From assembly GCF_003334305.1 (NCBI RefSeq), contig NZ_QOWS01000007.1: a stretch of DNA of 64,000 nucleotides. One strand, given 5' to 3'. A program made the translations under genes and the position numbers. Shown here piece by piece: positions 1 to 64,000 of this stretch. The notes beneath the pieces are model-generated. The model saw only the letters and a program-made list of their open reading frames with translations. It did no database searches and had not been told where the DNA came from. This DNA comes from Escherichia coli. GTDB lineage: Bacteria > Pseudomonadota > Gammaproteobacteria > Enterobacterales > Enterobacteriaceae. Positions within the stretch are counted from its first letter, which is position 1. The number at the start of each line of letters is the position of its first letter.

Positions 1-283
1 TGCCTTTTTTCTGATAAAAGTTGGCTGCACCTTTGATCGCCAGGTTGTCAGATTCGGTTGCACCAGAGGTAAAGACGATTTCACGCGGATCAGCGCCGAC
101 CAGATCGGCAATCTGATTACGGGCGATATCTACCGCTTCTTCAGCCTGCCAGCCGAAACGGTGAGAACGAGAGGCCGGGTTACCAAAGGTTCCGTCCATC
201 GTCATGAACTGCATCATTTTCTCGGCAACACGCGGGTCCACCGGCGTGGTTGCGGAGTAGTCGAGATAAATCGGTAATTTCAT
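1..283 (-). CDS. iscS: Cysteine desulfurase IscS, N-terminal part only (3-prime end lies outside the window)
   Basis: Minus-strand translation from ATG at 281-283 reads [24 protein letters not shown]...[12 protein letters not shown], recognised as the IscS N-terminus; frame runs off the window edge. Confidence 0.9.
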
Positions 284-394
284 TGCTCTATAAACTCCGT
301 ACATCACTCAATGCAAGGAATCAGGCTACCGGCTGGATGTACGACCGTGTTTACGGAGTATTTAGCACTCCGGCCTGATTCTGAATTCTTTTTA

Positions 395-883
395 TTAAGC
401 GCGTAACTTAACGTCGATCGCGTCTTGTGTGCGGGTGCGTGGCGCGTCGTGAGTATGCTGACGACCAGACACATCCAGCACTTCCTGGTTATTAACCAGT
501 TCGCCTAAAGTAATGTTGTTGAGAAAACCGGTGAGACGGTCGCTCAAATCACGCCACAGCGCGTGGGTCAGGCATTTATCGCCGCCCTGGCAGCCGCCTT
601 TACCCTGACAACGGGTGGCATCTACAGATTCGTCAACGGCGCTAATCACTTCGCCAACGGCGATGCTGCTGGCATCTTTGCCTAACAGATAACCACCGCC
701 TGGTCCACGTACGCTGGAAACCAGACCATTTTTACGCAGACGGGAAAACAGTTGTTCCAGATAAGAAAGGGAAATTCCCTGACGTTCGGAAATATCAGCC
801 AACGGTACCGGGCCCGCTTCAGAGTTGAGCGCAACGTCAAGCATTGCGGTCACGGCATAGCGCCCTTTAGATGTCAGTCTCAT
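395..883 (-). CDS. iscR: Fe-S cluster assembly transcriptional regulator IscR (Rrf2 family), 162 aa
   Basis: ORF track 395..883; recognised IscR sequence with conserved Cys residues; sits immediately upstream of iscS. Confidence 0.95.
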
Positions 884-964
884 GTCTTACTTCACCTCAA
901 ACTCGCCCCTGCCCGGGGTTTTTTATTGTAAAAGTGGGGGTATTGCATAGCAGGGTCAAGTCTG

Positions 965-1020
965 ACATTCCCGAGTAAATTGGTCAACTATTTACTTGAC
1001 TGATTTAGTCGGGTATTTAA
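965..1020 (-). promoter_or_regulatory. iscR promoter region with two IscR type-1-like operators
   Basis: Minus-strand reading gives ATACCCGACTAAATCAGTCAAGTAA and ATAGTTGACCAATTTACTCGGGAAT upstream of the iscR start, resembling the IscR type-1 motif as remembered. Confidence 0.55.
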
Positions 1021-1056
1021 CCTTCAGTGCCATTTTTTTATCGTGGCGTTTGTACC

Positions 1057-1146
1057 TGTTGTCGGATGCGGTGTGAACACCTTATCCGACCTACGGTTCT
1101 GTACATTGTAGGCCTGATAAGACGCGTTAAGCGTCGCATCAGGCAA
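1057..1146. repeat. REP/BIME element (two REP units)
   Basis: cggatgcggtgtgaacaccttatccgacctac followed by gtaggcctgataagacgcgttaagcgtcgcatcaggca; typical imperfect REP palindromes between iscR and trmJ. Confidence 0.8.
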
Positions 1147-1152
1147 CTACTG

Positions 1153-1893
1153 TTATTCGGCCTTGTTACCTTTATTCTGCTGCTCAATAGAAGCCAGAAT
1201 CCCGCGCAGGATATTCAATTCCTGGCTTTCCGGGCGCGCACGGGTAAACAGACGGCGCAATTTATTCATCACCTGCCCCGGATGGTTTTCACGGATAAAA
1301 CCGGTTGCCAGCAGCGTTTGTTCCAGATGACCATAAAAACGCTCCAGATCATCGACCAGCGGATACGGCGTCTCTTCATGCTCGACCTGCTCGCCGTTTT
1401 CCTGAGTTGCCAGCCAGGCCATGCGCACTTCATAGGCAATAACCTGAACCGCCATCGCCAGGTTCAGCGAGCTGTATTCCGGGTTAGCCGCAATCGCGAC
1501 ATGATAATGGCATTTCTGCAACTCTTCATTGGTCAAGCCGACGCGCTCGCGACCAAACACCAGCGCCACCGGGGTATTTGCCGCTTCAGCGACGCTTTTC
1601 AGGCCGCATTCGCGCGGGTCGAGCATCGGCCATGGCAGCGTGCGGGAGCGTGCGCTGGTGCCCACCACCAGGCTACAACCGGCTAACGCTTCGTCGAGCG
1701 TATCGACGATGTGAGCATTACCAATCACATCGCTGGCCCCTGCTGCCAGGGCAATCGCCTGGGAGTCGGGTTTCACCAGTGGATTAACCAGCCACAGATT
1801 GGTTAATCCCATTGTTTTCATGGCACGGGCAACAGAACCCATATTGCCGGTGTGTGACGTCTCCACCAGCACAATTCGAATATTTTGCAGCAT
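1153..1893 (-). CDS. trmJ: tRNA (cytidine/uridine-2'-O)-methyltransferase TrmJ (SpoU family), 246 aa
   Basis: ORF track 1153..1893; recognised TrmJ/YfhQ sequence and conserved position next to iscR and suhB. Confidence 0.9.
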
Positions 1894-2011
1894 TGTCTTT
1901 CTTCATCTAAAGATTATTCACGCATCTTATCATAAAACGAAGACAGATGCCGATCTCGCTGCTATACTCTGCGCCGTTTTCCCGTTCTTTAACATCCAGT
2001 GAGAGAGACCG

Positions 2012-2815
2012 ATGCATCCGATGCTGAACATCGCCGTGCGCGCAGCGCGCAAGGCGGGTAATTTAATTGCCAAAAACTATGAAACCCCGGACGCTGTAGA
2101 AGCGAGCCAGAAAGGCAGTAACGATTTCGTGACCAACGTAGATAAAGCTGCCGAAGCGGTGATTATCGACACGATTCGTAAATCTTACCCACAGCACACC
2201 ATCATCACCGAAGAAAGCGGTGAACTTGAAGGTACTGATCAGGATGTTCAATGGGTTATCGATCCACTGGATGGTACTACCAACTTTATCAAACGTCTGC
2301 CGCACTTCGCGGTATCTATCGCCGTTCGTATCAAAGGCCGCACCGAAGTTGCTGTGGTATACGATCCTATGCGTAACGAACTGTTCACCGCCACTCGCGG
2401 TCAGGGCGCACAGCTGAACGGCTACCGTCTGCGCGGTAGCACCGCTCGCGATCTCGACGGTACCATTCTGGCGACCGGCTTCCCGTTCAAAGCAAAACAG
2501 TACGCCACTACCTACATCAACATCGTCGGCAAACTGTTCAACGAATGTGCAGACTTCCGTCGTACCGGTTCTGCGGCGCTGGATCTGGCTTACGTCGCTG
2601 CGGGTCGTGTTGACGGTTTCTTTGAAATCGGTCTGCGTCCGTGGGATTTCGCGGCAGGCGAGCTGCTGGTTCGTGAAGCGGGCGGCATCGTCAGCGACTT
2701 CACCGGTGGTCATAACTATATGCTGACCGGTAACATCGTTGCTGGTAACCCACGTGTTGTGAAAGCCATGCTGGCGAACATGCGTGACGAGTTAAGCGAC
2801 GCTCTGAAGCGTTAA
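2012..2815 (+). CDS. suhB: Inositol monophosphatase SuhB, 267 aa
   Basis: ORF track 2012..2815; recognised SuhB sequence including the WVIDPLDGTTNF motif region. Confidence 0.95.
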   Translation: MHPMLNIAVRAARKAGNLIAKNYETPDAVEASQKGSNDFVTNVDKAAEAVIIDTIRKSYPQHTIITEESGELEGTDQDVQWVIDPLDGTTNFIKRLPHFAVSIAVRIKGRTEVAVVYDPMRNELFTATRGQGAQLNGYRLRGSTARDLDGTILATGFPFKAKQYATTYINIVGKLFNECADFRRTGSAALDLAYVAAGRVDGFFEIGLRPWDFAAGELLVREAGGIVSDFTGGHNYMLTGNIVAGNPRVVKAMLANMRDELSDALKR

Positions 2816-2959
2816 TGACTCAGGCGGGTGATGTCACTCACCCGCCCTCGCCTTTCAGGCGCTATTCTGAAATACTTCCTCACCGCTTTACTTTCTTTCG
2901 TCACTCTCCCACCATCTTTCCCCGATTAATGGATGATAAAGAAGTCGCAAGGAAAGGTT

Positions 2960-3814
2960 ATGGCACTGCCAGTGAACAAACGCGTTCCCAAAATTCTGTT
3001 TATTCTCTTTGTTGTTGCCTTCTGCGTTTATTTAGTGCCGCGCGTTGCCATCAACTTCTTCTATTATCCTGACGATAAAATTTACGGTCCCGACCCCTGG
3101 TCGGCGGAATCCGTCGAATTTACGGCTAAGGACGGTACTCGTCTGCAAGGCTGGTTTATTCCTTCTTCGACGGGCCCTGCTGACAACGCCATCGCAACCA
3201 TCATTCATGCTCACGGCAATGCCGGAAATATGTCCGCCCACTGGCCGCTGGTCAGTTGGTTACCCGAGCGTAATTTCAACGTTTTTATGTTTGATTATCG
3301 CGGGTTTGGTAAATCAAAAGGCACGCCGTCCCAGGCCGGATTGCTGGACGATACGCAAAGCGCCATCAATGTGGTGCGCCATCGCAGTGATGTAAACCCA
3401 CAACGGCTGGTGCTGTTCGGGCAGAGTATTGGCGGGGCGAATATTCTTGCTGTTATTGGTCAGGGTGATCGTGAAGGCATACGTGCGGTGATCCTCGACT
3501 CCACATTTGCCTCTTATGCAACCATCGCCAACCAGATGATCCCCGGCAGTGGCTACTTACTTGATGAGAGTTACAGCGGCGAAAATTATATCGCCAGCGT
3601 CAGCCCGATCCCGCTTTTACTCATTCACGGTAAAGCTGATCACGTTATCCCATGGCAGCACAGCGAAAAGTTGTATAGCCTGGCAAAAGAGCCAAAACGG
3701 TTGATCCTAATCCCGGATGGCGAACACATTGATGCTTTTTCCGATCGCCACAGCGATGTTTATCGCGAACAGATGGTGGACTTTATCCTTAGCGCGTTGA
3801 ATCCGCAGAACTAA
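2960..3814 (+). CDS. yfhR: Putative alpha/beta-hydrolase (peptidase S9-like) with N-terminal membrane anchor YfhR, 284 aa
   Basis: ORF track 2933..3814; start moved to ATG 2960 (MALPVNKR...) which follows a GGAAAGG RBS; hydrophobic N-terminus and GQSIGG nucleophile-elbow-like motif. Confidence 0.8.
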   Translation: MALPVNKRVPKILFILFVVAFCVYLVPRVAINFFYYPDDKIYGPDPWSAESVEFTAKDGTRLQGWFIPSSTGPADNAIATIIHAHGNAGNMSAHWPLVSWLPERNFNVFMFDYRGFGKSKGTPSQAGLLDDTQSAINVVRHRSDVNPQRLVLFGQSIGGANILAVIGQGDREGIRAVILDSTFASYATIANQMIPGSGYLLDESYSGENYIASVSPIPLLLIHGKADHVIPWQHSEKLYSLAKEPKRLILIPDGEHIDAFSDRHSDVYREQMVDFILSALNPQN

Positions 3815-4004
3815 CCCATGATCGCTAGCACGATAATCATTCACAAAACCACCTTAAGACATGCTAATCCACTGGTCAGAACAGTTTAAGATGAGAAAAA
3901 TTCTGTGACGCTTGCCAACATTTCTGATGATTAGCATTCCCTTCGTCATTTCCCTGAGCAAACTTTAGCTATTCTTATCAATTATGCTTATGGGAGATCT
4001 ACAG

Positions 4005-5285
4005 ATGATGCCTACGCTTGCTCCACCATCTGTCCTTTCGGCTCCCCAGCGCCGCTGCCAGATCTTGCTGACGCTCTTTCAGCCGGGGTTGACCGCCACC
4101 ATGGCAACCTTCAGCGAGCTTAATGGTGTGGATGATGATATTGCCAGTCTTGATATCAGCGAAACAGGACGGGAGATCCTGCGCTATCATCAACTCACAC
4201 TGACGACTGGTTATGACGGTAGCTACCGGGTTGAAGGTACAGTGCTTAACCAACGTTTGTGTTTATTTCACTGGCTACGACGTGGTTTCCGTCTGTGTCC
4301 ATCATTTATTACCAGCCATTTCACCCCCGCCCTGAAGAGTGAACTGAAGCGGCGCGGAATTGCGCGTAACTTTTACGACGATACCAATCTACAAGCGTTA
4401 GTGAATCTCTGCTCCCGACGGCTGCAAAAACGCTTTGAAACGCGCGATATTCATTTCCTGTGTCTGTATCTGCAATATTGTTTGCTGCAACACCACGCTG
4501 GAATTACGCCTCAGTTTAATCCGCTCCAACGTCGCTGGGCGGAATCCTGCCTTGAATTTCAGGTAGCGCAGGAAATTGGACGCCACTGGCAGCGTCGGGC
4601 GCTCCAGCCTGTACCACCTGATGAGCCACTGTTTATGGCACTACTTTTTTCCATGTTGCGGGTTCCCGATCCACTGCGGGATGCGCATCAGCGAGACAGA
4701 CAATTGCGTCAGTCTATCAAACGTCTGGTAAACCATTTTCGTGAGCTGGGAAATGTTCGTTTTTATGATGAACAGGGGTTATGTGATCAGCTTTATACCC
4801 ACCTCGCCCAGGCGTTAAATCGCAGTTTGTTTGCCATCGGTATTGATAATACCCTGCCGGAAGAGTTCGCCAGACTGTACCCACGCCTGGTGCGCACCAC
4901 CCGCGCGGCGCTGGCCGGATTTGAAAGTGAATACGGCGTCCATCTTTCTGATGAGGAAAGTGGTCTGGTCGCGGTGATTTTCGGTGCCTGGCTAATGCAG
5001 GAAAACGATCTGCATGAAAAACAGATTATTCTACTGACCGGGAATGATAGCGAGCGAGAAGCGCAGATTGAGCAGCAGTTACGCGAACTAACGTTACTGC
5101 CGCTCAACATTAAGCATATATCGGTAAAGGCATTTTTGCAGACAGGCGCTCCGCGTGGCGCGGCACTGATTATTGCGCCTTATACCATGCCATTACCGCT
5201 CTTTTCACCACCGCTGATCTATACGGACCTGACGCTGACAACACATCAACAGGAGCAGATCCGCAAAATGCTCGAATCAGCATGA
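4005..5285 (+). CDS. csiE: Stationary-phase-inducible protein CsiE, 426 aa
   Basis: ORF track 3984..5285; start set to ATG 4005 (GGGAG RBS 8 nt upstream) matching the remembered 426-aa CsiE. Confidence 0.8.
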   Translation: MMPTLAPPSVLSAPQRRCQILLTLFQPGLTATMATFSELNGVDDDIASLDISETGREILRYHQLTLTTGYDGSYRVEGTVLNQRLCLFHWLRRGFRLCPSFITSHFTPALKSELKRRGIARNFYDDTNLQALVNLCSRRLQKRFETRDIHFLCLYLQYCLLQHHAGITPQFNPLQRRWAESCLEFQVAQEIGRHWQRRALQPVPPDEPLFMALLFSMLRVPDPLRDAHQRDRQLRQSIKRLVNHFRELGNVRFYDEQGLCDQLYTHLAQALNRSLFAIGIDNTLPEEFARLYPRLVRTTRAALAGFESEYGVHLSDEESGLVAVIFGAWLMQENDLHEKQIILLTGNDSEREAQIEQQLRELTLLPLNIKHISVKAFLQTGAPRGAALIIAPYTMPLPLFSPPLIYTDLTLTTHQQEQIRKMLESA

Positions 5286-6416
5286 GGGAACAACTTTCGG
5301 GCGCAAAAACATTGCCGGAAGCGCCACCAGCGCCATTACCCAGAACACGCCGTGGCCCAGATATTGATACAGGAAACCGGCGAAAACGGTCATGATAGCG
5401 ATACTGCCGCCCATCGCGACGGCAGAGTAAACCGCCTGTAAACGGATGACTTCGCTACCCTGGCGAGCAGCAATATAACGCATGGCGGCCAGGTGGCAGA
5501 CCGTGAAGGTGCCGCAATGCAGAATTTGCACCACTATCAACCACGGCAACGCCGTAGTTGCTCCCATAATGCCCCAGCGCACTACGCCGCAAATCGCCGA
5601 GATCAACAGCATATCGCGTGCACTACAACGGCGGAAAAGTTTATTACTCAGCGCAAAGATAATGACTTCCGCCACCACGCCCAGCGACCACAAATACCCC
5701 ACCGCCGAGGCCGAGTAGCCAGCTGCCTGCCAGTAAATGGCGCTAAAACCGTAATAGGCCGCATGTGCCCCCTGCAATAAACAAACGCAGGCCAGAAAGC
5801 GCCAGTTCTGGCGAACCAGCGCCAACCACGCTGACCAACCGGTGCTCTCCTGCTGGCGGCTTGCCCCTTGTGGCTGAATCGTCGGACGGATGAGAAAGCC
5901 GAGCAGCATGGATGCCACGCCCAACGTCAACAGCGCGAGGATCACCCGATAATCAAACATAGTGACCAGTTTGCCCGTCAGCGCCGAGCCAATGACAAAC
6001 GCCACCGAGCCCCACAGTCGCACTTTGCCGTAATCAAGCGGGAACTGCTTTTGCCACGTATTCGCCAGTGCATCGGTCAACGGTACCAGCGGTGAGAAAA
6101 AGAGGTTAAAGCCAATCATCACCAGCATCAGCCACGCTACGTGCGCCCCCGCCCAGAAGGCGACAGCAAAGAGAAGTGTCAGCAGTGCCAGCACGCGCAA
6201 GGCGGAAATCAGGCGGGAAGGATCGCTGACGCGGGGCGCGATGAGCAAACTCCCGAGAAAACGGGCAACCAGACCTGCCCCCAATAACAGGCCGATGGTT
6301 TCTGGCGTTAAACCAATCCCTTTAAGCCAGACGCTCCAGAAAGGTAGAAAAATGCCGTAACTAAAAAAGTATGTGAAATAGCCGAGCGCCAACCAGCGCG
6401 TGGATTGCAAAACCAT
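5277..6416 (-). CDS. hcaT: MFS transporter HcaT (putative 3-phenylpropionate permease), 379 aa
   Basis: ORF track 5277..6416; highly hydrophobic multi-span protein next to the hca operon. Confidence 0.9.
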   Translation of the reverse strand: MVLQSTRWLALGYFTYFFSYGIFLPFWSVWLKGIGLTPETIGLLLGAGLVARFLGSLLIAPRVSDPSRLISALRVLALLTLLFAVAFWAGAHVAWLMLVMIGFNLFFSPLVPLTDALANTWQKQFPLDYGKVRLWGSVAFVIGSALTGKLVTMFDYRVILALLTLGVASMLLGFLIRPTIQPQGASRQQESTGWSAWLALVRQNWRFLACVCLLQGAHAAYYGFSAIYWQAAGYSASAVGYLWSLGVVAEVIIFALSNKLFRRCSARDMLLISAICGVVRWGIMGATTALPWLIVVQILHCGTFTVCHLAAMRYIAARQGSEVIRLQAVYSAVAMGGSIAIMTVFAGFLYQYLGHGVFWVMALVALPAMFLRPKVVPSC

Positions 6417-6575
6417 GAGTCCCTCCCGTCAGGAGGCGTTAGTCTGGGGTTAATCGAATGTTGGTGCAAGTTGAAAAATAAGAATATTCGAGCCTGCTTC
6501 CCGATGTCTGTAACGCCAGTTCACAAGCACTAAAAAACTGCGATCCGCGACGCATGTTGCAAAAATAATGCGTAA

Positions 6576-7466
6576 TTATGCCGTTACGTTTGCCAAACGT
6601 TCCTGCACAATGGCGATGAAATCGCGTAATGCCGGCTTCATCTCCCCTTTCTTCCACGCCATCAGTAAAGCAATGGAAGGCACATTTCCGGCAATGGGAC
6701 GAAAAACAACCTGTCCGGTATTAAAATTATTCATATAACCGGGTATCAAAGTGACGCCCAGCCCCATGCCCACCAGATTCATGGTCACCAGAATATTCGT
6801 TGCCACCTGGACGATATTTGGCTGGCTGTTTTCTTGCGCAAACCACGCTTTAACGATCGGCGCAAGCGAACCGGAATACGCCGGATCGGTACTGACGAAA
6901 TTCACGCCATCCAGTTGCGCGGCGGTGATCTCTTTTTCATGTGCTAAAGGGTGATCAACCGGTAACACAACCACTAATGGTTCGTCAAAAAGCTCCAGAT
7001 AATCAATCTCCGGGCTATAAACAGGATGGCGCATTAAGCCGACGTCGAGTTCACCACGGCGAATTTTTTCCTCCTGTTGCGTGGTGATTAAACTCACCAG
7101 CTCAATCAAGGTGTCTGGCTGTCTGAGACGAAACATCGGTAATACTTTTGGCAGTAAATTCACTTCCGCCGATGGCACAAAGCCAATGGTTAATTGTCTG
7201 TCTTCCTGAACAATTTTCCGCGCCCGTAATTTGGCATTTTCCGCTTGTTCGAGGATTGCCAGCGCGTCCTGGAGAAAACATTCTCCCGCCGCCGTCAACG
7301 CGACTTTGCGCTTATCCCTCACCAGTAACGGAACACCGACACAGTTTTCAAGATCGCGGATCTGGCTGCTTAACGAAGGCTGTGAGGTATGCAGTTTTTC
7401 CGCCGCACGGGTAAAGTTCAGTGCCTGCGCCACTGCGACGAAATAGCGTAAATGCCGTAGTTCCAT
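6576..7466 (-). CDS. hcaR: LysR-family transcriptional activator HcaR, 296 aa
   Basis: ORF track 6576..7559; start set to ATG 7464-7466 (MELRHLRYFVAVA..., typical LysR HTH N-terminus); divergent from hcaE. Confidence 0.9.
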   Translation of the reverse strand: MELRHLRYFVAVAQALNFTRAAEKLHTSQPSLSSQIRDLENCVGVPLLVRDKRKVALTAAGECFLQDALAILEQAENAKLRARKIVQEDRQLTIGFVPSAEVNLLPKVLPMFRLRQPDTLIELVSLITTQQEEKIRRGELDVGLMRHPVYSPEIDYLELFDEPLVVVLPVDHPLAHEKEITAAQLDGVNFVSTDPAYSGSLAPIVKAWFAQENSQPNIVQVATNILVTMNLVGMGLGVTLIPGYMNNFNTGQVVFRPIAGNVPSIALLMAWKKGEMKPALRDFIAIVQERLANVTA

Positions 7467-7565
7467 CACCTTCCCCTTGTTATCGAAAAAACGTCTCAGC
7501 TGGTAGAAATTAACTATTTCACATATTAGCAACCAACCAGCAACATCCTTATGGCACAAAAATAG

Positions 7566-9477
<1,912 letters not shown>

Positions 9478-9478
<1 letters not shown>

Positions 9479-9798
9479 TGAATCGAATTTATGCGTGTCC
9501 CGTTGCGGATGTGCCGGAGGGTGAGGCTCTCCGGATCGATACCTCGCCCGTCATCGCCCTGTTCAACGTTGGCGGCGAGTTTTATGCCATTAACGATCGT
9601 TGCAGCCATGGTAATGCGTCAATGTCAGAAGGGTATCTGGAAGATGACGCCACGGTGGAGTGCCCGCTACACGCCGCCAGTTTTTGCCTGAAAACGGGGA
9701 AAGCGTTATGCCTGCCCGCCACCGATCCGCTCACCACTTATCCAGTACACGTTGAAGGTGGTGACATTTTCATCGACTTACCGGAGGCGCAGCCATGA
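9478..9798 (+). CDS. hcaC: 3-phenylpropionate dioxygenase ferredoxin subunit (Rieske ferredoxin), 106 aa
   Basis: ORF track 9478..9798; CSHG...CPLH Rieske ligands visible. Confidence 0.9.
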
Positions 9799-10607
9799 GC
9801 GATCTGCATAACGAGTCCATTTTTATTACCGGCGGCGGATCGGGATTAGGGCTGGCGCTGGTCGAGCGATTTATCGAAGAAGGCGCGCAGGTTGCCACGC
9901 TGGAACTGTCGGCGGCAAAAGTCGCCAGTCTGCGTCAGCGATTTGGCGAACATATTCTGGCGGTGGAAGGTAACGTGACCTGTTATGCCGATTATCAACG
10001 CGCGGTCGATCAGATCCTGACTCGTTCCGGCAAGCTGGATTGTTTTATCGGCAATGCAGGCATCTGGGATCACAATGCCTCACTGGTTAATACTCCCGCA
10101 GAGACGCTCGAAACCGGCTTCCACGAGCTGTTTAACGTCAATGTTCTCGGTTACCTGCTGGGCGCAAAAGCCTGCGCTCCGGCGTTAATCGCCAGTGAAG
10201 GCAGCATGATTTTCACACTGTCAAATGCCGCCTGGTATCCTGGCGGCGGTGGCCCGCTGTACACCGCCAGTAAACATGCCGCAACCGGACTTATTCGCCA
10301 ACTGGCTTATGAACTGGCACCGAAAGTGCGGGTGAATGGCGTCGGCCCGTGTGGTATGGCCAGCGACCTGCGCGGCCCACAGGCGCTCGGGCAAAGTGAA
10401 ACCTCGATAATGCAGTCTCTGACGCCGGAGAAAATTGCCGCCATTTTACCGCTGCAATTTTTCCCGCAACCGGCGGATTTTACGGGGCCGTATGTGATGT
10501 TGGCATCGCGGCGCAATAATCGCGCATTAAGCGGTGTGATGATCAACGCTGATGCGGGTTTAGCGATTCGCGGCATTCGCCACGTAGCGGCTGGGCTGGA
10601 TCTTTAA
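9795..10607 (+). CDS. hcaB: 2,3-dihydroxy-2,3-dihydrophenylpropionate dehydrogenase (SDR family), 270 aa
   Basis: ORF track 9795..10607; N-terminal TGGGSGLG Rossmann motif. Confidence 0.9.
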
Positions 10608-11819
<1,212 letters not shown>

Positions 11820-11915
11820 CCAGGATAATTAGCGAATATCTCAATGCCTGGGGCGTGGCGAGGTGCAAGAGTGTGTATTACGTTTAAATCACATTATCTT
11901 GCAAAGGGATTGGTT

Positions 11916-12338
11916 ATGAACACACTACGTTATTTTGATTTTGGAGCTGCCCGCCCCGTTTTGTTATTAATTGCCCGTATCGCCGTGGTCTTAATTTTCA
12001 TTATTTTTGGTTTTCCCAAAATGATGGGCTTTGACGGTACGGTCCAATATATGGCCTCGTTGGGCGCGCCAATGCCGATGCTGGCAGCGATTATTGCGGT
12101 AGTTATGGAAGTGCCCGCCGCGATATTAATCGTGCTTGGCTTTTTCACCCGTCCGCTGGCGGTGCTGTTTATTTTCTACACGCTGGGTACGGCGGTGATT
12201 GGTCACCATTACTGGGATATGACCGGCGATGCGGTTGGGCCAAATATGATTAATTTCTGGAAGAATGTCAGTATCGCTGGCGCATTCCTGCTGCTGGCAA
12301 TTACCGGGCCGGGGGCAATTTCTCTCGATCGGCGTTAG
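11916..12338 (+). CDS. yphA: DoxX-family inner membrane protein YphA, 140 aa
   Basis: ORF track 11844..12338; start set to ATG 11916 after an AAGGG RBS; small hydrophobic protein. Confidence 0.8.
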
Positions 12339-12343
12339 GAAAG

Positions 12344-12378
12344 ATGCCGGATGCGGCGTGAACGCCTTATCCGGCATT
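12344..12378. repeat. REP element
   Basis: gatgccggatgcggcgtgaacgccttatccggcat, canonical REP palindrome between convergent yphA and yphB. Confidence 0.85.
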
Positions 12379-12385
12379 TAATAAA

Positions 12386-13258
12386 TTACAGCCACTCTAC
12401 CCGCAACGACATCTCTGAAGTTGTTGATTCCCCTGGTGCTAGCGCAATGAGATCACCCCCTTCCGGGCGATGATGATCATCCGGCGCATGGCTCATCGGT
12501 TCCAGACAGAAGAAATCAAACGCATATCCTTTATCAAACGCAGGGTCGGAAACAAAGATGAAATAACACGGTGCAGGTGGCGTCGTTTCCATGATGATGG
12601 CATAACCTTCCTGCGGCTGCTCGATGCGGGCCTGACCATTCCATCCGGCAAAACCATTGTTCACCCACTGGCGCGGCAACGGCGCGGGCTGGTTAAAATC
12701 CAGTTCCTGCGGTAGCTGCTCGCAAAACTCACCCGCCAGCCACTGCTCCCGCTCCAGCCAGTAACCGCTCGCCTGTGCCTGAATCCGCGTTTGCGGCGAC
12801 AACGGAAAATAAGGATGCCAGCCGGTACCAAATGGCAGCGTCTCTGCCCCTTGATTGGTGACAGAGAGCGTCACCGTCAGCGTATCCGCCGTTAAATGAA
12901 ACGCCTGACTTACCCGATAGTGATAGACACCGCTGCGATGTTCATACACCAGACACAAACTATCATCGCTGTGCGAGACACATTGCCACTCGCCCAGCCA
13001 GCCATCGCCGTGTAGATAGTGCGCATCCCACTCAACATTCGGTTGCAGTTGATACTCACGCCCCTGCCAGACAAAACGATTGCCGCTCACCCGGTTTGCA
13101 AATGGCACCAGCGGAAAACATGAGGCATCGGTTGCCACACCGCTTTTTTTACCAGGACGTAAGAGCGGCGTCGTATCGCGCCAGAAGCCTTCGATTACGC
13201 CGCCCTGGTCAGAAACGTCCAGCTTTAGCGACCCGTGGGATAAGGTATAGATGGTCAT
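12386..13258 (-). CDS. yphB: Aldose 1-epimerase (mutarotase) family protein YphB, 290 aa
   Basis: ORF track 12386..13258; recognised as E. coli YphB, remembered as aldose-1-epimerase-like. Confidence 0.85.
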   Translation of the reverse strand: MTIYTLSHGSLKLDVSDQGGVIEGFWRDTTPLLRPGKKSGVATDASCFPLVPFANRVSGNRFVWQGREYQLQPNVEWDAHYLHGDGWLGEWQCVSHSDDSLCLVYEHRSGVYHYRVSQAFHLTADTLTVTLSVTNQGAETLPFGTGWHPYFPLSPQTRIQAQASGYWLEREQWLAGEFCEQLPQELDFNQPAPLPRQWVNNGFAGWNGQARIEQPQEGYAIIMETTPPAPCYFIFVSDPAFDKGYAFDFFCLEPMSHAPDDHHRPEGGDLIALAPGESTTSEMSLRVEWL

Positions 13259-13269
13259 CCGCTAACTCC

Positions 13270-14331
13270 TTAATCCGGGAAGTTAATCACAACTTTCCCG
13301 CATTTGCCGCTCGCCATCAGCGCATAGGCATCACCTGCCTGTTCCAGCGAGAAGCGATGGGTAATGGCGTTACGCGGCCACAGTTTCCAGTCCGTCAGAT
13401 CATGGGCGCATTTTTCCATATGGAACAGACTGGTCACCCAGGAGCCGATAATCCGCCGTTGATGGTGCATCAGATCGGCGCTGACCTCGAACTCCACTTT
13501 TCCGGTTTCTCCGATGTAAACCACCCGTCCCCAGTCAGCGGTGGATCGCAGTGCCAGCAAGCGACCTGCGGCATTACCAGAACAATCGAGCGCAACATCC
13601 GCGCCACCGTGGGTGAGTTCGGCGATAATCTGCGGCAGACCTTCGGTGGTTGCTAAATAGCCGTGATCCATCACCCCTAACTGTTTTGCCATCGCCAGAC
13701 GTTCCGGCAGCATATCAACGCCGATGATCCGTTTTGCACCGCGACCTTTCGCCAGCATCATCGCCATCATGCCGACTGGCCCCAGACCGACCACCAGCAC
13801 GTTATCACTGCCGGAAACTTCGCCGCGCAAAATCCCTTCATAGGCCGTGCCAACGCCGCAACTGATAAACGCACCATCTTCGTAGCTCAGCGCATCCGGC
13901 AGGAGGATCAGATCTTTTTCTTCCGCCAGCAGATATTCGGCATGACCGCCGTCACGCTGCCAGCCGTAAGCCGCTTTTCCTTTGCCAGTACAAGAGATAG
14001 GAAAGCCGCGGCGGCAGTTCGGGCAAAAACCACAGCCAGAAATGTGATACACCAGCACGCGATCACCCTCTTTAAAATGGCGACAGCCTTGCCCCATCGC
14101 CACAATCTGCCCGCACGGTTCATGACCGTTGATAAATCCCTGGTATAACGGTTTATCGGGTGCCGCCGCCGTGGCACGGTGTTGATGATAGATATAGTGG
14201 ACATCGCTTCCGCAAATCCCGGAGGATTTCATTTTGATCAGTACCTGGTTAATCCCCGGCGTCGGCACCGCAACTTCCCGCAGATCGACGGTTGAATTTC
14301 CTGGTAAATAAGCTGCCAGCATCGTTTTCAT
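13270..14331 (-). CDS. yphC: Zn-dependent medium-chain alcohol/polyol dehydrogenase YphC, 353 aa
   Basis: ORF track 13270..14364; start set to ATG 14329-14331 (MKTMLAAY...); GICGSDVH zinc-ADH signature. Confidence 0.85.
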   Translation of the reverse strand: MKTMLAAYLPGNSTVDLREVAVPTPGINQVLIKMKSSGICGSDVHYIYHQHRATAAAPDKPLYQGFINGHEPCGQIVAMGQGCRHFKEGDRVLVYHISGCGFCPNCRRGFPISCTGKGKAAYGWQRDGGHAEYLLAEEKDLILLPDALSYEDGAFISCGVGTAYEGILRGEVSGSDNVLVVGLGPVGMMAMMLAKGRGAKRIIGVDMLPERLAMAKQLGVMDHGYLATTEGLPQIIAELTHGGADVALDCSGNAAGRLLALRSTADWGRVVYIGETGKVEFEVSADLMHHQRRIIGSWVTSLFHMEKCAHDLTDWKLWPRNAITHRFSLEQAGDAYALMASGKCGKVVINFPD

Positions 14332-14396
14332 AAATCCCTCATTAACAATACGATTAATTTTCATCCCTGCCGCACCCGCGCCAGGGGCGTTAAGGT

Positions 14397-15395
14397 TTAG
14401 CGTTTCGCTTTACTGCTTCGCTGGGTCAGCAAGATATTCGCCAGCACCGCCACCACGATGATGACGCCGCGTACCACCTGCTGGAAAAAGGAGTTAATAC
14501 CGAGCAGCACCAGACCGTTACCGATTAGCGTAATCACCAGCACACCAAGCAATGTACCGAACAGGGAACCGCGACCGCCGGAAAGTGCCGTACCGCCGAC
14601 CACGACCGCGGCGATGACGTCAAACTCCAGACCGTTTGCGGCACCTGCGTTACCAGAACCGAGGCGCGCCGCCAACAAAATGCCGGTCACCGCCGCTAAT
14701 AATCCCGAAAGGGTAAAGATAAGAATGCGCACCCGACGAACGTTGATGCCGCACAACTGCGCCGCCGTAGCATTACCGCCAACGGCAAAAACCGAGCGCC
14801 CGAAGGCGGTTTTGCGGCTGATGAACACAAACAGCGCAAACAACACAATCATGATCAGCGCGGATACCGGCACACCGAGAAATTGTCCGCCCAGCCAGTC
14901 CAGCACCTCGTTTTCGTCAATCGGCACTGGCAGTGCGTTCGTCATAAACAGCCCCATTCCGCGCAGGGCGCTCCACAGCCCCAGTGTGGCAACGAAACTT
15001 GGTACGTTAAACACGCCGCGCAGCACCCCGGCCAGCGTTCCCATCAGCGCGCCTAACAGCAACACCAGCAGACACGCCACCGCCAGCGGAACTTCAAATT
15101 GCAGCAAAAATGCCAGGCACACCGAGACAAAAGCCACCATCGGCCCAACGCTGACATCAATTTCACCGGAGATAATAATCAGCGTCATCGCCCAGGCGGC
15201 AATCCCAATGGTGGCGGCATCGCGCAGCACGTTCATCTGGTTATTCAATGAGATAAAGCCAGGCGCGTTCAGGGAGAAGACCAGATAAAGAATGGCGATT
15301 ACCACCAGCAAACCGATCTCATTAATATGGCGACTGACAAATTGTTTGAGCGAGACGCTCTTGCCCTGCGGCAATGATAATGACGAAGCAGACAT
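14397..15395 (-). CDS. yphD: ABC transporter permease (sugar, RbsC-like) YphD, 332 aa
   Basis: ORF track 14397..15395; polytopic membrane protein adjacent to the ABC ATPase. Confidence 0.85.
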   Translation of the reverse strand: MSASSLSLPQGKSVSLKQFVSRHINEIGLLVVIAILYLVFSLNAPGFISLNNQMNVLRDAATIGIAAWAMTLIIISGEIDVSVGPMVAFVSVCLAFLLQFEVPLAVACLLVLLLGALMGTLAGVLRGVFNVPSFVATLGLWSALRGMGLFMTNALPVPIDENEVLDWLGGQFLGVPVSALIMIVLFALFVFISRKTAFGRSVFAVGGNATAAQLCGINVRRVRILIFTLSGLLAAVTGILLAARLGSGNAGAANGLEFDVIAAVVVGGTALSGGRGSLFGTLLGVLVITLIGNGLVLLGINSFFQQVVRGVIIVVAVLANILLTQRSSKAKR

Positions 15396-15419
15396 CTTCA
15401 GGTTCCTCGGTAAAATTCA

Positions 15420-16931
15420 TCAGTGCACAGACAGAATGGCGGACATCAGCTCATCCACATTGACCGGCGAGTGAAACTCCTGCGAGAACGTACCGTGCTG
15501 TAACAACAGGATGCGGTCGCACACCAGCGGCAACTCCTCCACTTCACTGGAGATAAACACCACGCTTTTTCCTTCGGCAGCCAGCTCACGGACAATACGG
15601 TAAATCTGCTGTTTGGCTTCGATATCGACGCCGCGCGTTGGCTCGTCGAGCAACAAAATCTGGCTGGCGGCATAGACCCAACGACCGATCACCACTTTTT
15701 GCTGATTGCCGCCAGAAAGCGTGCCGATGGGCGTTTCGCTACTGGCGGCCTTGACCGTCATCCGCTGCATCACCTCTTCGGTCAGGCGGCGGATGGTGGA
15801 CCATTGCAGTACGCCGTTGGCGCTGATTTTTTGCCGATTGGTCAGCACTGTATTTTCGTCAACGCCCAACCAGGGAATGATCCCCGCTTCTTTGCGGTTT
15901 TCTGGCGTATAGCCAATGCCGCGTTTCAGCATGTCGCCGTAATCGGGGCGCGTGATTTTCTCGCCGTTGATAACAATTTCGCCCTGTTCATACTCCTCCA
16001 GCCCAACAATCGCCTTCAGCAATTCACTGCGCCCTGCCCCCAGCAGGCCAGCAATGCCAAGCACTTCGCCGCGACGTAACGTAAAGCTGATATCCTCCAG
16101 CTTGGGCTTATGGCGTAATGCACGGACTTCCAGCACGGCCTGATCCACAATTTCCTGAGGGGCTACCGGCGCAATATCAACGTGATCACGCCCTAGCATT
16201 AGCGACACAATATGATGCGTGGAGGTGTTTTCGAGCATCACATCGCCCGCCACCTGACCATCGCGCATAACGGTGGCACAGGAGGCAATGCGGCGGATTT
16301 CTTCCATCCGGTGGCTGACATAAATCACCGCCACGCCCAGTGCCGACATCTTTTTCACCGCACTGATCACCAGTTCAACTTCTGCACTGGCAAGCGAGCT
16401 GGTGGGTTCATCAAGAATGACCACGCGCGGCTCGCCCTTCATCACCCGTGCAATTTCCACCAGTTGCTTTTGCGCCGGGCTTAGCGTTGAAACAAGTTGT
16501 TCAGGACTAACGTCAACGCCCAGCGCCTGTAAGCAACGTTGGGCATCCTGCGCCATTTGCAGGTAATCAATCATGCCGTTGCGGCGAGGCCATTGACCAA
16601 GGCAGAGGTTTTCTGCCACCGTCAGCCCTTCCACCAGACTTAATTCCTGATAAACCGCACGAACCCCCAGTTCAGCGGCACGGCGAGTCAACGTAGCTTC
16701 GTCACCTTCCAGTCGCGTCTCGCCAATCCAGATATCACCGCTATCCGGGCGTTCGCTGCCGGTAAGCATTCGAATGAGAGTCGATTTGCCCGCGCCGTTT
16801 TTACCTAACAGCGCACGAACTTCGCCTTTATTGAGCGTGAAGTTAACGTTATCCAGCGCAACGACGCCGGGGTAACGCTTATTTCCTGCCACCACTTTTG
16901 CTACCGGGACTGCCTCTGTTGCCGTGAACAT
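15420..16931 (-). CDS. yphE: ABC transporter ATP-binding protein with duplicated ABC domains (sugar importer type) YphE, 503 aa
   Basis: ORF track 15420..16931; two Walker A motifs (GKNGAGKST, GLLGAGRSE) and LSGGNQQK signature. Confidence 0.9.
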   Translation of the reverse strand: MFTATEAVPVAKVVAGNKRYPGVVALDNVNFTLNKGEVRALLGKNGAGKSTLIRMLTGSERPDSGDIWIGETRLEGDEATLTRRAAELGVRAVYQELSLVEGLTVAENLCLGQWPRRNGMIDYLQMAQDAQRCLQALGVDVSPEQLVSTLSPAQKQLVEIARVMKGEPRVVILDEPTSSLASAEVELVISAVKKMSALGVAVIYVSHRMEEIRRIASCATVMRDGQVAGDVMLENTSTHHIVSLMLGRDHVDIAPVAPQEIVDQAVLEVRALRHKPKLEDISFTLRRGEVLGIAGLLGAGRSELLKAIVGLEEYEQGEIVINGEKITRPDYGDMLKRGIGYTPENRKEAGIIPWLGVDENTVLTNRQKISANGVLQWSTIRRLTEEVMQRMTVKAASSETPIGTLSGGNQQKVVIGRWVYAASQILLLDEPTRGVDIEAKQQIYRIVRELAAEGKSVVFISSEVEELPLVCDRILLLQHGTFSQEFHSPVNVDELMSAILSVH

Positions 16932-16953
16932 AGGGACCTCTGCGAATCAGCGA

Positions 16954-17937
16954 TTAGGGCAGACCATCAACGTGCGTTGCCAGCCACTGTTTACCATCTT
17001 CCGTTTTGGTATAGAGATCGATTGGCACCTGAATCACTTTTTCACCGTCGGCTTGTTTATTGATAACCTTCAATGTTTGCGCGAAAACAGCATTGCCCAT
17101 TTTCTTACCGGAAATATCCACTACCGCTTTCAGCACCTGATTGTTTTCCAGCTCCTGAGCAATTTCGGTTGTCATATCCGAACCGAAAACAGCAATTTTT
17201 CCGGCCTGATTTTGATTACGTACCGCTTTTACCGCGCCGAGTGTCGCACCGCCCGACTCCCCCATAATGGCGTTGAGATCCGGCGTGGAGATAATCAGTT
17301 TTTCACCAACGGAAATCGCTTTATCTAAAACAGTCCCTTCCTGATTAGCGACAATTTGCGCGCCGGGAACGCGGGATTTTAATACTTCTTCAAATCCTTT
17401 ACGTCGCTGCACACAAACTTCAAAGGCTTCGCAATTGATGACGGCAATTTTCGGCTGGTCAATTTTATTGGCAATAAAATAATCGGCGGCAGCGTTACCC
17501 AGTTTTTTACCAAATTCCAGTGGATCGCCGACCAGATACGCCGAGACATATTTATCGACACCCTTTTGATTAATACAGGTGTTGTAGCAAATCACCGGAA
17601 TACCCGCTTCACTGGCGCGACGAACGGTACGGCTACTGCCATTTTCAGACACTGCCGATAAAATAATGGCATCGACATTACGCGCCACGAGGGTATCAAC
17701 AAAGGTACTTTCTTTCGAAATATCACCCTGGGCGTTAGTTTCAATTAACTGTACCTGTACTGAAGAATCTTTTGCCGCATCCTGAACGCCCTGACGCACT
17801 CCAGCGTAATATCCCTGGGTATCAAGGTATATTGCACCAATGGTCATCTCTTTATCCGCAGCCCTGGCAAATAGTGCGCTACCTAATAGCGTACCCATTA
17901 ATAATAGATTACGGGTTGTTCTCATTTTTTTAGGCAT
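16954..17937 (-). CDS. yphF: Periplasmic sugar-binding protein of ABC transporter YphF, 327 aa
   Basis: ORF track 16954..17937; N-terminal signal-peptide-like segment, RbsB-like. Confidence 0.85.
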   Translation of the reverse strand: MPKKMRTTRNLLLMGTLLGSALFARAADKEMTIGAIYLDTQGYYAGVRQGVQDAAKDSSVQVQLIETNAQGDISKESTFVDTLVARNVDAIILSAVSENGSSRTVRRASEAGIPVICYNTCINQKGVDKYVSAYLVGDPLEFGKKLGNAAADYFIANKIDQPKIAVINCEAFEVCVQRRKGFEEVLKSRVPGAQIVANQEGTVLDKAISVGEKLIISTPDLNAIMGESGGATLGAVKAVRNQNQAGKIAVFGSDMTTEIAQELENNQVLKAVVDISGKKMGNAVFAQTLKVINKQADGEKVIQVPIDLYTKTEDGKQWLATHVDGLP

Positions 17938-18033
17938 AGTGCCTCCTGTAGGGTTTTTATTAACAACGGCTTATTCTAATTATTTTGTGATGAGCGGCAG
18001 CGCGTGCCGCTCAAATATTACAGTTAATAGGGT

Positions 18034-21000
18034 TTAGTGAACGTAGTTAAAAATAAAAGGCATCACGGTGGTGAATAATGCCGCTTTCGGCCAGGCCGGA
18101 TTAATCGCCGTCAATTCAGCGCGAGCAGATTCATATTGCGCAACCTCCCCGAGTCCCGCGGACGCCAGCATCGCCACCATCAGGCATTTTTCTTTATGCT
18201 GCTGTTGTAAATCGCCATACAGCGACAACAGGTCAGGTTGTGAAACAGCAAAGAAATCCGCCTCAATACTGGTTTTCGCCATCTCTTGCGCCCACTGTTT
18301 CATTTCACTAAACAGTTGCTGTGCGGTTTGCTGTTCACCCAGCAGTCGCAGCGCCATTCCTTGCCAGAAGAGATAATCAACCGGCTGATCGTTGTAATAA
18401 CTGTGGATGTTAATGGTGCGATCGCCGGTCGCCGCCAGACGTAAACAACGCATCGCTTCAGTTTCATCGCCCTGCGCGTTGGCGCATATCGCCTGCCAGA
18501 ACCAGATGTCGTTATCAGTTTGCCCCGGTAAACGGCCTTCGCTTAAATTCTCCGGATAATGCAGCGCGGCATGAAGCAGTTCGCTGGCCTGCTGCGGCTC
18601 TCTGGCATCAAGATGCTGCCAGGCGCGTAATAACTGGTTGAGGATAAACTGACTGGTGACCTTCCCTTCCCCGCCTTCCCACGGGTGGAATTTGCGCGTG
18701 GCGAGAATGTCCGCCGCTTTGTCTGCCTGACCCGTGAGATGCCACAAATTGAGCAACTCTGCTGTCATGTCGTCGCGTTTCAGCGCAATTTCCAGATTAT
18801 TTTCCAGACGCGCCAGTCGTTTCTCCGGTGTGGCTCCGCTTAACTTATCAAGCAAATCCCGTTCGAAAAGCAGACGTGCATCCTGCGGCGCAAGCTGATA
18901 AGCATTATCAAGATAACGCGCGGCCAGCTCATAATCGTGTTGCTTATTCCACGCATGGATCGCTAACCCGCGCCAGCCGTCGGCAAACTCCGGCGACATC
19001 TCTACGCAACGTTGCCATAAGGTAATGGCTTTGTTGTAGCTACGCTTGTTGTAGTAGAAGCAGGCCAGTAAATGACGGGCAAACCAGCACTCTTCAATAC
19101 TCTCCAGCGCCGCCACTTCTTCCAGCGTATTCGGGAAACGGACAAACTGCGGGAAGACATCAATGGCTTTTGCGACCAGTTCGCCGCGTTCGGCTTTCGG
19201 CAATAAACTCGCCTGCAGGTAAAGCGGCAGCGTGCGCTGGCAGTCCAGTGCGTTCAGCATCTCTGCCGCCAGGGTGGGCATTCCCCAGTTAATCAGTTGC
19301 CCGGCGGTCATCAGAGCGTTAACGTCGCGTCCCTGACACAGACCGCGCCACTGCGCGAGAGCTGATTCGCTACGACCATCGAACCAGTTCAGCCACCACA
19401 GAGTGGCGTTCAGCGGATAATCGCGCAGCAGTTTCTCGCGCTGCACACGCGCGTTGTCCTGACGACCACTTAACACCAGCAGCAGATTATGCAGGCAAAG
19501 CACTTCCTGATTGGTTGGGCAGGCGCGAAGACTTTGTTGGCAAAAATCCAGACCAGCGTCGAAGTTACCATTACGCGCCGCCAGTCGTGCCAGGCCATAA
19601 TAGCCACCGGCTTTGCTGTTGCCGCTCCAGACCGCACGCCAGAAATCCTCTTCGGCTTGTTGATATTGTCCCTGACGTTCGTAAGCACTGGCGCGAATCA
19701 AACTGGCCTGTCCGCACTGCGGATTTTTGTTCAGCGCATGTGCGCGTTTCAGCGCCTGAGTGGCATACGCCACCGCTTGCGGGAAATCGGCGCGGTTATA
19801 TTCCAGCATCGCCAGCGCCAGGTTACAGCGGTAATCCAGCGGATCCAGCACCACGCCGCGCAGGTAGTAATCGAACGGTGAACGGCTGGCGTGATGATAT
19901 TGCTCCAGATGCTGACCGATAAACCAGGCTTCATCTGTACTGGTAATGTCTTGTGCTGCCAGTGGCGCTTTGGCGACGTCCGGCAACGGCAACTCTTGCG
20001 GCTGATGTTCCTGATAACTCAGTACAATATTGCCGTCGGCATCGGAGAGCTCAATGGTCAGCCTTTCAGGATTGATACCGTGCAACACGCCCTGGATGGC
20101 GGTCGCAGGCATCAGTGCCACGGCATCATCAAGTAACGCGTTGCATTTGCCGATTTCGCGGATCGCCAGGCGGTATCCGTTCAACGGAGAGATGGCATAC
20201 AGCCCCCACTCAATCCCCCGCTTACTACGCTGGAGTTTTATCACCGCATCGCGGGAGGCATTTTGCACCATGCCCAAAGAATGATAAGGCAGGAAATACT
20301 GCTCAAAACGCATCTCTTCGTAAGCATCAAGCCAGGTAAAATCGGGCTGGTTATCGGCAAAAATACCGGTCATCAGTTCGATATACGGGCCGTTATTGTC
20401 GGTCAGACTCTTATCCCACGCCTGGCCAAATTCACTGTGTCCCCAACTCCACTGTTTTTTACCTGGCGCGATATGGTGGTTGGCAACGTGCAGCAAACCG
20501 CCATCTTCATCGTGACACCACGCGCCGACAAAATCGTACTGCGATTTTTCGGCCATATATGAGGTTGGAACAGGCACATTTTTATAGCGAGAAATGTCCA
20601 CTCCGGCGGAGTAGTCCACTTTGTAGTAAGTGCCGGTGGCGATGGGGAAAGCGGAGACGGCCCGTTTGCCGTGATCAAACACCGCAGTCACATCCGGTGG
20701 GAAAACGCTCTGATGCCCTTCCCCCCCTTTCACTGCCGGGTTGGCCCACCACAAGAAATGACGCGGCGTGGCGTTACCGTTATAGACGCGGCTGGCGATT
20801 TCCAGCGCCGCCCGTTCAGGACGCAGTGTGAAACCTGTCATCACCTGTAAACCGTGCATCGGCTCCGTTTCGCCGACCCACACCGTCTGTGCGCCGTCTT
20901 CATGGGCTTCGAGGGTGAAATCAACGGGCATAAAGGTGGTCGGGCGATGGTGTTGCGGCCAGTTAAACTCAATCCCGCCAGAGATCCACGGTCCCAGCAG

Positions 21001-21315
21001 CCCCACCAGCGCAGGTTTAATGACTTCATTGTGATAGACAAAATCGCGTTGTTTCACTTTATCCCATGCGCGATGCACACGACCGCCCAGTTCCGGCAGG
21101 ATCATCACTTTGATGTAGTCGTTTTCCAGCCACACCGCCTGCCAGGATTTCAGGGTTTTCTGCTCGCTCAGCGTATCGGTCACGCCGTAGGGATAAACCG
21201 CGCCGGACGATCCCTGATAAACGCGATTTTCCAAGAACATGGGATGTATATCCTGCGGCCCGGTTTCATAGGTCGGGATCTCAACGCGCTCTTGCCACAC
21301 TTTTACTGGAGTCAT
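18034..21315 (-). CDS. yphG: Large uncharacterised protein YphG (N-terminal domain of unknown function plus C-terminal TPR repeats), 1093 aa
   Basis: ORF track 18034..21408; start set to ATG 21313-21315, preceded by a GAGGG RBS; the longer form would need a TTG start with no RBS. Confidence 0.8.
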   Translation of the reverse strand: MTPVKVWQERVEIPTYETGPQDIHPMFLENRVYQGSSGAVYPYGVTDTLSEQKTLKSWQAVWLENDYIKVMILPELGGRVHRAWDKVKQRDFVYHNEVIKPALVGLLGPWISGGIEFNWPQHHRPTTFMPVDFTLEAHEDGAQTVWVGETEPMHGLQVMTGFTLRPERAALEIASRVYNGNATPRHFLWWANPAVKGGEGHQSVFPPDVTAVFDHGKRAVSAFPIATGTYYKVDYSAGVDISRYKNVPVPTSYMAEKSQYDFVGAWCHDEDGGLLHVANHHIAPGKKQWSWGHSEFGQAWDKSLTDNNGPYIELMTGIFADNQPDFTWLDAYEEMRFEQYFLPYHSLGMVQNASRDAVIKLQRSKRGIEWGLYAISPLNGYRLAIREIGKCNALLDDAVALMPATAIQGVLHGINPERLTIELSDADGNIVLSYQEHQPQELPLPDVAKAPLAAQDITSTDEAWFIGQHLEQYHHASRSPFDYYLRGVVLDPLDYRCNLALAMLEYNRADFPQAVAYATQALKRAHALNKNPQCGQASLIRASAYERQGQYQQAEEDFWRAVWSGNSKAGGYYGLARLAARNGNFDAGLDFCQQSLRACPTNQEVLCLHNLLLVLSGRQDNARVQREKLLRDYPLNATLWWLNWFDGRSESALAQWRGLCQGRDVNALMTAGQLINWGMPTLAAEMLNALDCQRTLPLYLQASLLPKAERGELVAKAIDVFPQFVRFPNTLEEVAALESIEECWFARHLLACFYYNKRSYNKAITLWQRCVEMSPEFADGWRGLAIHAWNKQHDYELAARYLDNAYQLAPQDARLLFERDLLDKLSGATPEKRLARLENNLEIALKRDDMTAELLNLWHLTGQADKAADILATRKFHPWEGGEGKVTSQFILNQLLRAWQHLDAREPQQASELLHAALHYPENLSEGRLPGQTDNDIWFWQAICANAQGDETEAMRCLRLAATGDRTINIHSYYNDQPVDYLFWQGMALRLLGEQQTAQQLFSEMKQWAQEMAKTSIEADFFAVSQPDLLSLYGDLQQQHKEKCLMVAMLASAGLGEVAQYESARAELTAINPAWPKAALFTTVMPFIFNYVH

Positions 21316-21432
21316 GGTGCCCTCAATATTAACAAGACATACTGAATTAAAAGATTTGTGGCAGTGTATTGAACAATCTGGCAATGTTTTCGCGGAATAA
21401 TCACGCAATTAACTAAACAAGGTTTAGTGAAG

Positions 21433-22626
21433 ATGAGAGCCTGCATTAACAATCAACAGATTCGCCACCATAACAAATGCGTGATTCTGGAACTGCTGTA
21501 CCGGCAAAAGCGCGCCAATAAATCAACGCTGGCCCGGCTGGCGCAAATTTCGATTCCGGCAGTCAGTAATATTTTGCAGGAACTGGAAAGCGAAAAACGG
21601 GTGGTGAATATCGACGATGAAAGCCAGACGCGCGGGCATAGTAGCGGTACATGGCTGATTGCGCCGGAAGGTGACTGGACGCTGTGCCTGAACGTGACGC
21701 CCACCAGTATTGAGTGTCAGGTTGCTAATGCTTGTTTAAGTCCGAAAGGCGAGTTTGAGTATTTACAGATTGATGCACCGACGCCGCAGGCGCTGCTGTC
21801 CGAAATCGAAAAATGCTGGCATCGCCACCGTAAATTGTGGCCGGACCGCACCATCAATCTGGCGCTGGCAATCCACGGTCAGGTTGATCCGGTGACCGGC
21901 GTGTCGCAAACCATGCCGCAAGCGCCGTGGACAACGCCGGTGGAGGTGAAATATCTGCTGGAAGAGAAGCTCGGCATTCGGGTGATGGTCGATAATGACT
22001 GCGTGATGCTGGCGCTGGCGGAGAAATGGCAAAATAATTCGCAGGAACGGGATTTCTGCGTGATCAACGTTGATTACGGCATTGGCTCGTCGTTCGTGAT
22101 TAACGAGCAAATTTATCGCGGCAGTTTGTATGGTAGCGGACAGATTGGTCACACCATCGTTAATCCGGATGGCGTCGTCTGCGACTGTGGACGTTACGGC
22201 TGCCTGGAAACCGTCGCCTCGTTAAGTGCTTTAAAAAAACAGGCGCGGGTATGGCTAAAATCACAACCGGTTAATACTCAGCTTGATCCTGAAAAACTGA
22301 CAACCGCGCAGTTAATCGCTGCCTGGCAGAGTGGAGAACCGTGGATCACCAGCTGGGTTGACCGCAGTGCCAATGCCATTGGTTTGAGTCTGTATAACTT
22401 CCTCAACATCCTCAATATTAATCAGATTTGGTTGTACGGTCGCAGTTGTGCCTTTGGTGAGAACTGGCTTAATACTATTATTCGCCAGACAGGATTTAAC
22501 CCGTTCGACCGCGACGAAGGACCGAGCGTGAAAGCGACGCAAATTGGCTTCGGGCAATTAAGCCGCGCACAACAGGTGCTGGGAATTGGCTATTTGTATG
22601 TTGAGGCGCAGTTACGACAGATTTGA
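21433..22626 (+). CDS. yphH: ROK (NagC/XylR) family transcriptional regulator YphH, 397 aa
   Basis: ORF track 21427..22626 (GTG); first ATG at 21433 used; N-terminal HTH and ROK-type Cys cluster (CDCGRYGC). Confidence 0.8.
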   Translation: MRACINNQQIRHHNKCVILELLYRQKRANKSTLARLAQISIPAVSNILQELESEKRVVNIDDESQTRGHSSGTWLIAPEGDWTLCLNVTPTSIECQVANACLSPKGEFEYLQIDAPTPQALLSEIEKCWHRHRKLWPDRTINLALAIHGQVDPVTGVSQTMPQAPWTTPVEVKYLLEEKLGIRVMVDNDCVMLALAEKWQNNSQERDFCVINVDYGIGSSFVINEQIYRGSLYGSGQIGHTIVNPDGVVCDCGRYGCLETVASLSALKKQARVWLKSQPVNTQLDPEKLTTAQLIAAWQSGEPWITSWVDRSANAIGLSLYNFLNILNINQIWLYGRSCAFGENWLNTIIRQTGFNPFDRDEGPSVKATQIGFGQLSRAQQVLGIGYLYVEAQLRQI

Positions 22627-22642
22627 TGGCGCGATAACGTAG

Positions 22643-22669
22643 AAAGGCTTCCCGAAGGAAGCCTTTTTT
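22643..22669. terminator. Bidirectional rho-independent terminator between convergent yphH and glyA
   Basis: Hairpin aaggcttcc-cgaa-ggaagcctt followed by TTTTTT on plus and flanked by A-tract on the other side. Confidence 0.75.
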
Positions 22670-22689
22670 CAACAGATTAACCGTTTCGC

Positions 22690-23943
22690 TTATGCGTAAA
22701 CCGGGTAACGTGCGCAGATGTCGAGAACTTTACCTTTGATGCGCTCGATAACGGCTTCATCATTGATGCTGTCCAGCACGTCACACATCCAGCCAGCCAG
22801 TTCTTTCGCTTCTGCTTCTTTGAAGCCGCGACGCGTAATTGCCGGAGTACCCACGCGAATACCGGAGGTCACAAACGGGCTCTTCGGATCGTTCGGTACG
22901 CTGTTTTTGTTGACGGTGATGTTAGCACGGCCCAGAGCGGCGTCTGCTTCTTTACCGGTCAGGTTTTTATCGACCAGATCAACCAGGAACAGATGGTTAT
23001 CAGTACCGCCGGAAACCACTTTGTAGCCGCGTTCCAGGAACACTTCTACCATCGCTTTAGCGTTTTTAGCGACCTGCTGCTGGTAAGTTTTGAACTCAGG
23101 CTCCATCGCTTCTTTCAGAGCAACCGCTTTACCGGCGATTACGTGCATCAACGGACCGCCCTGACCACCAGGGAAAACGGCAGAGTTCAGTTTTTTGTAC
23201 AGCTCTTCGCTACCACCTTTCGCCAGGATCAGGCCGCCGCGCGGACCCGCCAGGGTTTTGTGAGTGGTGGTAGTAACAACGTGAGCATGAGGAACCGGGT
23301 TCGGGTAGACGCCAGCAGCAACCAGGCCCGCAACGTGCGCCATATCAACGAACAGGTAAGCACCGATGCTGTCAGCGATTTCACGCATTTTCGCCCAGTC
23401 CACCACGCCGGAATATGCAGAGAAACCACCGATAATCATTTTCGGCTTGTGTTCTTTGGCTTGTTTTTCCAGATCGGCGTAGTCGATATGACCGGTAGCA
23501 TCGATACCGTAAGGAACGATGTTGTACAGTTTACCGGAGAAGTTAACCGGAGAACCGTGAGTCAGGTGACCGCCATGCGCCAGGTTCATACCCAGAACGG
23601 TATCACCTGGTTCCAGCAGCGCGGTGTAGACCGCAAAGTTAGCCTGGGAGCCGGAGTGCGGCTGGACGTTAGCGTAGTCAGCGCCGAACAGTTCTTTCGC
23701 ACGATCGATCGCCAGTTGTTCAACGATATCAACATACTCGCAACCGCCGTAGTAGCGTTTGCCCGGATAACCTTCAGCATATTTGTTGGTCAGCTGAGAA
23801 CCCTGCGCCTGCATTACGCGCGGGCTGGTGTAGTTTTCGGAGGCGATCAGTTCGATGTGCTCTTCCTGACGTACTTTTTCCTGCTCCATAGCCTGCCACA
23901 GTTCGGCATCATAATCGGCAATGTTCATTTCACGCTTTAACAT
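22690..23943 (-). CDS. glyA: Serine hydroxymethyltransferase GlyA, 417 aa
   Basis: ORF track 22690..23949; start set to ATG 23941-23943 ([12 protein letters not shown]...) preceded by AGGAG RBS. Confidence 0.95.
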
Positions 23944-24221
23944 CCGCATCTCCTGACTCAGCTAACAATAAAATTTTTGGCCTTTATAGGCGGTCCTGTT
24001 GGACAACGGCGAACAGTATAACCGAATCATTGTGCGATAACAGGTCTTGACAAAGGAATTTACGCAAACGATTACCTTCAGGCTACGCAAGGCTTTGGAG
24101 AATAAAGAGCTTGCAACCGGAAACGGATTTCTTTTCAGGTTTGTGATGCAAATTTTTCACTTCATCACATTCTTTCTGAAAAACACCAAAGAACCATTTA
24201 CATTGCAGGGCTATTTTTTAT

Positions 24222-24242
24222 AAGATGCATTTGAGATACATC
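24222..24242 (+). promoter_or_regulatory. NsrR operator in the hmp promoter
   Basis: aagatgcatttgagatacatc, an AAGATGCATTT...ACATC inverted repeat matching the remembered NsrR site at hmp, about 30 nt upstream of the start codon. Confidence 0.7.
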
Positions 24243-24270
24243 AATTAAGATGCAAAAAAAGGAAGACCAT

Positions 24271-25461
24271 ATGCTTGACGCTCAAACCATCGCTACAGTA
24301 AAAGCCACCATCCCTTTACTGGTGGAAACGGGGCCAAAGTTAACCGCCCATTTCTACGACCGTATGTTTACTCATAACCCAGAACTCAAAGAAATTTTTA
24401 ACATGAGTAACCAGCGTAATGGCGATCAACGTGAAGCCCTGTTTAACGCTATTGCCGCCTACGCCAGTAATATTGAAAACCTGCCTGCGCTGCTGCCAGC
24501 GGTAGAAAAAATCGCGCAGAAGCACACCAGCTTCCAGATCAAACCGGAACAGTACAACATCGTCGGTGAACACCTGTTGGCAACGCTGGACGAAATGTTC
24601 AGCCCGGGGCAGGAAGTGCTGGACGCGTGGGGTAAAGCCTATGGTGTACTGGCTAATGTATTTATCAATCGCGAGGCGGAAATCTATAACGAAAACGCCA
24701 GCAAAGCCGGTGGTTGGGAAGGTACTCGCGATTTCCGCATTGTGGCTAAAACACCGCGCAGCGCGCTTATCACCAGCTTCGAACTGGAGCCGGTCGACGG
24801 TGGCGCAGTGGCAGAATACCGTCCGGGGCAATATCTCGGCGTCTGGCTGAAGCCGGAAGGTTTCCCGCATCAGGAAATTCGTCAGTACTCTTTGACTCGC
24901 AAACCGGATGGCAAAGGCTATCGTATTGCGGTGAAACGCGAAGAGGGTGGGCAGGTATCCAACTGGTTGCACAATCACGCCAATGTTGGCGATGTCGTGA
25001 AACTGGTTGCTCCGGCAGGTGATTTCTTTATGGCTGTCGCAGATGACACACCAGTGACGTTAATCTCTGCCGGTGTTGGTCAAACGCCAATGCTGGCAAT
25101 GCTCGACACGCTGGCAAAAGCAGGCCACACAGCACAAGTGAACTGGTTCCATGCGGCAGAAAATGGCGATGTTCACGCCTTTGCCGATGAAGTTAAGGAA
25201 CTGGGGCAGTCACTGCCGCGCTTTACCGCGCACACCTGGTATCGTCAGCCGAGCGAAGCCGATCGCGCTAAAGGTCAGTTTGATAGCGAAGGTCTGATGG
25301 ATTTGAGCAAACTGGAAGGTGCGTTCAGCGATCCGACAATGCAGTTCTATCTCTGCGGCCCGGTTGGCTTCATGCAGTTTACCGCGAAACAGTTAGTGGA
25401 TCTGGGCGTGAAGCAGGAAAACATTCATTACGAATGCTTTGGCCCGCATAAGGTGCTGTAA
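24271..25461 (+). CDS. hmp: Flavohemoglobin (nitric oxide dioxygenase) Hmp, 396 aa
   Basis: ORF track 24250..25461; start set to ATG 24271 ([11 protein letters not shown]...) after AGGAAG RBS. Confidence 0.95.
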
Positions 25462-25467
25462 TTTGAT

Positions 25468-25494
25468 GTTGCCGGATGGAAACATCCGGCAACC
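25468..25494. terminator. Hairpin terminator between convergent hmp and glnB
   Basis: Perfect hairpin gttgccggatg-gaaa-catccggcaac. Confidence 0.7.
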
Positions 25495-25505
25495 CTTGAC
25501 GCGGT

Positions 25506-25880
<375 letters not shown>

Positions 25881-25904
25881 CTAAACGTAACACATAACGC
25901 CAAT

Positions 25905-27239
25905 TCATTCCTTGAAATCGTTTGCATCCAGCTCGTGTCGGGAAAGCAGTTTATAAAATTCTGTCCGGTTGCGCCCCGCCATTCTCGCCGCGTGGGTGAC
26001 GTTGCCTTTGGTAATTTGCAGCAGCTTACGCAAATAGTTGAGTTCAAACTGATTACGTGCCTCAACAAAGGTTGGCAGCGCCGTGTTTTCACCCTCCAGC
26101 GCCTGCTCTACTAATGCATCGCTAATAACCGGAGATGAGGTCAGCGCCACGCACTGTTCAATCACGTTGACCAACTGGCGCACATTACCCGGCCAGCTAG
26201 CGGTCATCAGGCGTTTCATCGCATCAGTGGAGAACGCGCGGACAAACGGTTTATGTCGCTCTGCCGCCTGGCGCAACAGGTGATTTGCCAGAAGCGGAAT
26301 GTCTTCTGTGCGCTCTGCCAGAGCCGGAATTTTCAGGCTGACAACGTTGAGGCGGTAATAGAGATCTTCACGGAATTCCCCGCGCGCCATCGCTTTTGGC
26401 AGGTCGCGGTGAGTGGCGGAAATAATCCGCACGTCGATATCAATATCGCGGTTGCTGCCCAGCGGGCGCACTTTACGCTCCTGCAACACGCGCAGCAGTT
26501 TGACCTGCAATGGTGCGGGCATATCGCCAATCTCATCGAGAAATAGCGTACCGCCTTCCGCCGCCTGGAATAAACCTTCGCGATTGCTGACAGCGCCAGT
26601 AAACGCGCCACGCGCATGACCAAACAGCTCCGACTCCAGCAACTGCTCGGGCAATGCGCCACAGTTAATAGCAATAAATGGTTTGCTGTTACGCGGGCTG
26701 GCGTTGTGGATAGCCTGGGCGAAAATCTCTTTCCCGGTGCCGCTCTGGCCATTAATCAACACGCTGACGTCTGATTGCGCCACCAGCCGCGCCTGTTCCA
26801 GCAAACGCAGCATCAGCGGGCTGCGGGTGACAATTGCCTCGCGCCAGCGTTCATCGGTGGCTGGCGCGGATTGCTCCAGCGCATCGTCAATTGCCTGATA
26901 TAGCGCGTCTTTGTCGACAGGCTTGGTGAGGAAACTAAAAACGCCCTGCTGTGTTGCAGCAACGGCATCGGGGATAGAACCATGCGCAGTAAGAATAATT
27001 ACCGGCATTCCCGGCTGCACTTTCTGGATTTCAGCAAACAGCTGCATACCGTCCATTTCATCCATCCGCAGGTCGCTGATAACTAAATCTACTTTTTCGC
27101 GATTCAGTACCCGTAATCCTTCAGCGCCACTTTCCGCCGTGACCACACTGTAGCCTTCGCTGGTCAGGCGCAGGCCAAGCAGTTTCAGCAATCCCGGATC
27201 GTCATCGACCAATAATAAATGCGCAGGTTTATGGCTCAT
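25905..27239 (-). CDS. glrR: Sigma-54-dependent response regulator GlrR (YfhA), 444 aa
   Basis: ORF track 25905..27341; start set to ATG 27237-27239 ([14 protein letters not shown]...); receiver, AAA+ (GESGTGKE) and HTH domains. Confidence 0.9.
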
Positions 27240-27942
27240 CAGGAGTGACCTCATGGGTGGATGGCGCGGGCTTTTCACCCTCGTGCGGCGTATCCGGCGA
27301 GAAATTTCCAGCCGGTTTGCGGGTCGAGAGCTGGCGTTCAATATCAGTCAGGTTTTCCAGCTTGCGGGTGGTGAGTTCCAGTTGCTGCTGTAGAACGTGA
27401 TGTTGCTGGCGCAATGTATCCAGCTCGCTGTCGCTGGCCTGCTGGAGCTTGCCGTAGCGTTGGCGCTCTTCCGCCAGTTGCAGTTGCAGCGCCTGACCGT
27501 CGCGCCAGAGTTGATACAGAGGGCGAACCTGTGCCGGGATCTCGGTACTTAGCGCATCAATGCGCGCGACCAGCTGGCGGCGCTCATACGGCGTAATTTT
27601 GGCGTCGGCGAGCAAAATCCCTTGTTTAAAGGTATTTTGCCAGCTGCCGTCGTCATATTGGCGAGCTTGCTGACGTGACTGCGCAGGCATTAAACGATCA
27701 GCACAATCCATCGCCCGCAGCCAGTAAAGCGGATTGGTTTCGGTTGATTTACCTTGCAGCGCCCAGATGTCGCTACATTCAGTAGAAAGATAGTCAGCCA
27801 GTTGATAAACCGGAATTTTTTCTTCTGCTGGCGTATCAATGGCTGGCTTATTGTGACTCTGCACGCAACCCAGCAATGCCAGACATGGCAGCCCTGCCAG
27901 CCACAGCCGTCGGGGCAATAATCGTTGAAAAATGTGTCGCAT
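27229..27942 (-). CDS. qseG: Lipoprotein QseG (YfhG), 237 aa
   Basis: ORF track 27229..27948; lipobox LLGC in signal peptide; overlaps glrR start by about 11 nt. Confidence 0.8.
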   Translation of the reverse strand: MRHIFQRLLPRRLWLAGLPCLALLGCVQSHNKPAIDTPAEEKIPVYQLADYLSTECSDIWALQGKSTETNPLYWLRAMDCADRLMPAQSRQQARQYDDGSWQNTFKQGILLADAKITPYERRQLVARIDALSTEIPAQVRPLYQLWRDGQALQLQLAEERQRYGKLQQASDSELDTLRQQHHVLQQQLELTTRKLENLTDIERQLSTRKPAGNFSPDTPHEGEKPAPSTHEVTPDEP

Positions 27943-27948
27943 ATTCAC

Positions 27949-28106
27949 CAGACTTAATGCCTATCCCAGTGGGCGTAATTATTGCAGGCAGTTTGGACAT
28001 GGACAGCGCGGAGAAACCGGAGCGTACACGTCGTACGTGAGGATTTCGAGCACTGCCCGGGGCCGAACTGGCAAATAAAATAGCCTGATGGGATAGGCTG
28101 TTAGCA
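27949..28106. repeat. GC-rich structured intergenic element between glrK and qseG (inverted-repeat flanked, internal palindrome)
   Basis: ctatcccagtggg ... cctgatgggatag flanking inverted repeats and internal palindrome cgtacacgtcgtacg; unusually long and GC-rich for an intra-operon gap. Confidence 0.45.
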
Positions 28107-29534
28107 TTATTTCGTGTTTTTCGACGACGGCAATTCAATGCGGAAACAAACGTCTTGCCCGCTCTCGTCGACCAGATACAGTTCCCCTTGCATACGGCGA
28201 ATACAATCCCTGGCAATGCTTAATCCCAGACCGCTGCCCTTCACCGCCCCTTTTCGCTGGTGGCTTCCTTGAAAAAAGGGTTCGAAGATCATGGCGCGTT
28301 CCTCTTGCGGAATGGGTGTGCCTGTATTGATGACATCAATATAAACCCGTGCACCATGTAAGCTGCTGCGAAGGCAAATGTTACCGGATTCAGCCCCGTA
28401 GTGCACCGCATTGGAGTAAAGATTATCCAGTACGCTCATCAGCAGCATTGGCTCCGCCAGGCAAGCTGTTGCTTTGAGATCGACGTCGGTATGCATCATT
28501 TTAGCCCGTGCGGGCAGGCTATGAGCAGAAACCACTGTCTCCACCAGCGGTGCTAATTCAACATTCTCCAGTTCCACCGCACTGTCCGCCTGTTTACGGT
28601 TGTAATCAAGCAGTTGTTCGATCAGTTTTTGCAAATTGCGGCTGCTGCTATCAAGAATGCTCACCACCTCTTTTTGCTCTGGCGTAAGCGGCCCGACAAC
28701 CTGGTCAGCCAGTAATTCAGTGCCCTCGCGCATACTCGCCAGTGGCGTTTTTAATTCATGAGATAAATGTCTTAAAAATTGATGGCGTTGGGATTCCAGC
28801 CATGACAGGCGCTCACTTAACCAAAGAATACGTTGCCCAACCGAGCGTAACTCGCTCGGTCCACTGAACGAAACGCTATTGCCCAGAGAACGCCCTTCCC
28901 CCAGACGGTTGATCATGCGCTCGATATTTTTCACCGGCCCGATAATCATCCGCGTGAAAAGTAGCACCATCACCAGACTCACCAGAAATAGCACCAGCGA
29001 TTGCCAACCAAAATATTGCCCACGTTCGGCGATTTCACGCTGAAGTTGCTGCCCACGAGAGAACACCACTGTGCGCGTGGCCTGCACCATTTCGGTATTG
29101 GCACTGGCAAAGGCTTCAAGACGCGCGGCGGCGGCAGCATCGGGACCACTGTTGTTACACTGAAGTTGGGCCAGATTGTTCAAATCCTGACGCAATGCCT
29201 GGTAAAGTTTATCGTCTGGCAGTACGCCTGCGTGGGCATCGAGCATTTCGCTGTAACGCTTGCGCTGGCTTTGATAAACCTTCGCAAGCGTAGGATCGTC
29301 CAGCACGCAATACTGACGGTAGCTACGCTCCATCTCCAGCGCCGCGTTGGTCATCGCTTCACTACGCCGGGCATCAATAAGCGTAGTGCGGTTAACCAGC
29401 GCCGCCTGATCGCTAAGCGCATTCAGGCTTTGCCAGGCTTGCCATGCCAGCACCAACAGGGGTAGTAGAATTAGCAAAAATGCCAGCATTACCAGTTGTC
29501 GTAATGAGCGGGGAAAAACAGGCCAGCGTTTCAA
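28107..29534 (-). CDS. glrK: Sensor histidine kinase GlrK (YfhK), 475 aa, probable TTG start
   Basis: ORF track 28107..29597; remembered protein begins MKRWPVFPRSL, which in this sequence corresponds to a TTG start at 29532-29534; HisKA and ATPase motifs present. Confidence 0.8.
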   Translation of the reverse strand: MKRWPVFPRSLRQLVMLAFLLILLPLLVLAWQAWQSLNALSDQAALVNRTTLIDARRSEAMTNAALEMERSYRQYCVLDDPTLAKVYQSQRKRYSEMLDAHAGVLPDDKLYQALRQDLNNLAQLQCNNSGPDAAAAARLEAFASANTEMVQATRTVVFSRGQQLQREIAERGQYFGWQSLVLFLVSLVMVLLFTRMIIGPVKNIERMINRLGEGRSLGNSVSFSGPSELRSVGQRILWLSERLSWLESQRHQFLRHLSHELKTPLASMREGTELLADQVVGPLTPEQKEVVSILDSSSRNLQKLIEQLLDYNRKQADSAVELENVELAPLVETVVSAHSLPARAKMMHTDVDLKATACLAEPMLLMSVLDNLYSNAVHYGAESGNICLRSSLHGARVYIDVINTGTPIPQEERAMIFEPFFQGSHQRKGAVKGSGLGLSIARDCIRRMQGELYLVDESGQDVCFRIELPSSKNTK

Positions 29535-29592
29535 GGTGTTACTCTCGTCAGACGCGAATAGCCTGATGCTAACCGAGGGGAAGTTCAGATAC

Positions 29593-29776
29593 AACAAAGC
29601 CGGGAATTACCCGGCTTTGTTATGGAATAAGGCGGTGCCTAACTCGACGTTTCGCCCGATGGTTGATATAGCTACGCTGATATCAGAAGTTGGACGGCAG
29701 GCACCTTGTTGTGCGTCATTCGAATTTTATGTAGCACGTCCCGAAGGGGCTGACATAAGTCGGTGAATGAGCCACT
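29593..29776 (-). ncRNA. glmY: Small RNA GlmY, about 184 nt
   Basis: Minus-strand sequence AGTGGCTCATTCACCGACTTATGTCAGCCCCTTCGGGACGTGC...AAAGCCGGGTAATTCCCGGCTTTGTTGT matches remembered GlmY, ending in a terminator hairpin directly upstream of glrK. Confidence 0.85.
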
Positions 29777-29786
29777 GCTTACTATT

Positions 29787-29804
29787 ATGCAGTAACTGTG
29801 CCAA
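29787..29804 (-). promoter_or_regulatory. Sigma-54 (-24/-12) promoter of glmY
   Basis: Minus-strand TGGCACagttacTGCAT with GG and GC spaced as in -24/-12 consensus, positioned just upstream of the GlmY 5-prime end. Confidence 0.8.
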
Positions 29805-29892
29805 TAAAGAAAATAGTTTGGTAACGTACTGATTATACGTCGCTTTGAGGGGTTTATGGCTTCTCCGTTATTTGAATGTAAATCAGCCACTG

Positions 29893-29910
29893 TGTCGCTA
29901 AAAAGAGACA
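29893..29910 (-). promoter_or_regulatory. GlrR binding site 1 (TGTC-N10-GACA)
   Basis: tgtcgctaaaaagagaca. Confidence 0.75.
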
Positions 29911-29955
29911 ACTTAAGATAAACTTATTAGATAATATTAAAATCAATGAGTTAAG

Positions 29956-29973
29956 TGTCGCCAGAAAGCGACA
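29956..29973 (-). promoter_or_regulatory. GlrR binding site 2 (TGTC-N10-GACA)
   Basis: tgtcgccagaaagcgaca. Confidence 0.75.
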
Positions 29974-29988
29974 CGGTAAACCACCCAT

Positions 29989-30006
29989 TGTCGTGATTTA
30001 CAGACA
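29989..30006 (-). promoter_or_regulatory. GlrR binding site 3 (TGTC-N10-GACA)
   Basis: tgtcgtgatttacagaca. Confidence 0.75.
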
Positions 30007-30007
30007 C

Positions 30008-30032
30008 AAAAAAGCTCCCGGAGTTGGGAGCT
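30008..30032 (-). terminator. Rho-independent terminator of purL
   Basis: Hairpin agctccc-ggagtt-gggagct followed on the minus strand by TTTTTT. Confidence 0.75.
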
Positions 30033-30053
30033 TATGATAGTGGTTGGTGCTTA

Positions 30054-30086
30054 ATGCCGGATGCGGCGTAAATGCCGCATCCGGGC
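30054..30086. repeat. REP-like palindromic element downstream of purL
   Basis: gccggatgcggcgtaaatgccgcatccgggc, REP-type palindrome. Confidence 0.7.
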
Positions 30087-30109
30087 TGCAAAACCAATGA
30101 ACTGATGAC

Positions 30110-33100
30110 TTACCCCAACTGCTTACGCGCATTGCGGAAAATGCGCATCCATGGGCCATCCTCGCCCCAGTTTTCCGGATGCCAGGAGTTGCTGACAGTA
30201 CGGAAAACACGTTCCGGGTGCGGCATCATAATGGTGACTCGACCACTTTCAGTCGTAATCGACGTAATACCGTTCGGTGAACCGTTCGGGTTAGCCGGGT
30301 AGGTTTCAGTGACTTTGCCGAAGTTATCGACATAGCGCAGTGCCACCAGCCCTTTGCTTTCCAGTGCCGCCAGATGCGCCGCATCACGCACTTCCACGCG
30401 CCCTTCACCATGAGAGACAGCAATCGGCATTTGCGAGCCCACCATCCCCTGCAACAGCAGCGACGGGCTTTGGGTCACTTCAACCAGGCTGAAACGCGCT
30501 TCAAAGCGATCGGAGGTATTGCGCACAAAACGTGGCCACAACTCACTACCTGGGATCAGTTCGCGCAGGTTAGACATCATCTGGCAACCGTTACATACCC
30601 CCAGCGCCAGCGTTTGCGGACGGTGGAAGAAGGTTGCAAACTCATCGCGTACACGGTCATTGAACAGGATTGACTTCGCCCAACCTTCACCGGCACCCAG
30701 CACATCACCGTAGGAGAAACCACCGCACGCGACCAGGGCGTGGAAATCTTCCAGGCCCGTGCGTCCAGTCAGCAGGTCACTCATATGCACATCGATTGCA
30801 TCGAAGCCTGCACGGTGGAAAGCTGCCGCCATTTCAACATGCGAGTTCACGCCCTGCTCACGCAGCACAGCAACTTTCGGACGTGCGCCAGTGGCAATAT
30901 ACGGTGCTGCCACATCTTCGTTGATATCGAACGACAGTTTCACATTCAGGCCCGGATCGGCGTCGTTTGATTTCGCCTGGTGCTCCTGGTCAGCACACTC
31001 CGGGTTGTCACGCAGGCGCTGCATCTGCCAGGTAGTTTCTGCCCACCAGACACGCAACGTGGTGCGGCTTTCGCTGAATACAGTCTGCCCGTTGGCGGTA
31101 ATCACAAAACGGTCACCGGAAACCGCCTGCCCTACATAATGGACACAATCAGCAAGCCCATGCTGTGCCAGTACGGACTCGACCGCTTCACGGTCAGCGG
31201 CACGAACCTGAATCACCGCACCCAGTTCTTCGTTAAACAACGCCGCCAGGCGATCGTCGCCCAGAGAGGCAATATCCGCGTTAATGCCGCAATGACCAGC
31301 AAAGGCCATTTCCGCCAGCGTTACCAGCAGGCCGCCATCAGAGCGGTCGTGGTATGCGAGCAGCTTACGCTGTGCAACCAGCGCCTGAATCGAGTCATAG
31401 AAGCCTTTCAGTTGCGCGACATCGCGTACATCTGCCGGTTTGTCGCCAAGCTGACGATAAACCTGCGCCAGCGCCGTTGCGCCCAGCGCGTTATTGCCTT
31501 TGCCCAAATCAATCAGCAGCAGTGCGTTATCTTCGGTAGAAAGCTGCGGCGTGATGGTGTGACGTACATCTTCCACGCGGGCAAATGCAGAAATCACCAG
31601 CGACAGCGGCGACGTCATTTCGCGCTCTTCGTTACCTTCCTGCCAGCGGGTTTTCATCGACATAGAGTCTTTACCCACCGGGATCGTCAGGCCCAGCGCC
31701 GGACAAAGCTCTTCGCCCACGGCTTTAACGGCTTCATACAGGCCCGCATCTTCACCAGGGTGGCCTGCCGCCGCCATCCAGTTGGCGGAAAGTTTAATGC
31801 GTTTGATATCGCCAATCTGTGTTGCGGCAATATTGGTTAACGCTTCACCGACCGCCAGACGGGCAGAGGCGGCGAAATCCAGCAGCGCAACCGGCGCACG
31901 CTCGCCAATCGCCATCGCTTCACCGTAGTAGCTGTCGAGGCTGGCGGTAGTGACCGCGCAGTTAGCGACCGGCACCTGCCACGGACCCACCATCTGATCG
32001 CGCGCTACCATGCCAGTTACGCTGCGGTCACCGATGGTCACCAGGAAAGTTTTCTCCGCCACGGTCGGCAGATGCAGTACGCGTTTCACCGCGTCTGCAA
32101 TGGTGATCCCTTCACGGACCAGCGCATCGCCCTTCGCTTTCAGCGTTTGTACATCGCGGGTCATCTTCGGCGTTTTACCAAGCAGGACGTCCAGCGGCAG
32201 ATCGATCGGCTGATTATCAAAATGACGATCGTGCAGAGAAAGATGCAGTTCTTCGGTCGCTTCACCAATCACCGCGTAGGGTGCGCGCTCACGCTTACAC
32301 AGTTCGTCAAACAGCGGTAATTGATCGGCAGCAACCGCCAGCACGTAGCGTTCCTGGGATTCGTTACACCAGATTTCCAGCGGGCTCATGCCCGGTTCGT
32401 CGCTTAGAATATCGCGCAGTTCAAATTTACCGCCGCGTCCGCCGTCGCTCACCAGCTCCGGCATCGCGTTAGAAAGACCGCCCGCACCGACGTCGTGGAT
32501 AAACAGAATTGGGTTAGCATCACCAAGCTGCCAGCAACGGTCGATCACTTCCTGGCAACGACGCTCCATCTCCGGGTTGTCGCGCTGTACGGAAGCAAAG
32601 TCGAGGTCGGCATCAGACTGACCTGACGCCATGGAAGACGCCGCTCCGCCGCCAAGACCGATGTTCATTGCCGGGCCGCCGAGAACGACCAGCTTCGCAC
32701 CGACGTTGATCTCGCCTTTTTGTACGTGATCGGCGCGAATGTTGCCGATCCCGCCCGCCAGCATGATCGGTTTGTGATAACCGCGCAGCTCTTCGCCGTT
32801 GTGGCTGTTCACTTTTTCTTCATAAGTACGGAAGTAGCCATTCAGTGCCGGACGACCAAATTCGTTGTTAAACGCCGCGCCGCCCAGCGGGCCTTCGGTC
32901 ATGATGTCCAGCGCGGTGACAATGCGCTCAGGCTTACCGAAATCTTCTTCCCACGGCTGTTCGAAGCCAGGAATTCGCAGGTTGGAAACGGAGAAACCAA
33001 CCAAACCCGCTTTCGGCTTCGCGCCGCGCCCGGTGGCACCTTCATCGCGGATTTCACCGCCGGAACCGGTCGCCGCGCCCGGCCACGGAGAAATCGCCGT

Positions 33101-33997
33101 CGGGTGGTTGTGAGTTTCGACTTTCATCAGAATATGCGCCGGTTCCTGATGGAAATCGTAGCGGCCCGTTTCGTGGTCAGCAAAGTAGCGGCCCACTTCA
33201 GAACCTTCCATTACGGCGGCGTTATCTTTATAAGCAGAGAGAACGTAATCTGGCGTGGTTTCGAAGGTGTTTTTGATCATCTTAAACAGCGATTTCGGCT
33301 GTTGCTCACCGTCGATAACCCAATCGGCGTTAAAAATCTTGTGGCGGCAGTGCTCGGAGTTCGCCTGGGCGAACATATACAGCTCGATGTCGTTCGGGTT
33401 ACGACCAAGCTTTGTGAAAGCATCCTGCAGATAGTCAATTTCATCTTCCGCCAGTGCCAGGCCAAGACGCAGGTTAGCGTCGATTAGCGCCTGACGGCCC
33501 TGCCCCAGCAAATCAACGCTGGTGACCGGAGTCGGTTGATGGTGTGCAAACAGCTGCTCTGCATCATCTAAAGCAAAAAAGACCGTTTCCATCATGCGGT
33601 CGTGCAGTTCAGCGGTAACCTGCTGCCATTGTTCATTGGTCAGCGTACCGGCTTCTATATAGTAAGCAACGCCGCGCTCAAGGCGGTTTACCTGTTGTAG
33701 CCCGCAGTTATGGGCAATATCGGTCGCTTTCGAAGACCAGGGAGAGATGGTGCCAGGACGCGGGGTCACCAGCAGGAGTTTGCCTTGCGGGGCGTGGCTG
33801 GCGAGTGCCGGGCCATATTTCAGCAGGCGTTCAAGTTGTGCGTGCTCATCATCGTTTAACGGCGCATTGAGGTCAGCAAAATGGACATACTCGGCGTAAA
33901 TATTGTGAACCGGGAGCCTGGCAGCCTGAAAACGTGCCAGCAGTTTGTTGATTCGGAATGCCGACAGTGCAGGCGAACCACGCAGAATTTCCATCAT
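30110..33997 (-). CDS. purL: Phosphoribosylformylglycinamidine synthase PurL, 1295 aa
   Basis: ORF track 30110..33997; recognised large PurL with C-terminal glutamine amidotransferase domain. Confidence 0.97.
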
Positions 33998-34073
33998 AAG
34001 TCTCTCGTCTTCTAAGCTTTCGGTGTACCCAAGGGGGGGAAACGGGCGTCATTATAAAGAATCTGATGCGCTG

Positions 34074-52736: not shown

Positions 52737-52835
52737 GCCTGATGCGCTACGCTTATCAGGCCTACGTGGCTCATGCAATATATTGAATTTGCACGATCTT
52801 GTAGGCCGGATAAGGCGTTCACGCCGCATCCGGCA
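52737..52835. repeat. BIME (two inverted REP units) downstream of srmB
   Basis: gcctgatgcgctacgcttatcaggcctac ... gtaggccggataaggcgttcacgccgcatccggca. Confidence 0.8.
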
Positions 52836-52892
52836 TGAATAAAGCGCACTTTGTCGACAAGTTAAATGCCGGGTTTAATCCCGACATTATTT

Positions 52893-53774
52893 TTATCCAG
52901 CCACAAAACTCTCTTCAACACACTGAATAAAAGTGTGCATCGCCGGGCTAACCGCTTTTCCAGCATGGTGTGCGCACATGGCCGTAATGGTCTGCGACTG
53001 TTCGCCAAAAGGCAATTCAATTAATTCTCCGCTCTCAAGCTCTTTTTCCACCGCAAAGCGGGGCAAGTAACTGACACCGATATTCGCCGCGACACAACGT
53101 TTGATACTTTCAATGCTTAACAGCTCAATGGTGTTTTCCACCGTGATCCGCCGCTGACGCAGCGTGCTCTCAAATATCTGCCGGAAGACACATTGCGGTT
53201 CGTTGATAATAAAGCTACAGGCGTTATGTCTTCCCGGCTCAGTAAAATCGACATCTGCAATTTGCGGTGAAGCCACCAGCACCAGCGATTGTTCACCCAA
53301 CTCTCGTCGGTTCAGGGCATCATCATTCCCTACGCGATAAAAGACGCCGACATCGGCCTCATCATTCAGTAGCGCATCACGGATCACGTAACAGTTCAGC
53401 GACTGCAACGATAAACGCACTTTTGGTGCGCGTTGCCGAAAACGCTGCAACACCTGCGGCATTCGGTAAGAGAGCAACGTTTCGCCCGAAACAACGCGTA
53501 GTTCCCCGTCCGGATCTGACTCCTTTTTGGCAGCCTCACGAAGCGTATCCATCACTCGGGTAAGTTCATAAATGTGCGGCAGCAACTTTTTTCCTTCGCG
53601 GGTAAGGCACATCCGTCGGCCAATTTTCTCAAATAACTGGACTGAAAACTCCTGCTCAAGCTGCTGAATATGAAAAGTCACCGTCGATTGTGTACAGCAC
53701 AATTTTTGCGAAGCTCGCAAAAAGGAACCCTCTTCCACCACGGTTTTAAGCGTAATAAAACGGCGCAGATCCAT
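52893..53774 (-). CDS. yfiE: LysR-family transcriptional regulator YfiE, 293 aa
   Basis: ORF track 52893..53819; start set to ATG at 53772-53774 (MDLRRFITLKTVVEEGSF...). Confidence 0.8.
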   Translation of the reverse strand: MDLRRFITLKTVVEEGSFLRASQKLCCTQSTVTFHIQQLEQEFSVQLFEKIGRRMCLTREGKKLLPHIYELTRVMDTLREAAKKESDPDGELRVVSGETLLSYRMPQVLQRFRQRAPKVRLSLQSLNCYVIRDALLNDEADVGVFYRVGNDDALNRRELGEQSLVLVASPQIADVDFTEPGRHNACSFIINEPQCVFRQIFESTLRQRRITVENTIELLSIESIKRCVAANIGVSYLPRFAVEKELESGELIELPFGEQSQTITAMCAHHAGKAVSPAMHTFIQCVEESFVAG

Positions 53775-53876
53775 AACCCCAAACCTATCGAAAATATCGA
53801 ATCTAGAATATAAAAACATTCATTTTTTTAAATGTTCCGTGTCGGGTACTGTCTACCAAAACAGAGGAGATAACAA

Positions 53877-54464
53877 GTGACACCGACCCTTTTAAGTGCT
53901 TTTTGGACTTACACCCTGATTACCGCTATGACGCCAGGACCGAACAATATTCTCGCCCTTAGCTCTGCTACGTCGCATGGATTTCGTCAAAGTACCCGCG
54001 TGCTGGCAGGGATGAGTCTGGGATTTTTGATTGTGATGTTACTGTGTGCGGGCATTTCATTTTCACTGGCAGTGATTGACCCGGCAGCGGTACACCTTTT
54101 GAGTTGGGCGGGGGCGGCATATATTGTCTGGCTGGCGTGGAAAATCGCCACCAGCCCAACAAAGGAAGACGGACTTCAGGCAAAACCAATCAGCTTTTGG
54201 GCCAGCTTTGCTTTGCAGTTTGTGAACGTCAAAATCATTTTGTACGGTGTTACGGCACTGTCGACGTTTGTTCTGCCGCAAACACAGGCGCTAAGCTGGG
54301 TAGTTGGCGTCAGCGTTTTGCTGGCGATGATTGGGACGTTTGGCAATGTGTGCTGGGCGCTGGCGGGGCATCTGTTTCAGCGATTGTTTCGCCAGTATGG
54401 TCGCCAGTTAAATATCGTGCTTGCCCTGTTGCTGGTCTATTGCGCGGTACGCATTTTCTATTAA
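53877..54464 (+). CDS. eamB: Cysteine/O-acetylserine efflux protein EamB (YfiK), LysE family, 195 aa
   Basis: ORF track 53877..54464; hydrophobic LysE/RhtB-type protein. Confidence 0.9.
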   Translation: MTPTLLSAFWTYTLITAMTPGPNNILALSSATSHGFRQSTRVLAGMSLGFLIVMLLCAGISFSLAVIDPAAVHLLSWAGAAYIVWLAWKIATSPTKEDGLQAKPISFWASFALQFVNVKIILYGVTALSTFVLPQTQALSWVVGVSVLLAMIGTFGNVCWALAGHLFQRLFRQYGRQLNIVLALLLVYCAVRIFY

Positions 54465-54465
54465 C

Positions 54466-54499
54466 GAAAAAAAGCGGAAGAGGTCGCCCTCTTCCGCTT
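54466..54499. terminator. Bidirectional rho-independent terminator between eamB and grcA
   Basis: A-tract then hairpin aagcggaagagg-tcg-ccctcttccgctt. Confidence 0.8.
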
Positions 54500-54519
54500 A
54501 GTAACTTGCTACTTAAGCC

Positions 54520-54903
54520 TTACAGGCTTTCAGTAAAGGTACGAGCGATAACGTCGCGCTGCTGTTCCGGAGTCAGAGAGTTAAAGCGAACTGCATAACC
54601 GGATACACGGATGGTCAGCTGCGGATATTTTTCCGGATGCTTAACTGCATCTTCCAGAGTTTCACGACGCAGAACGTTAACGTTCAGGTGTTGACCACCT
54701 TCAACGCGAACTTCTGGTTTCACTTCTACTGGAACTTCACGGTATTCAATGTCACCCAGTTTGCTTACTGCAACCACTTCATCTTCTGCATAACCTGCTT
54801 TTGCAACGATGCAACGTGCTTCGCCTTTTTCGCTGTCCAGCAGCCAGAAAGAGTTCAGCAGATCGTCGTTAGCGGCTTTAGTAATCTGGATACCTGTAAT
54901 CAT
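54520..54903 (-). CDS. grcA: Autonomous glycyl radical cofactor GrcA (YfiD), 127 aa
   Basis: ORF track 54520..54921; start set to ATG 54901-54903 ([16 protein letters not shown]...); C-terminal glycyl-radical motif RVSGY. Confidence 0.93.
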
Positions 54904-55010
54904 GTGATGCCTCCCCGGCAAAATTATTTGATTTGTTCAGCCTGTCGCGGCCAATTGGTAAAACCATTGTTGCTTGAGTGTATATATACTCCTCAACCAC
55001 CCTTGATTCT

Positions 55011-55024
55011 TTGATTTAAATCAA
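55011..55024 (-). promoter_or_regulatory. FNR binding site (promoter-proximal) in grcA promoter
   Basis: ttgatttaaatcaa = perfect TTGAT-N4-ATCAA FNR consensus. Confidence 0.8.
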
Positions 55025-55063
55025 TAAAAACCACACATCGATTGTGGTCGTAAATGGATTTTA

Positions 55064-55077
55064 TTGTTTTACATCAA
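55064..55077 (-). promoter_or_regulatory. Second FNR-like site (promoter-distal) in grcA promoter
   Basis: ttgttttacatcaa, near-consensus FNR site centred 53 bp from the first, consistent with the remembered -40.5/-93.5 arrangement. Confidence 0.65.
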
Positions 55078-55207
55078 CTTATGCGGGTGTGAAATTTTAC
55101 CAATTTACATTTTTTTGCACTCGTTTAAGTCTAAAAAATGAGCATGATTTTGTTCTGTAGAAAGAAGCAGTTAAGCTAGGCGGATTGAAGATTCGCAGGA
55201 GAGCGAG

Positions 55208-55897
55208 ATGGCTAACGAATTAACCTGGCATGACGTGCTGGCTGAAGAGAAGCAACAACCTTATTTTCTTAATACCCTTCAGACCGTCGCCAGCGAGCGG
55301 CAGTCCGGCGTCACTATCTATCCACCACAAAAAGATGTCTTTAACGCGTTCCGCTTTACCGAGTTGGGTGACGTTAAAGTGGTGATTCTCGGCCAGGATC
55401 CTTATCACGGACCGGGACAGGCGCATGGTCTGGCATTTTCCGTTCGTCCCGGCATTGCCATTCCTCCGTCATTATTGAATATGTATAAAGAGCTGGAAAA
55501 TACTATTCCGGGCTTCACCCGCCCTAATCATGGCTATCTCGAAAGCTGGGCGCGTCAGGGCGTTCTGCTGCTCAATACTGTGTTGACGGTTCGCGCAGGT
55601 CAGGCGCATTCCCACGCCAGCCTCGGTTGGGAGACGTTTACTGATAAAGTCATCAGCCTGATTAACCAGCACCGCGAAGGCGTGGTGTTTTTGTTGTGGG
55701 GATCACATGCGCAAAAGAAAGGGGCGATTATAGATAAGCAACGCCATCATGTACTGAAAGCACCGCATCCGTCGCCGCTTTCGGCGCATCGTGGATTCTT
55801 TGGCTGCAACCATTTTGTGCTGGCAAATCAGTGGCTGGAACAACGTGGCGAGACGCCGATTGACTGGATGCCAGTATTACCGGCAGAGAGTGAGTAA
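55208..55897 (+). CDS. ung: Uracil-DNA glycosylase Ung, 229 aa
   Basis: ORF track 55208..55897; motifs GQDPYH and HPSPLS. Confidence 0.97.
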
Positions 55898-55944
55898 ATT
55901 TGCGGTAAAATGCCGGATGGCAGAGTTGCCACCCGGCTGATTTA

Positions 55945-56982
55945 TCAGGCTTTATTCTGACGCCACCATTCACCAAGCAAAACGCCGGTTGCAACAGAGA
56001 TATTCAGCCCGGCAACGTTGCCCGTACCGTCAATCTTCACGCGCAGATCGTTCGGATCGCGTGCGGCATCCGGTAACCCTTCATATTCCTGACCCAGCAC
56101 CAGTACCATTTTCGCTGGCAGACTGGTTTTGAACAGCGGTTTCCCCTGCTCGCTGGAAGTGGTCACTACGGTGTAACCTGCCTGACGGAAATCATCCAAC
56201 ACGTTAACAATGTTGTCGCCAGTAATCGGCTGAACGTGCTCTGCGCCGCCTTCTGCGGTACGGATAGCCGCCCCCGACTCCAGCAGTGCCGCATCCTGCA
56301 CCACAACGCCTTTCACGCCGAAGTGCGCGCAGCTGCGCATCATGCCACCCAGGTTATGCGGGTTAGATTCGTTTTCCAGCGCCAGTACACAATCCTGCGC
56401 GCCTGCCTGGCTTACCCACTGCTGCACGGTTGTGCCATTACGCTTTTTGATCAGGAAGCAAACGCCGCCGTGATGTTCCGTGCCTGACGCTTTTGTCAAT
56501 TCCGCTTCATCCACCACATGGTACGCTTTGCGGTTTGCTGCCATCCAGCGCAAGGCTTCTTTAAAACGCGGCGTTACACTCTGGATAAACCAGGCGCGAA
56601 CAATCGCTTCCGGACGGCTCTGGAAAAGTGCCTGACATGCATTTTCGCCGTAGACGCGGGTTTCTTCCGCACGCTGACGACGCAACACTTCCGGATCAAT
56701 AAAACTTTTACCACTGATGCCACCGTGATCGGCCTTTTCCGGCGTCTCATCACCCGGCGCGCGGGAAACCGTGCGCCACGGCGAATCTTCCCACTTGCGG
56801 TCACGGGGCTGACTCTGTTTGTCATCGCGGGCGGGGCGACGGCCACCGTCAGCACGAGATTTTCCTGGACGCCCGCCCCCTTTCCCGGTACGCGGGTTGT
56901 GGGTACGTTTATCAGAATCATCATCACTGCGGACATACATCACTTTGACCTTGCCGCTTTTACCTTTCATTTCATCGTTCAT
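55945..56982 (-). CDS. yfiF: Putative SpoU-family RNA 2'-O-methyltransferase YfiF with basic N-terminal extension, 345 aa
   Basis: ORF track 55945..57057; start set to ATG 56980-56982 ([14 protein letters not shown]...). Confidence 0.8.
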
Positions 56983-57188
56983 GCTTTTCTCCACCAGCGC
57001 TGCGCGAAGCGCGCAGATTACCCGAAGTCCGCGCGGTTCGCCATGATTTCGTACCAAAGCCTGCGACTATCATACCTATTGAATAAAACAGATTGTTGTC
57101 TGGAACAATGTCCCCGATAATATGTAACATATTAGAAACATACCGGCGTCGTTGCCGATAAGTCTCCTTACTCATCCCGAGGTTAGTT

Positions 57189-57608
57189 ATGAATACCGTT
57201 TGTACCCATTGTCAGGCCATCAATCGCATTCCCGACGATCGGATCGAAGATGCGGCAAAATGCGGACGCTGCGGTCACGACTTGTTTGACGGAGAGGTGA
57301 TTAATGCGACCGGTGAAACACTCGACAAATTGCTGAAGGATGATCTACCTGTGGTGATCGACTTCTGGGCACCGTGGTGCGGCCCCTGCCGTAATTTCGC
57401 ACCAATTTTTGAAGATGTCGCGCAAGAGCGTAGCGGTAAAGTGCGCTTTGTGAAAGTGAATACCGAAGCTGAACGTGAATTGAGCAGTCGCTTTGGAATT
57501 CGTAGTATACCGACGATCATGATTTTCAAAAACGGTCAGGTTGTCGACATGCTTAATGGCGCAGTACCGAAAGCGCCGTTCGATAGCTGGCTGAACGAAT
57601 CTCTTTAA
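57189..57608 (+). CDS. trxC: Thioredoxin 2 (TrxC) with N-terminal zinc-finger Cys cluster, 139 aa
   Basis: ORF track 57189..57608; CxxC...CxxC N-terminal and WCGPC active site. Confidence 0.95.
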
Positions 57609-57613
57609 TCTTA

Positions 57614-57640
57614 CCGGGGCGCATCTTGTGCCCCGTTTTC
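57614..57640 (+). terminator. Hairpin terminator/attenuator after trxC
   Basis: cggggcgca-tctt-gtgccccg followed by TTTTCTCCTC. Confidence 0.6.
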
Positions 57641-57676
57641 TCCTCTGCGACAATGGCGTTTTTTCGACGCTCTCTT

Positions 57677-58375
57677 ATGACCGAAAACGCTGTTCTCCAG
57701 TTACGCGCCGAGCGTATTGCGCGCGCAACACGTCCTTTTCTTGCCCGCGGTAATCGCGTTCGTCGCTGCCAACGCTGTCTTTTGCCAGAGAAATTATGTC
57801 TCTGTTCGACAATTACCCCAGCACAAGCAAAAAGTCGCTTCTGTTTGCTGATGTTCGACACCGAGCCAATGAAGCCCAGTAATACCGGGCGTCTGATTGC
57901 TGATATTTTGCCTGATACCGTTGCGTTTCAATGGTCGCGTACCGAACCCTCGCAGGATTTGCTGGATCTGGTACAAAACCCGGATTATCAGCCAATGGTG
58001 GTCTTTCCCGCCTCGTATGCTGATGAGCAACGGGAAGTGATCTTCACACCACCTGCCGGTAAGCCACCGCTGTTTATCATGCTCGATGGTACCTGGCCAG
58101 AAGCTCGCAAGATGTTTCGTAAAAGTCCGTATCTGGATAATCTTCCCGTCATTTCCGTCGATCTTTCCCGGCTTTCTGCCTATCGCCTGCGTGAAGCCCA
58201 GGCTGAAGGCCAATATTGTACTGCCGAGGTAGCCATCGCACTGTTAGATATGGCCGGCGATACTGGAGCGGCTGCAGGGTTAGGCGAGCATTTTACCCGC
58301 TTTAAAACACGCTATCTGGCAGGAAAAACGCAACATCTGGGTAGCATCACAGCAGAACAGTTAGAAAGCGTTTAA
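57677..58375 (+). CDS. tapT: DTW-domain tRNA-uridine aminocarboxypropyltransferase TapT (YfiP), 232 aa
   Basis: ORF track 57626..58375; start set to ATG 57677 (MTENAVLQLRAERIARA...); Cys cluster CQRCLLPEKLCLC and DGTW motif. Confidence 0.8.
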   Translation: MTENAVLQLRAERIARATRPFLARGNRVRRCQRCLLPEKLCLCSTITPAQAKSRFCLLMFDTEPMKPSNTGRLIADILPDTVAFQWSRTEPSQDLLDLVQNPDYQPMVVFPASYADEQREVIFTPPAGKPPLFIMLDGTWPEARKMFRKSPYLDNLPVISVDLSRLSAYRLREAQAEGQYCTAEVAIALLDMAGDTGAAAGLGEHFTRFKTRYLAGKTQHLGSITAEQLESV

Positions 58376-58406
58376 AATCATTCGGTCACTTCTGCGGGAG
58401 ACCGGT

Positions 58407-61067
58407 ATGAGTCAGCGAGGACTGGAAGCACTACTGCGACCAAAATCGATTGCGGTAATTGGCGCATCGATGAAACCCAATCGCGCAGGTTACCTGATGA
58501 TGCGTAACCTGCTGGCGGGAGGCTTTAACGGACCGGTACTCCCGGTGACGCCAGCCTGGAAAGCGGTGTTGGGTGTGTTGGCCTGGCCGGATATTGCCAG
58601 CTTGCCCTTTACACCCGACCTTGCGGTTTTATGTACTAATGCCAGCCGTAATCTTGCTCTTCTGGAAGAGCTCGGCGAGAAAGGCTGTAAAACCTGCATT
58701 ATTCTTTCCGCCCCGGCATCGCAACACGAAGATCTCCGCGCCTGCGCCCTGCGCCATAACATGCGCCTGCTTGGACCAAACAGTCTGGGTTTACTGGCTC
58801 CCTGGCAAGGTCTGAATGCCAGCTTTTCGCCTGTGCCGATTAAACGCGGCAAGCTGGCGTTTATTTCGCAATCGGCTGCCGTCTCCAACACCATCCTCGA
58901 CTGGGCGCAACAGCGTAAGATGGGCTTTTCCTACTTTATTGCGCTCGGCGACAGCCTGGATATCGACGTTGATGAATTGCTTGACTATCTGGCACGCGAC
59001 AGTAAAACCAGCGCCATCCTGCTCTATCTCGAACAGTTAAGCGACGCGCGACGCTTTGTTTCGGCGGCCCGTAGTGCCTCTCGCAACAAACCGATTCTGG
59101 TGATTAAAAGCGGACGTAGCCCGGCGGCTCAACGTCTGTTGAACACCACGGCAGGAATGGATCCGGCGTGGGATGCGGCTATTCAGCGTGCCGGTTTGTT
59201 GCGGGTACAGGACACCCACGAACTGTTTTCGGCGGTGGAAACCCTTAGCCATATGCGCCCGCTGCGTGGCGACCGGTTGATGATTATCAGCAACGGTGCT
59301 GCGCCTGCCGCGCTGGCGCTTGATGCCTTATGGTCACGCAATGGCAAGCTGGCAACACTAAGCGAAGAAACCTGCCAGAAACTGCGCGATGCACTGCCAG
59401 GACATGTGGCAATCTCTAACCCGCTCGATCTGCGCGATGACGCCAGCAGTGAGCACTATATTAAAACGCTGGACATTCTGCTCCACAGCCAGGATTTTGA
59501 TGCGCTGATGGTTATTCATTCGCCCAGCGCCGCTGCTCCCGCAACAGAAAGCGCGCAAGTATTAATTGAAGCGGTAAAGCATCATCCCCGCAGCAAGTAT
59601 GTTTCTCTGCTGACGAACTGGTGTGGCGAACATTCCTCGCAAGAGGCACGACGATTATTCAGCGAAGCCGGGCTGCCGACCTACCGTACCCCGGAAGGAA
59701 CCATCACTGCTTTTATGCATATGGTGGAGTACCGGCGTAATCAGAAGCAACTACGCGAAACGCCGGCGTTGCCCAGCAATCTGACCTCCAATACCGCAGA
59801 AGCGCATCTTCTGTTGCAACAGGCGATTGCCGAAGGAGCAACGTCACTCGATACCCATGAAGTTCAGCCTATCCTGCAAGCATATGGCATGAACACGCTC
59901 CCCACCTGGATTGCCAGCGATAGCACCGAAGCGGTGCATATTGCCGAACAGATTGGTTATCCGGTGGCGCTGAAATTGCGTTCGCCGGATATTCCACATA
60001 AATCGGAAGTTCAGGGCGTCATGCTCTACCTGCGTACAGCCAATGAAGTCCAGCAAGCGGCAAACGCCATTTTCGATCGCGTAAAAATGGCCTGGCCGCA
60101 GGCACGGGTCCACGGCCTGTTGGTGCAAAGTATGGCTAACCGTGCTGGTGCTCAGGAGTTGCGGGTTGTGGTTGAGCACGATCCGGTTTTCGGGCCGTTG
60201 ATCATGCTGGGCGAAGGCGGTGTGGAGTGGCGTCCTGAAGATCAAGCCGTCGTCGCGTTACCGCCGCTGAACATGAACCTGGCCCGCTATCTGGTTATTC
60301 AGGGGATCAAAAGTAAAAAGATTCGTGCACGCAGTGCGCTACGCCCATTGGATGTTGCAGGCTTGAGCCAGCTTCTGGTGCAGGTTTCCAACTTGATTGT
60401 CGATTGCCCGGAAATTCAGCGTCTGGATATTCATCCTTTGCTGGCTTCTGGCAGTGAATTTACCGCGCTGGATGTCACGCTGGATATCTCGCCGTTTGAA
60501 GGCGATAACGAGAGTCGGCTGGCAGTGCGCCCTTATCCGCATCAGCTGGAAGAATGGGTAGAATTGAAAAACGGTGAACGCTGCTTGTTCCGCCCGATTT
60601 TGCCAGAAGATGAGCCACAACTTCAGCAATTCATTTCGCGAGTCACCAAAGAAGATCTTTATTACCGCTACTTTAGCGAGATCAACGAATTTACCCATGA
60701 AGATTTAGCCAACATGACACAGATCGACTACGATCGGGAAATGGCGTTTGTAGCGGTACGACGTATTGATCAAACGGAAGAGATCCTCGGCGTCACGCGT
60801 GCGATTTCCGATCCTGATAACATCGATGCCGAATTTGCTGTGCTGGTTCGCTCGGATCTCAAAGGGTTAGGCTTAGGTCGACGCTTAATGGAAAAGTTGA
60901 TTACCTATACGCGAGATCACGGACTACAACGTCTGAATGGTATTACGATGCCAAACAATCGTGGCATGGTGGCGCTAGCCCGCAAGCTCGGGTTTAACGT
61001 TGATATCCAGCTCGAAGAGGGGATCGTTGGGCTTACGCTAAATCTTGCCCAACGCGAGGAATCATGA
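58407..61067 (+). CDS. patZ: Protein lysine acetyltransferase PatZ/Pka (YfiQ), CoA-binding + ATP-grasp-like + GNAT domains, 886 aa
   Basis: ORF track 58407..61067; recognised YfiQ architecture. Confidence 0.9.
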   Translation: MSQRGLEALLRPKSIAVIGASMKPNRAGYLMMRNLLAGGFNGPVLPVTPAWKAVLGVLAWPDIASLPFTPDLAVLCTNASRNLALLEELGEKGCKTCIILSAPASQHEDLRACALRHNMRLLGPNSLGLLAPWQGLNASFSPVPIKRGKLAFISQSAAVSNTILDWAQQRKMGFSYFIALGDSLDIDVDELLDYLARDSKTSAILLYLEQLSDARRFVSAARSASRNKPILVIKSGRSPAAQRLLNTTAGMDPAWDAAIQRAGLLRVQDTHELFSAVETLSHMRPLRGDRLMIISNGAAPAALALDALWSRNGKLATLSEETCQKLRDALPGHVAISNPLDLRDDASSEHYIKTLDILLHSQDFDALMVIHSPSAAAPATESAQVLIEAVKHHPRSKYVSLLTNWCGEHSSQEARRLFSEAGLPTYRTPEGTITAFMHMVEYRRNQKQLRETPALPSNLTSNTAEAHLLLQQAIAEGATSLDTHEVQPILQAYGMNTLPTWIASDSTEAVHIAEQIGYPVALKLRSPDIPHKSEVQGVMLYLRTANEVQQAANAIFDRVKMAWPQARVHGLLVQSMANRAGAQELRVVVEHDPVFGPLIMLGEGGVEWRPEDQAVVALPPLNMNLARYLVIQGIKSKKIRARSALRPLDVAGLSQLLVQVSNLIVDCPEIQRLDIHPLLASGSEFTALDVTLDISPFEGDNESRLAVRPYPHQLEEWVELKNGERCLFRPILPEDEPQLQQFISRVTKEDLYYRYFSEINEFTHEDLANMTQIDYDREMAFVAVRRIDQTEEILGVTRAISDPDNIDAEFAVLVRSDLKGLGLGRRLMEKLITYTRDHGLQRLNGITMPNNRGMVALARKLGFNVDIQLEEGIVGLTLNLAQREES

Positions 61068-61180
61068 GTAAGGTACTGGAAATGTTGACCACTTAATCGG
61101 GACTGGTGTTATTATTGCCCGCTTATGTCGTCTGCATTGCACAGAGGACCCTTCAATGAACAGAGAAGAAATGCACTGTG

Positions 61181-62536
61181 ATGTTGTCAAAATTTAAGCG
61201 TAATAAACATCAACAACACCTTGCCCAACTACCCAAGATTTCTCAATCAGTTGATGATGTCGATTTCTTTTACGCTCCCGCCGACTTCCGGGAGACGCTG
61301 CTGGAAAAAATAGCCAGCGCGAAGCAGCGCATTTGCATTGTCGCCCTGTATCTCGAACAGGATGACGGTGGCAAAGGCATTCTGAACGCGTTGTATGAAG
61401 CTAAAAGGCAGCGTCCGGAACTGGATGTGCGGGTGCTGGTCGACTGGCATCGTGCACAACGTGGACGCATTGGCGCTGCGGCATCTAACACTAACGCTGA
61501 CTGGTACTGCCGCATGGCGCAGGAAAATCCGGGCGTAGATGTTCCGGTTTATGGCGTTCCAATCAATACCCGTGAAGCCCTTGGTGTTCTGCACTTTAAA
61601 GGCTTTATCATCGACGATAGCGTACTTTATAGCGGTGCCAGCCTGAACGATGTTTACCTGCATCAGCACGATAAATATCGCTACGACCGTTATCATCTTA
61701 TCCGTAACCGTAAGATGTCAGACATTATGTTTGAATGGGTTACACAGAATATTATGAATGGCCGCGGCGTTAATCGTCTGGATGATGTTAATCGGCCAAA
61801 AAGCCCGGAAATCAAGAACGATATTCGTCTGTTCCGCCAGGAGCTGCGTGATGCCGCTTATCATTTCCAGGGCGATGCCGACAACGATCAGCTTTCCGTA
61901 ACGCCGCTAGTGGGGCTGGGGAAATCGAGTCTGTTGAACAAGACCATTTTCCATCTTATGCCTTGTGCCGAGCAGAAACTAACCATCTGTACGCCATACT
62001 TCAACCTGCCAGCAATCCTTGTGCGCAATATTATCCAGTTGCTGCGCGAAGGGAAAAAGGTCGAAATTATTGTTGGTGATAAAACCGCGAACGACTTCTA
62101 CATTCCGGAAGATGAACCTTTCAAGATAATTGGCGCATTGCCTTATCTCTATGAGATCAATCTGCGTCGTTTCCTGAGCCGTTTGCAGTATTACGTCAAT
62201 ACTGACCAGCTAGTGGTTCGGTTATGGAAAGATGACGACAACACCTATCACCTAAAAGGGATGTGGGTTGATGATAAGTGGATGTTGATCACCGGTAATA
62301 ACCTGAACCCGCGCGCCTGGCGTCTGGATCTGGAAAACGCCATTTTGATCCACGATCCACAACTGGAGCTTGCGCCGCAGCGAGAGAAAGAACTGGAGCT
62401 GATCCGCGAGCATACCACCATCGTTAAGCACTATCGCGATCTGCAAAGTATTGCCGATTATCCGGTGAAGGTTCGTAAACTCATCCGCCGTTTGCGCCGT
62501 ATCCGCATCGACCGATTAATTAGCCGCATCCTGTAA
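61181..62536 (+). CDS. pssA: CDP-diacylglycerol--serine O-phosphatidyltransferase (phosphatidylserine synthase) PssA, 451 aa
   Basis: ORF track 61178..62536 (GTG); ATG at 61181 used; two PLD-type HxK motifs. Confidence 0.93.
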   Translation: MLSKFKRNKHQQHLAQLPKISQSVDDVDFFYAPADFRETLLEKIASAKQRICIVALYLEQDDGGKGILNALYEAKRQRPELDVRVLVDWHRAQRGRIGAAASNTNADWYCRMAQENPGVDVPVYGVPINTREALGVLHFKGFIIDDSVLYSGASLNDVYLHQHDKYRYDRYHLIRNRKMSDIMFEWVTQNIMNGRGVNRLDDVNRPKSPEIKNDIRLFRQELRDAAYHFQGDADNDQLSVTPLVGLGKSSLLNKTIFHLMPCAEQKLTICTPYFNLPAILVRNIIQLLREGKKVEIIVGDKTANDFYIPEDEPFKIIGALPYLYEINLRRFLSRLQYYVNTDQLVVRLWKDDDNTYHLKGMWVDDKWMLITGNNLNPRAWRLDLENAILIHDPQLELAPQREKELELIREHTTIVKHYRDLQSIADYPVKVRKLIRRLRRIRIDRLISRIL

Positions 62537-62541
62537 TCACA

Positions 62542-62569
62542 ACCCCGTCCTGTACGGGGTTTGTTTTTT
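62542..62569 (+). terminator. Rho-independent terminator of pssA
   Basis: accccgt-cctgt-acggggt followed by TTTGTTTTTT. Confidence 0.75.
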
Positions 62570-62581
62570 GGAGGCCACGTT

Positions 62582-62905
62582 TTGCGTATTCTTTTTGTCT
62601 GTTCGCTATTGTTACTTTCTGGATGCAGCCATATGGCTAACGATAGCTGGAGCGGGCAGGATAAAGCTCAACACTTTATTGCCTCGGCGATGCTTTCCGC
62701 CGCCGGAAATGAATATTCACAGCATCAGGGGATGAGCCGGGATCGCAGTGCCATGTTTGGATTGATGTTCTCTGTCAGTTTGGGGGCGTCAAAAGAGCTT
62801 TGGGATAGCCGCCCCGAAGGGAGCGGCTGGAGCTGGAAGGATTTGGCCTGGGATGTCGCCGGTGCAAGCACCGGCTATACCGTCTGGCAACTGACCCGTC
62901 ACTAA
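62582..62905 (+). CDS. yfiM: Putative lipoprotein YfiM, about 107 aa; start uncertain (TTG at 62582 or TTG at 62561)
   Basis: ORF track 62561..62905; lipobox LLSGC; GGAGG RBS at 62570-62574 sits 7 nt upstream of TTG 62582. Confidence 0.6.

Positions 62906-64000: not shown

Follow-up and report, generated by a model that had tools for sequence, protein, structure and literature searches.

The iscR promoter (PiscR) of Escherichia coli K-12 reportedly contains two type-1 binding sites for IscR, A and B, described by Giel et al. in 2006 and 2013 from the Kiley laboratory, and MG1655 is said to be the strain in which that laboratory characterized them. Type-1 sites follow a 25-bp consensus, ATASYYGACTRWWWYAGTCRRSTAT (PMC6599224, PMC3899308), and have TT in one half-site (positions 5-6), whereas type-2 sites have CC (PMC8561392). 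The isc promoter carries two type I motifs through which holo-IscR represses iscR (PMC8262890), and two type I motifs are also found upstream of iscRSUA in Yersinia (PMC4055776). In Pseudomonas aeruginosa PAO1, IscR binding to the iscR sites is cluster dependent and yields a two-site footprint; site B, which holds TTGACC, spans -18 to -42 from the start mapped by primer extension (PMC6599224, PMC3899308). The PAO1 promoter has the same arrangement as the one described below, with two abutting 25-bp type-1 sites, a TTGACC -35 hexamer in site B and site A directly upstream, but in PAO1 site B is the primary site and site A is of low affinity and possibly cooperative (PMC6599224). PMC6599224 cites E. 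coli work for independent binding of IscR to sites A and B, and mentions a minor, nonconserved “site C” in E. coli that is absent from PAO1. The same regulator also acts at type-2 sites (hyaA, sufA, ydiU), which likewise overlap the -35 element but have a different consensus (AWARCCCYTSnGTTTGMnGKKKTKWA), are bound by apo-IscR, and can activate transcription.

We analyzed a 64-kb stretch of E. coli chromosome (referred to here as the window) with the gene order iscS, iscR, a 269-bp spacer, trmJ, and suhB. The spacer (positions 884 to 1152) is matched in all 5426 complete E. coli genomes that we searched, and the best-matching record has it flanked by trmJ and iscR, with iscS, iscU, and iscA following. 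From the boundary of the upstream repeat (BIME) to the iscR ATG (positions 1056 to 884), a stretch that takes in the entire promoter and 5′ UTR, the window does not differ from MG1655. The operator is thus the same as that of K-12, and the order trmJ, BIME, PiscR, iscRSUA is shared as well. The cognate regulator is encoded directly downstream: the iscR open reading frame matches the NCBIfam equivalogs NF008110 (344.7 bits; cutoff, 275) and TIGR02010 (220.2 bits), and its translation retains C92, C98, C104, and H107, the [2Fe-2S] ligands, together with E43, the residue that discriminates between type-1 and type-2 sites (PMC6599224, PMC3899308). The features of the locus are collected in Table 1.

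Table 1. Features of the iscR promoter and its surroundings, in window coordinates
Feature	Positions	Strand	Basis
iscS, 5′ part	1-283	-	ORF list
iscR coding sequence, 162 aa; regulator binding both sites	395-883	-	ORF, RefSeq annotation of the identical locus, NCBIfam
iscR 5′ UTR with GAGG Shine-Dalgarno	884-950	-	Read from sequence; identical to MG1655
Small GC hairpin in minus-strand RNA, CCCCGGGCAGGGG	905-919	-	Flagged as terminator-like on the plus strand
Inferred transcription start (±2 nt), 68 nt upstream of iscR ATG	951	-	-10 position and P. aeruginosa geometry
-10 hexamer CAGACT, 3/6 match to TATAAT, 17 nt downstream of -35	959-964	-	Phylogenetic footprint
IscR type-1 site B, promoter-proximal, ATAGTTGACCAATTTACTCGGGAAT	967-991	-	Consensus, three matrices, probe match, orthologues
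-35 hexamer TTGACC, left half of site B	982-987	-	Conservation and P. aeruginosa equivalent
IscR type-1 site A, promoter-distal, ATACCCGACTAAATCAGTCAAGTAA	992-1016	-	Consensus, three matrices, orthologues
One BIME unit, between trmJ stop (1153) and iscR promoter	1058-1147		Inverted repeats, fold, copies
REP, arms 1061-1074/1077-1090	1061-1090		Inverted-repeat search
Inverted REP, arms 1112-1125/1131-1144	1108-1144		Inverted-repeat search
trmJ	1153-1893	-	ORF list; stop at 1153
suhB	2012-2815	+	ORF list

Read in the direction of iscR, the promoter region runs ...GGTTAA ATACCCGACTAAATCAGTCAAGTAA ATAGTTGACCAATTTACTCGGGAAT GTCAGACTTGACC..., so that sites A and B abut with a gap of 0. An earlier reading of the window, made from the sequence only, had placed two adjacent 25-bp motifs within positions 965 to 1020. 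Both lie inside that interval, with margins of 2 and 4 nt, and their exact limits are 967 to 1016. The same reading had assigned the motifs to the minus strand, which is correct as the direction in which iscR is read but not as a true orientation. The published consensus is its own reverse complement, and our consensus scan placed both sites on the plus strand; because the motif is palindromic, the strand given to the sites is only a convention.

When the window was scanned with the published consensus at three or fewer mismatches, only two matches were returned across the 64 kb, namely site A (1 mismatch) and site B (3 mismatches); the next match appears only at 7 mismatches, and 100 dinucleotide shuffles gave an expectation of 0.00 matches. 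Because these sites had themselves contributed to the published consensus, we built matrices without any sequence from the E. coli isc promoter. Matrix 1, a symmetrized matrix of four DNase-footprinted P. aeruginosa sites (iscR A, iscR B, nfuA, and tpx), scored site B at 22.1 bits and site A at 19.0 bits; no other position in the window exceeded 11.1 bits. The shuffle maximum under this matrix averaged 13.8 bits (standard deviation, 1.7; largest, 19.5), with 0 of 200 shuffles reaching 22.1 and 2 of 200 reaching 19.0. Matrix 2, assembled from 119 distinct sites in orthologous iscR promoters with Escherichia left out, gave 33.6 bits for site A and 30.3 bits for site B, with 4.6 bits for the next best position. 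Sites A and B thus match the type-1 consensus and score above background in matrices that were not trained on them.

Matrix 2 was also applied upstream of two other E. coli genes, erpA (yadR) and nfuA (yhgI), where the same 25-bp palindromic motif was recovered as a single outlier in each case (15.7 bits with the next at -16.8 for erpA; 27.6 bits with the next at -1.8 for nfuA). These two promoters differ from that of iscR in having one site rather than an abutting pair, and in the placement of the site relative to the gene start. The single outliers indicate that the motif marks the IscR regulon and not merely the iscR promoter. Matrix 3 left out the isc promoters altogether and used E. coli erpA, E. 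coli nfuA, P. aeruginosa nfuA, and P. aeruginosa tpx; although partly circular, since its E. coli sites were chosen with matrix 2, it scored site A at 21.8 bits and site B at 21.5 bits, ranks 1 and 2 among 63,976 positions, with 0 of 200 shuffles reaching either score. A two-site matrix made from P. aeruginosa nfuA and tpx alone contained too little information, and with it neither the window sites nor the E. coli nfuA site was top ranked. The sequence-only reading had named a calibrated IscR type-1 matrix scan as the check on its proposal, and in that scan both sites stand far above background, at ranks 1 and 2 with all three matrices.

We looked for further type-1 sites near the pair. In E. 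coli no third site was found in register: offset -25 scores -33.9 and offset +50 scores -67.8. Among the remaining positions near the promoter, the most type-1-like is TACCCCCACTTTTACAATAAAAAAC on the minus strand at positions 918 to 942, about +10 to +34, whose score of -15.1 falls below the 99.9th percentile of the window (-11.4). This segment could be the weak, nonconserved “site C” that PMC6599224 mentions for E. coli. A full-text literature search turned up no paper that prints the two site sequences.

The position of the sites relative to the promoter also agrees with what the sequence-only reading had claimed, namely that they overlap it: an invariant TTGAC(C), the -35 hexamer, lies inside site B, and a -10-like hexamer, CAGACT, begins 3 nt past it, so that site B covers the -35 element and most of the spacer. 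Across 80 aligned loci, the TTGAC columns within site B show 1.7 to 2.0 bits of conservation. Directly after site B, a conserved “GtcAgAcTt” preserves the -10 positions A2 (1.7 bits), A4 (1.2 bits), and T6 (1.9 bits), and conservation then drops to approximately 0. A scan of positions 860 to 1200 for the sigma-70 consensus called no promoter, because CAGACT matches only 3 of 6 positions. From the placement of the -10 hexamer and the P. aeruginosa geometry, we infer that transcription starts near position 951, which corresponds to about 2,662,199 in MG1655. If so, site A would extend from approximately -65 to -41 and site B from approximately -40 to -16, within 2 nt of the P. aeruginosa arrangement (site A, -43 to -67; site B, -18 to -42). 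The published coordinates of the E. coli sites, which we take to be -65/-41 and -40/-16, are in line with such a start. The hexamer positions thus place site B where a bound repressor would occlude the promoter, on the presumption that transcription begins at this point.

To follow the operator across species, we used an IscR protein genome scan that yielded 80 loci from Enterobacterales, Vibrionales, Alteromonadales, and Aeromonadales. The footprint set comprised 80 upstream regions, those of the window and 79 loci, and in each we took the two best nonoverlapping matrix matches no more than 400 nt from iscR. The spacing between these two matches is exactly 25 bp in 75 of the 80 loci and 26 bp in two more. 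An orthologue of site A occurs at the same offset in 75 of the 80, and site B is conserved in 79. When the regions are aligned by anchoring on the pair, a conserved block runs from 1 nt before site A, over both 25-mers, to the -10-like hexamer. The abutting pair is therefore conserved in orthologous promoters of four orders. Within the species, 5425 of 5426 complete E. coli genomes carry the 66-bp operator region (positions 955 to 1020) once, and in 5369 of the 5426 its identity reaches 99% or more. We also observed one complete genome with no match to this region and a few, such as H22, that match it only from query base 12 onward.

Conservation of this kind invites a reading in which the 50 bp are recognized by RNA polymerase only, as a -35 element preceded by an AT-rich, UP-like element, with no repressor operator involved. 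The strongest conservation is indeed that of TTGAC, the -35 element, and site A sits where UP elements do. However, the conserved columns are dyad symmetric over both 25-mers and include the right half of site B, CTCGGGAAT, which falls in the spacer, where polymerase makes no base-specific contacts. Recognition by polymerase also does not account for the same motif being the one outlier at two unrelated promoters, those of erpA and nfuA, or for a matrix without isc-promoter sequence ranking the two sites 1 and 2. In P. aeruginosa, IscR gives a DNase footprint on the orthologous sites, and, according to the cited literature, an IscR footprint has already been reported for the identical MG1655 sequence. 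We therefore consider recognition by polymerase only to be highly improbable.

We considered whether the sites might instead belong to the type-2 class or to another Rrf2 regulator such as NsrR, in which case the promoter would be controlled by apo-IscR or by nitric oxide. IscR does recognize a second class of motif, and the IscR open reading frame is weakly similar to NsrR and other Rrf2 models. Yet nowhere between 930 and 1055 does the type-2 consensus fit with fewer than 8 mismatches in 24 positions, and the TT half-site, which is said to disfavor apo-IscR, is present in both sites, as ATAGTTGAC in site B and TTACTTGAC in site A (reverse complement). Inspection of the operator for a GATGC core, which we take to be part of the NsrR motif, found none. 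In Yersinia, moreover, an isc type-1 site was not a competitor for apo-IscR binding (PMC4055776). Assignment of the sites to either of these classes appears very unlikely. Chance resemblance in an AT-rich intergenic region has nothing in its favor beyond the general AT-richness of promoters and is refuted, to the point of being negligible, by the consensus scan (0.00 matches expected), the matrix shuffles (0 of 200 reaching the scores), and the abutting pair in 75 of 80 orthologous loci.

Based on the motif matches and their significance, the promoter position, the abutting conservation, the regulon-wide occurrence of the motif, and the identity with MG1655, and taking binding, cluster dependence, and repression from the literature, we regard it as almost certain that this region is the operator of the iscRSUA-hscBA-fdx promoter, made up of two abutting type-1 sites that each accommodate a dimer of [2Fe-2S]-IscR and serve negative autoregulation. 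The sequence-only reading had proposed IscR type-1 sites and autorepression by holo-IscR, a proposal borne out by the scans, the IscR open reading frame downstream, the MG1655 identity, and published repression.

Direct binding data are available for nearly the same sequence. A 2025 paper from the Kiley laboratory used a 30-mer probe named “type 1 (iscRB)”, AAATAGTTGACCATTTTACTCGGGAATGTC, which bound [2Fe-2S]1+-IscR, the reduced holo form, with a Kd of approximately 22 nM, compared with more than 1000 nM after cluster oxidation (PMC12594620). The probe is identical to positions 993 to 964 of the window at 29 of 30 bases. The single difference lies where the probe reads CCATTTTAC and both the window and MG1655 read CCAATTTAC; it reflects either a printing error or an intentional change, and the T variant of the probe occurs naturally in several Enterobacteriaceae (e.g., loci L006 and L009). 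In Yersinia, ChIP-seq detected no peaks at predicted type I sites (PMC8262890), which suggests that occupancy in vivo is not universally demonstrable.

In the model that we propose, IscR bound at site B would cover the -35 hexamer and all but the last 2 nt of the spacer and thereby exclude RNA polymerase. Bound at site A, at approximately -41 to -65, IscR would cover the zone of the alpha C-terminal domain and UP element and may add to the repression. When the supply of Fe-S clusters meets demand, holo-IscR accumulates and represses the isc operon, whereas under O2, oxidants, or iron limitation IscR is clusterless or its cluster is oxidized, type-1 binding is lost, and the operon is derepressed. 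Because the operon opens with iscR and also encodes the Isc machinery that builds the cluster of IscR, this arrangement constitutes a negative feedback loop.

The sequence-only reading had also placed a REP/BIME at positions 1057 to 1146, separating the promoter from trmJ, and two REP hairpins in inverted orientation were found there. Both REPs are GC-rich imperfect palindromes of approximately 35 bp and match the REP core, which we take to read …GGATGCG…N…CTTATCCG/CAGGCCTAC. As RNA, the unit folds into two hairpins (-46.2 kcal/mol; z = -7.45). The pair has the properties of a BIME, in that the two REPs are mutually inverted, extragenic, and multicopy. The same REP core occurs elsewhere in the window at 12348 to 12373 and 52807 to 52832, and in a search of E. 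coli genomes the 269-bp spacer matches at a median of 3 places in each, with a maximum of 8.

Strains differ in the repeat block that separates trmJ from the iscR promoter. The window has one BIME unit and a 269-bp spacer, whereas MG1655 (locus L085, 1633 to 2091) has three units in tandem and a spacer of 451 bp, and strain 2313 (locus L082, 473 to 780) carries an unrelated G-rich repeat, …CCCCTCGCCCCTTCGGGGAGAGGGTTAGGGTGAGGGG…, in the BIME slot. At least 80% of the 269-bp spacer is covered in just 3991 of the 5426 E. coli genomes. In every strain comparison, homology resumes at about position 1056, and we take this point as the upstream boundary of the functional promoter.

The region between the start and the iscR gene showed several features of its own. 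The block CTGCTATG, just past the inferred start, is conserved within Enterobacteriaceae. The iscR leader of E. coli and its close relatives is approximately 40 nt longer than that of other lineages, and the distance from site B to the iscR ATG is 83 nt in E. coli versus 37 to 45 nt in Vibrio, Proteus, and Yersinia. Throughout Enterobacteriaceae and Erwiniaceae, a hairpin ends 20 to 22 nt before the iscR ATG, with stems that differ in sequence (CCCC/GGGG, GCCC/GGGC, TCCGG/CCGGA, and GCCCG/CGGGC). Folding of the individual sequences showed the leader hairpin to be no more stable than in shuffled UTRs, and RNAalifold returned no consensus pairs for the 5′ UTR, MAFFT having misaligned the stems. 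No Rfam family was found over positions 884 to 1056. The sole Rfam match nearby is RF01517, “iscRS”, an iscR stability element in the iscR-iscS intergenic region (positions 285 to 394, minus strand; 138.1 bits), which is a known posttranscriptional control point of the isc operon.

Elsewhere in the window, matches at the Rfam gathering threshold were GlmY (29629 to 29776), ohsC (38974 to 39050), rncO (42462 to 42676), AsrC (45460 to 46291, antisense to rseC), and ES036 (52758 to 52800), the last of which adjoins the REP copy at 52807 to 52832. The best match to the type-2 consensus in the window, ATCGCCCTTCGCTTTCAGCGTTTGTA, lies on the plus strand at 32126 to 32151 with 4 mismatches in 24 positions.

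Among the orthologous promoters, three loci have one more type-1 site, exactly in register and 25 bp farther upstream than site A: Erwinia psidii (L030; 7.1 bits), Pantoea stewartii (L034; 16.7 bits), and “Candidatus Pantoea persica” (L038; 21.4 bits). We speculate that the abutting pair is a deeply conserved composite unit, extended to three sites in Erwinia and Pantoea, that could form a phased, higher-order IscR array tuning the Fe-S set-point by lineage, and/or that the hairpin in the 5′ UTR is an undescribed cis-acting element. We regard this extended reading as doubtful, with odds well against it.

The feature as a whole is the E. coli iscR operator, which is already known, and no new biology is claimed for it. 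The case can instead serve as a positive control, in that a reading of raw sequence placed a characterized operator to within a few bases. For the organism, this operator is the sensor input of the Fe-S homeostasis circuit, through which expression of the housekeeping Isc pathway follows the redox state of IscR and its occupancy by the cluster. If the phased-array idea were true, the stoichiometry of the IscR array might tune the set-point of Fe-S homeostasis in different lineages.

Follow-up and report, generated by a model that had tools for sequence, protein, structure and literature searches.

The TGTGA box found at positions 3904-3919, upstream of the carbon-starvation gene csiE of Escherichia coli, would function as a low-affinity CRP operator with a single strong half, placed in a class I position relative to a sigma-S-type csiE promoter that lacks a -35 element. 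This reading, derived from comparative sequence data, is held here at a probability of about 0.7. The box appeared as the best candidate operator in the csiE promoter, much better than the site listed in RegulonDB at -42.5, because of its phylogenetic footprint, its fixed spacing to the sigma-S -10 and its class I-compatible position. We infer the binding of CRP itself to this box, and the CRP and sigma-S dependence of csiE is taken from the literature. Such control was already described in 1995. The gene counts among the recognised targets of CRP and its activation has been reported for both CRP and H-NS (PMC10301672), and its crp/cya-dependent expression is credited to Marschall and Hengge-Aronis (1995), as cited in that same paper.

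The window, that is, the whole 64,000-nt stretch of E. coli chromosome analysed here, presents the gene order suhB-yfhR-csiE-hcaT. Of 5,426 complete E. coli genomes, 5,425 contained a match to the stretch 3600-4300, and the annotation of the matched region showed yfhR and csiE. Window coordinates correspond to MG1655 coordinates minus 2,661,430, a mapping that was checked on K-12; in MG1655, yfhR ends at 2,665,244 and csiE starts at 2,665,435. The yfhR-csiE intergenic region (3815-4004) comprises 190 nt, and K-12 differs from it at two bases only, 3946 and 3954. The csiE start codon given in Table 1 was considered right because its context, GATGAT (4004-4009), is conserved in the ortholog alignment and the in-frame upstream ATG at 3984 is not. 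A simple consensus scan of 3700-4150 revealed neither a terminator nor a sigma-70 promoter, and no terminator-like site was found between yfhR and csiE; the null sigma-70 result was not taken to speak against promoter activity, because a -35 is lacking both in activator-dependent promoters and in those of sigma-S. No Rfam family was recovered in 3600-4200, the sole match being a chance hit of 17 bits to a snoRNA family with a threshold of 90 bits, which was rejected as an RNA element.

Table 1. Features of the yfhR-csiE region, in window coordinates.
Feature	Position	Strand	Remarks
yfhR	2960-3814	+	Co-directional gene upstream of csiE; stop ends at 3814
Conserved block AAAAATTCTGTGA	3896-3908	+	A-tract flank and consensus left CRP half; A3896 just under 90%
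CRP-like 22-bp site TTCTGTGACGCTTGCCAACATT	3901-3922		Core 3904-3919, centre 3911.5
RegulonDB csiE CRP site ACATTTCTGATGATTAGCATTC	3918-3939		Listed as activator, centre -42.5 (Shimada 2011, Table S4)
Sigma-S-type -10 region TAGC-TATTCT-TA	3966-3977	+	TATTCT hexamer 3970-3975; TA opens A/T-rich discriminator
Curated csiE start	3971	+	A; MG1655 2,665,401 (ROSE paper, PMC10301672; Peano 2015)
Predicted start zone	3980-3984	+	Predicted from the -10 hexamer; 5-9 nt downstream of T3975
Shine-Dalgarno GGGAG	3992-3996	+	8 nt before ATG; read from sequence; kept in closer genera
csiE CDS	4005-5285	+	426 aa; RefSeq ATG at 4005

The initial annotation of this DNA had pointed to a CRP-like half-site in the csiE upstream region, and the motif and its placement proved exact: tgtgacgcttgccaaca occupies 3904-3920, of which TGTGACGCTTGCCAAC covers 3904-3919, and lies 85-101 nt before the csiE ATG. 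Its description as a consensus TGTGA half followed by a degenerate second half also agreed with the count obtained here, in which the left half matches the consensus at 5/5 positions and the right half, CCAAC, at 2/5 against TCACA, keeping only C16 and A17, which stand at the correct N6 spacing from TGTGA. The annotation had further regarded the support from sequence alone as weak, and this judgement was borne out by the statistics of the single sequence. The window contained 153 occurrences of TGTGA-N6-TCACA with at most three mismatches (the csiE core has three), whereas shuffled sequences predicted 213. A symmetric 22-bp CRP matrix, with the consensus AAATGTGATCTAGATCACATTT, was then applied, its training set being the 81 RegulonDB sites also recovered by genomic SELEX, as given by Shimada et al. 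2011 in their Table S4. The top match of this matrix in the window (55007-55028, TTCTTTGATTTAAATCAATAAA, 13.7 bits) corresponded to the listed yfiD/grcA site, which is CRP/FNR-like and served as a positive control. The site at 3901-3922 scored 6.33 bits, equivalent to the 11th percentile of the 81 training sites; 40 positions of the window scored at least 6.33 bits, against 54.7 +/- 7.5 in first-order Markov simulations, and the probability of at least one such match in a random 190-nt region of the same composition was 0.41. The single-sequence matrix match is weak and no better than chance.

The next-best CRP-like matches in the window were located at 24151-24172 (10.9 bits) and at 7505-7526 (10.5 bits), the latter sitting at the 5′ end of hcaR, in the hcaR-hca divergent region. 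Closer to csiE, two other matrix matches were discarded as operators: the one at 3964-3985 (7.1 bits) coincides in part with the -10, and its score derives from A/T-rich flanks, and the one at 3814-3835 (6.0 bits) shows no conservation beyond E. coli. A -35-like TTGCCA at 3912-3917 presented, by inspection, no usable -10 at 16-18 bp, and a minus-strand -10-like CAGAAT within the conserved block was set aside, the upstream neighbour being different between genera. The TGTGA box is also bracketed by a perfect 9-nt inverted repeat, ATGCTAATC/GATTAGCAT (3861-3869 and 3929-3937), within which an imperfect pair is nested (3876-3886 and 3917-3927). A repeat of this length is estimated to occur by chance about once in ten such regions, its left arms are not conserved outside E. 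coli, and the structure is probably a chance feature. A full-text literature search with the site sequence returned only an unrelated fungal paper.

The comparison among orthologs was based on a scan of one genome per species, which yielded 36 csiE loci whose products share 59% to 90% identity with the query CsiE. Among the genera represented were Escherichia, Citrobacter, Salmonella, Kosakonia, Leclercia, Enterobacter, Silvania, Cedecea, Dryocola and Buttiauxella. In the resulting alignment of 37 Enterobacteriaceae csiE promoters, drawn from about 15 genera, the mean column identity was 40%, and TGTGA was identical in all of them (37/37). Only three islands reached at least 90%: AAAATTCTGTGA (3897-3908); TTTAGCTA (3964-3971) together with CTTA (3974-3977); and the start codon region. 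The first of these is an uninterrupted run of 12 columns at or above this level, for which a rough calculation, given 35 such columns among 190, returned P ~ 3e-7. Moreover, the interval separating the T of TGTGA and the C of CTAYNCTTA, measured independently of the alignment, was 65 bp in 28 taxa, 66 bp in eight and 64 bp in one, with a single value (Intestinirhabdus) counted by hand from the alignment. Within E. coli, an identical 46-mer around the site was present in 4,483 of 5,425 genomes, and the two variants inspected both carried C3909T, a common E. coli variant that shifts position 9 towards the consensus, one of them also carrying G3890A, outside the site. Judged from these sequences, the conservation and spacing of TGTGA are far above chance. 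The CRP matrix scan that the initial annotation had named as a check gave a low score, by which the case would remain unproven, but the conservation among orthologs strengthens the CRP reading.

Outside Escherichia, the sequence located upstream of the csiE promoter is different (loci L006-L037), and in several Citrobacter and related genera it contains GC-rich hairpins followed by T runs, which are terminator-like and seemingly belong to another neighbour gene. One locus, from 'Citrobacter freundii' M-21 (L025), has ~125 nt inserted after the conserved -10 and ahead of the csiE start codon. With a CsiE sharing only 60% identity with that of E. coli and a Buttiauxella-like promoter sequence, this locus probably bears a doubtful taxon label.

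When the full site was considered, scores given by the same CRP matrix spanned 0.7-11.9 bits among orthologs. The highest value was found in E. whittamii (11.9 bits), followed by three Citrobacter and a cryptic Escherichia clade (9.6 bits), C. sedlakii (9.4 bits), E. albertii (9.2 bits) and Salmonella (8.3 bits), and values of 0.7-2.3 bits were found in Kosakonia, Pseudescherichia, Pseudenterobacter and three C. amalonaticus-type genomes. In most relatives belonging to Escherichia, Citrobacter and Salmonella the full site reached 8-12 bits. The right half decays in distant genera. Its wider part (positions 9-22) scored a mean of -2.25 against -6.20 for random 14-mers from the same regions (Mann-Whitney p = 5e-6, a value overstated by the relatedness of the sequences), and much of this excess comes from the T-rich flank; the five right-core bases were marginally better than random (p = 0.04, uncorrected for related sequences) and did not outscore registers displaced by a single base. 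In the clade formed by Buttiauxella, Cedecea and Dryocola, TCA(N)A stands 5 bp, not 6 bp, from TGTGA (L021 for Dryocola; Buttiauxella and Cedecea loci L022-L037), and a compensating indel holds the 65 bp to the -10; in Dryocola the site reads TGTGAGCCAGTCACA, a perfect half pair with a 5-bp spacer. Since the right half is marginal across species, it is overwhelmingly the left half, together with its 5′ flank, that is under constraint. A clade-specific palindrome, TTCCTGAAGGAA, was also observed between the TGTGA box and the -10 in Kosakonia, Leclercia, Enterobacter soli and Silvania (L016-L020 and L024), and it is absent in E. coli.

This 5′ flank bears directly on who reads the conserved block. 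The sequence AAAAATTC (3896-3903), directly 5′ of TGTGA, shows 90-100% conservation along most of its extent in the 37 taxa; positions 1-3 of the site and the A-tract are more conserved than the CRP matrix, which holds little information there, would predict; and the C at site position 3 is invariant, at a frequency of only 0.10 in real CRP sites. Such constraint would be expected if AAAAATTCTGTGA were read by a factor other than CRP, or by CRP in combination with something else (candidates being another transcription factor, an A-tract of the alpha-CTD/UP-like kind and an intrinsic bend); CRP would then control csiE indirectly or from elsewhere. We regard this alternative, the main rival of the CRP reading, as unlikely, even though the failure of distant genera to maintain the right half speaks for it as well, because TGTGA is the most informative half-site of CRP, the closer genera keep YCA at N6 spacing with 8-12 bits, and the box occupies a canonical class I position; in addition, csiE is genetically CRP-dependent according to the 1995 study, as cited in PMC10301672, and no alternative factor with a matching motif could be named. 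The alternative also draws on the lack of a CRP signal at csiE in genomic SELEX and ChIP-exo. Genomic SELEX with purified CRP missed 103 of the RegulonDB targets, csiE being one of them, a group to which the authors of the SELEX study attributed poorer CRP boxes, and a csiE entry was not found in the supplement of a Crp ChIP-exo study. On the reading of the box as a CRP operator, its low affinity would explain the absence from both SELEX and exponential-phase ChIP data, and would fit a gene induced only at high cAMP-CRP. The conservation of AAAAATTC may then reflect DNA bending, contact with the alpha-CTD or binding of a second factor.

The second conserved island contains the predicted -10. 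Nine bases are invariant in the 37 taxa (T3965, T3966, C3969, T3970, A3971, C3974, T3975, T3976 and A3977), and only the -10 and -9 positions, the two least informative, vary between genera. The element carries TNGC with -13C, T-12, A-11, T-7, C-8 and T-6/A-5, followed by an A/T-rich discriminator (TAGC-TATTCT-TATCAA, 3966-3981), and no TTGACA-like hexamer was found 16-18 bp upstream of TATTCT. A TNGC motif with -13C, the lack of a -35 and an A/T-rich discriminator have been described as features of promoters preferred by E-sigma-S (Maciag 2011, PMC3141248), with an average discriminator length of 6.1 bp (PMC3141248). Occupancy data from the literature include a sigma-S ChIP-seq peak over the csiE promoter (old coordinates 2663364-2663501; PMC4447067) and the ChIP-chip regions RNAP_1247, SigD_1076 and SigS_586 over the same promoter (PMC3923258). 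No csiE transcription was obtained in vitro with E-sigma-70 alone (PMC10301672), which is consistent with activator dependence.

The curated transcription start is placed differently. A3971 occupies the -11 position within the conserved TATTCT, inside the hexamer and 9-13 nt upstream of the predicted zone, and not about 7 nt downstream of the conserved -10 hexamer. The hexamers assigned to it, TTCCCT-18-AACTTT (PMC10301672), are poorly conserved in the alignment, as is the other -10 given in the literature, CAAACT. The ROSE authors reported that the 2,665,401 start appears in two in vivo datasets within +/- 3 nt (PMC10301672), which lends it weight. Neither a full-text coordinate search nor the supplementary data of the ROSE paper, of Cho 2014 and of Kim 2012 gave a csiE start other than the curated one. 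These observations suggest either two overlapping promoters ~11 bp apart, both facing the CRP box from the same side of the helix, or a curated coordinate that is off.

The geometry of the putative operator depends on which start is adopted. Its centre at 3911.5 corresponds to -59.5 from the curated start, and to ~ -70.5 from the start predicted by the -10 (-71.5 in the 66-bp taxa). CRP sites of class I are centred near -61.5 or -71.5, and those of class II at -41.5. Both centre positions of the csiE site are class I-compatible, and the two frames are about one helical turn apart. Activator sites of CRP are listed at -59.5 for tnaC, aldA and fadD, and at -70.5 for malT, fur, epd and nagB (Table S4, Shimada 2011). 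The initial annotation had proposed that the motif agrees with what is published on the dependence of csiE on cAMP-CRP and sigma-S, and this is supported by the presence of TGTGA in 37/37 promoters, the fixed spacing to the sigma-S -10 and this class I position.

Known promoters offer parallels to this arrangement. As proposed for csiE, malT (CRP at -70.5) and lac P1 (-61.5) present a single upstream CRP site and a poor or absent -35, the site being centred near -60 or -70 on one and the same face of the helix; moreover, the sites of malT (TGTGACACAGTGCAAA) and araC (TGTGACGCCGTGCAAA) combine a strong TGTGA half with a degenerate second half in which C16-A17 are kept. In comparison with class I promoters, however, the right half of csiE is weaker (CCAAC), CRP binding is something we infer, and the core is sigma-S-type and not purely sigma-70. 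The carbon-starvation gene csiD resembles csiE, as read here, in having CRP ~68-71 bp upstream of the start (-68.5 in csiD) and a sigma-S -10 with -13C. csiD is reportedly exclusively sigma-S-dependent, whereas csiE is reportedly only partly so and is also bound by the sigma-70 holoenzyme; with the curated start of csiE, moreover, the CRP position would be -59.5.

The csiEp site of RegulonDB concerns the same promoter, the same regulator and the same claim, but a different 22-mer, 17 bp downstream of the TGTGA site. If this curated model were right, CRP would act from a class II-like position at -42.5 (3918-3939) on the start at 3971, and TGTGA would be conserved for some other reason. The model has behind it the curated entries themselves, for the site and for the start at 2,665,401, and the moderate conservation of CATT(T/C)CTG, inside the listed site, from Escherichia to the Leclercia group. 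It is nevertheless very improbable, since the listed site scores -3.72 bits, and 1.0 bit at the best nearby register (a 2-nt shift), below almost all training sites, with no recognisable CRP motif at -42.5. Besides, its CRP-like half-sites, TTTCT and TAGCA, are not kept in distant genera, where they change to CCGTA and similar sequences, and it partly overlaps the much better TGTGA site. The RegulonDB-listed 3918-3939 is probably not the operator. Finally, that TGTGA is a functionless chance match, as the chance-level statistics of the single sequence would allow, is effectively refuted by its identity in every promoter of an intergenic alignment with 40% identity and by its fixed spacing to the -10.

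The preferred reading, in which TGTGA is a class I CRP operator, can be formulated as follows. The CRP site would be separated by 65-66 bp, or about seven turns of the helix, from a downstream -10 of sigma-S type without a -35, a promoter that would be unusable unaided. When carbon is exhausted and cAMP levels rise, the CRP dimer would anchor mainly on the invariant TGTGA half and bend the DNA, and its activating region would recruit the C-terminal domain of RNA polymerase's alpha subunit, as either the sigma-S or the sigma-70 holoenzyme. A broader proposal, to which we give somewhat less than even odds, is that the curated model (start 2,665,401, -10 CAAACT, CRP at -42.5) is wrong or incomplete and that the layout conserved in evolution is instead csiD-like. 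In that layout, a TGTGA-dominated operator would lie ~70.5 bp upstream of the start implied by TATTCT, and AAAAATTC would be a further determinant, as a bend, an alpha-CTD contact or the target of a second factor, letting a very weak CRP site work selectively in carbon starvation.

The value of these results is mainly curational, consisting of a probable correction of the position of the csiE CRP site and of an inconsistency flagged in its transcription start. The consequence for biology at large is small, csiE being a long-known cAMP-CRP/sigma-S target. If confirmed, csiE would be the second example, after csiD, of a sigma-S promoter driven by CRP from about -70, an arrangement that bears on the role of activator position in sigma-factor selectivity.

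Follow-up and report, generated by a model that had tools for sequence, protein, structure and literature searches.

The yph locus of Escherichia coli as a candidate sugar import-and-conversion operon built around the DUF5107/TPR protein YphG

Which sugar does the yph locus of Escherichia coli handle, and which of its proteins defines the pathway? The 10.7-kb operon occurs in every complete genome of this best-annotated of organisms, and its substrate is nevertheless missing. The original prediction described an undescribed eight-gene system without an established substrate. As to function, this view holds, although the genes themselves are already named and annotated. None of the Yph proteins scored at or above the curated cut-off of a substrate-specific NCBIfam equivalog, and no substrate was assigned to the locus in the literature searched; the term uncharacterised therefore stands. 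That literature contained no functional paper on any E. coli yph gene and called YphH uncharacterised in 2014, 2016, 2018 and 2022, while the only PDB entries, 3nre for YphB and 5cd6 for a short relative of YphG, both came from structural genomics.

The best explanation of the data, to which we assign a probability of about one half, is that yphGFEDCB and the divergent yphH constitute an intact, selectively maintained sugar import-and-conversion operon. The imported sugar would most likely be monosaccharide-sized and galactose-configured. Overall, the locus would belong to a familiar type, the sugar operon under repressor control, with an enzyme without assignment, YphG, at its centre.

Gene content and retention in E. 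coli

Positions 11916-22626 of the window (the whole stretch of 64,000 nucleotides analysed) correspond to E. coli yphA-yphH and agree with the RefSeq annotation base for base. All 10711 bases were 100% identical to E. coli strain A7, in which RefSeq annotates exactly these eight yph genes, flanked by hcaD and glyA. The eight ORFs lay where they had originally been placed and were all intact; being long annotated ORFs, they raise no concern about chance reading frames. The minus strand carries yphG (18034-21315, 1093 aa) as the first gene of the operon, followed by yphF, yphE, yphD, yphC and, last, yphB. The intergenic gaps on this strand measure 11-96 bp, consistent with a single operon yphGFEDCB. 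For yphG, the mechanically called ORF (1124 aa, starting at a TTG) extends beyond the conserved protein, whose homologs begin at MTPVKVW. For yphC (13270-14364, minus strand), the true start is probably 14331, giving 353 aa, in view of a GAGGG Shine-Dalgarno sequence upstream of the internal ATG and a Klebsiella homolog of 353 aa. The G+C content of yphF is 45.9%, against 54-56% in the other operon genes, which hints at a mosaic origin of the ABC part.

The yphA-yphH stretch was matched in all 5426 complete E. coli genomes, on the chromosome every time, with at least 80% cover in 5371 of them; yphG by itself was covered to at least 80% in 5420, at identities of 90-100%. Cryptic sugar operons are known elsewhere, and the locus could be such a remnant, conserved in linkage, normally silent and without contribution to growth. 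Decades of E. coli genetics left no phenotype or substrate in the literature searched, simple scans of the yphG-yphH control region gave neither a sigma-70 promoter match nor a CRP site, and the sugar porter, in other bacteria the closest companion of YphG, has been lost from E. coli. However, neutrality is hard to square with 10.7 kb of intact reading frames and the near-universal cover of yphG, the operator pair is conserved across genera, and the YphF protein is detectable and responsive to conditions (PMC8753852). A cryptic remnant thus appears improbable. The integrity and retention of the operon are argued from the intact ORFs, the short gaps, the presence in every genome and the detection of YphF. 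In that study, an engineered E. coli contained 3- to 4.6-fold more YphF on levoglucosan than on fructose, with many other transporters increasing as well (PMC8753852).

Transport and enzyme genes across related loci

The complete sugar-type ABC importer of the original prediction was recovered in full as a CUT2 (monosaccharide-type) system on the minus strand. It consists of the permease YphD (14397-15395, 332 aa), the tandem-domain ATPase YphE (15420-16931, 503 aa) and the periplasmic sugar-binding protein YphF (16954-17937, 327 aa). YphE has two ABC domains in one polypeptide and matched AraG, XylG, AlsA, MglA, YtfR and RbsA of NCBIfam over its full length (E 1e-136 to 1e-115; 1e-136 to 1e-121 for the first five). 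Across the ATPases of all the E. coli CUT2 systems named below, its matches ranged from E 1e-136 to 1e-105. The NCBIfam matches of YphD to CUT2 permeases ranged from E 1e-36 to 1e-67, the best being RbsC (227 bits), AraH (221) and YjfF (189), all under cut-off. Klebsiella orthologs of YphD and YphF carry PF02653 and PF13407, the domains of CUT2 permeases and binding proteins. The N-terminus of YphF, MPKKMRTTRNLLLMGTLLGSALFARA|AD, is a signal peptide with cleavage after ...ALFARA. Its best PDB match was 5hsg (E 1e-24), followed by ribose-binding proteins and YtfQ homologs. The architecture is shared with the E. coli importers RbsABC, AraFGH, XylFGH, MglABC, AlsABC, YtfQRT-YjfF and LsrACDB, namely a Peripla_BP-type binding protein with signal peptide, a twin-ABC ATPase of ~500 aa and one or more BPD_transp_2 permeases, except that the yph locus has a single permease gene where the Ytf and Lsr systems have two. 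All three proteins fell below every equivalog cut-off of the Rbs, Ara, Xyl, Mgl, Als, Ytf and Lsr systems (YphE, 456 bits versus 689). YphF matched allose, galactose, AI-2 and ribose binding proteins at only 43-65 bits against cut-offs of 335-510, so that its ligand cannot be transferred from the named systems. By its resemblance to ribose, arabinose, xylose, allose, galactose and galactofuranose systems, YphDEF is predicted to carry out monosaccharide-type transport: YphF would capture the sugar in the periplasm, and YphD and YphE would import it.

YphB (12386-13258, minus strand, 290 aa) had been described as mutarotase-like and is a predicted cytoplasmic aldose 1-epimerase. Its entire length matched PDB 3nre (E 4.7e-210), an entry named "putative aldose 1-epimerase b2544"; B. 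subtilis GalM was matched with E 5e-6, and its orthologs carry PF01263, which places it in the epimerase fold and family. YphC was rightly assigned to the zinc-dependent dehydrogenases. It contains the Pfam domains ADH_N, ADH_zinc_N and Glu_dehyd_C, the catalytic zinc motifs GICGSD and GHEPCG, the four-cysteine structural zinc motif CGFCPNCRRGFPISC and the nucleotide motif GLGPVG, as found in zinc medium-chain (MDR) dehydrogenases. Its best PDB matches were alcohol dehydrogenase, xylitol dehydrogenase and Tdh (E ~1e-35). In NCBIfam, YphC scored below the cut-offs of Tdh (171 vs 380), IolM, a scyllo-inosose 3-dehydrogenase (168 vs 450), GatD (107 vs 550) and IdnD (89 vs 469).

A comparative set of 83 YphG loci was assembled, and neighbours were counted within 6 kb of YphG. 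The conserved core comprised a regulator, YphG, a monosaccharide-type transporter and a mutarotase, whereas the YphDEF importer and the YphC dehydrogenase represented an Enterobacteriaceae variant. A sugar porter or CUT2 system was present in 49 loci, and a YphB-like protein or GalM in 23. Regulators of the AraC type were found in 43 loci and of the ROK type in 13, and some loci had no regulator nearby. In Aeromonas, Serratia, Citrobacter, Cedecea and Photobacterium, a XylE-like sugar porter replaces the ABC system. Its identity is 74-79% within the gamma-proteobacteria and 42-62% between Aeromonas and Bacteroidota; by the latter figure, the porter is at least as tightly conserved as YphG. Wherever a gamma-proteobacterial locus continues beyond the transporter, a YphB-like protein lies downstream of it; the Photobacterium contig (L013) stops at the transporter. 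YphB-like proteins outside the E. coli-type loci show 31-49% identity, and GalM occupies the corresponding position in 10 loci from other phyla. The original emphasis on an ABC importer and a polyol dehydrogenase was therefore correct as to their presence, but in related loci both are lineage-specific additions. The comparative data shift the focus from these generic components to YphG.

These distributions also bear on the nature of the substrate. In E. coli, the primary substrate could instead be a polyol or sugar alcohol, imported by YphDEF and oxidised to a sugar by YphC, with YphB and YphG processing the hemiacetal; YphC would then be the entry enzyme of the Enterobacteriaceae variant. 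CUT2 systems do transport polyols, and YphC belongs to the polyol/threonine branch of zinc MDR proteins, with matches to xylitol and sorbitol dehydrogenases, Tdh and IolM. Moreover, at a locus in a Dorea MAG, a YphG homolog is accompanied by two zinc dehydrogenases, of which one is 48% identical to YphC and encoded 1.1 kb away, by an SDR and an FGGY kinase, and by a binding protein of the CUT2 type, and UxaB-like and UxaA-like genes are added at two Ruminococcaceae loci. Nevertheless, YphC was found in just 6 of the 83 loci and was missing from all MFS-type proteobacterial ones. Since the latter keep the same regulator and operator without YphC, neither the inducer nor the core chemistry needs a dehydrogenase. 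In addition, Enterobacter sp. BIGb0383 has the ABC-YphC block and the conserved sugar porter together in one operon, which suggests that the two transporters serve the same or closely related substrates. We therefore consider a polyol as primary substrate unlikely. In the preferred reading of a sugar as substrate, YphC would act, NAD(P)-dependently and only in the Enterobacteriaceae-type variant, in oxidising or reducing the sugar, its polyol form or an aglycone. The YphC homolog beside YphG in Dorea, a Firmicute, counts for a place of YphC in this reading too.

The neighbourhoods in other phyla point to the type of sugar. In gut and soil Bacteroidota and in Firmicutes, YphG lies inside loci rich in beta- and alpha-galactosidases. 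A galactosidase-type glycoside hydrolase (GH2, GH35, GH97 or GH27-like) occurred within 6 kb of YphG in 41 of the 83 loci, a raw co-occurrence uncorrected for the GH2 background of such genomes. GH2 accounted for 30 loci, its members being most similar to the exo-beta-1,4-galactosidase BT4151, and GH35 for 12; GH97 alpha-galactosidases and GH27-like enzymes were present in 4 loci each, GalM in 10 and a GluP-type glucose/galactose transporter in one. About half of the loci had no galactosidase within this distance, and the proteobacterial ones had no glycosidase. The galactosidase neighbours and the frequent proximity of GalM in other phyla suggest a galactose-type sugar as the yph substrate.

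YphG, an epimerase-fold domain joined to a TPR solenoid

YphG had been introduced simply as a TPR-containing protein. The repeats were found, but the description undersells a protein that also contains DUF5107 and is the signature component of the system. Residues ~1-440 form an aldose-1-epimerase-fold (galactose-mutarotase) beta-sandwich including DUF5107, and residues ~460-1093 form a tandem-repeat TPR solenoid; the structural model is one rigid body (pTM 0.93). A signal peptide was found in none of the 83 homologs, unlike the neighbouring Bacteroidota glycosidases, which carry them, and YphG is accordingly predicted to be cytoplasmic. The family is very widespread, counting over 5700 sequence clusters, none of which has a characterised member, and the full-length structural relatives of YphG in AFDB50 are all named just "DUF5107 domain-containing protein".

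Compared with GalM, YeaD and YphB, YphG is about three times larger, its additional parts being a second beta module and a TPR solenoid of 630 residues. It also differs from them in showing no profile similarity to aldose 1-epimerases: against GalM, YphB and a 25-sequence epimerase alignment, hhalign gave probabilities of 0.2-1%, and Pfam reported DUF5107 and not Aldose_epim. In a low-confidence alignment of YphG with mutarotases, a non-conserved position stood opposite the second catalytic histidine. Since its loci usually also encode a canonical mutarotase, YphG is probably more than a further enzyme of this kind. Among the CAZy GH and lyase families, no characterised catalytic domain matched YphG in sequence or fold. 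The sole solved DUF5107 protein, BDI_1685 of Parabacteroides distasonis (PDB 5cd6), has 575 aa, half the length of YphG, with a much shorter helical part; as a structural-genomics entry without assigned function, it transfers none to YphG.

Conservation among the homologs concentrates in the N-terminal domain, with many acids, histidines and tryptophans. The conserved residues are E64, D85, K86, W110, E116, H122, H123, R124, W190, H215, W291, W300, E313 and D325, of which E313 is invariant and H122 and H123 are at least 90% conserved. The helical domain has few (R782, E818 and E880). Distant secreted relatives carry a CBM9-like carbohydrate-binding domain or a phosphoesterase domain. From the conserved N-domain residues and the CBM9-like domain of the relatives, YphG looks like an enzyme; this status is one that we infer, as, to our knowledge, no characterised enzyme joins an aldose-1-epimerase fold to a TPR solenoid. 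The GH186 beta-1,2-glucanases OpgG and OpgD hydrolyse glycosides inside a beta-sandwich related to the galactose-mutarotase superfamily, a precedent that makes a hydrolytic role for YphG conceivable.

Alternatively, YphG could be non-enzymatic, a cytoplasmic sugar sensor or scaffold tuning induction or transport, while YphB, YphC and housekeeping enzymes perform the catabolism. The epimerase-fold pocket would hold the sugar, and the solenoid a regulator, transporter or glycosidase. TPR solenoids are classic protein-interaction modules, and TPR-like sensor domains tune induction in MalT-type regulators. The top structural matches of the C-terminal part (OGT, SPINDLY, Hop and APC subunits), the lack of sequence-level similarity to catalytic mutarotases and the regulator gene almost always found beside YphG would fit such a role. 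However, that regulator comes from two unrelated families and is sometimes missing, which is unexpected for a dedicated co-regulator. The rigid single-body model, in which R782 and E880 look like contributors to the pocket and not to a peptide groove, the density of acidic, histidine and tryptophan residues in this pocket, and the additional domains of the secreted relatives, which are typical of enzymes, also argue against a sensor. This alternative is thus judged unlikely.

For YphG as an enzyme, we tentatively propose, at somewhat less than even odds, that it founds a new class of cytoplasmic carbohydrate-active enzymes with a TPR-capped epimerase-fold pocket that performs an anomeric step on a galactose-type sugar, and that it has been inherited jointly with a dedicated sugar porter in Proteobacteria, Bacteroidota, Bacillota and Bifidobacterium. 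The step could be the unmasking of a small galactoside or anhydro-sugar, or a ring-form conversion. In the preferred reading of the operon, YphG would work in the cytoplasm at the anomeric (hemiacetal or acetal) carbon, in an active site formed by the pocket and closed by loops of the solenoid; it would free a small glycoside or anhydro-sugar, or interconvert ring forms, and would yield an ordinary aldopyranose. YphB would then equilibrate the anomers, and housekeeping kinases or dehydrogenases could take over. If YphG indeed catalyses a distinct step in the use of galactan-derived sugars, this step is missing from present pathway maps, including that of E. coli. Its recognition would add a lacking step to models of how gut bacteria use carbohydrates, allow thousands of "DUF5107/TPR" annotations to be corrected and leave one entry fewer among the E. 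coli genes of unknown function.

YphH, candidate operators and peripheral elements

The divergent ROK-family regulator of the original prediction was verified in family and orientation. YphH (21433-22626, plus strand, 397 aa) is encoded opposite to yphG and scored 112 bits against NagC and 109 bits against Mlc in NCBIfam (cut-offs 530-650), the Mlc model aligning to residues 9-334. It combines an N-terminal DNA-binding region with a ROK domain bearing the zinc motif CDCGRYGCLE (CxCGxxGCxE), and its orthologs carry PF00480 plus a weak MarR match. In 12 other loci, orthologs with 54-83% identity diverge from YphG at a distance of ~110 bp. YphH has been called the "third uncharacterized ROK repressor" of E. 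coli (PMC4288165). It resembles NagC and Mlc in its domain organisation and in that its gene adjoins and diverges from its presumed target operon, but it lies on a long separate branch and is without the conserved GR linker motif (PMC4288165).

The divergent control region (21400-21428), just upstream of the yphH ATG, was aligned among E. coli, Klebsiella, Aeromonas, Serratia and a Sodalis-like record. It contains the invariant box ATCACGCAAT (21400-21409) and, beside it, a perfect 17-bp palindrome, ACTAAAC-AAG-GTTTAGT (21412-21428). The position of the palindrome was identical in all 14 ROK-type loci, and its motif gave only 6 stray matches in the remainder of the 1.8 Mb scanned. ACTAAAC-N3-GTTTAGT is therefore a candidate YphH operator. 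A second copy, TTCACTAAAC-CCT-ATTAACT (18022-18041, minus strand), overlaps the yphG stop codon upstream of yphF. It is conserved in the alignment of four ABC-type genera and was found by the motif scan in the window and in loci L001, L006 and L007. Like the usual targets of NagC and Mlc, the yph candidate operators are palindromic and two in number (PMC4288165). Acting as a ROK repressor, YphH would bind the palindrome at its own start and the copy ahead of yphF, and would be released from both by the sugar or a derivative. With a conserved pair of operators and few candidate sugars to choose from, the question of substrate and function lends itself to direct testing in E. coli.

Membership of yphA in the system is doubtful. 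This gene (11916-12338, plus strand, 140 aa) encodes a DoxX-family inner-membrane protein, as predicted, according to its RefSeq name and a weak match to HvfX/DoxX of NCBIfam (41 bits; cut-off, 80). It adjoins the cluster convergently with yphB in E. coli and E. albertii, follows the ROK gene at the opposite end in Klebsiella, Cedecea and Enterobacter Ag1, and is absent from the Aeromonas, Serratia, Sodalis-like and Citrobacter loci. With a position that shifts and absence from most other loci, yphA appears only loosely linked to the system and would probably be a bystander.

Between yphG and yphF, the minus strand contains a GC-rich hairpin, GAGCGGC-N7-GCCGCTC (17992-18012), with an RNA fold energy of -16 kcal/mol and a z-score of -2.8. 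No T-run follows it, and its stem is invariant in the alignment of E. coli, E. albertii, Enterobacter and Klebsiella. The hairpin may be a processing or stability element or a weak terminator, and could decouple yphG from the genes downstream.

The yph locus and its gene starts

Eight consecutive genes had been predicted at 11916-22626, and exactly those open reading frames were recovered. The stretch was 100% identical to E. coli strain A7, whose RefSeq annotation names the genes yphA, yphB, yphC, yphD, yphE, yphF, yphG and yphH; yphA and yphH lie on the plus strand and yphB to yphG on the minus strand. A match was present in all 5426 complete E. coli genomes, only on the chromosome, and covered at least 80% of the length in 5371 of them, while yphG by itself reached at least 80% cover in 5420 of the 5426. 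The minus-strand genes were separated by gaps of 11-96 bp, and the divergent yphG-yphH region spanned 117 bp. No known RNA elements were detected across the locus at Rfam gathering thresholds.

All homologs of YphG open with a conserved VKVW…IPTY, which places the start of yphG at the ATG of position 21315; the longest open reading frame (18034-21408, 1124 aa from a TTG) extends beyond this N-terminus and would run into the operator region. For yphC (13270-14364), the RefSeq start in strain A7 is 14364, giving 364 aa. The true start is probably an internal ATG at 14331, which has a GAGGG Shine-Dalgarno sequence upstream and agrees in length with a 353-aa Klebsiella homolog.

The cluster is flanked in the RefSeq annotation of strain A7 by hcaD and glyA, and in the window by the last genes of the hca phenylpropionate dioxygenase operon (hcaB and hcaD, 9795-11819) and by glyA (22690-23949). 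In other Enterobacterales hcaT directly adjoins a YphB-like gene, and the hca catabolic genes of E. coli appear to sit between hcaT and the yph cluster.

YphG, a two-part protein of a widespread family

Pfam assigned YphG (1093 aa) a DUF5107 domain at residues 39-323 (E 9e-55) and TPR repeats. An exhaustive search placed 5747 representative clusters (50% identity) in the family at E<=1e-3 and 1145 at E<=1e-30. Most representatives were about 1050-1140 aa long and aligned end to end, and the conserved unit is, on these alignments, the entire protein and not a single domain. AlphaFold2 (79-sequence alignment) returned a very confident single body (pLDDT 95.3, pTM 0.93), in which predicted beta structure extends to about residue 440 and helical repeats occupy residues 460-1093. 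Foldseek searches against the PDB and AFDB50 agreed with this model, and the full-length AFDB relatives were all named "DUF5107 domain-containing protein". The helical part matched TPR solenoids and not barrels, and a disguised (alpha/alpha)6-barrel glycosidase or phosphorylase of the GH15, GH65 or GH94 type was therefore rejected. YphG has the aldose 1-epimerase fold but falls outside the sequence family, with no similarity to GalM or YphB detectable by profile comparison. Since it also had no characterised relative, it was not filed as a mutarotase or under a CAZy family.

Conservation was concentrated in the beta-sandwich, where 60 of 350 columns were at least 90% conserved compared with 21 of 638 among the helical repeats. 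Acidic residues, histidine and tryptophan are frequent in the conserved set of the former, which includes E116, H122, H123, R124, H215, E313, D325, W110, W190, W291 and W300; the few of the latter include R782, E818 and E880. This pattern resembles a catalytic pocket for a sugar, with the solenoid as its cap, although YphG might conceivably be a sensor or scaffold instead of an enzyme.

No signal peptide was found among the YphG homologs of the 83 loci analysed, and the neighbouring Bacteroidota GH2, GH35, GH97, GH27-like and GH30-like proteins carried one, whereas their Firmicute versions did not. A distant branch of the family (representatives P0198 and P0257) had signal-peptide-like N-termini and an altered motif, IEWxIPHHHRA. 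P0257 carried a C-terminal CBM9-like domain and P0198 an endonuclease/exonuclease/phosphatase (phosphoesterase) domain, additions which are typical of carbohydrate-active enzymes. This secreted branch may act on extracellular glycans.

Conserved core and genomic context of YphG

The locus of Aeromonas, Serratia and a Sodalis-like record consisted of a divergent ROK gene, YphG, a XylE-like MFS sugar porter and a YphB-like epimerase, and contained neither the ABC system nor the dehydrogenase. Klebsiella had the E. coli arrangement, but with the DoxX gene on the opposite side of the cluster; yphA adjoined the cluster in few Enterobacteriaceae only, at two different positions, and is not counted as a demonstrated member of the system. 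Scanning a single genome of each species added 80 loci from gamma-proteobacteria (Enterobacterales, Aeromonas and Photobacterium), Bacteroidota (Mucilaginibacter, Chitinophaga, Pedobacter, Prevotella, Zobellia and others), Bacillota (Lachnospiraceae, Paenibacillus and Ruminococcaceae) and Bifidobacterium, all with full-length homologs at about 40% identity to YphG. Of the neighbourhoods of two metagenomic representatives, P0129 and P0137, one lay on a short contig and the other contained unrelated genes.

Neighbours within 6 kb of YphG were counted in 83 loci after open reading frames had been called, clustered by BLASTP and named by NCBIfam and Pfam. Sugar porters and AraC-type regulators each occurred in 43 loci, and a GH2 most similar to the exo-beta-1,4-galactosidase BT4151 in 30. 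Less frequent were ROK regulators and YphB-like epimerases (13 each), GH35 (12), CUT2 ATPases (11), GalM (10), zinc dehydrogenases (6), and GH97 alpha-galactosidases and GH27-like proteins (4 each). Combined, at least one galactosidase-type glycoside hydrolase was present in 41/83 loci, a mutarotase in 23/83 and a sugar porter or CUT2 system in 49/83; marine and soil Bacteroidota loci also contained sulfatases and SusC/SusD. The recurrent beta- and alpha-galactosidases, together with GalM and one glucose/galactose transporter near YphG, point to a sugar of galactose configuration.

The XylE-like porters next to YphG shared 74-79% identity within gamma-proteobacteria and 42-62% between Aeromonas and Bacteroidota (e.g., L002:13361-14815 and L076:4055-5389 among the fetched loci), which is unusually high for transporters across phyla and suggests that the porter-YphG pair is either under very strong constraint or was transferred horizontally. 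The conservation of the porter thus equals or exceeds that of YphG (about 40%), and the functional unit, as judged from this, is therefore a transporter plus YphG, to which a mutarotase and a regulator are usually added; YphDEF and YphC are an Enterobacteriaceae variant. One Enterobacter carried both the ABC-YphC block and the porter, and in a Dorea locus the YphG homolog was paired with a dehydrogenase 48% identical to YphC. The G+C content of yphF (16954-17937) was 45.9%, compared with 54-56% in the other operon genes and 52% in the whole window; an operator copy and a hairpin lie immediately upstream, and the combination hints at a grafting of the ABC block onto an older module of YphG and porter.

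In several Enterobacterales an lsr-like (AI-2) operon with an FGGY kinase and a CUT2 ABC system directly adjoined the yph-type locus (L008:2524-7056, L011:1674-6202, L015:3215-7742 and L005:1-8641, the last with additional DeoC- and ABM-type genes). These genes were missing from most loci and were judged plain neighbours, though the adjacency recurs. In two Ruminococcaceae loci (L031:13293-17874 and L047:8801-13026), YphG was followed downstream by a zinc dehydrogenase and a tagaturonate-reductase-like (UxaB-like) gene, with an altronate/galactarate-dehydratase-like (UxaA-like) gene also present in L031; in a Bacteroides locus (L057, 16218-17711) only a UxaA-like gene lay near YphG. This gene set recalls the lower steps of an L-galactonate or hexuronate route, a hint that the pathway may have an oxidative variant.

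Candidate operators, partner proteins and proposed function

A perfect palindrome in the yphG-yphH region, ACTAAAC-AAG-GTTTAGT (21412-21428), immediately precedes the yphH start and adjoins an invariant ATCACGCAAT. The element was kept in E. coli, Klebsiella, Aeromonas, Serratia and the Sodalis-like record. A degenerate-motif scan of the 1.8 Mb of fetched loci located it in each of the 14 ROK-type loci, some 110 bp upstream of YphG; six stray matches occurred elsewhere, and AraC-regulated loci had none at this position. A second copy, TTCACTAAAC-CCT-ATTAACT (18022-18041), lies shortly before yphF, across the yphG stop codon, was kept in the four ABC-type genera and is followed at the yphG-yphF junction by a conserved GC hairpin. 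There is thus good comparative evidence for the pair as candidate YphH operators. Simple scans of the control regions revealed nothing convincing as a CRP site or sigma-70 promoter. A sequence at 48841-48857 (ACCAAACAGTGTTTAGT) matches the palindrome with one mismatch; the nadB start is 17 bp downstream of it and rpoE/rseD lie on its opposite side. On the strength of its TGTTTA/TAAACA arms it is most probably the NadR box of nadB, and it was treated as unrelated to yph.

NCBIfam placed YphD, YphE and YphF among monosaccharide (CUT2) ABC importers, YphH among NagC/Mlc-type ROK regulators and YphC among zinc medium-chain dehydrogenases, while the structure of YphB is PDB 3nre, a structural-genomics entry described as "putative aldose 1-epimerase". 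YphF carries a signal peptide, and its closest solved relatives were 5hsg (E 1e-24), ribose-binding proteins and YtfQ homologs. All four assignments (CUT2 transporter, ROK regulator, aldose 1-epimerase and zinc MDR dehydrogenase) hold at the family level, but no Yph protein reached the curated cut-off of any substrate-specific NCBIfam model, so homology yields the type of system and not its substrate. Both zinc sites and the nucleotide motif were present in YphC, whose closest solved relatives (E about 1e-35) were alcohol, xylitol and threonine dehydrogenases; a polyol-first reading of the locus is a weaker rival to a sugar pathway centred on YphG.

In the proposed sugar pathway, YphFDE would import a monosaccharide-sized sugar, on which YphG would work in the cytoplasm at the anomeric centre. 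YphB would set the anomer and the product would pass to housekeeping metabolism, with YphC supplying a redox step in the Enterobacteriaceae variant; YphH would keep both entry points repressed until the arrival of the sugar. An ordinary sugar as product is implied by the minimal modules of four genes. The chemistry of YphG could be either the unmasking of a small glycoside or anhydro-sugar or a ring-form conversion. In its working the locus resembles the classical repressor-controlled monosaccharide operons rbs, ara, xyl and mgl. It is a known kind of system, unsurprising in architecture, around a very widespread family of putative enzymes, and represents a clean, testable gap in the sugar metabolism of E. 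coli and gut bacteria.

The original prediction that no substrate is established agreed with the searchable full-text literature, which takes in few subscription journals: queries with gene names, b-numbers, DUF5107 and related terms returned neither a function assignment for the yph genes nor a characterised pathway matching the cluster. Name matches were limited to B. subtilis YphC/YphF, H. pylori yphC typing, a Klebsiella yphG PCR marker, lists of uncharacterised regulators and artefacts of text such as "YpHCA", and "DUF5107" appeared only in an unrelated context. YphH, which just seven papers named, was called the "third uncharacterized ROK repressor" in 2014 (PMC4288165), was listed among uncharacterised regulators in 2016 and 2018, and was still given as uncharacterised in 2022 (PMC9308461). 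In an engineered E. coli strain, YphF protein rose 3- to 4.6-fold on levoglucosan compared with fructose, but many other sugar transport proteins (XylF, MalE, UgpB, YtfQ and MglA) rose likewise and the strain required a foreign kinase (PMC8753852). Levoglucosan was therefore rejected as the yph substrate. The rise looks like general catabolite derepression and is read as evidence of expression, not of specificity; that the locus is cryptic in E. coli is likewise a weaker rival to the sugar pathway.

What the first reader, a model, noticed from the sequence alone, without database searches (positions are those of the whole stretch)
17938..18033. Hairpin in the yphG-yphF spacer
The 96-bp gap inside the minus-strand yph operon contains gagcggca-gcgcg-tgccgctc, a GC-rich hairpin without a U-tract. 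It could act as an mRNA stabiliser or partial terminator separating yphG from the transporter genes.
Basis: seen in the sequence. Interest (0 to 1): 0.2.

Follow-up and report, generated by a model that had tools for sequence, protein, structure and literature searches.

The report
Conserved hairpin ending the yphG cistron
The GC-rich hairpin between the E. coli genes yphG and yphF is real and conserved across several genera, and most likely protects or marks the end of the yphG message; it is an ordinary kind of element, but it sits inside what looks like an unrecognised internal promoter with a binding site for the uncharacterised regulator YphH.

Summary
On the mRNA-sense (minus) strand, window 18013-17991 reads U-GAGCGGCA-cgcgc-UGCCGCUC-A. 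That is a 9-bp stem with a 5-nt loop (-16 kcal/mol), 20 nt after the yphG stop, with no U-tract on either strand.

It is not chance and not a REP repeat. It is single-copy in 5412 of 5426 E. coli genomes, and the sampled E. coli variants change only the loop. The same GAGCGGC/GCCGCUC stem follows yphG in Escherichia, Enterobacter, Citrobacter, Raoultella, Phytobacter and Entomohabitans. The few stem changes are mostly G.U wobbles or compensatory. A different hairpin, also without a U-tract, follows yphG homologues that precede an MFS transporter gene.

Best reading: an RNA stem-loop that bounds or protects the 3' end of the yphG cistron. It is not a canonical terminator.

The spacer is not a plain intra-operon gap. 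The 23 bp before the hairpin are a second copy of a palindrome, TTCACTAAAC-N3-GTTWACTGTA. That palindrome abuts the divergent yphH start in 33 loci. In both places a -10-like hexamer lies 39-40 nt downstream. An internal YphH-controlled yphF promoter is therefore likely.

No published end-mapping covers this poorly expressed locus, so the function is inferred. Interest is low to moderate.

The parts
17991..18013 (-). The hairpin. On the mRNA-sense strand: 5' arm UGAGCGGCA (18013-18005), loop CGCGC (18004-18000), 3' arm UGCCGCUCA (17999-17991). 9 bp, -16.0 kcal/mol, no U-tract.
   Evidence: The stem is invariant in the sampled E. coli strains. The core GAGCGGC/GCCGCUC is conserved in the 14 sequences of alignment A2, which cover several genera.
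17938..18033 (-). The yphG-yphF spacer, 96 nt.
   Evidence: The length is 96 nt in all E. coli strains sampled.
18019..18041 (-). Operator-like site 2: TTCACTAAACCCTATTAACTGTA. It overlaps the yphG stop codon (18036-18034) and ends 5 nt before the hairpin. It matches the site-1 consensus at 22 of 23 positions. Candidate binding site of the ROK-family regulator YphH.
   Evidence: The same motif occupies the same place in 11 of 16 yph-type taxa. In Budvicia it lies in a different register relative to the stop codon, so coding does not explain its conservation.
17973..17978 (-). -10-like hexamer TAGAAT (TAAAAT in some E. coli strains), 40 nt after site 2. It predicts a yphF transcription start near 17966.
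   Evidence: The 39-40-nt spacing from site 2 holds in 11 of 11 taxa, and the same geometry occurs at the yphG promoter. The best -35 match is only 3 of 6, and the promoter scan does not call it.
17942..17947 (-). yphF Shine-Dalgarno AGGAGG, inside the conserved block CCCTACAGGAGG.
16954..17937 (-). yphF, the periplasmic binding protein of the YphDEF sugar ABC transporter. Downstream gene.
18034..21315 (-). yphG, a DUF5107 protein. This is the upstream gene whose cistron the hairpin ends.
21409..21431 (-). Operator-like site 1: TTCACTAAACCTTGTTTAGTTAA. It abuts the divergent yphH start codon at 21433.
   Evidence: It is present next to a YphH orthologue in 33 Enterobacterales loci.
21363..21368 (-). 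-10-like hexamer TACACT of the presumed yphG promoter, exactly 40 nt after site 1.
   Evidence: A TA(C/A/G)ACT-type hexamer sits at this offset in 33 of 33 loci.

Best explanation
The inverted repeat folds in yphG-containing transcripts into a stable stem-loop that ribosomes do not reach. It begins 20 nt after the yphG stop codon.

Because no U-run follows it, RNA polymerase mostly reads through. The stem-loop therefore works mainly after transcription. Once the transcript is cut or ends downstream, the stem blocks 3'-to-5' exonucleases (PNPase, RNase II). This defines and protects the 3' end of the yphG cistron and uncouples its level from that of the transporter genes.

It lies at a junction, not in the middle of a simple operon. 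Immediately upstream is a second copy of the presumed YphH operator, and 40 nt after that operator is a -10-like box. The transporter genes yphFEDCB therefore probably also have their own YphH-controlled promoter. On the DNA the hairpin occupies about -47 to -25 of that promoter.

Shown here: the existence of the hairpin, its conservation, its single-copy status, the absence of a U-tract, and the repeated operator/-10 geometry.
Inferred: RNA-level action, exonuclease protection, YphH binding, and promoter activity.
For: (1) The structure is real and stable.

(2) Purifying selection acts on the stem.
- It is invariant in the sampled E. coli strains, where three different SNPs all fall in the loop.
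- Eleven of the 14 core stem columns are invariant across the 14 sequences of alignment A2, while the loop varies in sequence and in length, 5-7 nt.

(3) The changes that do occur suit an RNA helix on the mRNA strand.
- The closing pair is A-U, G.U or C-G.
- Three independent transitions give G.U or U.G in the sense strand; these would be A/C mismatches in the antisense strand.
- The base of the stem is extended by U-A to C-G and by a new G-C pair in UBA3516 and Entomohabitans.
- Raoultella ornithinolytica lost one pair and refolds using a downstream CUCGAG.

(4) The variable loop length argues against a dimeric DNA-binding site.

(5) The hairpin goes with the 3' end of the DUF5107 gene rather than with the promoter.
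- It persists in Enterobacter BIGb0383 and RIT691, which lack site 2 and the -10-like box.
- About 13 loci where the yphG homologue precedes an MFS transporter gene also have a GC-rich hairpin without a U-tract, 9-21 nt after the stop, and no site 2.
- There is no hairpin where the next gene is a closely abutting mutarotase-like gene.

(6) It is single-copy in 5412 of 5426 E. coli genomes, so it is not a dispersed repeat.

(7) The junction character of the spacer is supported by:
- the site-2 motif and the 39-40-nt spacing to TAGAAT/TAAAAT/TACACT, which mirrors the yphG promoter;
- co-loss of site 2, the hairpin and the -10-like box in the three taxa with 26-30-nt spacers;
- the RNA-seq assembly of Li et al. 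2013 (PMC3734233), whose table of units consistent across samples lists yphG alone for all seven. In the three conditions whose unit coordinates I recovered, the unit containing yphF starts at window 17985 in LB and 17968 after 15 min heat shock, both just 3' of the hairpin.
Against: - There is no direct evidence of a 3' end at the hairpin. The Term-seq tables of Adams et al. 2021 list none in yphG or yphF.
- In Li et al. the assembled yphG units stop 190-400 nt before the stop codon, so no protected 3' segment is visible. Coverage there is very low.
- Covariation is thin. Four of 11 pairs never vary, and shuffle controls reach the observed scores in 42-68 of 500 trials. The core is conserved as sequence, which pairing alone does not require.
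- Sense and antisense folds have similar energies.
- The loop CTGACC(C) is shared by many genera, which an RNA-structure model does not explain.
- The three short-spacer taxa do without the hairpin.
- On the DNA the hairpin lies where an internal promoter would have its -35 or activator region, so a DNA-level role cannot be excluded.
Confidence: 0.45

Rival explanations
1. The hairpin is a leaky transcription terminator or attenuator. It makes a fraction of polymerases stop at the end of yphG despite the missing U-tract, perhaps helped by NusA or by pausing. This would lower read-through into the transporter genes and insulate the internal promoter.
For: - It is a GC-rich 9-bp stem at the end of a cistron.
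- In some relatives the tail is U-richer: RIT691 ...CUCAGUUUUCG, Citrobacter GCCGCUUUUCC and GCCGCUUUCUUC.
- The RNA-seq assembly separates yphG from yphDEF.
- Terminators overlapping the next promoter are common in E. coli (established knowledge).
Against: - E. coli has only 2 U in the 10 nt after the stem (1 in the first 8), and the consensus scan does not call the hairpin.
- U-richness is not conserved across taxa, so termination cannot be the conserved function.
- No Term-seq 3' end is listed (a weak argument, because expression is low).
- The analogous hairpins in MFS-type loci also lack U-tracts.
Confidence: 0.2
2. The palindrome acts on the DNA, not in RNA. It would be part of the internal yphF promoter, for example the binding site of an activator, or the -35-region architecture around -36. 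The hairpin potential would then be incidental.
For: - The core GAGCGGC/GCCGCTC is conserved as sequence rather than by covariation.
- It sits at a fixed place between site 2 and the -10-like box, at about -47 to -25.
- The promoter has no recognisable -35, so it would need an activator.
- The loop CTGACC(C) is conserved in many genera.
- Sense and antisense fold energies are similar.
Against: - Half-site spacing varies by 2 bp, because the loop is 5-7 nt long. Dimeric regulators rarely tolerate that.
- The single-sided transitions observed all keep pairing on the mRNA strand only.
- The hairpin is kept in two taxa that lost site 2 and the -10-like box.
- Budvicia keeps site 2, the 40-nt spacing and TAGAAT with a different intervening sequence.
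- The yphG promoter, built the same way, has no such palindrome.
Confidence: 0.15
3. The hairpin serves the downstream message. RNase E would cut the AU-rich stretch just before it, so that the stem becomes the 5'-terminal stem-loop protecting a processed yphFEDCB mRNA.
For: - The AU-rich single-stranded sequence UUAACUGUAAUAUUU lies directly 5' of the stem.
- 5' stem-loops are known stabilisers (ompA type; established knowledge).
Against: - The AU-rich stretch is better explained as the operator-like site 2.
- The 5' ends reported for the unit containing yphF lie 3' of the hairpin, not 5' of it.
- Analogous hairpins occur with a different downstream gene.
Confidence: 0.07
4. There is no function. 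The hairpin would be a chance palindrome or a decaying relic of an old terminator or inserted element.
For: Three taxa with 26-30-nt spacers lack it and keep the gene order. One E. coli strain carries an IS1 inside the 3' arm.
Against: - The chance expectation is about 0.01.
- The stem is invariant in the sampled E. coli strains, whose three SNPs all fall in the loop, and the 33-nt segment around it is at least 95% identical in almost all of 5412 genomes.
- It is conserved across genera whose YphG proteins are only 65-77% identical, while the loop and flanks diverge.
Confidence: 0.05

Closest known systems
Intercistronic 3'-protective stem-loops, such as the REP hairpins in the malE-malF spacer of E. 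coli and the intercistronic hairpin of the Rhodobacter puf operon
   Same: It is a stable stem-loop in an untranslated spacer of a sugar-uptake gene cluster. It follows the upstream cistron and has no U-tract. The expected effect is differential abundance of the upstream and downstream segments.
   Different: It is not a REP: it is single-copy and has no REP consensus. Here the hairpin follows a large cytoplasmic protein gene and precedes the binding-protein gene, the reverse of malE-malF. A stability effect has not been measured.
Intrinsic (Rho-independent) terminators
   Same: A GC-rich stem of 8-9 bp with a short loop at the end of a cistron. It overlaps the region upstream of the next probable promoter.
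   Different: The defining U-tract is absent on both strands in E. coli and is not conserved in relatives.
3' ends at U-tract-less hairpins, produced by exonucleolytic trimming of Rho-terminated or processed transcripts as described from E. coli Term-seq work (recalled from the literature, not re-read here)
   Same: A stable hairpin with no U-tract. It would mark where trimming stops.
   Different: No 3' end has been recorded at this site. The 96-nt spacer is short for Rho loading.
ROK-family repressor operators (NagC, Mlc, Bacillus XylR). This comparison is for the adjacent 23-bp palindrome, not for the hairpin
   Same: A palindrome of about 23 bp, AT-rich, next to the regulator's own divergent gene and its sugar-utilisation target, present in more than one copy per locus. 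YphH is described as the third, uncharacterised ROK repressor of E. coli (PMC4288165).
   Different: The sequence differs from the NagC and Mlc sites. Binding by YphH is untested. The second copy lies 3.4 kb away, at an internal junction.

Membership tests
Intrinsic (Rho-independent) terminator | GC-rich stem-loop | tested here: met
   9-bp stem with 6 G-C pairs and a 5-nt loop, -16.0 kcal/mol.
Intrinsic (Rho-independent) terminator | A run of U immediately 3' of the stem | tested here: not met
   The sense tail is UCACAAAAUA and the antisense tail is AAUAUUACAG. The scan, which requires at least 5 T in 8 nt, does not call it.
Intrinsic (Rho-independent) terminator | Mapped RNA 3' end at the site | tested here: inconclusive
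   No 3' end in yphG or yphF appears in the Term-seq supplements of PMC7815308. The locus is poorly expressed, and the stored files may be incomplete.
REP/BIME dispersed repeats | Many copies per genome | tested here: not met
   Exactly one place per genome in 5412 E. coli genomes, and unique in the window.
REP/BIME dispersed repeats | REP consensus sequence or annotation | tested here: not met
   There is no resemblance to the GCCGGATGCGGCG-type REP present elsewhere in the window at 30057-30084. No repeat feature is annotated in the MG1655 stretch.
Curated RNA families (Rfam 15) | Match to a covariance model | tested here: not met
   Only chance-level hits were found (E = 1-5, far below the gathering scores) in 17000-19000.
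Intercistronic mRNA-stabilising hairpin (a functional class) | Stable stem-loop in an untranslated spacer, out of reach of the terminating ribosome | tested here: met
   The stem starts 20 nt after the stop codon. Stability is given.
Intercistronic mRNA-stabilising hairpin (a functional class) | Structure maintained in evolution on the mRNA strand | tested here: inconclusive
   81% of cells are paired, against 26-51% for slid controls. Four pairs show changes on both sides, and wobbles are compatible only with the sense strand. However, the core never varies, and shuffles reach the observed scores in 42-68 of 500 trials.
Intercistronic mRNA-stabilising hairpin (a functional class) | The upstream segment outlives the downstream one, dependent on the stem | not testable with these tools
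   This needs half-life measurements with stem mutants.
ROK-family operator (the adjacent site 2) | Palindrome of about 23 bp conserved next to the regulator gene and its target across species | tested here: met
   The site-1 consensus TTCACTAAAC-yyy-GTTWACTGTA is found in 33 loci, each next to a YphH orthologue. Site 2 has the same consensus in 11 taxa. No hit of at least 16/20 occurred in 20 shuffles of the window.
ROK-family operator (the adjacent site 2) | Bound by the regulator (YphH) | not testable with these tools
   No ChIP, SELEX or footprint data for YphH were found in the library.
Sigma-70 promoter (internal, for yphF) | -10 and -35 hexamers at 16-18 bp | tested here: inconclusive
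   TAGAAT matches 5 of 6, with T1, A2 and T6 conserved across taxa. The best -35 is CTGCCG, 3 of 6. The consensus scan does not call it, but it also calls nothing at the primary yphG/yphH promoter region.
Sigma-70 promoter (internal, for yphF) | Mapped primary 5' end | tested here: inconclusive
   Only coverage-based 5' ends exist, at window 17985 and 17968 (PMC3734233). No entry was found in the Cappable-seq, SMRT-Cappable-seq or dRNA-seq supplements held.

The most novel reading that the evidence does not exclude
The nearly invariant GAGCGGC/GCCGCTC palindrome may be a dual-use element. As RNA it would cap the yphG message. As DNA, at about -36 of an internal promoter and at a fixed distance from a YphH operator, it would be the recognition site of a still unknown factor, or a structural element needed to fire a promoter that lacks a -35. 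One sequence would then couple the end of one transcription unit to the start of the next. This would explain why the stem is conserved as sequence and why the loop CTGACC is shared by many genera.
Probability: 0.12. Interest if true: 0.45.

Novelty: new member of a known kind. Interest (0 to 1): 0.25.

Why it matters
The hairpin itself adds one more example to a well-known class. Its practical value is that it flags a mis-modelled locus. The yph cluster is usually read as a single yphGFEDCB operon under an uncharacterised regulator. The comparative data give a concrete, testable regulatory map: a 23-bp candidate YphH operator, two promoters built alike (operator, then 40 nt, then a -10 box), and a boundary hairpin between the enzyme-like gene and the transporter genes. 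That gives a starting point for de-orphaning YphH, one of the three ROK regulators of E. coli, and the DUF5107/YphDEF sugar system.

Tried and rejected
- Rfam scan of 17000-19000 at E <= 10: chance-level hits only.
- Consensus terminator and promoter scans: nothing at the hairpin. Nothing was called at the primary yphG/yphH promoter either, so a negative scan carries little weight here.
- REP or dispersed-repeat idea: rejected, because the hairpin is single-copy.
- Direct experimental ends:
  - Term-seq supplements of PMC7815308 and PMC12207403, no entry.
  - Cappable-seq PMC4782308.
  - SMRT-Cappable-seq PMC6131387.
  - dRNA-seq PMC4681348.
  - Conway 2014 has no supplement held.
  - Only the coverage-based assembly of PMC3734233 mentions the locus.
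- A metagenome scan anchored on the upstream block gave about 12 true yph hits and little new diversity. The other 50 were unrelated repeats.
- RNAalifold on the MFS-type spacers failed because MAFFT misaligned stems of different lengths. The single-sequence folds are the evidence for those hairpins.
- CRP site idea:
  - The conserved TTGCGTGA after site 1 has class II geometry (centre -41.5), but only one good half-site.
  - In the spacer, E. coli matches 4 of 10 and other genera 7 of 10.
  - Not claimed.
- Target-site-duplication idea (ACCCTA at both ends of the E. coli spacer): not conserved in other taxa, so dropped.
- Readthrough or SECIS-like reading of the hairpin: the stop codon is TAA in most taxa, so dropped.
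- Strand asymmetry of fold energy: too small to decide between RNA and DNA roles.

Full report
**1. Observation**

The window is E. coli. An 801-bp probe around the site matches 5422 of 5426 complete E. coli genomes, always on the chromosome, under the genes annotated yphG (DUF5107 protein) and yphF (sugar ABC-transporter binding protein). Annotation of an identical strain and of MG1655 gives the order yphH> <yphG <yphF <yphE <yphD <yphC <yphB.

- The yphG stop codon is at 18036-18034 and the yphF ATG at 17937-17935.
- On the mRNA-sense (minus) strand, 18013-17991 reads U GAGCGGCA CGCGC UGCCGCUC A.
- The MFE fold makes nine pairs with a 5-nt loop. The hairpin alone has -16.0 kcal/mol.
- Neither strand has a U-run after the stem, and the terminator scan does not call it.
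- Rfam has nothing for it.

**2. Is it more than chance?**

- Perfect hairpins of at least 8 bp are enriched in the window over dinucleotide shuffles: 28 counts, about 16 distinct, against 7.8 +/- 3.7. The expectation for one in a given 96-nt stretch is about 0.01.
- The hairpin is unique in the window. It has exactly one place per genome in 5412 E. coli genomes and is never annotated. It is therefore not a REP/BIME or other dispersed repeat.
- Among diverse E. coli strains the spacer is always 96 nt and the stem never changes. The three SNPs seen are all in the loop. One strain has an IS1 inserted in the 3' arm.

**3. Relatives**

A scan of one genome per species with the YphG C-terminus returned 17 loci in which yphG is followed by yphF.

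- Thirteen of these have GAGCGGC-loop-GCCGCUC 13-21 nt after the stop. They are E. coli, E. albertii, three Enterobacter-like taxa, two Citrobacter, two Raoultella, Phytobacter, UBA3516 and Entomohabitans.
- Three taxa have a 26-30-nt spacer with no hairpin. Budvicia has a different sequence.
- In the 14-sequence alignment the core of the stem is nearly invariant, while the loop differs in sequence and length (5-7 nt) and the 3' flank diverges.
- Pair counts: 81% of cells are paired, against 26-51% when the partner is slid. The closing pair is A-U, G.U or C-G, and the base pair is U-A, C-G or U.G. Three independent single-sided transitions all give G.U or U.G on the mRNA strand. One pair is broken in R. 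ornithinolytica, which refolds with a downstream CUCGAG.
- The support is real but thin. Four pairs never vary, and shuffles reach the observed scores in 42-68 of 500 trials. Sense and antisense energies are similar.
- A metagenome scan anchored on the upstream block added only about 12 true hits with the same stem.

**4. A second class of loci**

In about 13 Enterobacterales genomes (Cedecea, Buttiauxella, Mixta and others) the yphG homologue, 47-51% identical, is followed by an MFS sugar porter gene instead of yphF.

- There too the 65-90-nt spacer begins with a GC-rich hairpin without a U-tract, 9-21 nt after the stop. It has the form GGCGGG...CCCGCY with apical parts of different length and sequence.
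- Where the next gene is a closely abutting mutarotase-like gene, there is no hairpin.
- So a hairpin after the DUF5107 gene goes with a following transporter gene, whatever that gene is. This ties the element to the 3' end of the upstream cistron.

**5. The spacer is not a passive gap**

- The 20 conserved nucleotides between the stop and the hairpin, together with the last codons of yphG, form TTCACTAAACCCTATTAACTGTA (18041-18019).
- A near-perfect palindrome of the same kind, TTCACTAAACCTTGTTTAGTTAA, lies at 21431-21409, touching the yphH start codon.
- Scanning the loci shows this motif at essentially these two places only.
- The site-1 consensus over 33 loci is TTCACTAAAC-yyy-GTTWACTGTA. 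In every case it sits next to a divergent YphH orthologue, including the MFS-type and mutarotase-type loci.
- Site 2 has the same consensus in 11 of 16 yph-type taxa. In Budvicia it lies in a different register relative to the stop codon, so coding constraint does not explain it.
- In the window, hits of at least 16/20 are site 1, site 2 and one site just upstream of nadB, probably a NadR box. Twenty shuffles gave none.
- YphH is described as the third, uncharacterised ROK repressor of E. coli (PMC4288165). No binding data were found.

**6. Promoter geometry**

- Exactly 40 nt after site 1, all 33 loci have a -10-like hexamer: TACACT in E. coli (21368-21363), and TAAACT, TAGACT, TAGAAT or CAAACT elsewhere.
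- At 39-40 nt after site 2, all 11 taxa have TAGAAT, TAAAAT or TACACT. In E. coli it is TAGAAT at 17978-17973. Budvicia keeps this spacing although its intervening sequence is different.
- Site 2 and this box occur together in 11 taxa and are absent together in five. The hairpin persists in two of those five.
- Within E. coli the box varies only between TAGAAT and TAAAAT.
- Neither promoter has a good -35, and the consensus scan calls neither.
- I conclude that an internal, YphH-controlled yphF promoter is likely, with a predicted start near 17966. On the DNA the hairpin then occupies about -47 to -25.

**7. Experimental record**

- Term-seq tables list no 3' end in yphG or yphF.
- TSS-type supplements that are held do not mention the locus.
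- The RNA-seq assembly of Li et al. 2013 lists yphG as a single-gene unit in its table of units consistent across all seven samples.
- In the three conditions whose unit coordinates I recovered (LB, 15 and 30 min heat shock), the 5' end of the unit containing yphF maps to window 17985 in LB and 17968 after 15 min heat shock, just 3' of the hairpin.
- The assembled yphG units end 190-400 nt before the stop codon. Coverage is low and the ends are imprecise.
- This fits a junction of two units. It does not show a protected 3' end.

**8. Mechanism**

The best-supported reading (0.45) is an RNA stem-loop that bounds and protects the 3' end of yphG-containing transcripts against 3' exonucleases, with at most weak termination. 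It lies at the junction with a separately promoted transporter unit. Rivals:

- a genuinely leaky terminator (0.2);
- a DNA-level promoter element (0.15);
- a 5' cap for a processed yphF message (0.07);
- no function (0.05).

The sequence-level conservation of the stem and the shared CTGACC loop remain unexplained by a pure structure model.

**9. Comparison and novelty**

Functionally the hairpin resembles the intercistronic protective hairpins of malE-malF and puf. It also resembles the hairpins without U-tracts at which trimmed transcripts end. It fails the defining test of an intrinsic terminator (no U-tract) and of REP elements (single copy). It is a new member of a known kind. The operator pair and the twin promoter geometry are, as far as the searched literature shows, undescribed, and they are the more useful by-product.

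**10. Verdict**

Interest is low to moderate (0.25).

Noticed in passing
window 18019-18041 and 21409-21431 (minus strand): There are two copies of a 23-bp palindrome, TTCACTAAAC-N3-GTTWACTGTA. One abuts the yphH start codon and the other overlaps the yphG stop codon. The motif is conserved next to YphH orthologues in 33 Enterobacterales loci. It is a candidate operator of the uncharacterised ROK regulator YphH.
   Followed up: yes
window 21363-21368 and 17973-17978 (minus strand): -10-like hexamers (TACACT and TAGAAT) lie 39-40 nt downstream of each operator copy in every taxon that has the operator. After site 1 there is also a conserved TTGCGTGA box, whose geometry would suit a class II CRP site. 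Only one half-site is good, so this is untested.
   Followed up: partly
window 18049-18082 (minus strand), inside the last 50 nt of yphG: A terminator-like site, GGCAUUAUUCACCACCGUGAUGCC followed by UUUUAUUUUU, lies within the coding sequence (the run encodes P-F-I-F). The U-run is kept in E. coli and E. albertii and lost in other genera. It is probably masked by translation.
   Followed up: partly
L015-L021, L028, L120 and L134, about 45 nt after hairpin 1; absent from the window: Most non-Escherichia yph loci have a second hairpin between the -10-like box and the yphF ribosome-binding site. Its stem sequence differs between lineages: UCUGCGGCA/UGCCGCAGA, UCGGCGGCA/UGCCGCCGG, CAGCG/CGCUG, GUUACCGGUC/GACCGGUAAC. 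E. coli and E. albertii have lost about 44 nt here. In Raoultella and Citrobacter, AUAUGUG just after the -10-like box could also pair with CACGUAU at the yphF start.
   Followed up: partly
L024, L027, L029-L038 and L047, about 3690-3790: In these loci the yphG homologue is followed by a 479-aa MFS sugar porter gene. The spacer has its own hairpin without a U-tract. It then has CCCTACAA or CTCTACAAG before the ribosome-binding site, the same CCCTACA block that precedes the yphF ribosome-binding site. Many of these loci also have a third operator-like copy 84 bp downstream of site 1.
   Followed up: partly
window 48838-48860, just upstream of the nadB ATG at 48874: TTTACTAAACACTGTTTGGTCAG scores 16/20 against the yph palindrome. 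It is probably the NadR box of nadB, sharing the AAAC...GTTT core, and not a YphH site.
   Followed up: partly
L153 (E. coli strain 2018-05-5CC), equivalent to window ~17994: An IS1 is inserted inside the 3' arm of the hairpin, separating yphG from yphF.
   Followed up: no
window 17898-17945 and 18018-18069 (plus strand): Li et al. 2013 list two short antisense (forward-strand) transcribed fragments flanking the hairpin, at U00096.2 coordinates 2677350-2677397 and 2677470-2677521. I found no convincing promoter for them.
   Followed up: no
L012 (contig CACSKA010000009.1): The record is titled Chryseobacterium sp. 18061 but carries an enterobacterial yphH-yphG-yphF locus, 74% (YphG) and 90% (YphF) identical to E. 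coli. The assembly is probably mislabelled or contaminated.
   Followed up: no

Follow-up and report, generated by a model that had tools for sequence, protein, structure and literature searches.

YphG, a conserved DUF5107-TPR protein of the Escherichia coli yph operon, may be a sugar-converting enzyme with a mutarotase-like domain

The window analyzed here is a 64,000-nt stretch of an Escherichia coli genome (assembly GCF_003334305.1, contig NZ_QOWS01000007.1), and the gene under study, yphG, is located at positions 18034..21315 on its minus strand. The list of open reading frames and their translations showed that yphG encodes 1093 amino acids followed by a stop codon, with the ATG at 21313-21315, and the same annotation is present in E. 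coli A7 and in K-12 (b2549). The longest open reading frame at this locus (18034..21408, minus strand) has 1124 codons and begins with TTG. A Shine-Dalgarno-like GAGGG sequence is located 4 nt upstream of the ATG (21320..21324, minus strand), and the sequence TTGAGGG ahead of the ATG is kept in Escherichia albertii, Enterobacter, Klebsiella, and Budvicia. The N-termini of all 110 full-length homologues compared, with 54-99% identity, fall 1-3 residues from the methionine of the E. coli ATG, while stop codons are found in frame upstream of this ATG in Enterobacter, Klebsiella, and Budvicia, which supports the ATG as the start of yphG. The 1093-aa form is also the one annotated by K-12 RefSeq and by PGAP. 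On the basis of the homologue N-termini, the upstream stops in relatives and the existing annotation, the 1124-aa TTG-extended form was rejected. A first-pass annotation, made from the letters of the window, had noted both the longest frame from TTG and the ATG with its GAGGG, and had chosen the latter with a product of 1093 aa, which agrees with these data in each respect.

The YphG protein has a mass of ~122 kDa. The top Kyte-Doolittle 19-residue average among the first 40 windows of its N-terminus is 0.04, and because of these low values no signal-peptide-like segment is recognized, consistent with the earlier impression of a cytoplasmic protein. The gene was found in 5423 of 5426 complete E. 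coli genomes. It is not a new element: public databases already list the gene and its domain family, along with the structure of a homologue, and the K-12 protein is catalogued there as a "DUF5107 domain-containing protein." A search of the full-text literature on yphG, DUF5107/PF17128/IPR033396, yphH, the other yph genes and the yph operon returned nothing functional; the mentions of yph genes are marker-gene uses, expression lists, and the description of YphH as an uncharacterized ROK repressor.

The yphG gene opens the yphGFEDCB operon and is divergent from yphH (21433..22626, plus strand), which by its annotation and its NCBIfam matches encodes a ROK-family regulator of the NagC/Mlc-like type. 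The next gene on the strand of yphG is yphF (16954..17937, minus strand), annotated as the periplasmic sugar-binding protein of a CUT2-type ABC importer, with weak NCBIfam matches to allose, galactose, AI-2, and rhizopine binding proteins. It is followed by yphE (15420..16931, minus strand), an ABC ATPase with two nucleotide-binding domains, of the monosaccharide-importer type according to NCBIfam AraG, XylG, AlsA, and MglA matches below the cut-offs, and by yphD (14397..15395, minus strand), which encodes an RbsC/AraH-like ABC permease by NCBIfam. The last two genes are yphC (13270..14364, minus strand), annotated as a Zn-dependent medium-chain dehydrogenase and matching NCBIfam Tdh and IolM below the cut-offs, and yphB (12386..13258, minus strand), an aldose 1-epimerase with a solved structure (3nre, which is b2544). 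For yphC, a shorter 353-aa form is annotated in K-12. The sugar-importer operon context recognized in the first-pass annotation is thus the right one. The intergenic region between yphG and yphH contains a perfect inverted repeat, ACTAAAC-N3-GTTTAGT (21412..21428), which is kept in E. albertii and largely kept in Enterobacter and Klebsiella; it is a candidate operator for YphH.

Three parts are distinguished in YphG. Residues 1-345 (20281..21315, minus strand) form the DUF5107 domain, an aldose-1-epimerase-like beta-supersandwich, which is the most conserved part of the protein and contains the conserved motifs PMFLENRVYQGSSG, GGIEFNWPQHHRP, WWAN, YIELM, and TDNQPDF. Pfam DUF5107 (PF17128) matches residues 39-323 with an E-value of 8.9e-55 (186 bits), so the initial view that the N-terminal ~480 aa had no assignable motif was wrong. 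In the structural model this domain is followed by a small all-beta (Ig-like) linker domain, assigned to residues 357-435 (20011..20247, minus strand) from the secondary structure, with low conservation (0.30-0.42). The remainder, residues 460-1092 (18040..19938, minus strand), is a TPR-type helical solenoid of ~630 residues and ~32 helices. Pfam TPR_16 matches residues 499-560 (E 2.9e-6) and 754-813 (E 5e-4), consensus TPR proteins of the PDB match at E 1.9e-36, and the structure is a solenoid of helical hairpins, as is characteristic of TPR proteins. The TPR-like character of the C-terminal half had been correctly read from the sequence, and the stretch quoted for it (approximately residues 515-595) lies inside the Pfam and PDB TPR matches. 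The solenoid also carries conserved non-helical loops, which are HPWEGGEG (877-884), PxNLxEGRL (921-929), YYNDQPVDY (973-981), and ADFFAVSQPD (1019-1028).

The AlphaFold model of YphG has a pLDDT of 95.5 and a pTM of 0.93. The most conserved loops of the beta half (21-40, 111-130, and 320-325) have pLDDT values of 50-80 when this half is modeled alone, and above 90 in the full-length model. This behavior, together with the conservation of the TPR-half loops, points to contacts between the two halves, in which the TPR-half loops would probably close a putative sugar pocket. The AFDB entry A0A316R4Z1 superposes on the whole length of YphG with a TM score of 0.91. A fold search of AFDB50 returned only DUF5107 and generic TPR proteins, none of them functionally named, and the PDB, whether queried by single sequence or by profile, returned only 5cd6 and generic TPR proteins. 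The NCBIfam search gave only sub-threshold TPR families, and there was no match to any glycoside hydrolase (GH) or PL family in the Pfam, NCBIfam, and PDB sequence searches.

The family is large and conserved well beyond the enterobacteria. At E<=1e-30 it comprises 1145 representative clusters (50% identity clusters), and among the 150 best matches listed most are ~1000-1170 aa long and aligned end to end, down to ~30% identity. YphG thus shares its full architecture, with the beta domain and the long TPR part, with members of the DUF5107 family. The beta domain is 53-57% identical between E. coli and Bacteroidota or Bacillota, and a lack of N-terminal domain conservation beyond E. coli, which the first-pass annotation named as evidence against its reading, is clearly not what is seen. 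The invariant or near-invariant polar residues of this domain include E116, H122, H123, R124, N192, H215, K287, D306, E313, D321, D325, and E333, while W563, R782, E880, and G881 are near-invariant in the TPR half.

The N-terminal half of YphG has the beta-supersandwich fold of galactose mutarotase, and its closest folds are mutarotases acting on free sugars, not GH domains. At the sequence level the relationship is remote. The Pfam search gave no PF01263 match in YphG, and direct hhalign comparison of the N-domain with GalM and YphB profiles was not significant (Prob <3%). The N-domain profile aligned with small DUF5107/DUF4432-like proteins at a probability of 95.9%, and these in turn aligned with YphB-type epimerases at 96.6%; the comparison of YphG with a merged profile reached 96.4% (E 1.3e-9, 283 columns). 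The homology of YphG to aldose 1-epimerases is distant and seen only transitively, via the small proteins. The residue correspondences were taken from the larger merged profiles, as an earlier alignment (c17) was unreliable when forced beyond residue 213. In high-confidence columns the general-acid His of mutarotases (H-P-x-F motif) pairs with Asn192 of WWAN, which is invariant in one homologue alignment and at least 90% conserved in another. The catalytic base Glu (l-E-P motif) aligns with invariant E313 of YIELM, in columns with a posterior of only 0.2-0.5. These two catalytic residues are His170 and Glu304 in L. lactis GalM. The first His of mutarotases, which positions the sugar (L-H-G motif), falls in an indel in the merged-profile alignment and on H122 in a lower-confidence alignment. 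With a near-invariant Asn in the position of the acid His, YphG does not qualify as a canonical mutarotase, and mutarotase-type ring opening cannot simply be assumed.

Compared with aldose 1-epimerases of the PF01263 family (GalM, YeaD, and YphB, 3nre), YphG has the additional invariant HHR, H215, K287, and DNQPD, continues into an Ig-like domain and a TPR part of 630 residues, and accompanies a genuine mutarotase rather than standing in for one. The small stand-alone proteins of the DUF5107/DUF4432 type (~320 aa; Paenibacillus, Ruminiclostridium) are homologous to the YphG beta domain, but they lack the TPR half, and both the His of the mutarotase type and the lEP Glu are retained in them; therefore, as far as these residues indicate, they are probably the mutarotase of the pair formed with the YphG orthologue. 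The structurally determined homologue, PDB 5cd6 (BDI_1685 of Parabacteroides distasonis, a structural-genomics entry named "TPR-domain containing protein"), is distant, with 21-23% identity. At 580 aa it is half the size of YphG, with a much shorter TPR part, and it has H-S-P where YphG has H-H-R and lacks the DNQPD motif. In the enzymes of GH15, GH65, GH94, GH95, PL8, PL15, and PL17, catalysis resides in the helical part, a closed (alpha/alpha)6 or toroid domain, and the sandwich plays an accessory role. In contrast to such supersandwich-plus-helical hydrolases, phosphorylases, and lyases, the helical part of YphG is an open solenoid, a genuine TPR match and not an (alpha/alpha)n toroid, while its sandwich is conserved and presumably catalytic. 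The fold comparison with glycoside hydrolases and lyases proposed in the first-pass annotation thus leads to an aldose-1-epimerase-like domain and not to a GH or lyase catalytic fold.

The gene neighborhoods of yphG orthologues were compared at 86 loci, 20 from proteobacteria, 51 from Bacteroidota, and 15 from Bacillota. Next to the orthologue lie genes for a transporter of the monosaccharide type and a protein of the mutarotase type, together with a regulator from the ROK or the AraC family; galactosidase genes are also frequent there. A sugar-porter MFS gene is found no more than three genes away in 58 of the 86 loci, and a CUT2 ABC system in others; in 44 loci a XylE-like sugar porter is adjacent and co-directional. 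These two transporter types are unrelated and both are monosaccharide-type. Hence, the position of YphG in a sugar-importer operon, previously regarded as unusual, is the rule in three phyla. A divergent regulator adjoins the orthologue in nearly all loci, with a ROK gene within four genes in 17 of the 20 proteobacterial ones, and the families of both regulator (ROK or AraC) and transporter (ABC or MFS) vary by phylum. A YphB-type mutarotase is nearby in 13 of the 20 proteobacterial loci, GalM in 13 of the 51 Bacteroidota loci, and a small DUF5107/DUF4432 protein directly beside the orthologue in 7 of the 15 Bacillota loci. Genes of the GH2 cluster (exo-beta-1,4-galactosidase-like) lie within four genes in 25 of the 51 Bacteroidota loci, and further neighbors include GH97-like alpha-galactosidase, GH36-like beta-L-arabinopyranosidase, GH95, and GalM. 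The Bacteroidota loci also contain sulfatases and SusC/D, and CUT1 oligosaccharide importers adjoin the gene in some Bacillota. The locus of a secreted distant homologue (P0222) had no Pfam-annotated neighbors, and one neighbor cluster (c45) gave nothing in Pfam and PDB searches. The minimal clusters consist of regulator, transporter, YphG, and mutarotase, with neither kinase nor aldolase, and therefore the product of YphG should be a common sugar.

These data suggest that YphG is probably a sugar-converting enzyme, hitherto undescribed, rather than a scaffold. Of the two roles in the first-pass annotation, glycan-processing enzyme or scaffold, carbohydrate processing fits the evidence, while a pure scaffold role is unlikely because conservation peaks in the beta domain, which is dense in invariant polar residues. 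In the reading we prefer, to which we assign a probability of about 0.5 as a whole, YphG would work in the cytoplasm, as an enzyme for an imported sugar about as large as a monosaccharide, with a mutarotase-derived pocket in which ring-opening chemistry has been redirected. The YphDEF system would import a reducing sugar of monosaccharide size, or else a very small glycoside, a role that a XylE-like MFS porter would fill in other bacteria. The sugar would then sit in the mutarotase-derived pocket of YphG, under a lid of conserved TPR loops, and would be converted to a common aldose. The favored chemistry is ring opening inherited from mutarotases and redirected to isomerization, epimerization or ring-form conversion, and the genuine mutarotase of the locus (YphB, GalM or the small DUF5107/DUF4432 protein) would equilibrate the anomers of substrate or product. 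The fold, the remote relationship to mutarotases, the exchange of the acid His for Asn192, and the synteny are observations, from which we infer that YphG is an enzyme, that its active site is composite, and to which class its sugar belongs. The sugar is probably galacto-configured, of the D-galactose, L-arabinopyranose or fucose type or a derivative, an assignment based on neighbor annotations scoring below the curated NCBIfam cut-offs. A TPR part of 630 residues is unusual for a small-molecule enzyme, which counts against this reading.

It is possible, with a clearly lower likelihood, that YphG is instead the founder of a new glycoside hydrolase or lyase family, which would cleave a small imported galactoside or anhydro-sugar with the help of the TPR loops and set free a common aldose as one defined anomer, to be equilibrated by the partner mutarotase. 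Pairs of mutarotase and glycosidase are a common operon pattern (lacZ/galM, yihQ/yihR), which agrees with such an activity, as do the many invariant carboxylates (E116, D306, E313, D321, D325, E333, and E880), the absence of downstream catabolic genes from the minimal clusters, and the GH2, GH95, GH97-like, and GH36-like genes, sulfatases, and SusC/D around the Bacteroidota orthologues. The glycosidase neighbors in Bacteroidota and Bacillota and the CUT1 importers of some Bacillota fit a glycosidase acting on a small oligosaccharide equally well. However, both linked transporters, the CUT2 ABC system and the XylE-like porter, are monosaccharide-type, the nearest folds are those of free-sugar mutarotases, the helical half is a TPR solenoid and not an (alpha/alpha)6 catalytic barrel, and the Pfam, NCBIfam, and PDB searches matched no GH family to the sequence.

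We consider it unlikely that YphG is a cytoplasmic sugar sensor or adaptor, close to the scaffold idea, in which the mutarotase-like domain would bind the sugar and the TPR part would signal, with no conversion, to a regulator, transporter or another enzyme. The loss of the canonical acid His in favor of N192 and the divergent regulator beside the gene in nearly all loci could be explained in this way. On the other hand, the regulator and transporter families switch between phyla, conservation is far higher in the beta domain than in the TPR half, with more invariant ionizable residues in the former than binding needs, and the pTM of 0.93 points to two halves packed rigidly in a closed form rather than to a free docking solenoid. 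Least probable of all is that YphG is a large divergent mutarotase (an anomerase or pyranose/furanose interconverter) for one particular sugar, since, despite its mutarotase-like fold, the distant homology to aldose 1-epimerases and the putative catalytic Glu kept as E313 in columns of 0.2-0.5 posterior, the near-invariant Asn in place of the acid His, the presence in all three phyla of a genuine mutarotase-type gene next to it, with which YphG would be redundant, and a size and extra invariant residues beyond the needs of mutarotation all speak against it.

Returning to the reading of YphG as a sugar-converting enzyme with redirected ring-opening chemistry, we regard the chances as roughly even that the DUF5107-TPR proteins are an unrecognized class of cytoplasmic sugar-converting enzymes, derived from mutarotases through a His-to-Asn exchange and the addition of a TPR lid, and defining a cross-phylum module. 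If so, a widespread module would consist of a regulator, a monosaccharide porter, a YphG-like enzyme, and a mutarotase, and it would serve a sugar with an undescribed catabolic entry, for example a rare sugar of the galacto series, a ring form or an anhydro-sugar. This would give a function to the whole cryptic E. coli operon yphBCDEFG-yphH. The yphG gene is a core gene of E. coli, and its family, with more than 1100 clusters at 50% identity, is present in gut, soil, and marine bacteria. Should the inference hold, it would establish a new enzyme type on the mutarotase scaffold and a marker of an undescribed sugar-utilization route, reducing the number of E. coli genes of unknown function and improving the annotation of many polysaccharide-utilization loci of Bacteroidota.

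The yphG reading frame runs on the minus strand (18034-21315) and encodes 1093 amino acids from an ATG preceded, at a distance of 4 nt, by GAGGG, just as the first-pass annotation described. The longest ORF (18034-21408, minus strand) would encode 1124 aa from a TTG. This extended frame was rejected, because 110 of 110 full-length homologues, at 54–99% identity, start no more than 1–3 residues from the E. coli methionine, and because stop codons interrupt the frame 5′ of the ATG in Enterobacter, Klebsiella, and Budvicia. Since the upstream intergenic DNA, including TTGAGGG, is kept in these relatives despite the broken frame, the TTG extension is a chance feature of E. coli, and the ATG was correctly chosen as the start. 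No hydrophobic segment was found in the first 40 windows of YphG, which fits a cytoplasmic location. The gene is real and was correctly described, but as a sequence feature it is not new: the same 1093-aa product is b2549 of K-12 MG1655, where all yph genes are labeled "putative", and it is already catalogued through Pfam DUF5107 and the homologous structure 5cd6. The DNA is 100% identical to that of E. coli strain A7, and 5423 of 5426 complete E. coli genomes carry the gene, in every case on the chromosome, labeled yphG, "DUF5107 domain-containing protein".

The neighbors also match the earlier description, with yphF (substrate-binding protein), yphE (ATPase), yphD (permease), yphC (Zn-dependent dehydrogenase, 13270-14364), and yphB (aldose 1-epimerase) on the same strand as yphG, and yphH (ROK regulator) divergent from it. 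The length of YphC is 364 aa in PGAP and 353 aa in K-12. The longest ORF of yphH opens at GTG 21427, while both annotations start at ATG 21433 (region 21427-21435). The yphG–yphH intergenic region contains a perfect 7-3-7 inverted repeat (ACTAAAC-CTT-GTTTAGT, 21412-21428, read on the minus strand), which stops 4 nt short of the yphH ATG and is kept in E. albertii and largely so in Enterobacter and Klebsiella. It is a candidate operator for YphH or else belongs to the divergent promoter region, and conserved blocks, TTGCGTGATTATT and CAGTATGTCTTGTTAA, are close to it. A promoter scan of 17800-21700 detected no sigma-70 consensus site. Within the last 16 codons of yphG, immediately 5′ of its stop codon and the 96-bp yphG–yphF spacer, there is a terminator-like hairpin with an 8-bp stem followed by a T-run (18059-18082, minus strand). 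It might influence how much transcription continues into the transporter genes, and it is a consensus match of a kind whose number does not exceed that in shuffled controls.

The N-terminal part, previously regarded as unassignable, corresponds to Pfam DUF5107 (residues 39-323, E 8.9e-55), a mutarotase-like domain, while TPR matches were found at residues 499-560 and 754-813. The AlphaFold model, built from 86 homologues with 27–81% identity (mean pLDDT 95.5, pTM 0.93), consists of a large beta-sandwich (residues 1-345), a small beta domain (357-435), and about 32 helices (460-1092). Among homologues less than 62% identical overall, residues 1-355 retain 64–95% identity to E. coli YphG, compared with 30–42% in the small beta domain and 27–58% in the TPR half. 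In 86 sequences, the most distant of which share 27% identity, residues that are invariant or nearly so include E116, H122, H123, R124, N192, H215, K286/K287, D306, E313, N322-Q323-P324-D325, E333, W563, R782, E880, and G881. In the comparison of homologues below 62% identity, the TPR half showed the conserved non-helical loops HPWEGGEG (877-884), PxNLxEGRL (921-929), YYNDQPVDY (973-981), and ADFFAVSQPD (1019-1028). Exactly the most conserved loops of the beta half (21-40, 111-130, and 320-325) lost confidence when this half was modeled alone, while they were above 90 in the full-length model, from which we infer that they may pack on the TPR half, with the two halves together building a composite site.

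Direct profile comparison of the N-domain with GalM or YphB alignments was not significant. However, small proteins of about 320 aa, which in Paenibacillus and Ruminiclostridium adjoin the YphG orthologue and match both DUF5107 and DUF4432 in Pfam, aligned both with the N-domain profile (Prob 95.9%) and with the YphB-type profile (Prob 96.6%), which makes them an intermediate family bridging DUF5107 and Aldose_epim. They appear to fill the place of YphB/GalM of other phyla; the small gene lies directly beside the large DUF5107-TPR gene at seven loci (L029, L034, L036, L038, L053, L059, and L074). The 86-sequence YphG profile matched the merged small-protein and YphB profile with Prob 96.4% and E 1.3e-9 over 283 columns. 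In mutarotases the histidine of H-P-x-F is the general acid, as in GalM, and the glutamate of l-E-P is the catalytic base. The former aligns with Asn192 (WWAN motif) in columns of high confidence, and the latter with the invariant E313 in columns of moderate confidence, while the first mutarotase histidine falls in an indel near the invariant H122-H123-R124. Hence, YphG is a distant mutarotase homologue which lacks one of the defining catalytic residues and has acquired others. The label aldose 1-epimerase was rejected because Asn192 replaces the general acid.

The family is very large: at a clustering level of 50% identity, E≤1e-3 gave 5747 clusters and E≤1e-30 gave 1145. Members with as little as about 30% identity still have the architecture of about 1100 aa. 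A minority of distant DUF5107-TPR proteins (P0222, P0264) have signal-peptide-like N-termini and HHHRP or DHHRA instead of QHHRP, which suggests secreted or periplasmic versions. Species-representative genomes contain at least 592 loci, and the best 80 of these belong to Enterobacterales, Aeromonas, Photobacterium, many Bacteroidota, and many Bacillota, with N-domain identity of 53–57% across phyla. ORFs were called in 86 yphG-bearing loci and clustered, and recurrent clusters were annotated. The data showed that a sugar-transport setting, which had seemed odd for such a protein, is normal for the family: a XylE-like sugar-porter MFS gene was present within three genes in 58/86 loci, and adjacent and co-directional in 44/86. 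Within four genes, the 20 proteobacterial loci contained a ROK regulator (17/20), YphB-type epimerase (13/20), and MFS (12/20); E. coli, Klebsiella, and Budvicia have a CUT2 ABC system instead of MFS or together with it. Over the same distance, the 51 Bacteroidota loci contained MFS (46/51), an AraC-type regulator (31/51), exo-beta-1,4-galactosidase-like GH2 (25/51), and GalM (13/51), and further neighbors were sulfatases, SusC/D, GH97-like alpha-galactosidase, GH36-like beta-L-arabinopyranosidase, GH95, and GDSL esterase. Among 15 Bacillota loci, 14 had AraC within four genes and 7 had the small DUF5107/DUF4432 protein. In Aeromonas, Serratia, and Martelella the clusters were minimal: only ROK, YphG, MFS, and an epimerase were present, and a kinase, an isomerase, and an aldolase were all absent. 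In marine Flavobacteriia (L056, L058, L067, L073, L077, and L080) the orthologue was accompanied by several sulfatases, two GH2, an esterase of the GDSL type, and proteins of about 475 aa that have no annotation, which hints at sulfated or acetylated algal galactans.

Four elements are constant across the phyla: the YphG-like protein, which is cytoplasmic, an importer of the monosaccharide type, a partner of the mutarotase type, and a regulator encoded locally. As the two kinds of transporter are unrelated and both of the monosaccharide type, the substrate is probably about as large as a monosaccharide. The mutarotase partner suggests a reducing sugar for which the anomeric form is relevant, and the minimal clusters, having no downstream genes, imply that the product is a common aldose. 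Because glycosidases near the Bacteroidota and Bacillota genes release D-galactose, L-arabinopyranose, or L-fucose/L-galactose, the substrate is suggested to be galacto-configured. A full-text literature search found no paper on the reaction or substrate of YphG. We give a probability of about one half to YphG being a sugar-converting enzyme, in which the imported sugar would be bound in a modified mutarotase pocket, capped by the TPR loops, and converted to a common aldose. It is possible, if rather unlikely, that YphG is a new glycosidase whose substrate is an anhydro-sugar or a small galactoside. A role as a sensor or adaptor without catalysis is improbable, because the regulator and transporter families interchange between phyla, which disfavors an adaptor for a specific partner, and because a beta domain so strongly conserved and so polar speaks for catalysis. 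A plain divergent mutarotase, which would share the fold and differ at Asn192, is the least probable. YphG presents a well-defined functional problem with testable predictions, which concern the ligand that YphF, YphH, and YphG bind and what E313, N192, HHR, and E880 contribute.

Follow-up and report, generated by a model that had tools for sequence, protein, structure and literature searches.

The question raised by the glyA-hmp intergenic region is whether an imperfect inverted repeat near the start of hmp serves as an operator for the repressor NsrR, and whether this operator lies over the core promoter from which hmp is transcribed. The window (the whole stretch of DNA that was analysed, 64 kb in length) is E. 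coli chromosome, and the following features define the locus.

22690-23943, minus strand: glyA coding sequence, encoding serine hydroxymethyltransferase (open reading frame list and RefSeq annotation)
23944-24270: complete intergenic glyA-hmp divergent control region, 327 bp (RefSeq annotation of the identical E. coli locus)
24260-24265, plus strand: hmp Shine-Dalgarno sequence AGGAAG, 5 nt before the ATG of the annotated start at 24271 (read from the sequence)
24271-25461, plus strand: hmp (hmpA) coding sequence, encoding the NO-inducible flavohaemoprotein (open reading frame list and RefSeq annotation)

RefSeq places the start codon of glyA at the ATG 23943-23941 on the minus strand and that of hmp at the ATG beginning at 24271 on the plus strand. 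The open reading frame list also contains in-frame ATG codons upstream of each gene (23949 for glyA and 24250 for hmp), but properly spaced Shine-Dalgarno sequences precede the annotated starts and not these upstream codons. The 327-bp region is present once in each of 5426 out of 5426 complete E. coli genomes at a threshold of at least 95% identity. An Rfam scan of 23500-24700 found no RNA element, returning a single sub-threshold chance match (mir-67, E 0.86), and a terminator scan of the region found none. Elsewhere in the window, the annotation reference B95 delta A carries an IS1A between mltF and tadA (L082, 10518-11215), and the window lacks this element at the corresponding point (~35800). 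The insertion accounts for an offset of 776-777 bp between B95 delta A and the window.

The original prediction had pointed to an inverted repeat, aagatgcatttgagatacatc, at 24222-24242, about 30 nt upstream of the hmp start, and to a -10 sequence, tataag, at 24219-24224. Both strings and both sets of coordinates are exact, and the 21-mer ends 28 nt before the ATG. This 21-mer belongs to a real NsrR element, but taken as a repeat it is an asymmetric cut, and the true unit is 23 bp long, as listed here together with its symmetric core.

24222-24244: NsrR operator, a 23-bp imperfect inverted repeat of 11-1-11 architecture, AAGATGCATTT-G-AGATACATCAA (identity to the published site, motif score and conservation)
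24224-24242: 19-bp symmetric core GATGCAT-N5-ATACATC, matching the consensus gATGyAT-N5-ATrCATc of Rodionov et al. (PMC1274295)

The full 23-bp sequence is AAGATGCATTTGAGATACATCAA. Its left half is a perfect copy of the half-site consensus AAGATGCATTT, and its right half agrees with this consensus at 7 of 11 positions. The two arms are complementary at 6 of 7 positions in the 19-bp core and at 7 of 11 in the full 11-1-11 site. An exact-seed repeat finder did not report an inverted repeat at 24222-24244 because the arms are imperfect. Similarly, a search for the ideal palindrome AAGATGCATTTNAAATGCATCTT with up to three mismatches returned no match, because the hmp site differs from this ideal at four positions. 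Considered simply as an inverted repeat, the element is weak and statistically unremarkable, and its significance comes from the motif match.

This match was evaluated with a symmetrised position weight matrix (PWM) in leave-one-out form, for which Table 4 of Mehta et al. 2015 (PMC5320621) supplied 25 distinct 23-mers, with the hmp site omitted. The resemblance to the NsrR motif that had been claimed for this repeat is borne out by the scan, wherein the hmp operator, at 17.85 bits, is the best match in the 64-kb window and falls inside the 12.2-32.1 bits covered by the training sites. The per-position probability of such a score is 4e-7 under the composition of the window and 7e-6 under that of AT-rich intergenic DNA. 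Two secondary matches were discarded as chance, both being within the range of the simulated maxima (mean 13.7 bits). One, at 34261-34283, covers the first codons of mltF with 12.6 bits, and the other, at 38930-38952, lies between shoB and acpS with 14.5 bits.

One might suppose that the hmp site is likewise a chance near-palindrome in AT-rich DNA, conserved only by virtue of the overlapping -10 region, start site and 5' UTR rather than by repressor binding. The incomplete complementarity of the arms (7 of 11) and the failure of the repeat finder to detect them are in keeping with this idea, as is the finding that a score of 17.85 bits was reached somewhere in 9 of 200 simulated 64-kb sequences generated by a first-order Markov model. 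However, only ~0.002 chance matches are expected within the 327 bp of the control region. It is the location, beyond the score alone, that makes the NsrR match convincing.

How the operator is placed on the hmp promoter depends on the following elements.

24197-24202, plus strand: hmp -35 hexamer TTTACA, identified by promoter scan and invariant in 79 Enterobacteriaceae sequences
24221-24226, plus strand: preferred hmp -10 hexamer TAAGAT, from the scan result TTTACA-18-TAAGAT, ~98-99% conserved
24233, plus strand: predicted hmp transcription start, to within 1-2 nt, located 7 nt downstream of the -10 hexamer and coinciding with the operator centre

The hexamer TATAAG (24219-24224) overlaps TAAGAT by 4 nt. 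The spacer between TTTACA and TAAGAT measures 17 nt in 40 species and 18 nt in 35, whereas that between TTTACA and TATAAG would measure 15 nt and 16 nt, respectively, in the same numbers of species. In addition, the positions of the -10 consensus that are critical (T, A and the last T) are all retained in TAAGAT. This spacing and the retained T, A and T positions indicate that the -10 element is better read as TAAGAT at 24221-24226. The proposal that the operator overlaps the -10 element stands with either hexamer, since the site begins inside both of them, but the original call of TATAAG is displaced by 2 nt from the preferred position.

A full-text literature search for the hmp transcription start found none, and the start used here is the predicted one. 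Work by Poole in 1996 and by Cruz-Ramos in 2002 reportedly centres an FNR site near +5.5, which would give the same start at ~24233. Relative to this position, the operator would have the start at its centre and would span approximately -11 to +12. Its placement, from inside the -10 element to ~12 nt past the predicted start, covers the core promoter of hmp, an NO-stress gene.

If the operator is functional, its sequence should be maintained in related species. A scan with the Hmp protein, using one genome per species, yielded 80 Enterobacteriaceae loci whose Hmp proteins are 81-99% identical. The divergent arrangement of glyA and hmp is kept in 78 of these, and the remaining two have only ~20 nt of sequence upstream of hmp, which is too short to include glyA. 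The resulting alignment comprises 79 distinct intergenic regions with a mean identity to E. coli of 75%, and identity to E. coli in this alignment is distributed along the promoter as follows.

24161-24188, stretch upstream of the promoter: lower identity, often well below 50%
24197-24202, -35 hexamer TTTACA: 100%
24219-24226, -10 region: 98-99%
24222-24244, 23-bp operator: 84%
24246-24258, stretch directly downstream of the operator: 46%

An equivalent NsrR site is found in all 79 intergenic regions, always in the same register and adjoining the same -10 element, and the junction TATAAGATG occurs in 72 of the 79. With the NsrR matrix, the orthologous sites for which a 23-mer could be aligned without gaps score 17.9-31.3 bits. 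The central operator base, 24233, is among the least conserved columns (~30% identity), which fits a 1-bp spacer between two 11-bp half-sites. Substitutions among the orthologues, such as ATACATC to ATGCAAC or ATACAAC, remain inside the degenerate motif. This pattern is the signature of selection on a binding site, beyond selection on the promoter alone. Part of the conservation across the operator could come from the promoter elements on its flank and from the 5' UTR.

These data bear directly on the notion of a chance palindrome that is preserved by its neighbours. Overlap with the -10 element could explain the conservation of the left half, but the right half (ATACATC and nearby positions) lies downstream of the start and is also conserved, and it is only beyond the operator that identity drops to the value given above. 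Furthermore, published ChIP-seq and EMSA data show that NsrR binds. We consider a chance origin to be almost certainly wrong, and we return to the reading of the site as an NsrR operator.

There are a few unusual arrangements among the aligned loci. An uncultured Buttiauxella metagenome-assembled genome (L066) has a 12-nt insertion upstream of hmp that creates two overlapping NsrR-like sites, AAGATGCATTAAAAGATGCATATTAAATGCATCAT. Two other Buttiauxella loci (L063 and L080) have ~14 extra nucleotides between TTTACA and the -10 element, and thus their -35 element must be located elsewhere.

The E. coli site is also well represented in the literature. Rodionov et al. 2005 predicted the NsrR motif gATGyAT-N5-ATrCATc upstream of hmp by comparative genomics and reported that it is conserved in enterobacteria (PMC1274295). 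In the ChIP-seq study of Mehta et al. 2015, the hmp NsrR site is given as TTGATGTATCTCAAATGCATCTT, identical to 24222-24244 of the window when reverse-complemented, and in E. coli CFT073 an NsrR peak was found between glyA and hmp (PMC5320621, Table 4). The same authors list single 11-bp motifs, AAGATGCATTT and AAGATGCAAAA (PMC5320621), which correspond to 24222-24232 and 24248-24258, respectively. Their stated distances to the hmp start codon, 44 and 19 nt, match motif centres at 24227 and 24253 in the window. With the Salmonella hmp site, which is nearly identical, EMSAs have shown a shift by NsrR and weaker binding when NO is present (PMC10783083). Expression from a Phmp-GFP reporter depends on NO, with no signal in its absence and induction on exposure (PMC7477088), and so the NO-responsive regulation that was expected of this region had already been demonstrated. 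NsrR is described as a strong repressor of hmp, with FNR and, more weakly, Fur as further negative regulators and MetR as a positive one (PMC2884951).

Thus, the element in the window and the published E. coli hmp NsrR operator are the same object, as the 23-bp sequence, the gene context and the distance to the hmp start are all identical. This E. coli operator is reportedly also the subject of work by Bodenmiller and Spiro in 2006 and by Partridge in 2009. The best explanation for the locus is that it is a glyA-hmp divergent control region in which a sigma-70 promoter for hmp is covered by a single 23-bp NsrR operator, and we assign this a probability of roughly 93%. The identity to the published site, the motif score, the position on the promoter and the conservation are direct observations, and operator occupancy, NO-sensitive binding and NO induction are drawn from the literature.

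A plausible sequence of regulatory events can be proposed on this basis. NsrR is an Rrf2-family iron-sulfur repressor, and a dimer of holo-NsrR would bind 24222-24244. Given the geometry described above, the bound protein would be expected to occlude the -10 element and the start site and thereby keep hmp off. NO would destroy or nitrosylate the cluster, whereupon NsrR would leave the DNA and RNA polymerase could transcribe hmp. The resulting flavohaemoglobin would then oxidise NO to nitrate.

Comparison with known operators helps to position the hmp site within the NsrR regulon. The E. coli ytfE and hcp operators have the 11-1-11 architecture and the half-site AAGATGCATTT in common with hmp, and the left half of the hmp operator is identical to both half-sites of ytfE. 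However, the ytfE site is a near-perfect palindrome that scores 32 bits, whereas the hmp site scores 17.9 bits and its right half, AGATACATCAA, has four mismatches. The hmp ChIP-seq peak is modest, with a value of 32 compared to ~250 for ytfE and hcp, a difference of ~8-fold (PMC5320621).

The hmp site of Salmonella Typhimurium, AAGATGCATTTGATATACATCAT, is the orthologue of the E. coli site and is likewise fused to the -10 element, and its binding by NsrR and its NO sensitivity were established by EMSA (PMC10783083). Compared with the E. coli site, it has T in place of G at operator position 14 and T in place of A at position 23, changes that raise the score to 26.2 bits. A similar arrangement is found for Vibrio vulnificus hmpA, where a single 11-1-11 site lies over the start, the NsrR footprint extends from -2 to +18 and NO relieves repression (PMC8175989). 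In this case, hmpA is divergent from nsrR itself rather than from glyA, and Lrp and CRP act as co-regulators in place of the MetR, PurR and FNR of E. coli.

Enterobacteria rely mainly on Hmp to detoxify NO under aerobic conditions, and for survival in macrophages it is important that NsrR represses hmp tightly (PMC2884951). The site is thus of biological importance. The observation made in the original prediction is confirmed and its interpretation is supported, and all of it has already been published. Over approximately twenty years, the hmp NsrR site has been predicted, mapped by ChIP-seq and used in EMSAs and reporters, so there is no new biology here. The main use of the result is as a calibration, wherein a true regulatory site was correctly identified from raw sequence. 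What goes beyond the published picture, namely the score of the Escherichia site as the weakest orthologue, a half-site restricted to Escherichia and several strain variants, amounts to quantitative footnotes.

There is a second possible regulator whose site is nested within the operator.

24231-24244: FNR-like site TTGAGATACATCAA, in the right half of the NsrR operator, with one mismatch to TTGAT-N4-ATCAA

FNR bound at this site could add anaerobic repression to the control exerted by NsrR. A more far-reaching proposal is that the palindrome is mainly an FNR operator, such that FNR at TTGAGATACATCAA, downstream of the start, is the main repressor and NO acts via the FNR cluster. The single mismatch to the consensus speaks for this proposal, as do reports that name FNR as an hmp repressor and cite prior data supporting FNR binding (PMC2884951, PMC3688515). 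The pattern search is also informative, because it recovers both sites upstream of grcA as a positive control. At up to one mismatch, it gives 7 matches in the window compared to 2.3 expected by chance. However, an FNR match with at most one mismatch is found at hmp in only 11 of the 79 species, whereas all 79 have the NsrR match. Myers et al. 2013 list a predicted FNR site at hmp and cite prior binding evidence, but they observed no FNR ChIP-seq peak there in vivo (PMC3688515). For these reasons we judge a primary role for FNR to be improbable, and NsrR remains our choice as the main repressor. Myers et al. suggested that many such FNR sites are masked by other proteins (PMC3688515), and NsrR on the overlapping operator would be an obvious candidate for masking the one at hmp.

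Upstream of grcA (yfiD), the sites recovered by this pattern are a perfect FNR palindrome, TTGATTTAAATCAA, and a site with one mismatch, at 55011-55024 and 55064-55077, respectively, 53 bp apart. We take this pair to be the known yfiD FNR sites, whose spacing it matches.

Among the 79 sequences compared (loci L002-L081), the Escherichia operator is the lowest-scoring orthologue, at 17.9 bits versus 20.9-31.3 bits elsewhere. The loss of score is due to the G at position 14 and the AA at positions 22-23, and sites of the AAGATGCATTTAAAATACATCAT type are present in most other genera. The poor score relative to the orthologues and the modest ChIP-seq peak, which agree with each other, suggest that repression via the E. 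coli site may be incomplete. A further element, which also distinguishes Escherichia, is located downstream.

24248-24258, plus strand: second, weak 11-bp NsrR half-site AAGATGCAAAA, in a direct repeat (PMC5320621)

The repeat finder reports an exact 9-nt direct repeat, TAAGATGCA, whose two copies at 24221-24229 and 24246-24254 are spaced by 25 bp. The second copy contains the upstream ATG at 24250 that is in frame with hmp. Mehta et al. 2015 list the second half-site as a low-scoring single motif designated 'hmp (19)' (PMC5320621). It is present only in Escherichia (4 of the 79 sequences) and its columns average 46% identity.

These features raise the possibility that Escherichia has specifically weakened its hmp NsrR operator, kept the nested FNR-like site and gained the second half-site AAGATGCAAAA 26 bp downstream, resulting in a leakier form of NsrR control that partly competes with FNR. 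We hold this to be rather doubtful. If it were true, the 'silent' behaviour of the FNR site in ChIP-seq would be accounted for by competition from NsrR, and the weakened operator would represent a quantitative twist on a known system and not a new mechanism.

Within E. coli, the operator is invariant among the strains examined. With a 79-nt promoter query, 1787 of 5419 E. coli genomes (about a third) fall in the 95-99% identity band, carrying a 98.8%-identity variant that differs at one position. Alignment of one strain with this variant shows a change between A7 and A8 in the poly-A run at 24252-24258, upstream of the hmp Shine-Dalgarno sequence, and the window carries the A7 allele of this run downstream of the operator. 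A more extensive change is present in E. coli MS14384 (L084, NZ_LR130562.1), which has a 29-bp tandem duplication, TTTGAGATACATCAATTAAGATGCAAAAA, of the region equivalent to 24230-24258 in the window. This duplication comprises the right operator half, the FNR-like site and the second half-site, and it lies downstream of the promoter, ahead of the hmp Shine-Dalgarno sequence.

The proposal that the same region also serves glyA is supported by the divergent arrangement in 78 of 80 loci, the conserved MetR-like and PurR-like boxes listed below and the literature on MetR (PMC5002191).

24015-24053, minus strand: candidate glyA core-promoter elements TTGTCA (24053-24048), AATGAT (24031-24026) and TATACT (24020-24015), from scan and conservation
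24062-24077: PurR-like box ACGCAAACGATTACCT in the glyA upstream region, with three mismatches to the 16-bp palindrome ACGCAAACGTTTGCGT
24125-24137: second MetR-like box GGATTTCTTTTCA, a weak match with three mismatches to TGAAnnTnnTTCA and a tentative assignment
24147-24159: MetR-like box TGCAAATTTTTCA, nearer to hmp, with one mismatch to TGAAnnTnnTTCA and TGCA...TTCA conserved across genera

The two MetR-like boxes are separated by 22 bp from centre to centre and their TTCA arms are conserved, with the weaker box GGATTTCTTTTCA being identical in 54 of the 79 species. The pattern TGAAnnTnnTTCA with one mismatch is not enriched in the window (14 matches compared to 15.9 expected), and thus the assignment rests on position, conservation and the literature, wherein two MetR sites are described in the hmp-glyA region (PMC5002191). 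The six commonest variants of the PurR-like box, which together account for 73 of the 79 species, all have ACGCAAACG as their left half. Regulation of glyA by PurR is said to have been described by Steiert et al. in 1990. The MetR-like boxes (24125-24159) and the PurR-like box would be expected to tune the shared region, mainly for glyA. The only other match to the PurR pattern in the window, ACGAAACCGTTTGCGT at 34074-34089, is located 77 nt upstream of the purL start codon. Presumably this box is the purL operator, and as such it provides a positive control for the pattern.

For the glyA promoter itself, the scan returned TTGTCA-16-AATGAT. AATGAT was rejected as the -10 element because it is poorly conserved (23 of 79), in contrast to TTGTCA (70 of 79) and TATACT (73 of 79). 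The two conserved hexamers are 27 nt apart, and the pairing of -10 and -35 elements for glyA is ambiguous. A perfect TTGACA is also present on the plus strand at 24047-24052, where it overlaps the minus-strand TTGTCA.

Follow-up and report, generated by a model that had tools for sequence, protein, structure and literature searches.

Our analysis of the spacer between glrK and qseG in Escherichia coli identifies, with high confidence, a fixed, non-autonomous miniature inverted-repeat element (MITE) of a low-copy enterobacterial family, which is very probably RSA (= BEE95). Comparison of the same gene junction across genera indicates that the element entered in an Escherichia ancestor and is not the original control element of the operon.

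The window (the whole stretch of E. coli DNA that was analysed, 64,000 nt) has the gene order glnB-glrR-qseG-glrK-glmY-purL on its minus strand and, over glrR, qseG, and glrK, is 97.4–98.0% identical to K-12 MG1655. The glrK-qseG gap of K-12 is likewise 164 bp, with no feature annotated inside it, and, in a megablast search, each of the 5426 complete E. coli genomes contained the spacer as well as further matching places elsewhere. The GlmY sRNA gene, expected for the locus, lies directly upstream of glrK (29629–29776, minus strand; Rfam, 147 bits), and five further Rfam families match the window at gathering score: AsrC antisense RNA (45460–46291, plus strand), rncO (42462–42676, minus strand), the iscRS stability element (285–394, minus strand), ohsC antitoxin RNA (38974–39050, plus strand), and ES036 (52758–52800, minus strand).

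The element together with its two duplications occupies 150 bp of the spacer (27954–28103; Table 1). The plus strand used throughout is the orientation of the family model and is antisense to glrK and qseG. The preliminary description had pictured the spacer as flanking inverted repeats around a core with a palindrome and a GC-rich motif, and all of these are present: the inverted repeats ctatcccagtggg (27961–27973) and cctgatgggatag (28084–28096); the palindrome cgtacacgtcgtacg (28023–28037), with a 5-bp stem and a 5-nt loop; and the motif cccgggg (28057–28063). A repeat finder places longer arms at 27959–27983 and 28074–28098 (25 nt, 72% complementary). The stem at the apex takes several forms among copies, specifically GCGTAC/GTACGT, GCATAC/GTATGT, and GCCTAT/ATAGGT.

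Table 1. Features of the element, its setting, and related copies. Positions are those of the window, except for K-12 copies (K-12 genome) and entries given with a locus number (positions within that locus).
Feature	Position	Strand	Basis or remark
Miniature inverted-repeat element, 144 bp	27957–28100	+	Edges from flank alignment of 58 copies and from filled versus empty sites
Left target-site duplication TTA, 3 bp	27954–27956	+	Sequence; family-wide flank test
Right target-site duplication TTA, 3 bp	28101–28103	+	Sequence; family-wide flank test
Left terminal inverted repeat, 15 nt, ATGCCTATCCCAGTG	27957–27971	+	Family consensus GAGCCTATCCCAGTA
Right terminal inverted repeat, 15 nt, TGATGGGATAGGCTG	28086–28100	+	Family consensus TAATGGGATAGGCTC
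Conserved core module, 114 nt, GGCGTAAT...AAATAGCC	27972–28085	+	Covariance model R1, 125.3 bits, E ~1e-34
Apex hairpin CGTAC-ACGTC-GTACG	28023–28037	+	Loop variable among copies, stem covaries
19-mer GTGAGGATTTCGAGCACTG	28036–28054	+	Used to collect copies
glrK-qseG intergenic spacer, 164 bp	27943–28106		From glrK stop (28107–28109) to qseG start (27942)
glrK (qseE), sensor kinase, upstream operon gene	28107–29534	-	97.9% identical to K-12 glrK
qseG, lipoprotein gene, downstream	27229–27942	-	GGTGA ribosome-binding site ~14 nt 3′ of hairpin base
42-codon ORF from ATG overlapping glrK stop (TAATG) into element	27979–28107	-	ORF list
Local hairpin 28099–28082 (5 bp), then AUUUUAUUUG 28081–28072	28072–28099	-	Consensus scan
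K-12 copy, glrK-qseG	2689536–2689649	+	Model R1
K-12 copy, ucpA-cysP	2543658–2543771	+	Model R1
K-12 copy, ycbX-rlmL	1007697–1007809	-	Model R1
K-12 copy, pheM-pheS (pheM leader to pheS)	1799003–1799115	-	Model R1
Yersinia long-apex copy, L005	14033–14163
Yersinia long-apex copy, L024	3479–3610
Yersinia long-apex copy, L086	2138–2268
Yersinia long-apex copy, L087	3594–3724
Yersinia long-apex copy, L105	4502–4632
Paired copies, L028	3892–4006; 6398–6511
Paired copies, L064	4150–4263; 9296–9409
Paired copies, L081	839–954; 2348–2463
Paired copies, L043	340–452; 10870–10983

The spacer had been called long for one inside an operon, and comparison with relatives bears this out. The glrK-qseG junction is filled, at 163–164 nt, in E. 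coli, E. whittamii, and Escherichia sp. E4930, and is empty in the three other genera compared, at 1 nt in Salmonella enterica, 23 nt in Citrobacter koseri, and 17 nt in Klebsiella oxytoca, which identifies the element as an insertion of the Escherichia lineage. From these sequences, the junction before the insertion is reconstructed, as read on the mRNA strand, as a putative ...AATAATGC-TAA-GTCTGGTGAATATG...; its glrK stop would have overlapped (TAATG) an ATG from which qseG could be read in frame, the arrangement annotated in Salmonella. The insertion cut this upstream ATG off from qseG, and a 42-codon frame that terminates within the element now begins there. That this frame, with its start overlapping the glrK stop, encodes a small protein is extremely improbable: a 1-nt indel in Escherichia sp. 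E4930 alters the frame, which marks it as a by-product of the insertion rather than a conserved gene; loop-length differences among family copies shift every frame; and the ORF is explained as the severed upstream start of ancestral qseG running into the insertion.

The insertion also bears on where qseG begins. In E. coli, the downstream ATG, with a GGTGA site of its own, has to serve as the translation start, and, since the upstream ATG was cut away in E. coli and qseG was nevertheless kept, the downstream ATG (MRHIF.../MSHVF...) is suggested to be the true start in both species. Salmonella qseG is annotated as 17 codons longer (L123, 1201–1250; compare window 27942–27960), from an ATG one base past the glrK stop. 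One public gene call (P0001) yields a product of 411 aa with 100% identity to QseG along its whole length; the start is presumably mis-called, reading through the spacer region. The odd 164-bp gap is thus explained as an Escherichia-specific insertion, and this matters when findings on QseE/QseG/QseF (GlrK/GlrR) made in either E. coli or Salmonella are applied to the other: E. coli qseG no longer directly adjoins the glrK stop and has a strong hairpin ahead of it.

The element and its relatives have the properties of a MITE. In particular, they have terminal inverted repeats, a target-site duplication, and filled and empty sites in relatives; they are small (144 bp) and multi-copy (105 copies in the searched loci and the window); and they have no conserved coding capacity, with apex-loop indels among copies shifting reading frames. 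Alignment of the flanks of 58 copies makes the terminal inverted repeats GAGCCTATCCCAGTA and TAATGGGATAGGCTC visible and defines the layout of the enterobacterial element as GAGCCTATCCCAGTA, 114-nt core, TAATGGGATAGGCTC. The same 3 nt flank the element on both sides in 36 of the 46 full enterobacterial copies (TAA or TTA, once TAC), and the 3-nt flanks are one base apart in another 8; shuffled flank pairings, by comparison, gave a mean of 16.7 and a maximum of 27 identical pairs. Because left and right flanks are identical rather than complementary, they are direct repeats, that is, a target-site duplication. The element would have moved by cut-and-paste, with the transposase supplied in trans, and the 3-bp TWA duplication and GAG-type ends presumably point to an enzyme of the IS5/Harbinger type. 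A search for an autonomous partner revealed no solo terminal-repeat pairs flanking a transposase in ~1 Mb of searched loci, and a search of plasmids with the left end for a parent insertion sequence returned further MITE copies only.

Within E. coli, genome searches reveal a dispersed repeat and not a single-copy spacer. Six blastn places were found in an MG1655 record (NZ_CP032667.1) and six in strain C600, and the number of places per E. coli genome has a median of 5 and a maximum of 8. The suggestion, made from the first reading of the sequence, of a small intergenic repeat of the BoxC or RSA type is borne out for RSA, since the 150-bp unit and the 6 copies match the listing of RSA. Covariance model R1, derived from related copies, places four of the K-12 copies, at 102–129 bits (Table 1). 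These lie in four contexts (within an operon, in a leader, ahead of a promoter-bearing gene, and separating divergent genes) and differ in orientation relative to transcription; RefSeq annotates none of the four. Two promising "phage" contigs, considered as leads to the remaining K-12 copies, were rejected as not being E. coli.

Beyond E. coli, the exact 19-mer GTGAGGATTTCGAGCACTG occurs in 115 stretches from bacterial genomes sampled at one per species. Many are from Enterobacterales (Citrobacter, Enterobacter, Kluyvera, Klebsiella, Erwinia, Pectobacterium, Dickeya, Serratia, Yersinia, and Photorhabdus), and others are from outside this order (Aeromonas, Billgrantia, Xanthomonadales- and Nevskiales-like bacteria, and Comamonadaceae); viral contigs contained no exact match to the 19-mer. 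The core, GGCGTA...TAGCC, measures 113–117 nt in all lineages, and the terminal repeats diverge more. In Comamonadaceae, copies sit between the binding-protein and ATPase genes of an ABC-transporter operon, and their outer stems differ in sequence between genera while keeping their complementarity.

Alignment of the window copy and 104 others (105 copies) to the plus-strand covariance model shows that pairing is kept across the core. Specifically, standard pairs occupy 94.6% of cells, as compared to 86.8% after shuffling and 15–42% when partners are slid by 1–3 columns, and 19 of the 30 pairs show double-sided (compensatory) changes. The variable helices change sequence yet stay complementary, which argues for a folded single strand and not for two protein-binding ends, although the two ends changing in parallel, or the arms of the palindrome being corrected against each other, could produce the same pattern. 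Across bacterial classes, the termini are less conserved than the 114-nt interior, an unusual pattern for a MITE; this, together with the kept pairing, hints that the folded strand has some role besides binding transposase. Relative to neighbouring genes (crude ORF calls), 41 copies are antisense, 26 are sense, and 38 lie between convergent or divergent genes; the excess of 41 over 26 is not convincing as an orientation bias.

Copies from Salmonella, Klebsiella, and Citrobacter are also present in plasmid and phage collections. The matches in phage collections are mostly mis-filed bacterial contigs, plus one copy in a bona fide phage, Yersinia phage vB_YenM_42.18 (H128, 18104–18221; 86% identity over 118 nt), where it is annotated inside a hypothetical protein. 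On many large plasmids of Klebsiella, Citrobacter, and Enterobacter (H97–H118), a near-identical copy lies at the end of an RND efflux permease gene, and its presence on those plasmids indicates that the element also travels on conjugative plasmids.

Several copies depart from the usual architecture. Phytobacter ursingii has two cores head to tail, 24 nt apart (L111, 520–633 and 658–771), with the usual outer terminal repeats missing between them; several Yersinia copies have a 17–18-nt insertion that lengthens the apex hairpin (for example, CATGA...TCATG; Table 1); and a copy in Y. aldovae directly adjoins a YPAL-like sequence (CAGACTGCTGACAAAC...). The 3′ half of the core is kept and the 5′ half is lost or replaced in L011, L014, L049, L020, and L062, and no clear 3′-truncated core was present among the copies inspected. 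The covariance model adds copies that lack the exact 19-mer, located 1.4–10 kb from the first copy (paired copies, Table 1); with these, copy numbers in Erwinia, Intestinirhabdus, Citrobacter, and a betaproteobacterial metagenome-assembled genome exceed those from the 19-mer scan, and neighbouring copies may form clusters. Two entries, from Methylobacterium mesophilicum (L056, a 234-bp contig) and "Chryseobacterium sp. 18061" (L090), look like enterobacterial contamination; the score of the former equals that of the E. coli ucpA-cysP copy, 129.4 bits.

Folding calculations indicate that the spacer is structured beyond chance on the mRNA (minus) strand, as the preliminary description had supposed. 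The 164-nt spacer folds at −60.3 kcal/mol (z −4.98) on this strand and at −68.5 kcal/mol (z −5.67) on the plus strand; on either strand, none of 200 dinucleotide-preserving shuffles folded as well, and the shape is one long imperfect hairpin. The slightly better fold of the plus strand would suit an element that encodes its own small RNA from that strand, antisense to the operon, as would the excess of G-U over A-C at paired columns (111 versus 54, one near-invariant G-U pair, 88/104, being set aside). We regard this as very improbable: there is no promoter-like site upstream, in or next to the element, and no convincing terminator on the plus strand; fitting the alignment to a plus-strand model favours G-U; the sequences share ancestry, so that the G-U and A-C counts are not independent; and the sole evidence of expression in the family, sX9 (below), concerns the opposite strand.

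On the minus strand, a consensus scan identifies a hairpin followed by AUUUUAUUUG at 28099–28072, a predicted, weak intrinsic-terminator-like motif. Its energy is −6.0 kcal/mol (5 bp) in this copy and −8.6 kcal/mol (6 bp) in the family consensus, and the scan yielded 2 such sites where 0.9 are expected, which is near chance. In folds of the growing transcript, this hairpin, which belongs to the first terminal repeat, forms ahead of the full hairpin. In the mRNA, the element comes after the glrK stop and ahead of the ribosome-binding site of qseG, which it does not bury in the folds.

These features suggest how a MITE insertion could affect the operon as a side effect and not as its purpose. 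The element would be carried, as the minus strand, in the glrK-qseG-glrR transcript and would fold there into a hairpin of −60 kcal/mol. Because the insertion separated qseG from the glrK stop, any translational coupling would have been lost; the weak hairpin and U-tract would be placed directly after glrK, where some transcripts may end; and the large hairpin may be a target for cleavage or an obstacle to exonucleases, as has been reported for ERIC, Correia, and REP. With coupling lost and hairpins gained, expression of qseG and glrR relative to glrK may fall or change. A regulatory effect on qseG and glrR, through partial termination, processing, or loss of coupling, is therefore plausible on the predicted folds.

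The other proposal of the preliminary description, a processing or attenuation structure that could uncouple kinase and regulator, is not supported as one evolved specifically for this operon. Salmonella, Citrobacter, and Klebsiella have the same operon with no element at this junction; copies elsewhere, those of E. coli among them, have unrelated surroundings and occur in both orientations; and divergence within E. coli is close to the fourfold-degenerate rate. Specifically, the spacers of the window and K-12 differ at 5.5% of sites, as compared to 7.1% at fourfold-degenerate sites; no change is compensatory, and one, in K-12, hits the otherwise invariant core. Between Escherichia species, in contrast, the spacer is only 3.8–5.8% divergent, as compared to 23–25% at fourfold-degenerate sites of glrK and qseG. 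This low divergence could reflect selection at glrK-qseG, but the adjoining ~330 nt at the 3′ end of glrK are equally similar between species (~2.4% divergence), so that a local recombination tract explains it equally well.

The same evidence bears on whether this particular copy has been recruited as a cis-acting RNA, with termination after glrK, and/or a hairpin that is cut or blocks exonucleases, allowing the kinase and the lipoprotein and regulator to be set independently. The terminator-like hairpin with its AUUUUAUUUG tract directly after the glrK stop, forming first in transcription, the stability of the hairpin on the mRNA strand, and conservation between Escherichia species well beyond the fourfold-site rate would all fit recruitment, as would the Comamonadaceae copies between cistrons of an ABC-transporter operon, with diverged but complementary outer stems, and the accumulation of a 75-nt sX9 RNA in Xanthomonas whose Rfam model aligns, below threshold, to the apex-to-base half. 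We nonetheless judge recruitment unlikely, given the same operon without the element in other genera, the unrelated contexts of the other E. coli copies, the near-neutral drift within E. coli that reaches the invariant core in K-12, the extension of low divergence into glrK, and a stem that is weak and occurs about as often as chance predicts. Moreover, qseE, qseG, and qseF are reportedly co-transcribed, which we also count against recruitment. An inserted MITE with incidental effects on the operon thus remains our preferred reading.

Rfam searches, at gathering score for 15 related loci and the whole window and with lax settings for the region, returned no family that reached threshold in the element. 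The sX9 model (RF02228) stays under its gathering score of 44, with 31.7 bits in E. coli, 30.3 bits in Curvibacter, and 17.8 bits in Rudaea. All 76 positions of the sX9 model align with the minus strand of family members, covering the stretch between the apex hairpin and the basal GCUCGCUACG motif. sX9 was detected as a 75-nt RNA on a northern blot in X. campestris pv. vesicatoria (PMC3300014), and its locus in strain 85-10 is 2929816–2929890; it corresponds to just one half of the element and was presented as an sRNA rather than as a repeat. The alignment suggests that sX9 is probably the apex-to-base fragment of a Xanthomonas member of the same superfamily. If sX9 is such a fragment, then the elements are transcribed and one half can accumulate.

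A bolder synthesis can be framed from these observations. RSA and sX9 would be branches of one old superfamily of Tourist-like (TWA-duplicating) MITEs of Gamma- and Betaproteobacteria, with a 114-nt interior selected as folded RNA or single-stranded DNA; hosts would reuse the elements as intercistronic processing or stability elements yielding an RNA of ~75 nt; and Escherichia alone would use its copy to set the ratio of QseG and GlrR to GlrK, and hence the output of GlmY. Taken as a whole, we consider this synthesis improbable.

The results have consequences for annotation and for the standing of RSA. RefSeq leaves every located copy unlabelled, and the half-length, Xanthomonas-trained sX9 model of Rfam misses the element. 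Our results suggest that RSA is a MITE with a TAA/TTA duplication and with a core that is conserved and covarying across bacterial classes. These points on RSA are worth a short dedicated study; the glrK-qseG locus itself stays ordinary.

The assignment to RSA is based on published descriptions. The original K-12 GenBank record contained 6 copies of RSA, of 150/151 bp, of which 2 were listed as forward and 4 as complement (PMC5172473), and a title cited in PMC3751351 describes RSA as "dispersed enterobacterial intergenic elements". Our element is likewise intergenic, dispersed, and enterobacterial, with a unit of 150 bp, which at glrK-qseG spans K-12 positions 2689522–2689671, and 6 places in K-12, and for this unit length and copy number we file it as RSA. 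The orientations (2 forward and 4 complement for RSA; 2 plus and 2 minus for the four placed K-12 copies) are compatible but not decisive, and the current RefSeq records of MG1655 and W3110 contain no RSA features. We consider it highly likely that the element is RSA (BEE95), the two being matched by length, copy number, and description only. Sal-1, a 115-nt family with 27 copies in S. typhimurium (Petrillo 2008), may, as compared by description, be the same family. This kind of element is already known and hardly characterised; the TAA/TTA duplication, the core that covaries across classes, and the link to sX9 appear to be absent from the searchable literature.

Other named repeats were tried as identities and rejected. 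No match to the ERIC1R and ERIC2 primer sequences, which represent the conserved central inverted repeat of ERIC/IRU, was found anywhere in the window at ≤4 mismatches, and YPAL/RU-2 and RU-3, the latter a REP/BIME-type sequence, have just chance words of 7–9 nt in common with the element, as judged from the sequences printed in PMC2759123. In general organisation, however, ERIC/IRU, YPAL (RU-2), and Correia/NEMIS resemble the element: they are ~100–170 bp long, have terminal inverted repeats, form a long hairpin, occur in either orientation, and lie next to stop codons or between cistrons. When co-transcribed, MITEs of the ERIC, YPAL, and Correia types can affect how mRNA decays or serve as cleavage sites for RNase III or RNase E. 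The copy number of our element is far below that of ERIC/IRU, YPAL, and Correia/NEMIS. Its 3-bp TAA/TTA duplication and GAG/GGA ends resemble those of Tourist-type PIF/Harbinger MITEs and of the bacterial IS5 family (3-bp TNA/TWA duplications). By comparison, the duplication is TA for ERIC and Correia and 3–26 bp for YPAL (PMC2229807).

REP/BIME sequences, such as that between malE and malF, resemble the element as intercistronic stem-loops in a polycistronic mRNA, and the Comamonadaceae copies are REP-like in their place just after the binding-protein gene of an ABC-transporter operon. REPs differ from the element in length (35–40 nt), in being far more numerous, in being moved by RAYT without duplications, and in sharing no sequence similarity with it.

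Follow-up and report, generated by a model that had tools for sequence, protein, structure and literature searches.

In Escherichia coli K-12, the sensor kinase gene glrK (GlrK = QseE = YfhK in EcoCyc/RefSeq) follows the small RNA gene glmY, and both are curated in the MG1655 genome, glrK as b2556 (NP_417051.2; 2689671..2691098, 1428 nt, 475 aa) and the glmY ncRNA at 2691157..2691340. According to PMC6075780 (Goepel & Goerke 2018, citing Reichenbach 2009), qseEGF has a sigma-70 promoter in the spacer after glmY, and its transcription start site (TSS) precedes the start codon by 25 bp; the two-component system is also described as ‘transcribed independently’ in Goepel 2011 (PMC3045617). Proteus mirabilis shares the gene order of E. 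coli, with glmY directly upstream of qseE, but its glmY terminator and intergenic promoter are reported to be lacking, and all four genes to be co-transcribed (PMC8745638). At the protein level, full-length QseE of Salmonella Typhimurium, with an N-terminus reading MKRWSVF..., is active, binds QseG and has been solved by cryo-EM (PDB 9m08; PMC12691602).

The window analysed here is a 64,000-nt stretch of E. coli DNA (contig NZ_QOWS01000007.1) in which the glrK (qseE, yfhK) coding sequence occupies 28107..29534 on the minus strand, encoding 475 aa plus a stop codon; this assignment draws on the open reading frame (ORF) list, the annotation, NCBI naming and published residue numbering (H259 and S58; see below). 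The plus-strand letters ‘caa’ at 29532-29534 read as TTG on the minus strand (29534-29532), and the codons that follow, AAA CGC TGG CCT GTT TTT CCC CGC, give (M)KRWPVFPR, confirming the original prediction that the N-terminus MKRWPVFPR maps to TTG AAA CGC TGG. The predicted distance to glmY is likewise borne out: when the MG1655 coordinates are mapped onto the window, the 3′ end of glmY falls at 29593, with the TTG 59 nt downstream. This TTG (29532..29534, minus strand) is the same base as the curated CDS start, and the window and K-12 genes thus share the start base, the 59-nt distance from glmY and the 475-aa length. We consider it highly probable that it is the true initiation codon of glrK/qseE and that the 475-aa sensor kinase is made from its own weak sigma-70 promoter. 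The choice of start codon is correct but already curated, and the promoter is already in the literature; neither is new.

The locus itself is ubiquitous in the species, with a 501-nt region of it present in 5,426 of 5,426 complete E. coli genomes. The window allele of this region shares 100% identity with strain 600468 and 98.4% with K-12. A 40-nt segment spanning the TTG was matched with no more than one mismatch in 4,357 of the 5,426 genomes, and the single mismatch in K-12 and O157 is a synonymous change in Pro5 (CCT to CCC). This is also the only difference between K-12 and the window from −106 to +54, the window carrying a different E. coli allele. In the three RefSeq PGAP records sampled (an identical strain, K-12 and O157), the qseE CDS start (locus position 1767) corresponds to window position 29534. 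Public records nonetheless give this one protein three N-termini. The exact 475-aa sequence, named QseE/GlrK in NCBI and UniRef, is found on at least 1000 contigs; an exact 460-aa version beginning at Met16 is also found on at least 1000 contigs; and a 496-aa version beginning at an upstream TTG is found on 54 contigs, mostly older Shigella records. Since the 460-aa form is this frequent, many automated glrK annotations are 15 residues short, and comparative evidence that indicates which of the three is correct has practical value. Its biological weight is small, since curation and the literature already cover both the start codon and the independent promoter.

For this comparison, 80 loci were fetched from different Enterobacteriaceae species, with protein identities of 77–99%; the 80-sequence analysis comprises 79 of these together with the window, and a 90-sequence total adds ten further loci from wider taxa, reached via truncated homologues (a protein search with residues 1-214 returned mostly truncated proteins). 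At the aligned start codon, the 80 Enterobacteriaceae sequences have TTG in 74 cases and GTG in 6, and the full set of 90 Enterobacterales sequences has TTG in 81 and GTG in 9, with ATG or any other codon, including other leucine codons, in none. Positions 2 and 3 of this codon have zero entropy, whereas nine nearby leucine codons use four to six synonymous codons each. Because internal leucine codons drift in this way while TTG or GTG is kept in 90 of 90 sequences, the conservation of the start codon goes beyond chance.

The sequence immediately downstream behaves as translated sequence. Over codons 2–30, the summed entropies at the first, second and third codon positions are 13.7, 3.1 and 32.8, respectively, and residues 8-15 (PRSLRQLV) are the same in all 80 sequences even though their codons vary freely at the third position; Arg9, for example, is encoded by CGC, CGT, CGA and CGG. 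This signature of invariant residues and variable third positions begins directly downstream of the TTG, not upstream of it, and it indicates that the stretch from the TTG to Met16 is translated. It bears directly on the possibility that the main product is a 460-aa kinase initiated at the downstream ATG (Met16; 29487..29489, minus strand), with the TTG being an in-frame codon of the 5′ untranslated region. E. coli favours ATG for initiation, many gene callers pick Met16, as the frequency of the 460-aa record illustrates, and ATG stands at codon 16 in 62 of the 80 sequences, with a first ATG at codon 17 in 5 more. However, in 18 of the 80, codon 16 encodes Thr, Val or Ile, and in 13 the first in-frame ATG comes only at codon 39-61, where initiation would remove the first transmembrane helix (TM1). 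Starting at Met16 would also discard residues 1-15 (MKRWPVFPRSLRQLV), a cytoplasmic tail that precedes the hydrophobic TM1 and has four Lys/Arg but no acidic residues, a composition that fits the positive-inside rule. Given the constraint on residues 8-15 and the variation at codon 16, Met16 is rejected as the main start and we regard this reading as very unlikely, although a minor second isoform from Met16 may be made in those species that have it. The start at the TTG also agrees with the Salmonella work, because the window product is close to the QseE of PDB 9m08 from residue 1; that protein shows the 475-aa form to be functional, without thereby proving the native start. A search of the literature returned no experiment that maps the GlrK N-terminus or the initiating ribosome directly: glrK, qseE, yfhK and b2556 are not mentioned in the supplements of TRAINSPOTTER or INRI-seq (initiation-site and N-terminomics data), and searches on qseE primer extension and on yfhK with TTG yielded nothing relevant.

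Upstream of the TTG, the frame stays open for 24 codons in E. coli, and the longest ORF runs over 28107..29597 (minus strand), encoding 496 aa. As originally predicted, it opens 21 codons upstream of the glrK start, inside the glmY terminator hairpin; its first codon is a TTG at 29597-29595, directly followed by a second TTG at 29594-29592. These two in-frame TTGs (codons −21 and −20; 29592..29597) are the only upstream candidates in the window, and the in-frame upstream ATG named in the original prediction as a possible start is absent. Both fall within the intrinsic terminator of glmY (29591..29623, minus strand), in its 3′ arm and U-tail; the terminator is predicted to fold into a 14-bp stem with a 5-nt loop at −23.3 kcal/mol, followed by a U-rich tail. 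The glmY gene itself (184 nt; 29593..29776, minus strand, limits transferred from MG1655) is identified by a full-length match to the Rfam model RF00128 at 29776..29629 on the minus strand (147.1 bits against a gathering threshold of 33), and GlmY was found upstream of glrK in five of six distant loci scanned. The terminator stem carries compensatory changes between genera (GCCGGG/CCCGGC, GGCAGAG/CTCTGCC, GCCAGG/CCTGGC and CGCCGGG/CCCGGCG), and the conservation of the upstream TTGs is therefore accounted for by that of the terminator.

That the 496-aa ORF is nevertheless real, translated from the TTG at 29597-29595 on glmY–glrK read-through transcripts, could be argued from its open frame in E. 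coli and from its annotation in older Shigella and E. coli records. Against this, its start codon would be base-paired in the −23.3 kcal/mol hairpin, read-through is reported to be virtually absent (PMC6075780), and the frame is not maintained across species. In many genera it is open for just 3-17 codons upstream of the start, and in 32 of the 80 sequences an in-frame upstream stop is reached with no ATG, GTG or TTG intervening before the aligned codon. The spacer also contains insertions that differ in length and reach about 35 nt, with some indels not divisible by three (in one species, locus L012, a single nucleotide is deleted 10 nt ahead of the start), such that in many species stops or non-triplet indels break the frame between the upstream TTGs and the real start. 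The published TSS adds a further argument. Of the candidate protein lengths, only 475 aa agrees with the H259 and S58 numbering that PMC6075780 uses (‘according to EcoCyc’), and so the start codon from which that article counts its 25 bp must be the present TTG; counting from there, the coordinate transferred in this analysis is 29559 (minus strand). As published, the TSS lies downstream of both upstream TTGs, and the resulting mRNA is too short to yield the 496-aa product. The original judgement that an upstream start is implausible was thus based on a sound reason, the hairpin, and is strengthened by the position of this TSS; we give the 496-aa reading practically no credence.

The published TSS falls 7 nt after the end of a conserved TAGCAT hexamer (29566..29571, minus strand), which we assign here as the −10 element; the promoter itself was described earlier, and the assignment of hexamers to it is our own. 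A hexamer of the form TA...T is found at this position in 90 of 90 sequences (TAGCAT in 68), and in 84 of the 90 the distance from its end to the start codon is 30–33 nt. A candidate −35 element, TTGTAT (29589..29594, minus strand), read from the sequence at a spacing of 17 nt, would overlap the U-tail of the glmY terminator. TTGTAT and TAGCAT together would form the putative sigma-70 promoter of glrK. A consensus scan reported neither this promoter, including TTGTAT, nor the glmY terminator, its hexamer and T-run rules being stricter than the respective sites; both were therefore judged by folding and conservation.

The presence of this spacer promoter and of the terminator bears on how glrK is transcribed. 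Co-transcription with glmY would go together with the lack of an efficient terminator and of a promoter in the spacer; here, both a terminator and a conserved −10 element are found. By contrast with Proteus, E. coli thus has both terminator and intergenic promoter, and glrK is transcribed separately. The original prediction had proposed that read-through of the glmY terminator may feed glrK expression. This is not supported as a source of glrK mRNA in E. coli, where tests in K-12 were negative: qseE′-lacZ fusions that carried the complete glmY locus could not be told apart in activity from those that lacked it, in either exponential or stationary phase, transcriptional fusions were unaffected by deletion of qseF, and read-through, as judged by RT-PCR, ‘does virtually not occur’ (PMC6075780). 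A weaker form of the proposal accepts the TTG start and holds that, in some conditions, a relevant share of glrK mRNA still comes from glmY read-through, with positive feedback as a consequence. In its favour are the U-tail of the terminator (UUUGUUGUAU), which is broken by a G, the strong stationary-phase induction of glmY through sigma-54 and GlrR (PMC3045617), and the single glmY-qseEGF operon reported for P. mirabilis (PMC8745638). Set against these are the K-12 results just described, the strength of the terminator hairpin and its conservation through compensatory changes, and the conserved −10 hexamer of glrK, which together make such a contribution unlikely. Two further sources were considered and set aside: the word ‘cotranscribed’ in Gruber & Sperandio 2014 concerns espJ-espFu and not glmY-qseE, and a direct RNA sequencing paper mentions glmY just in passing.

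Several other elements were noted around the gene. Upstream of glmY, a sigma-54-type motif, TGGCACAGTTACTGCA (29788-29803, minus strand), lies 12 nt from the glmY 5′ end; it is the sole match in the 64-kb window and agrees with the sigma-54 promoter published for glmY. REP-type palindromic repeats (GCCGGATGCGGCGT...) are present at 30051-30091, in the purL-glmY spacer, and at 1059, 12344 and 52803, the first of these adjoining a terminator-like hairpin of purL at 30033-30012. On the other side of glrK, a terminator-like hairpin at 28082-28099 (minus strand; AGCCTATCCCATCAGGCT followed by ATTTTATTTG) sits directly after the stop codon, inside the described qseEGF operon, and could either attenuate transcription of qseG and glrR or stabilise the 3′ end of the glrK transcript. 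The 164-nt spacer between glrK and qseG further contains about 66 nt (27995-28060, minus strand) of a dispersed, unannotated intergenic repeat of E. coli, with a median of 5 copies per genome and a maximum of 8. In one of the aligned loci (L053), the same element also occurs upstream of glrK, at the place where the glmY terminator is expected.

Returning to the TTG start, its immediate context is weak throughout. A Shine-Dalgarno-like element, GAGAG (29542..29546, minus strand), lies 7 nt upstream, and its sequence is kept in the majority of the 80 Enterobacteriaceae sequences. Its predicted pairing with the anti-Shine-Dalgarno sequence, −3.4 kcal/mol, is equalled by 30% of internal control positions, and GAGAG was therefore rejected as positive evidence for the start, its pairing being no better than background. 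The native 5′ untranslated region plus early coding region has a predicted folding energy of −8.5 kcal/mol (70-nt fold), less stable than shuffled sequences (z = +1.67). A small predicted hairpin over the Shine-Dalgarno-like element and the TTG was set aside as well, because it is weak in the native leader, which is less stable than its shuffles. This weak leader structure is compatible with an accessible start.

Global proteomics found QseE to be undetectable, compared with 36 QseF and 11 QseG molecules per cell (PMC6075780). The weak promoter, the 25-nt leader, the weak Shine-Dalgarno-like element and the TTG together fit this low reported kinase level, of which the TTG and its weak context would be a plausible cause. 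In the arrangement that we propose, glrK has a weak sigma-70 promoter of its own, fitted into the 58 nt that separate it from glmY, and the strong, conserved glmY terminator insulates it from sigma-54-driven bursts of glmY transcription. The glrK mRNA begins 25 nt upstream of the TTG and therefore lacks the two TTG codons at the head of the 496-aa ORF; initiation then takes place at a weak TTG codon, with the weak GAGAG element at a 7-nt spacing, on a short unstructured leader.

The wider sample offers some indication of how this start may have arisen. In six Yersinia/Serratia-like or more distant loci, the sequence reads ATG xxx xxx TTG AAA, and the aligned codon is TTG in all six; in three Pantoea/Erwinia-like loci it is GTG, and in Klebsiella variicola TTG. 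An ATG at codon −3 relative to the conserved TTG is seen in Yersinia/Serratia-like and in some Buttiauxella/Cedecea-like loci (L085-L088, L091 and L092, and L061, L067, L070, L076, L078 and L082). The E. coli sequence has AGT where this ATG(−3) stands (GAG AGT AAC ACC TTG versus GAG ATG ATT TCG TTG). The pattern suggests that the start may have moved from ATG(−3) to TTG in the core Enterobacteriaceae, or else that TTG is used throughout.

The point that we consider mildly new is that, across the species examined, this start is never ATG. A single T-to-A change would create one, yet none occurs in the 90 sequences, while the T-to-G change that gives GTG has arisen in several separate genera. 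ATG may therefore be selected against at the glrK start; the sample contains few independent changes and is suggestive only. Tentatively, and with more doubt than confidence, we raise the possibility that selection holds the glrK start at a weak non-AUG codon as a translational throttle, keeping the kinase far below QseF and QseG. If so, glrK would be a clean natural case in which the choice of start codon sets the ratio of kinase to regulator in a two-component system.

Conserved weak non-AUG starts that limit expression are familiar from lacI (GTG) and infC (AUU). No autoregulatory mechanism of the kind that IF3 discrimination provides at infC is known for glrK, and control of kinase dosage by the TTG would be an analogy. 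The likeness of glrK to the lacI and infC class lies in two shared features: a non-ATG start kept across many species, and a low abundance of the protein that it produces.
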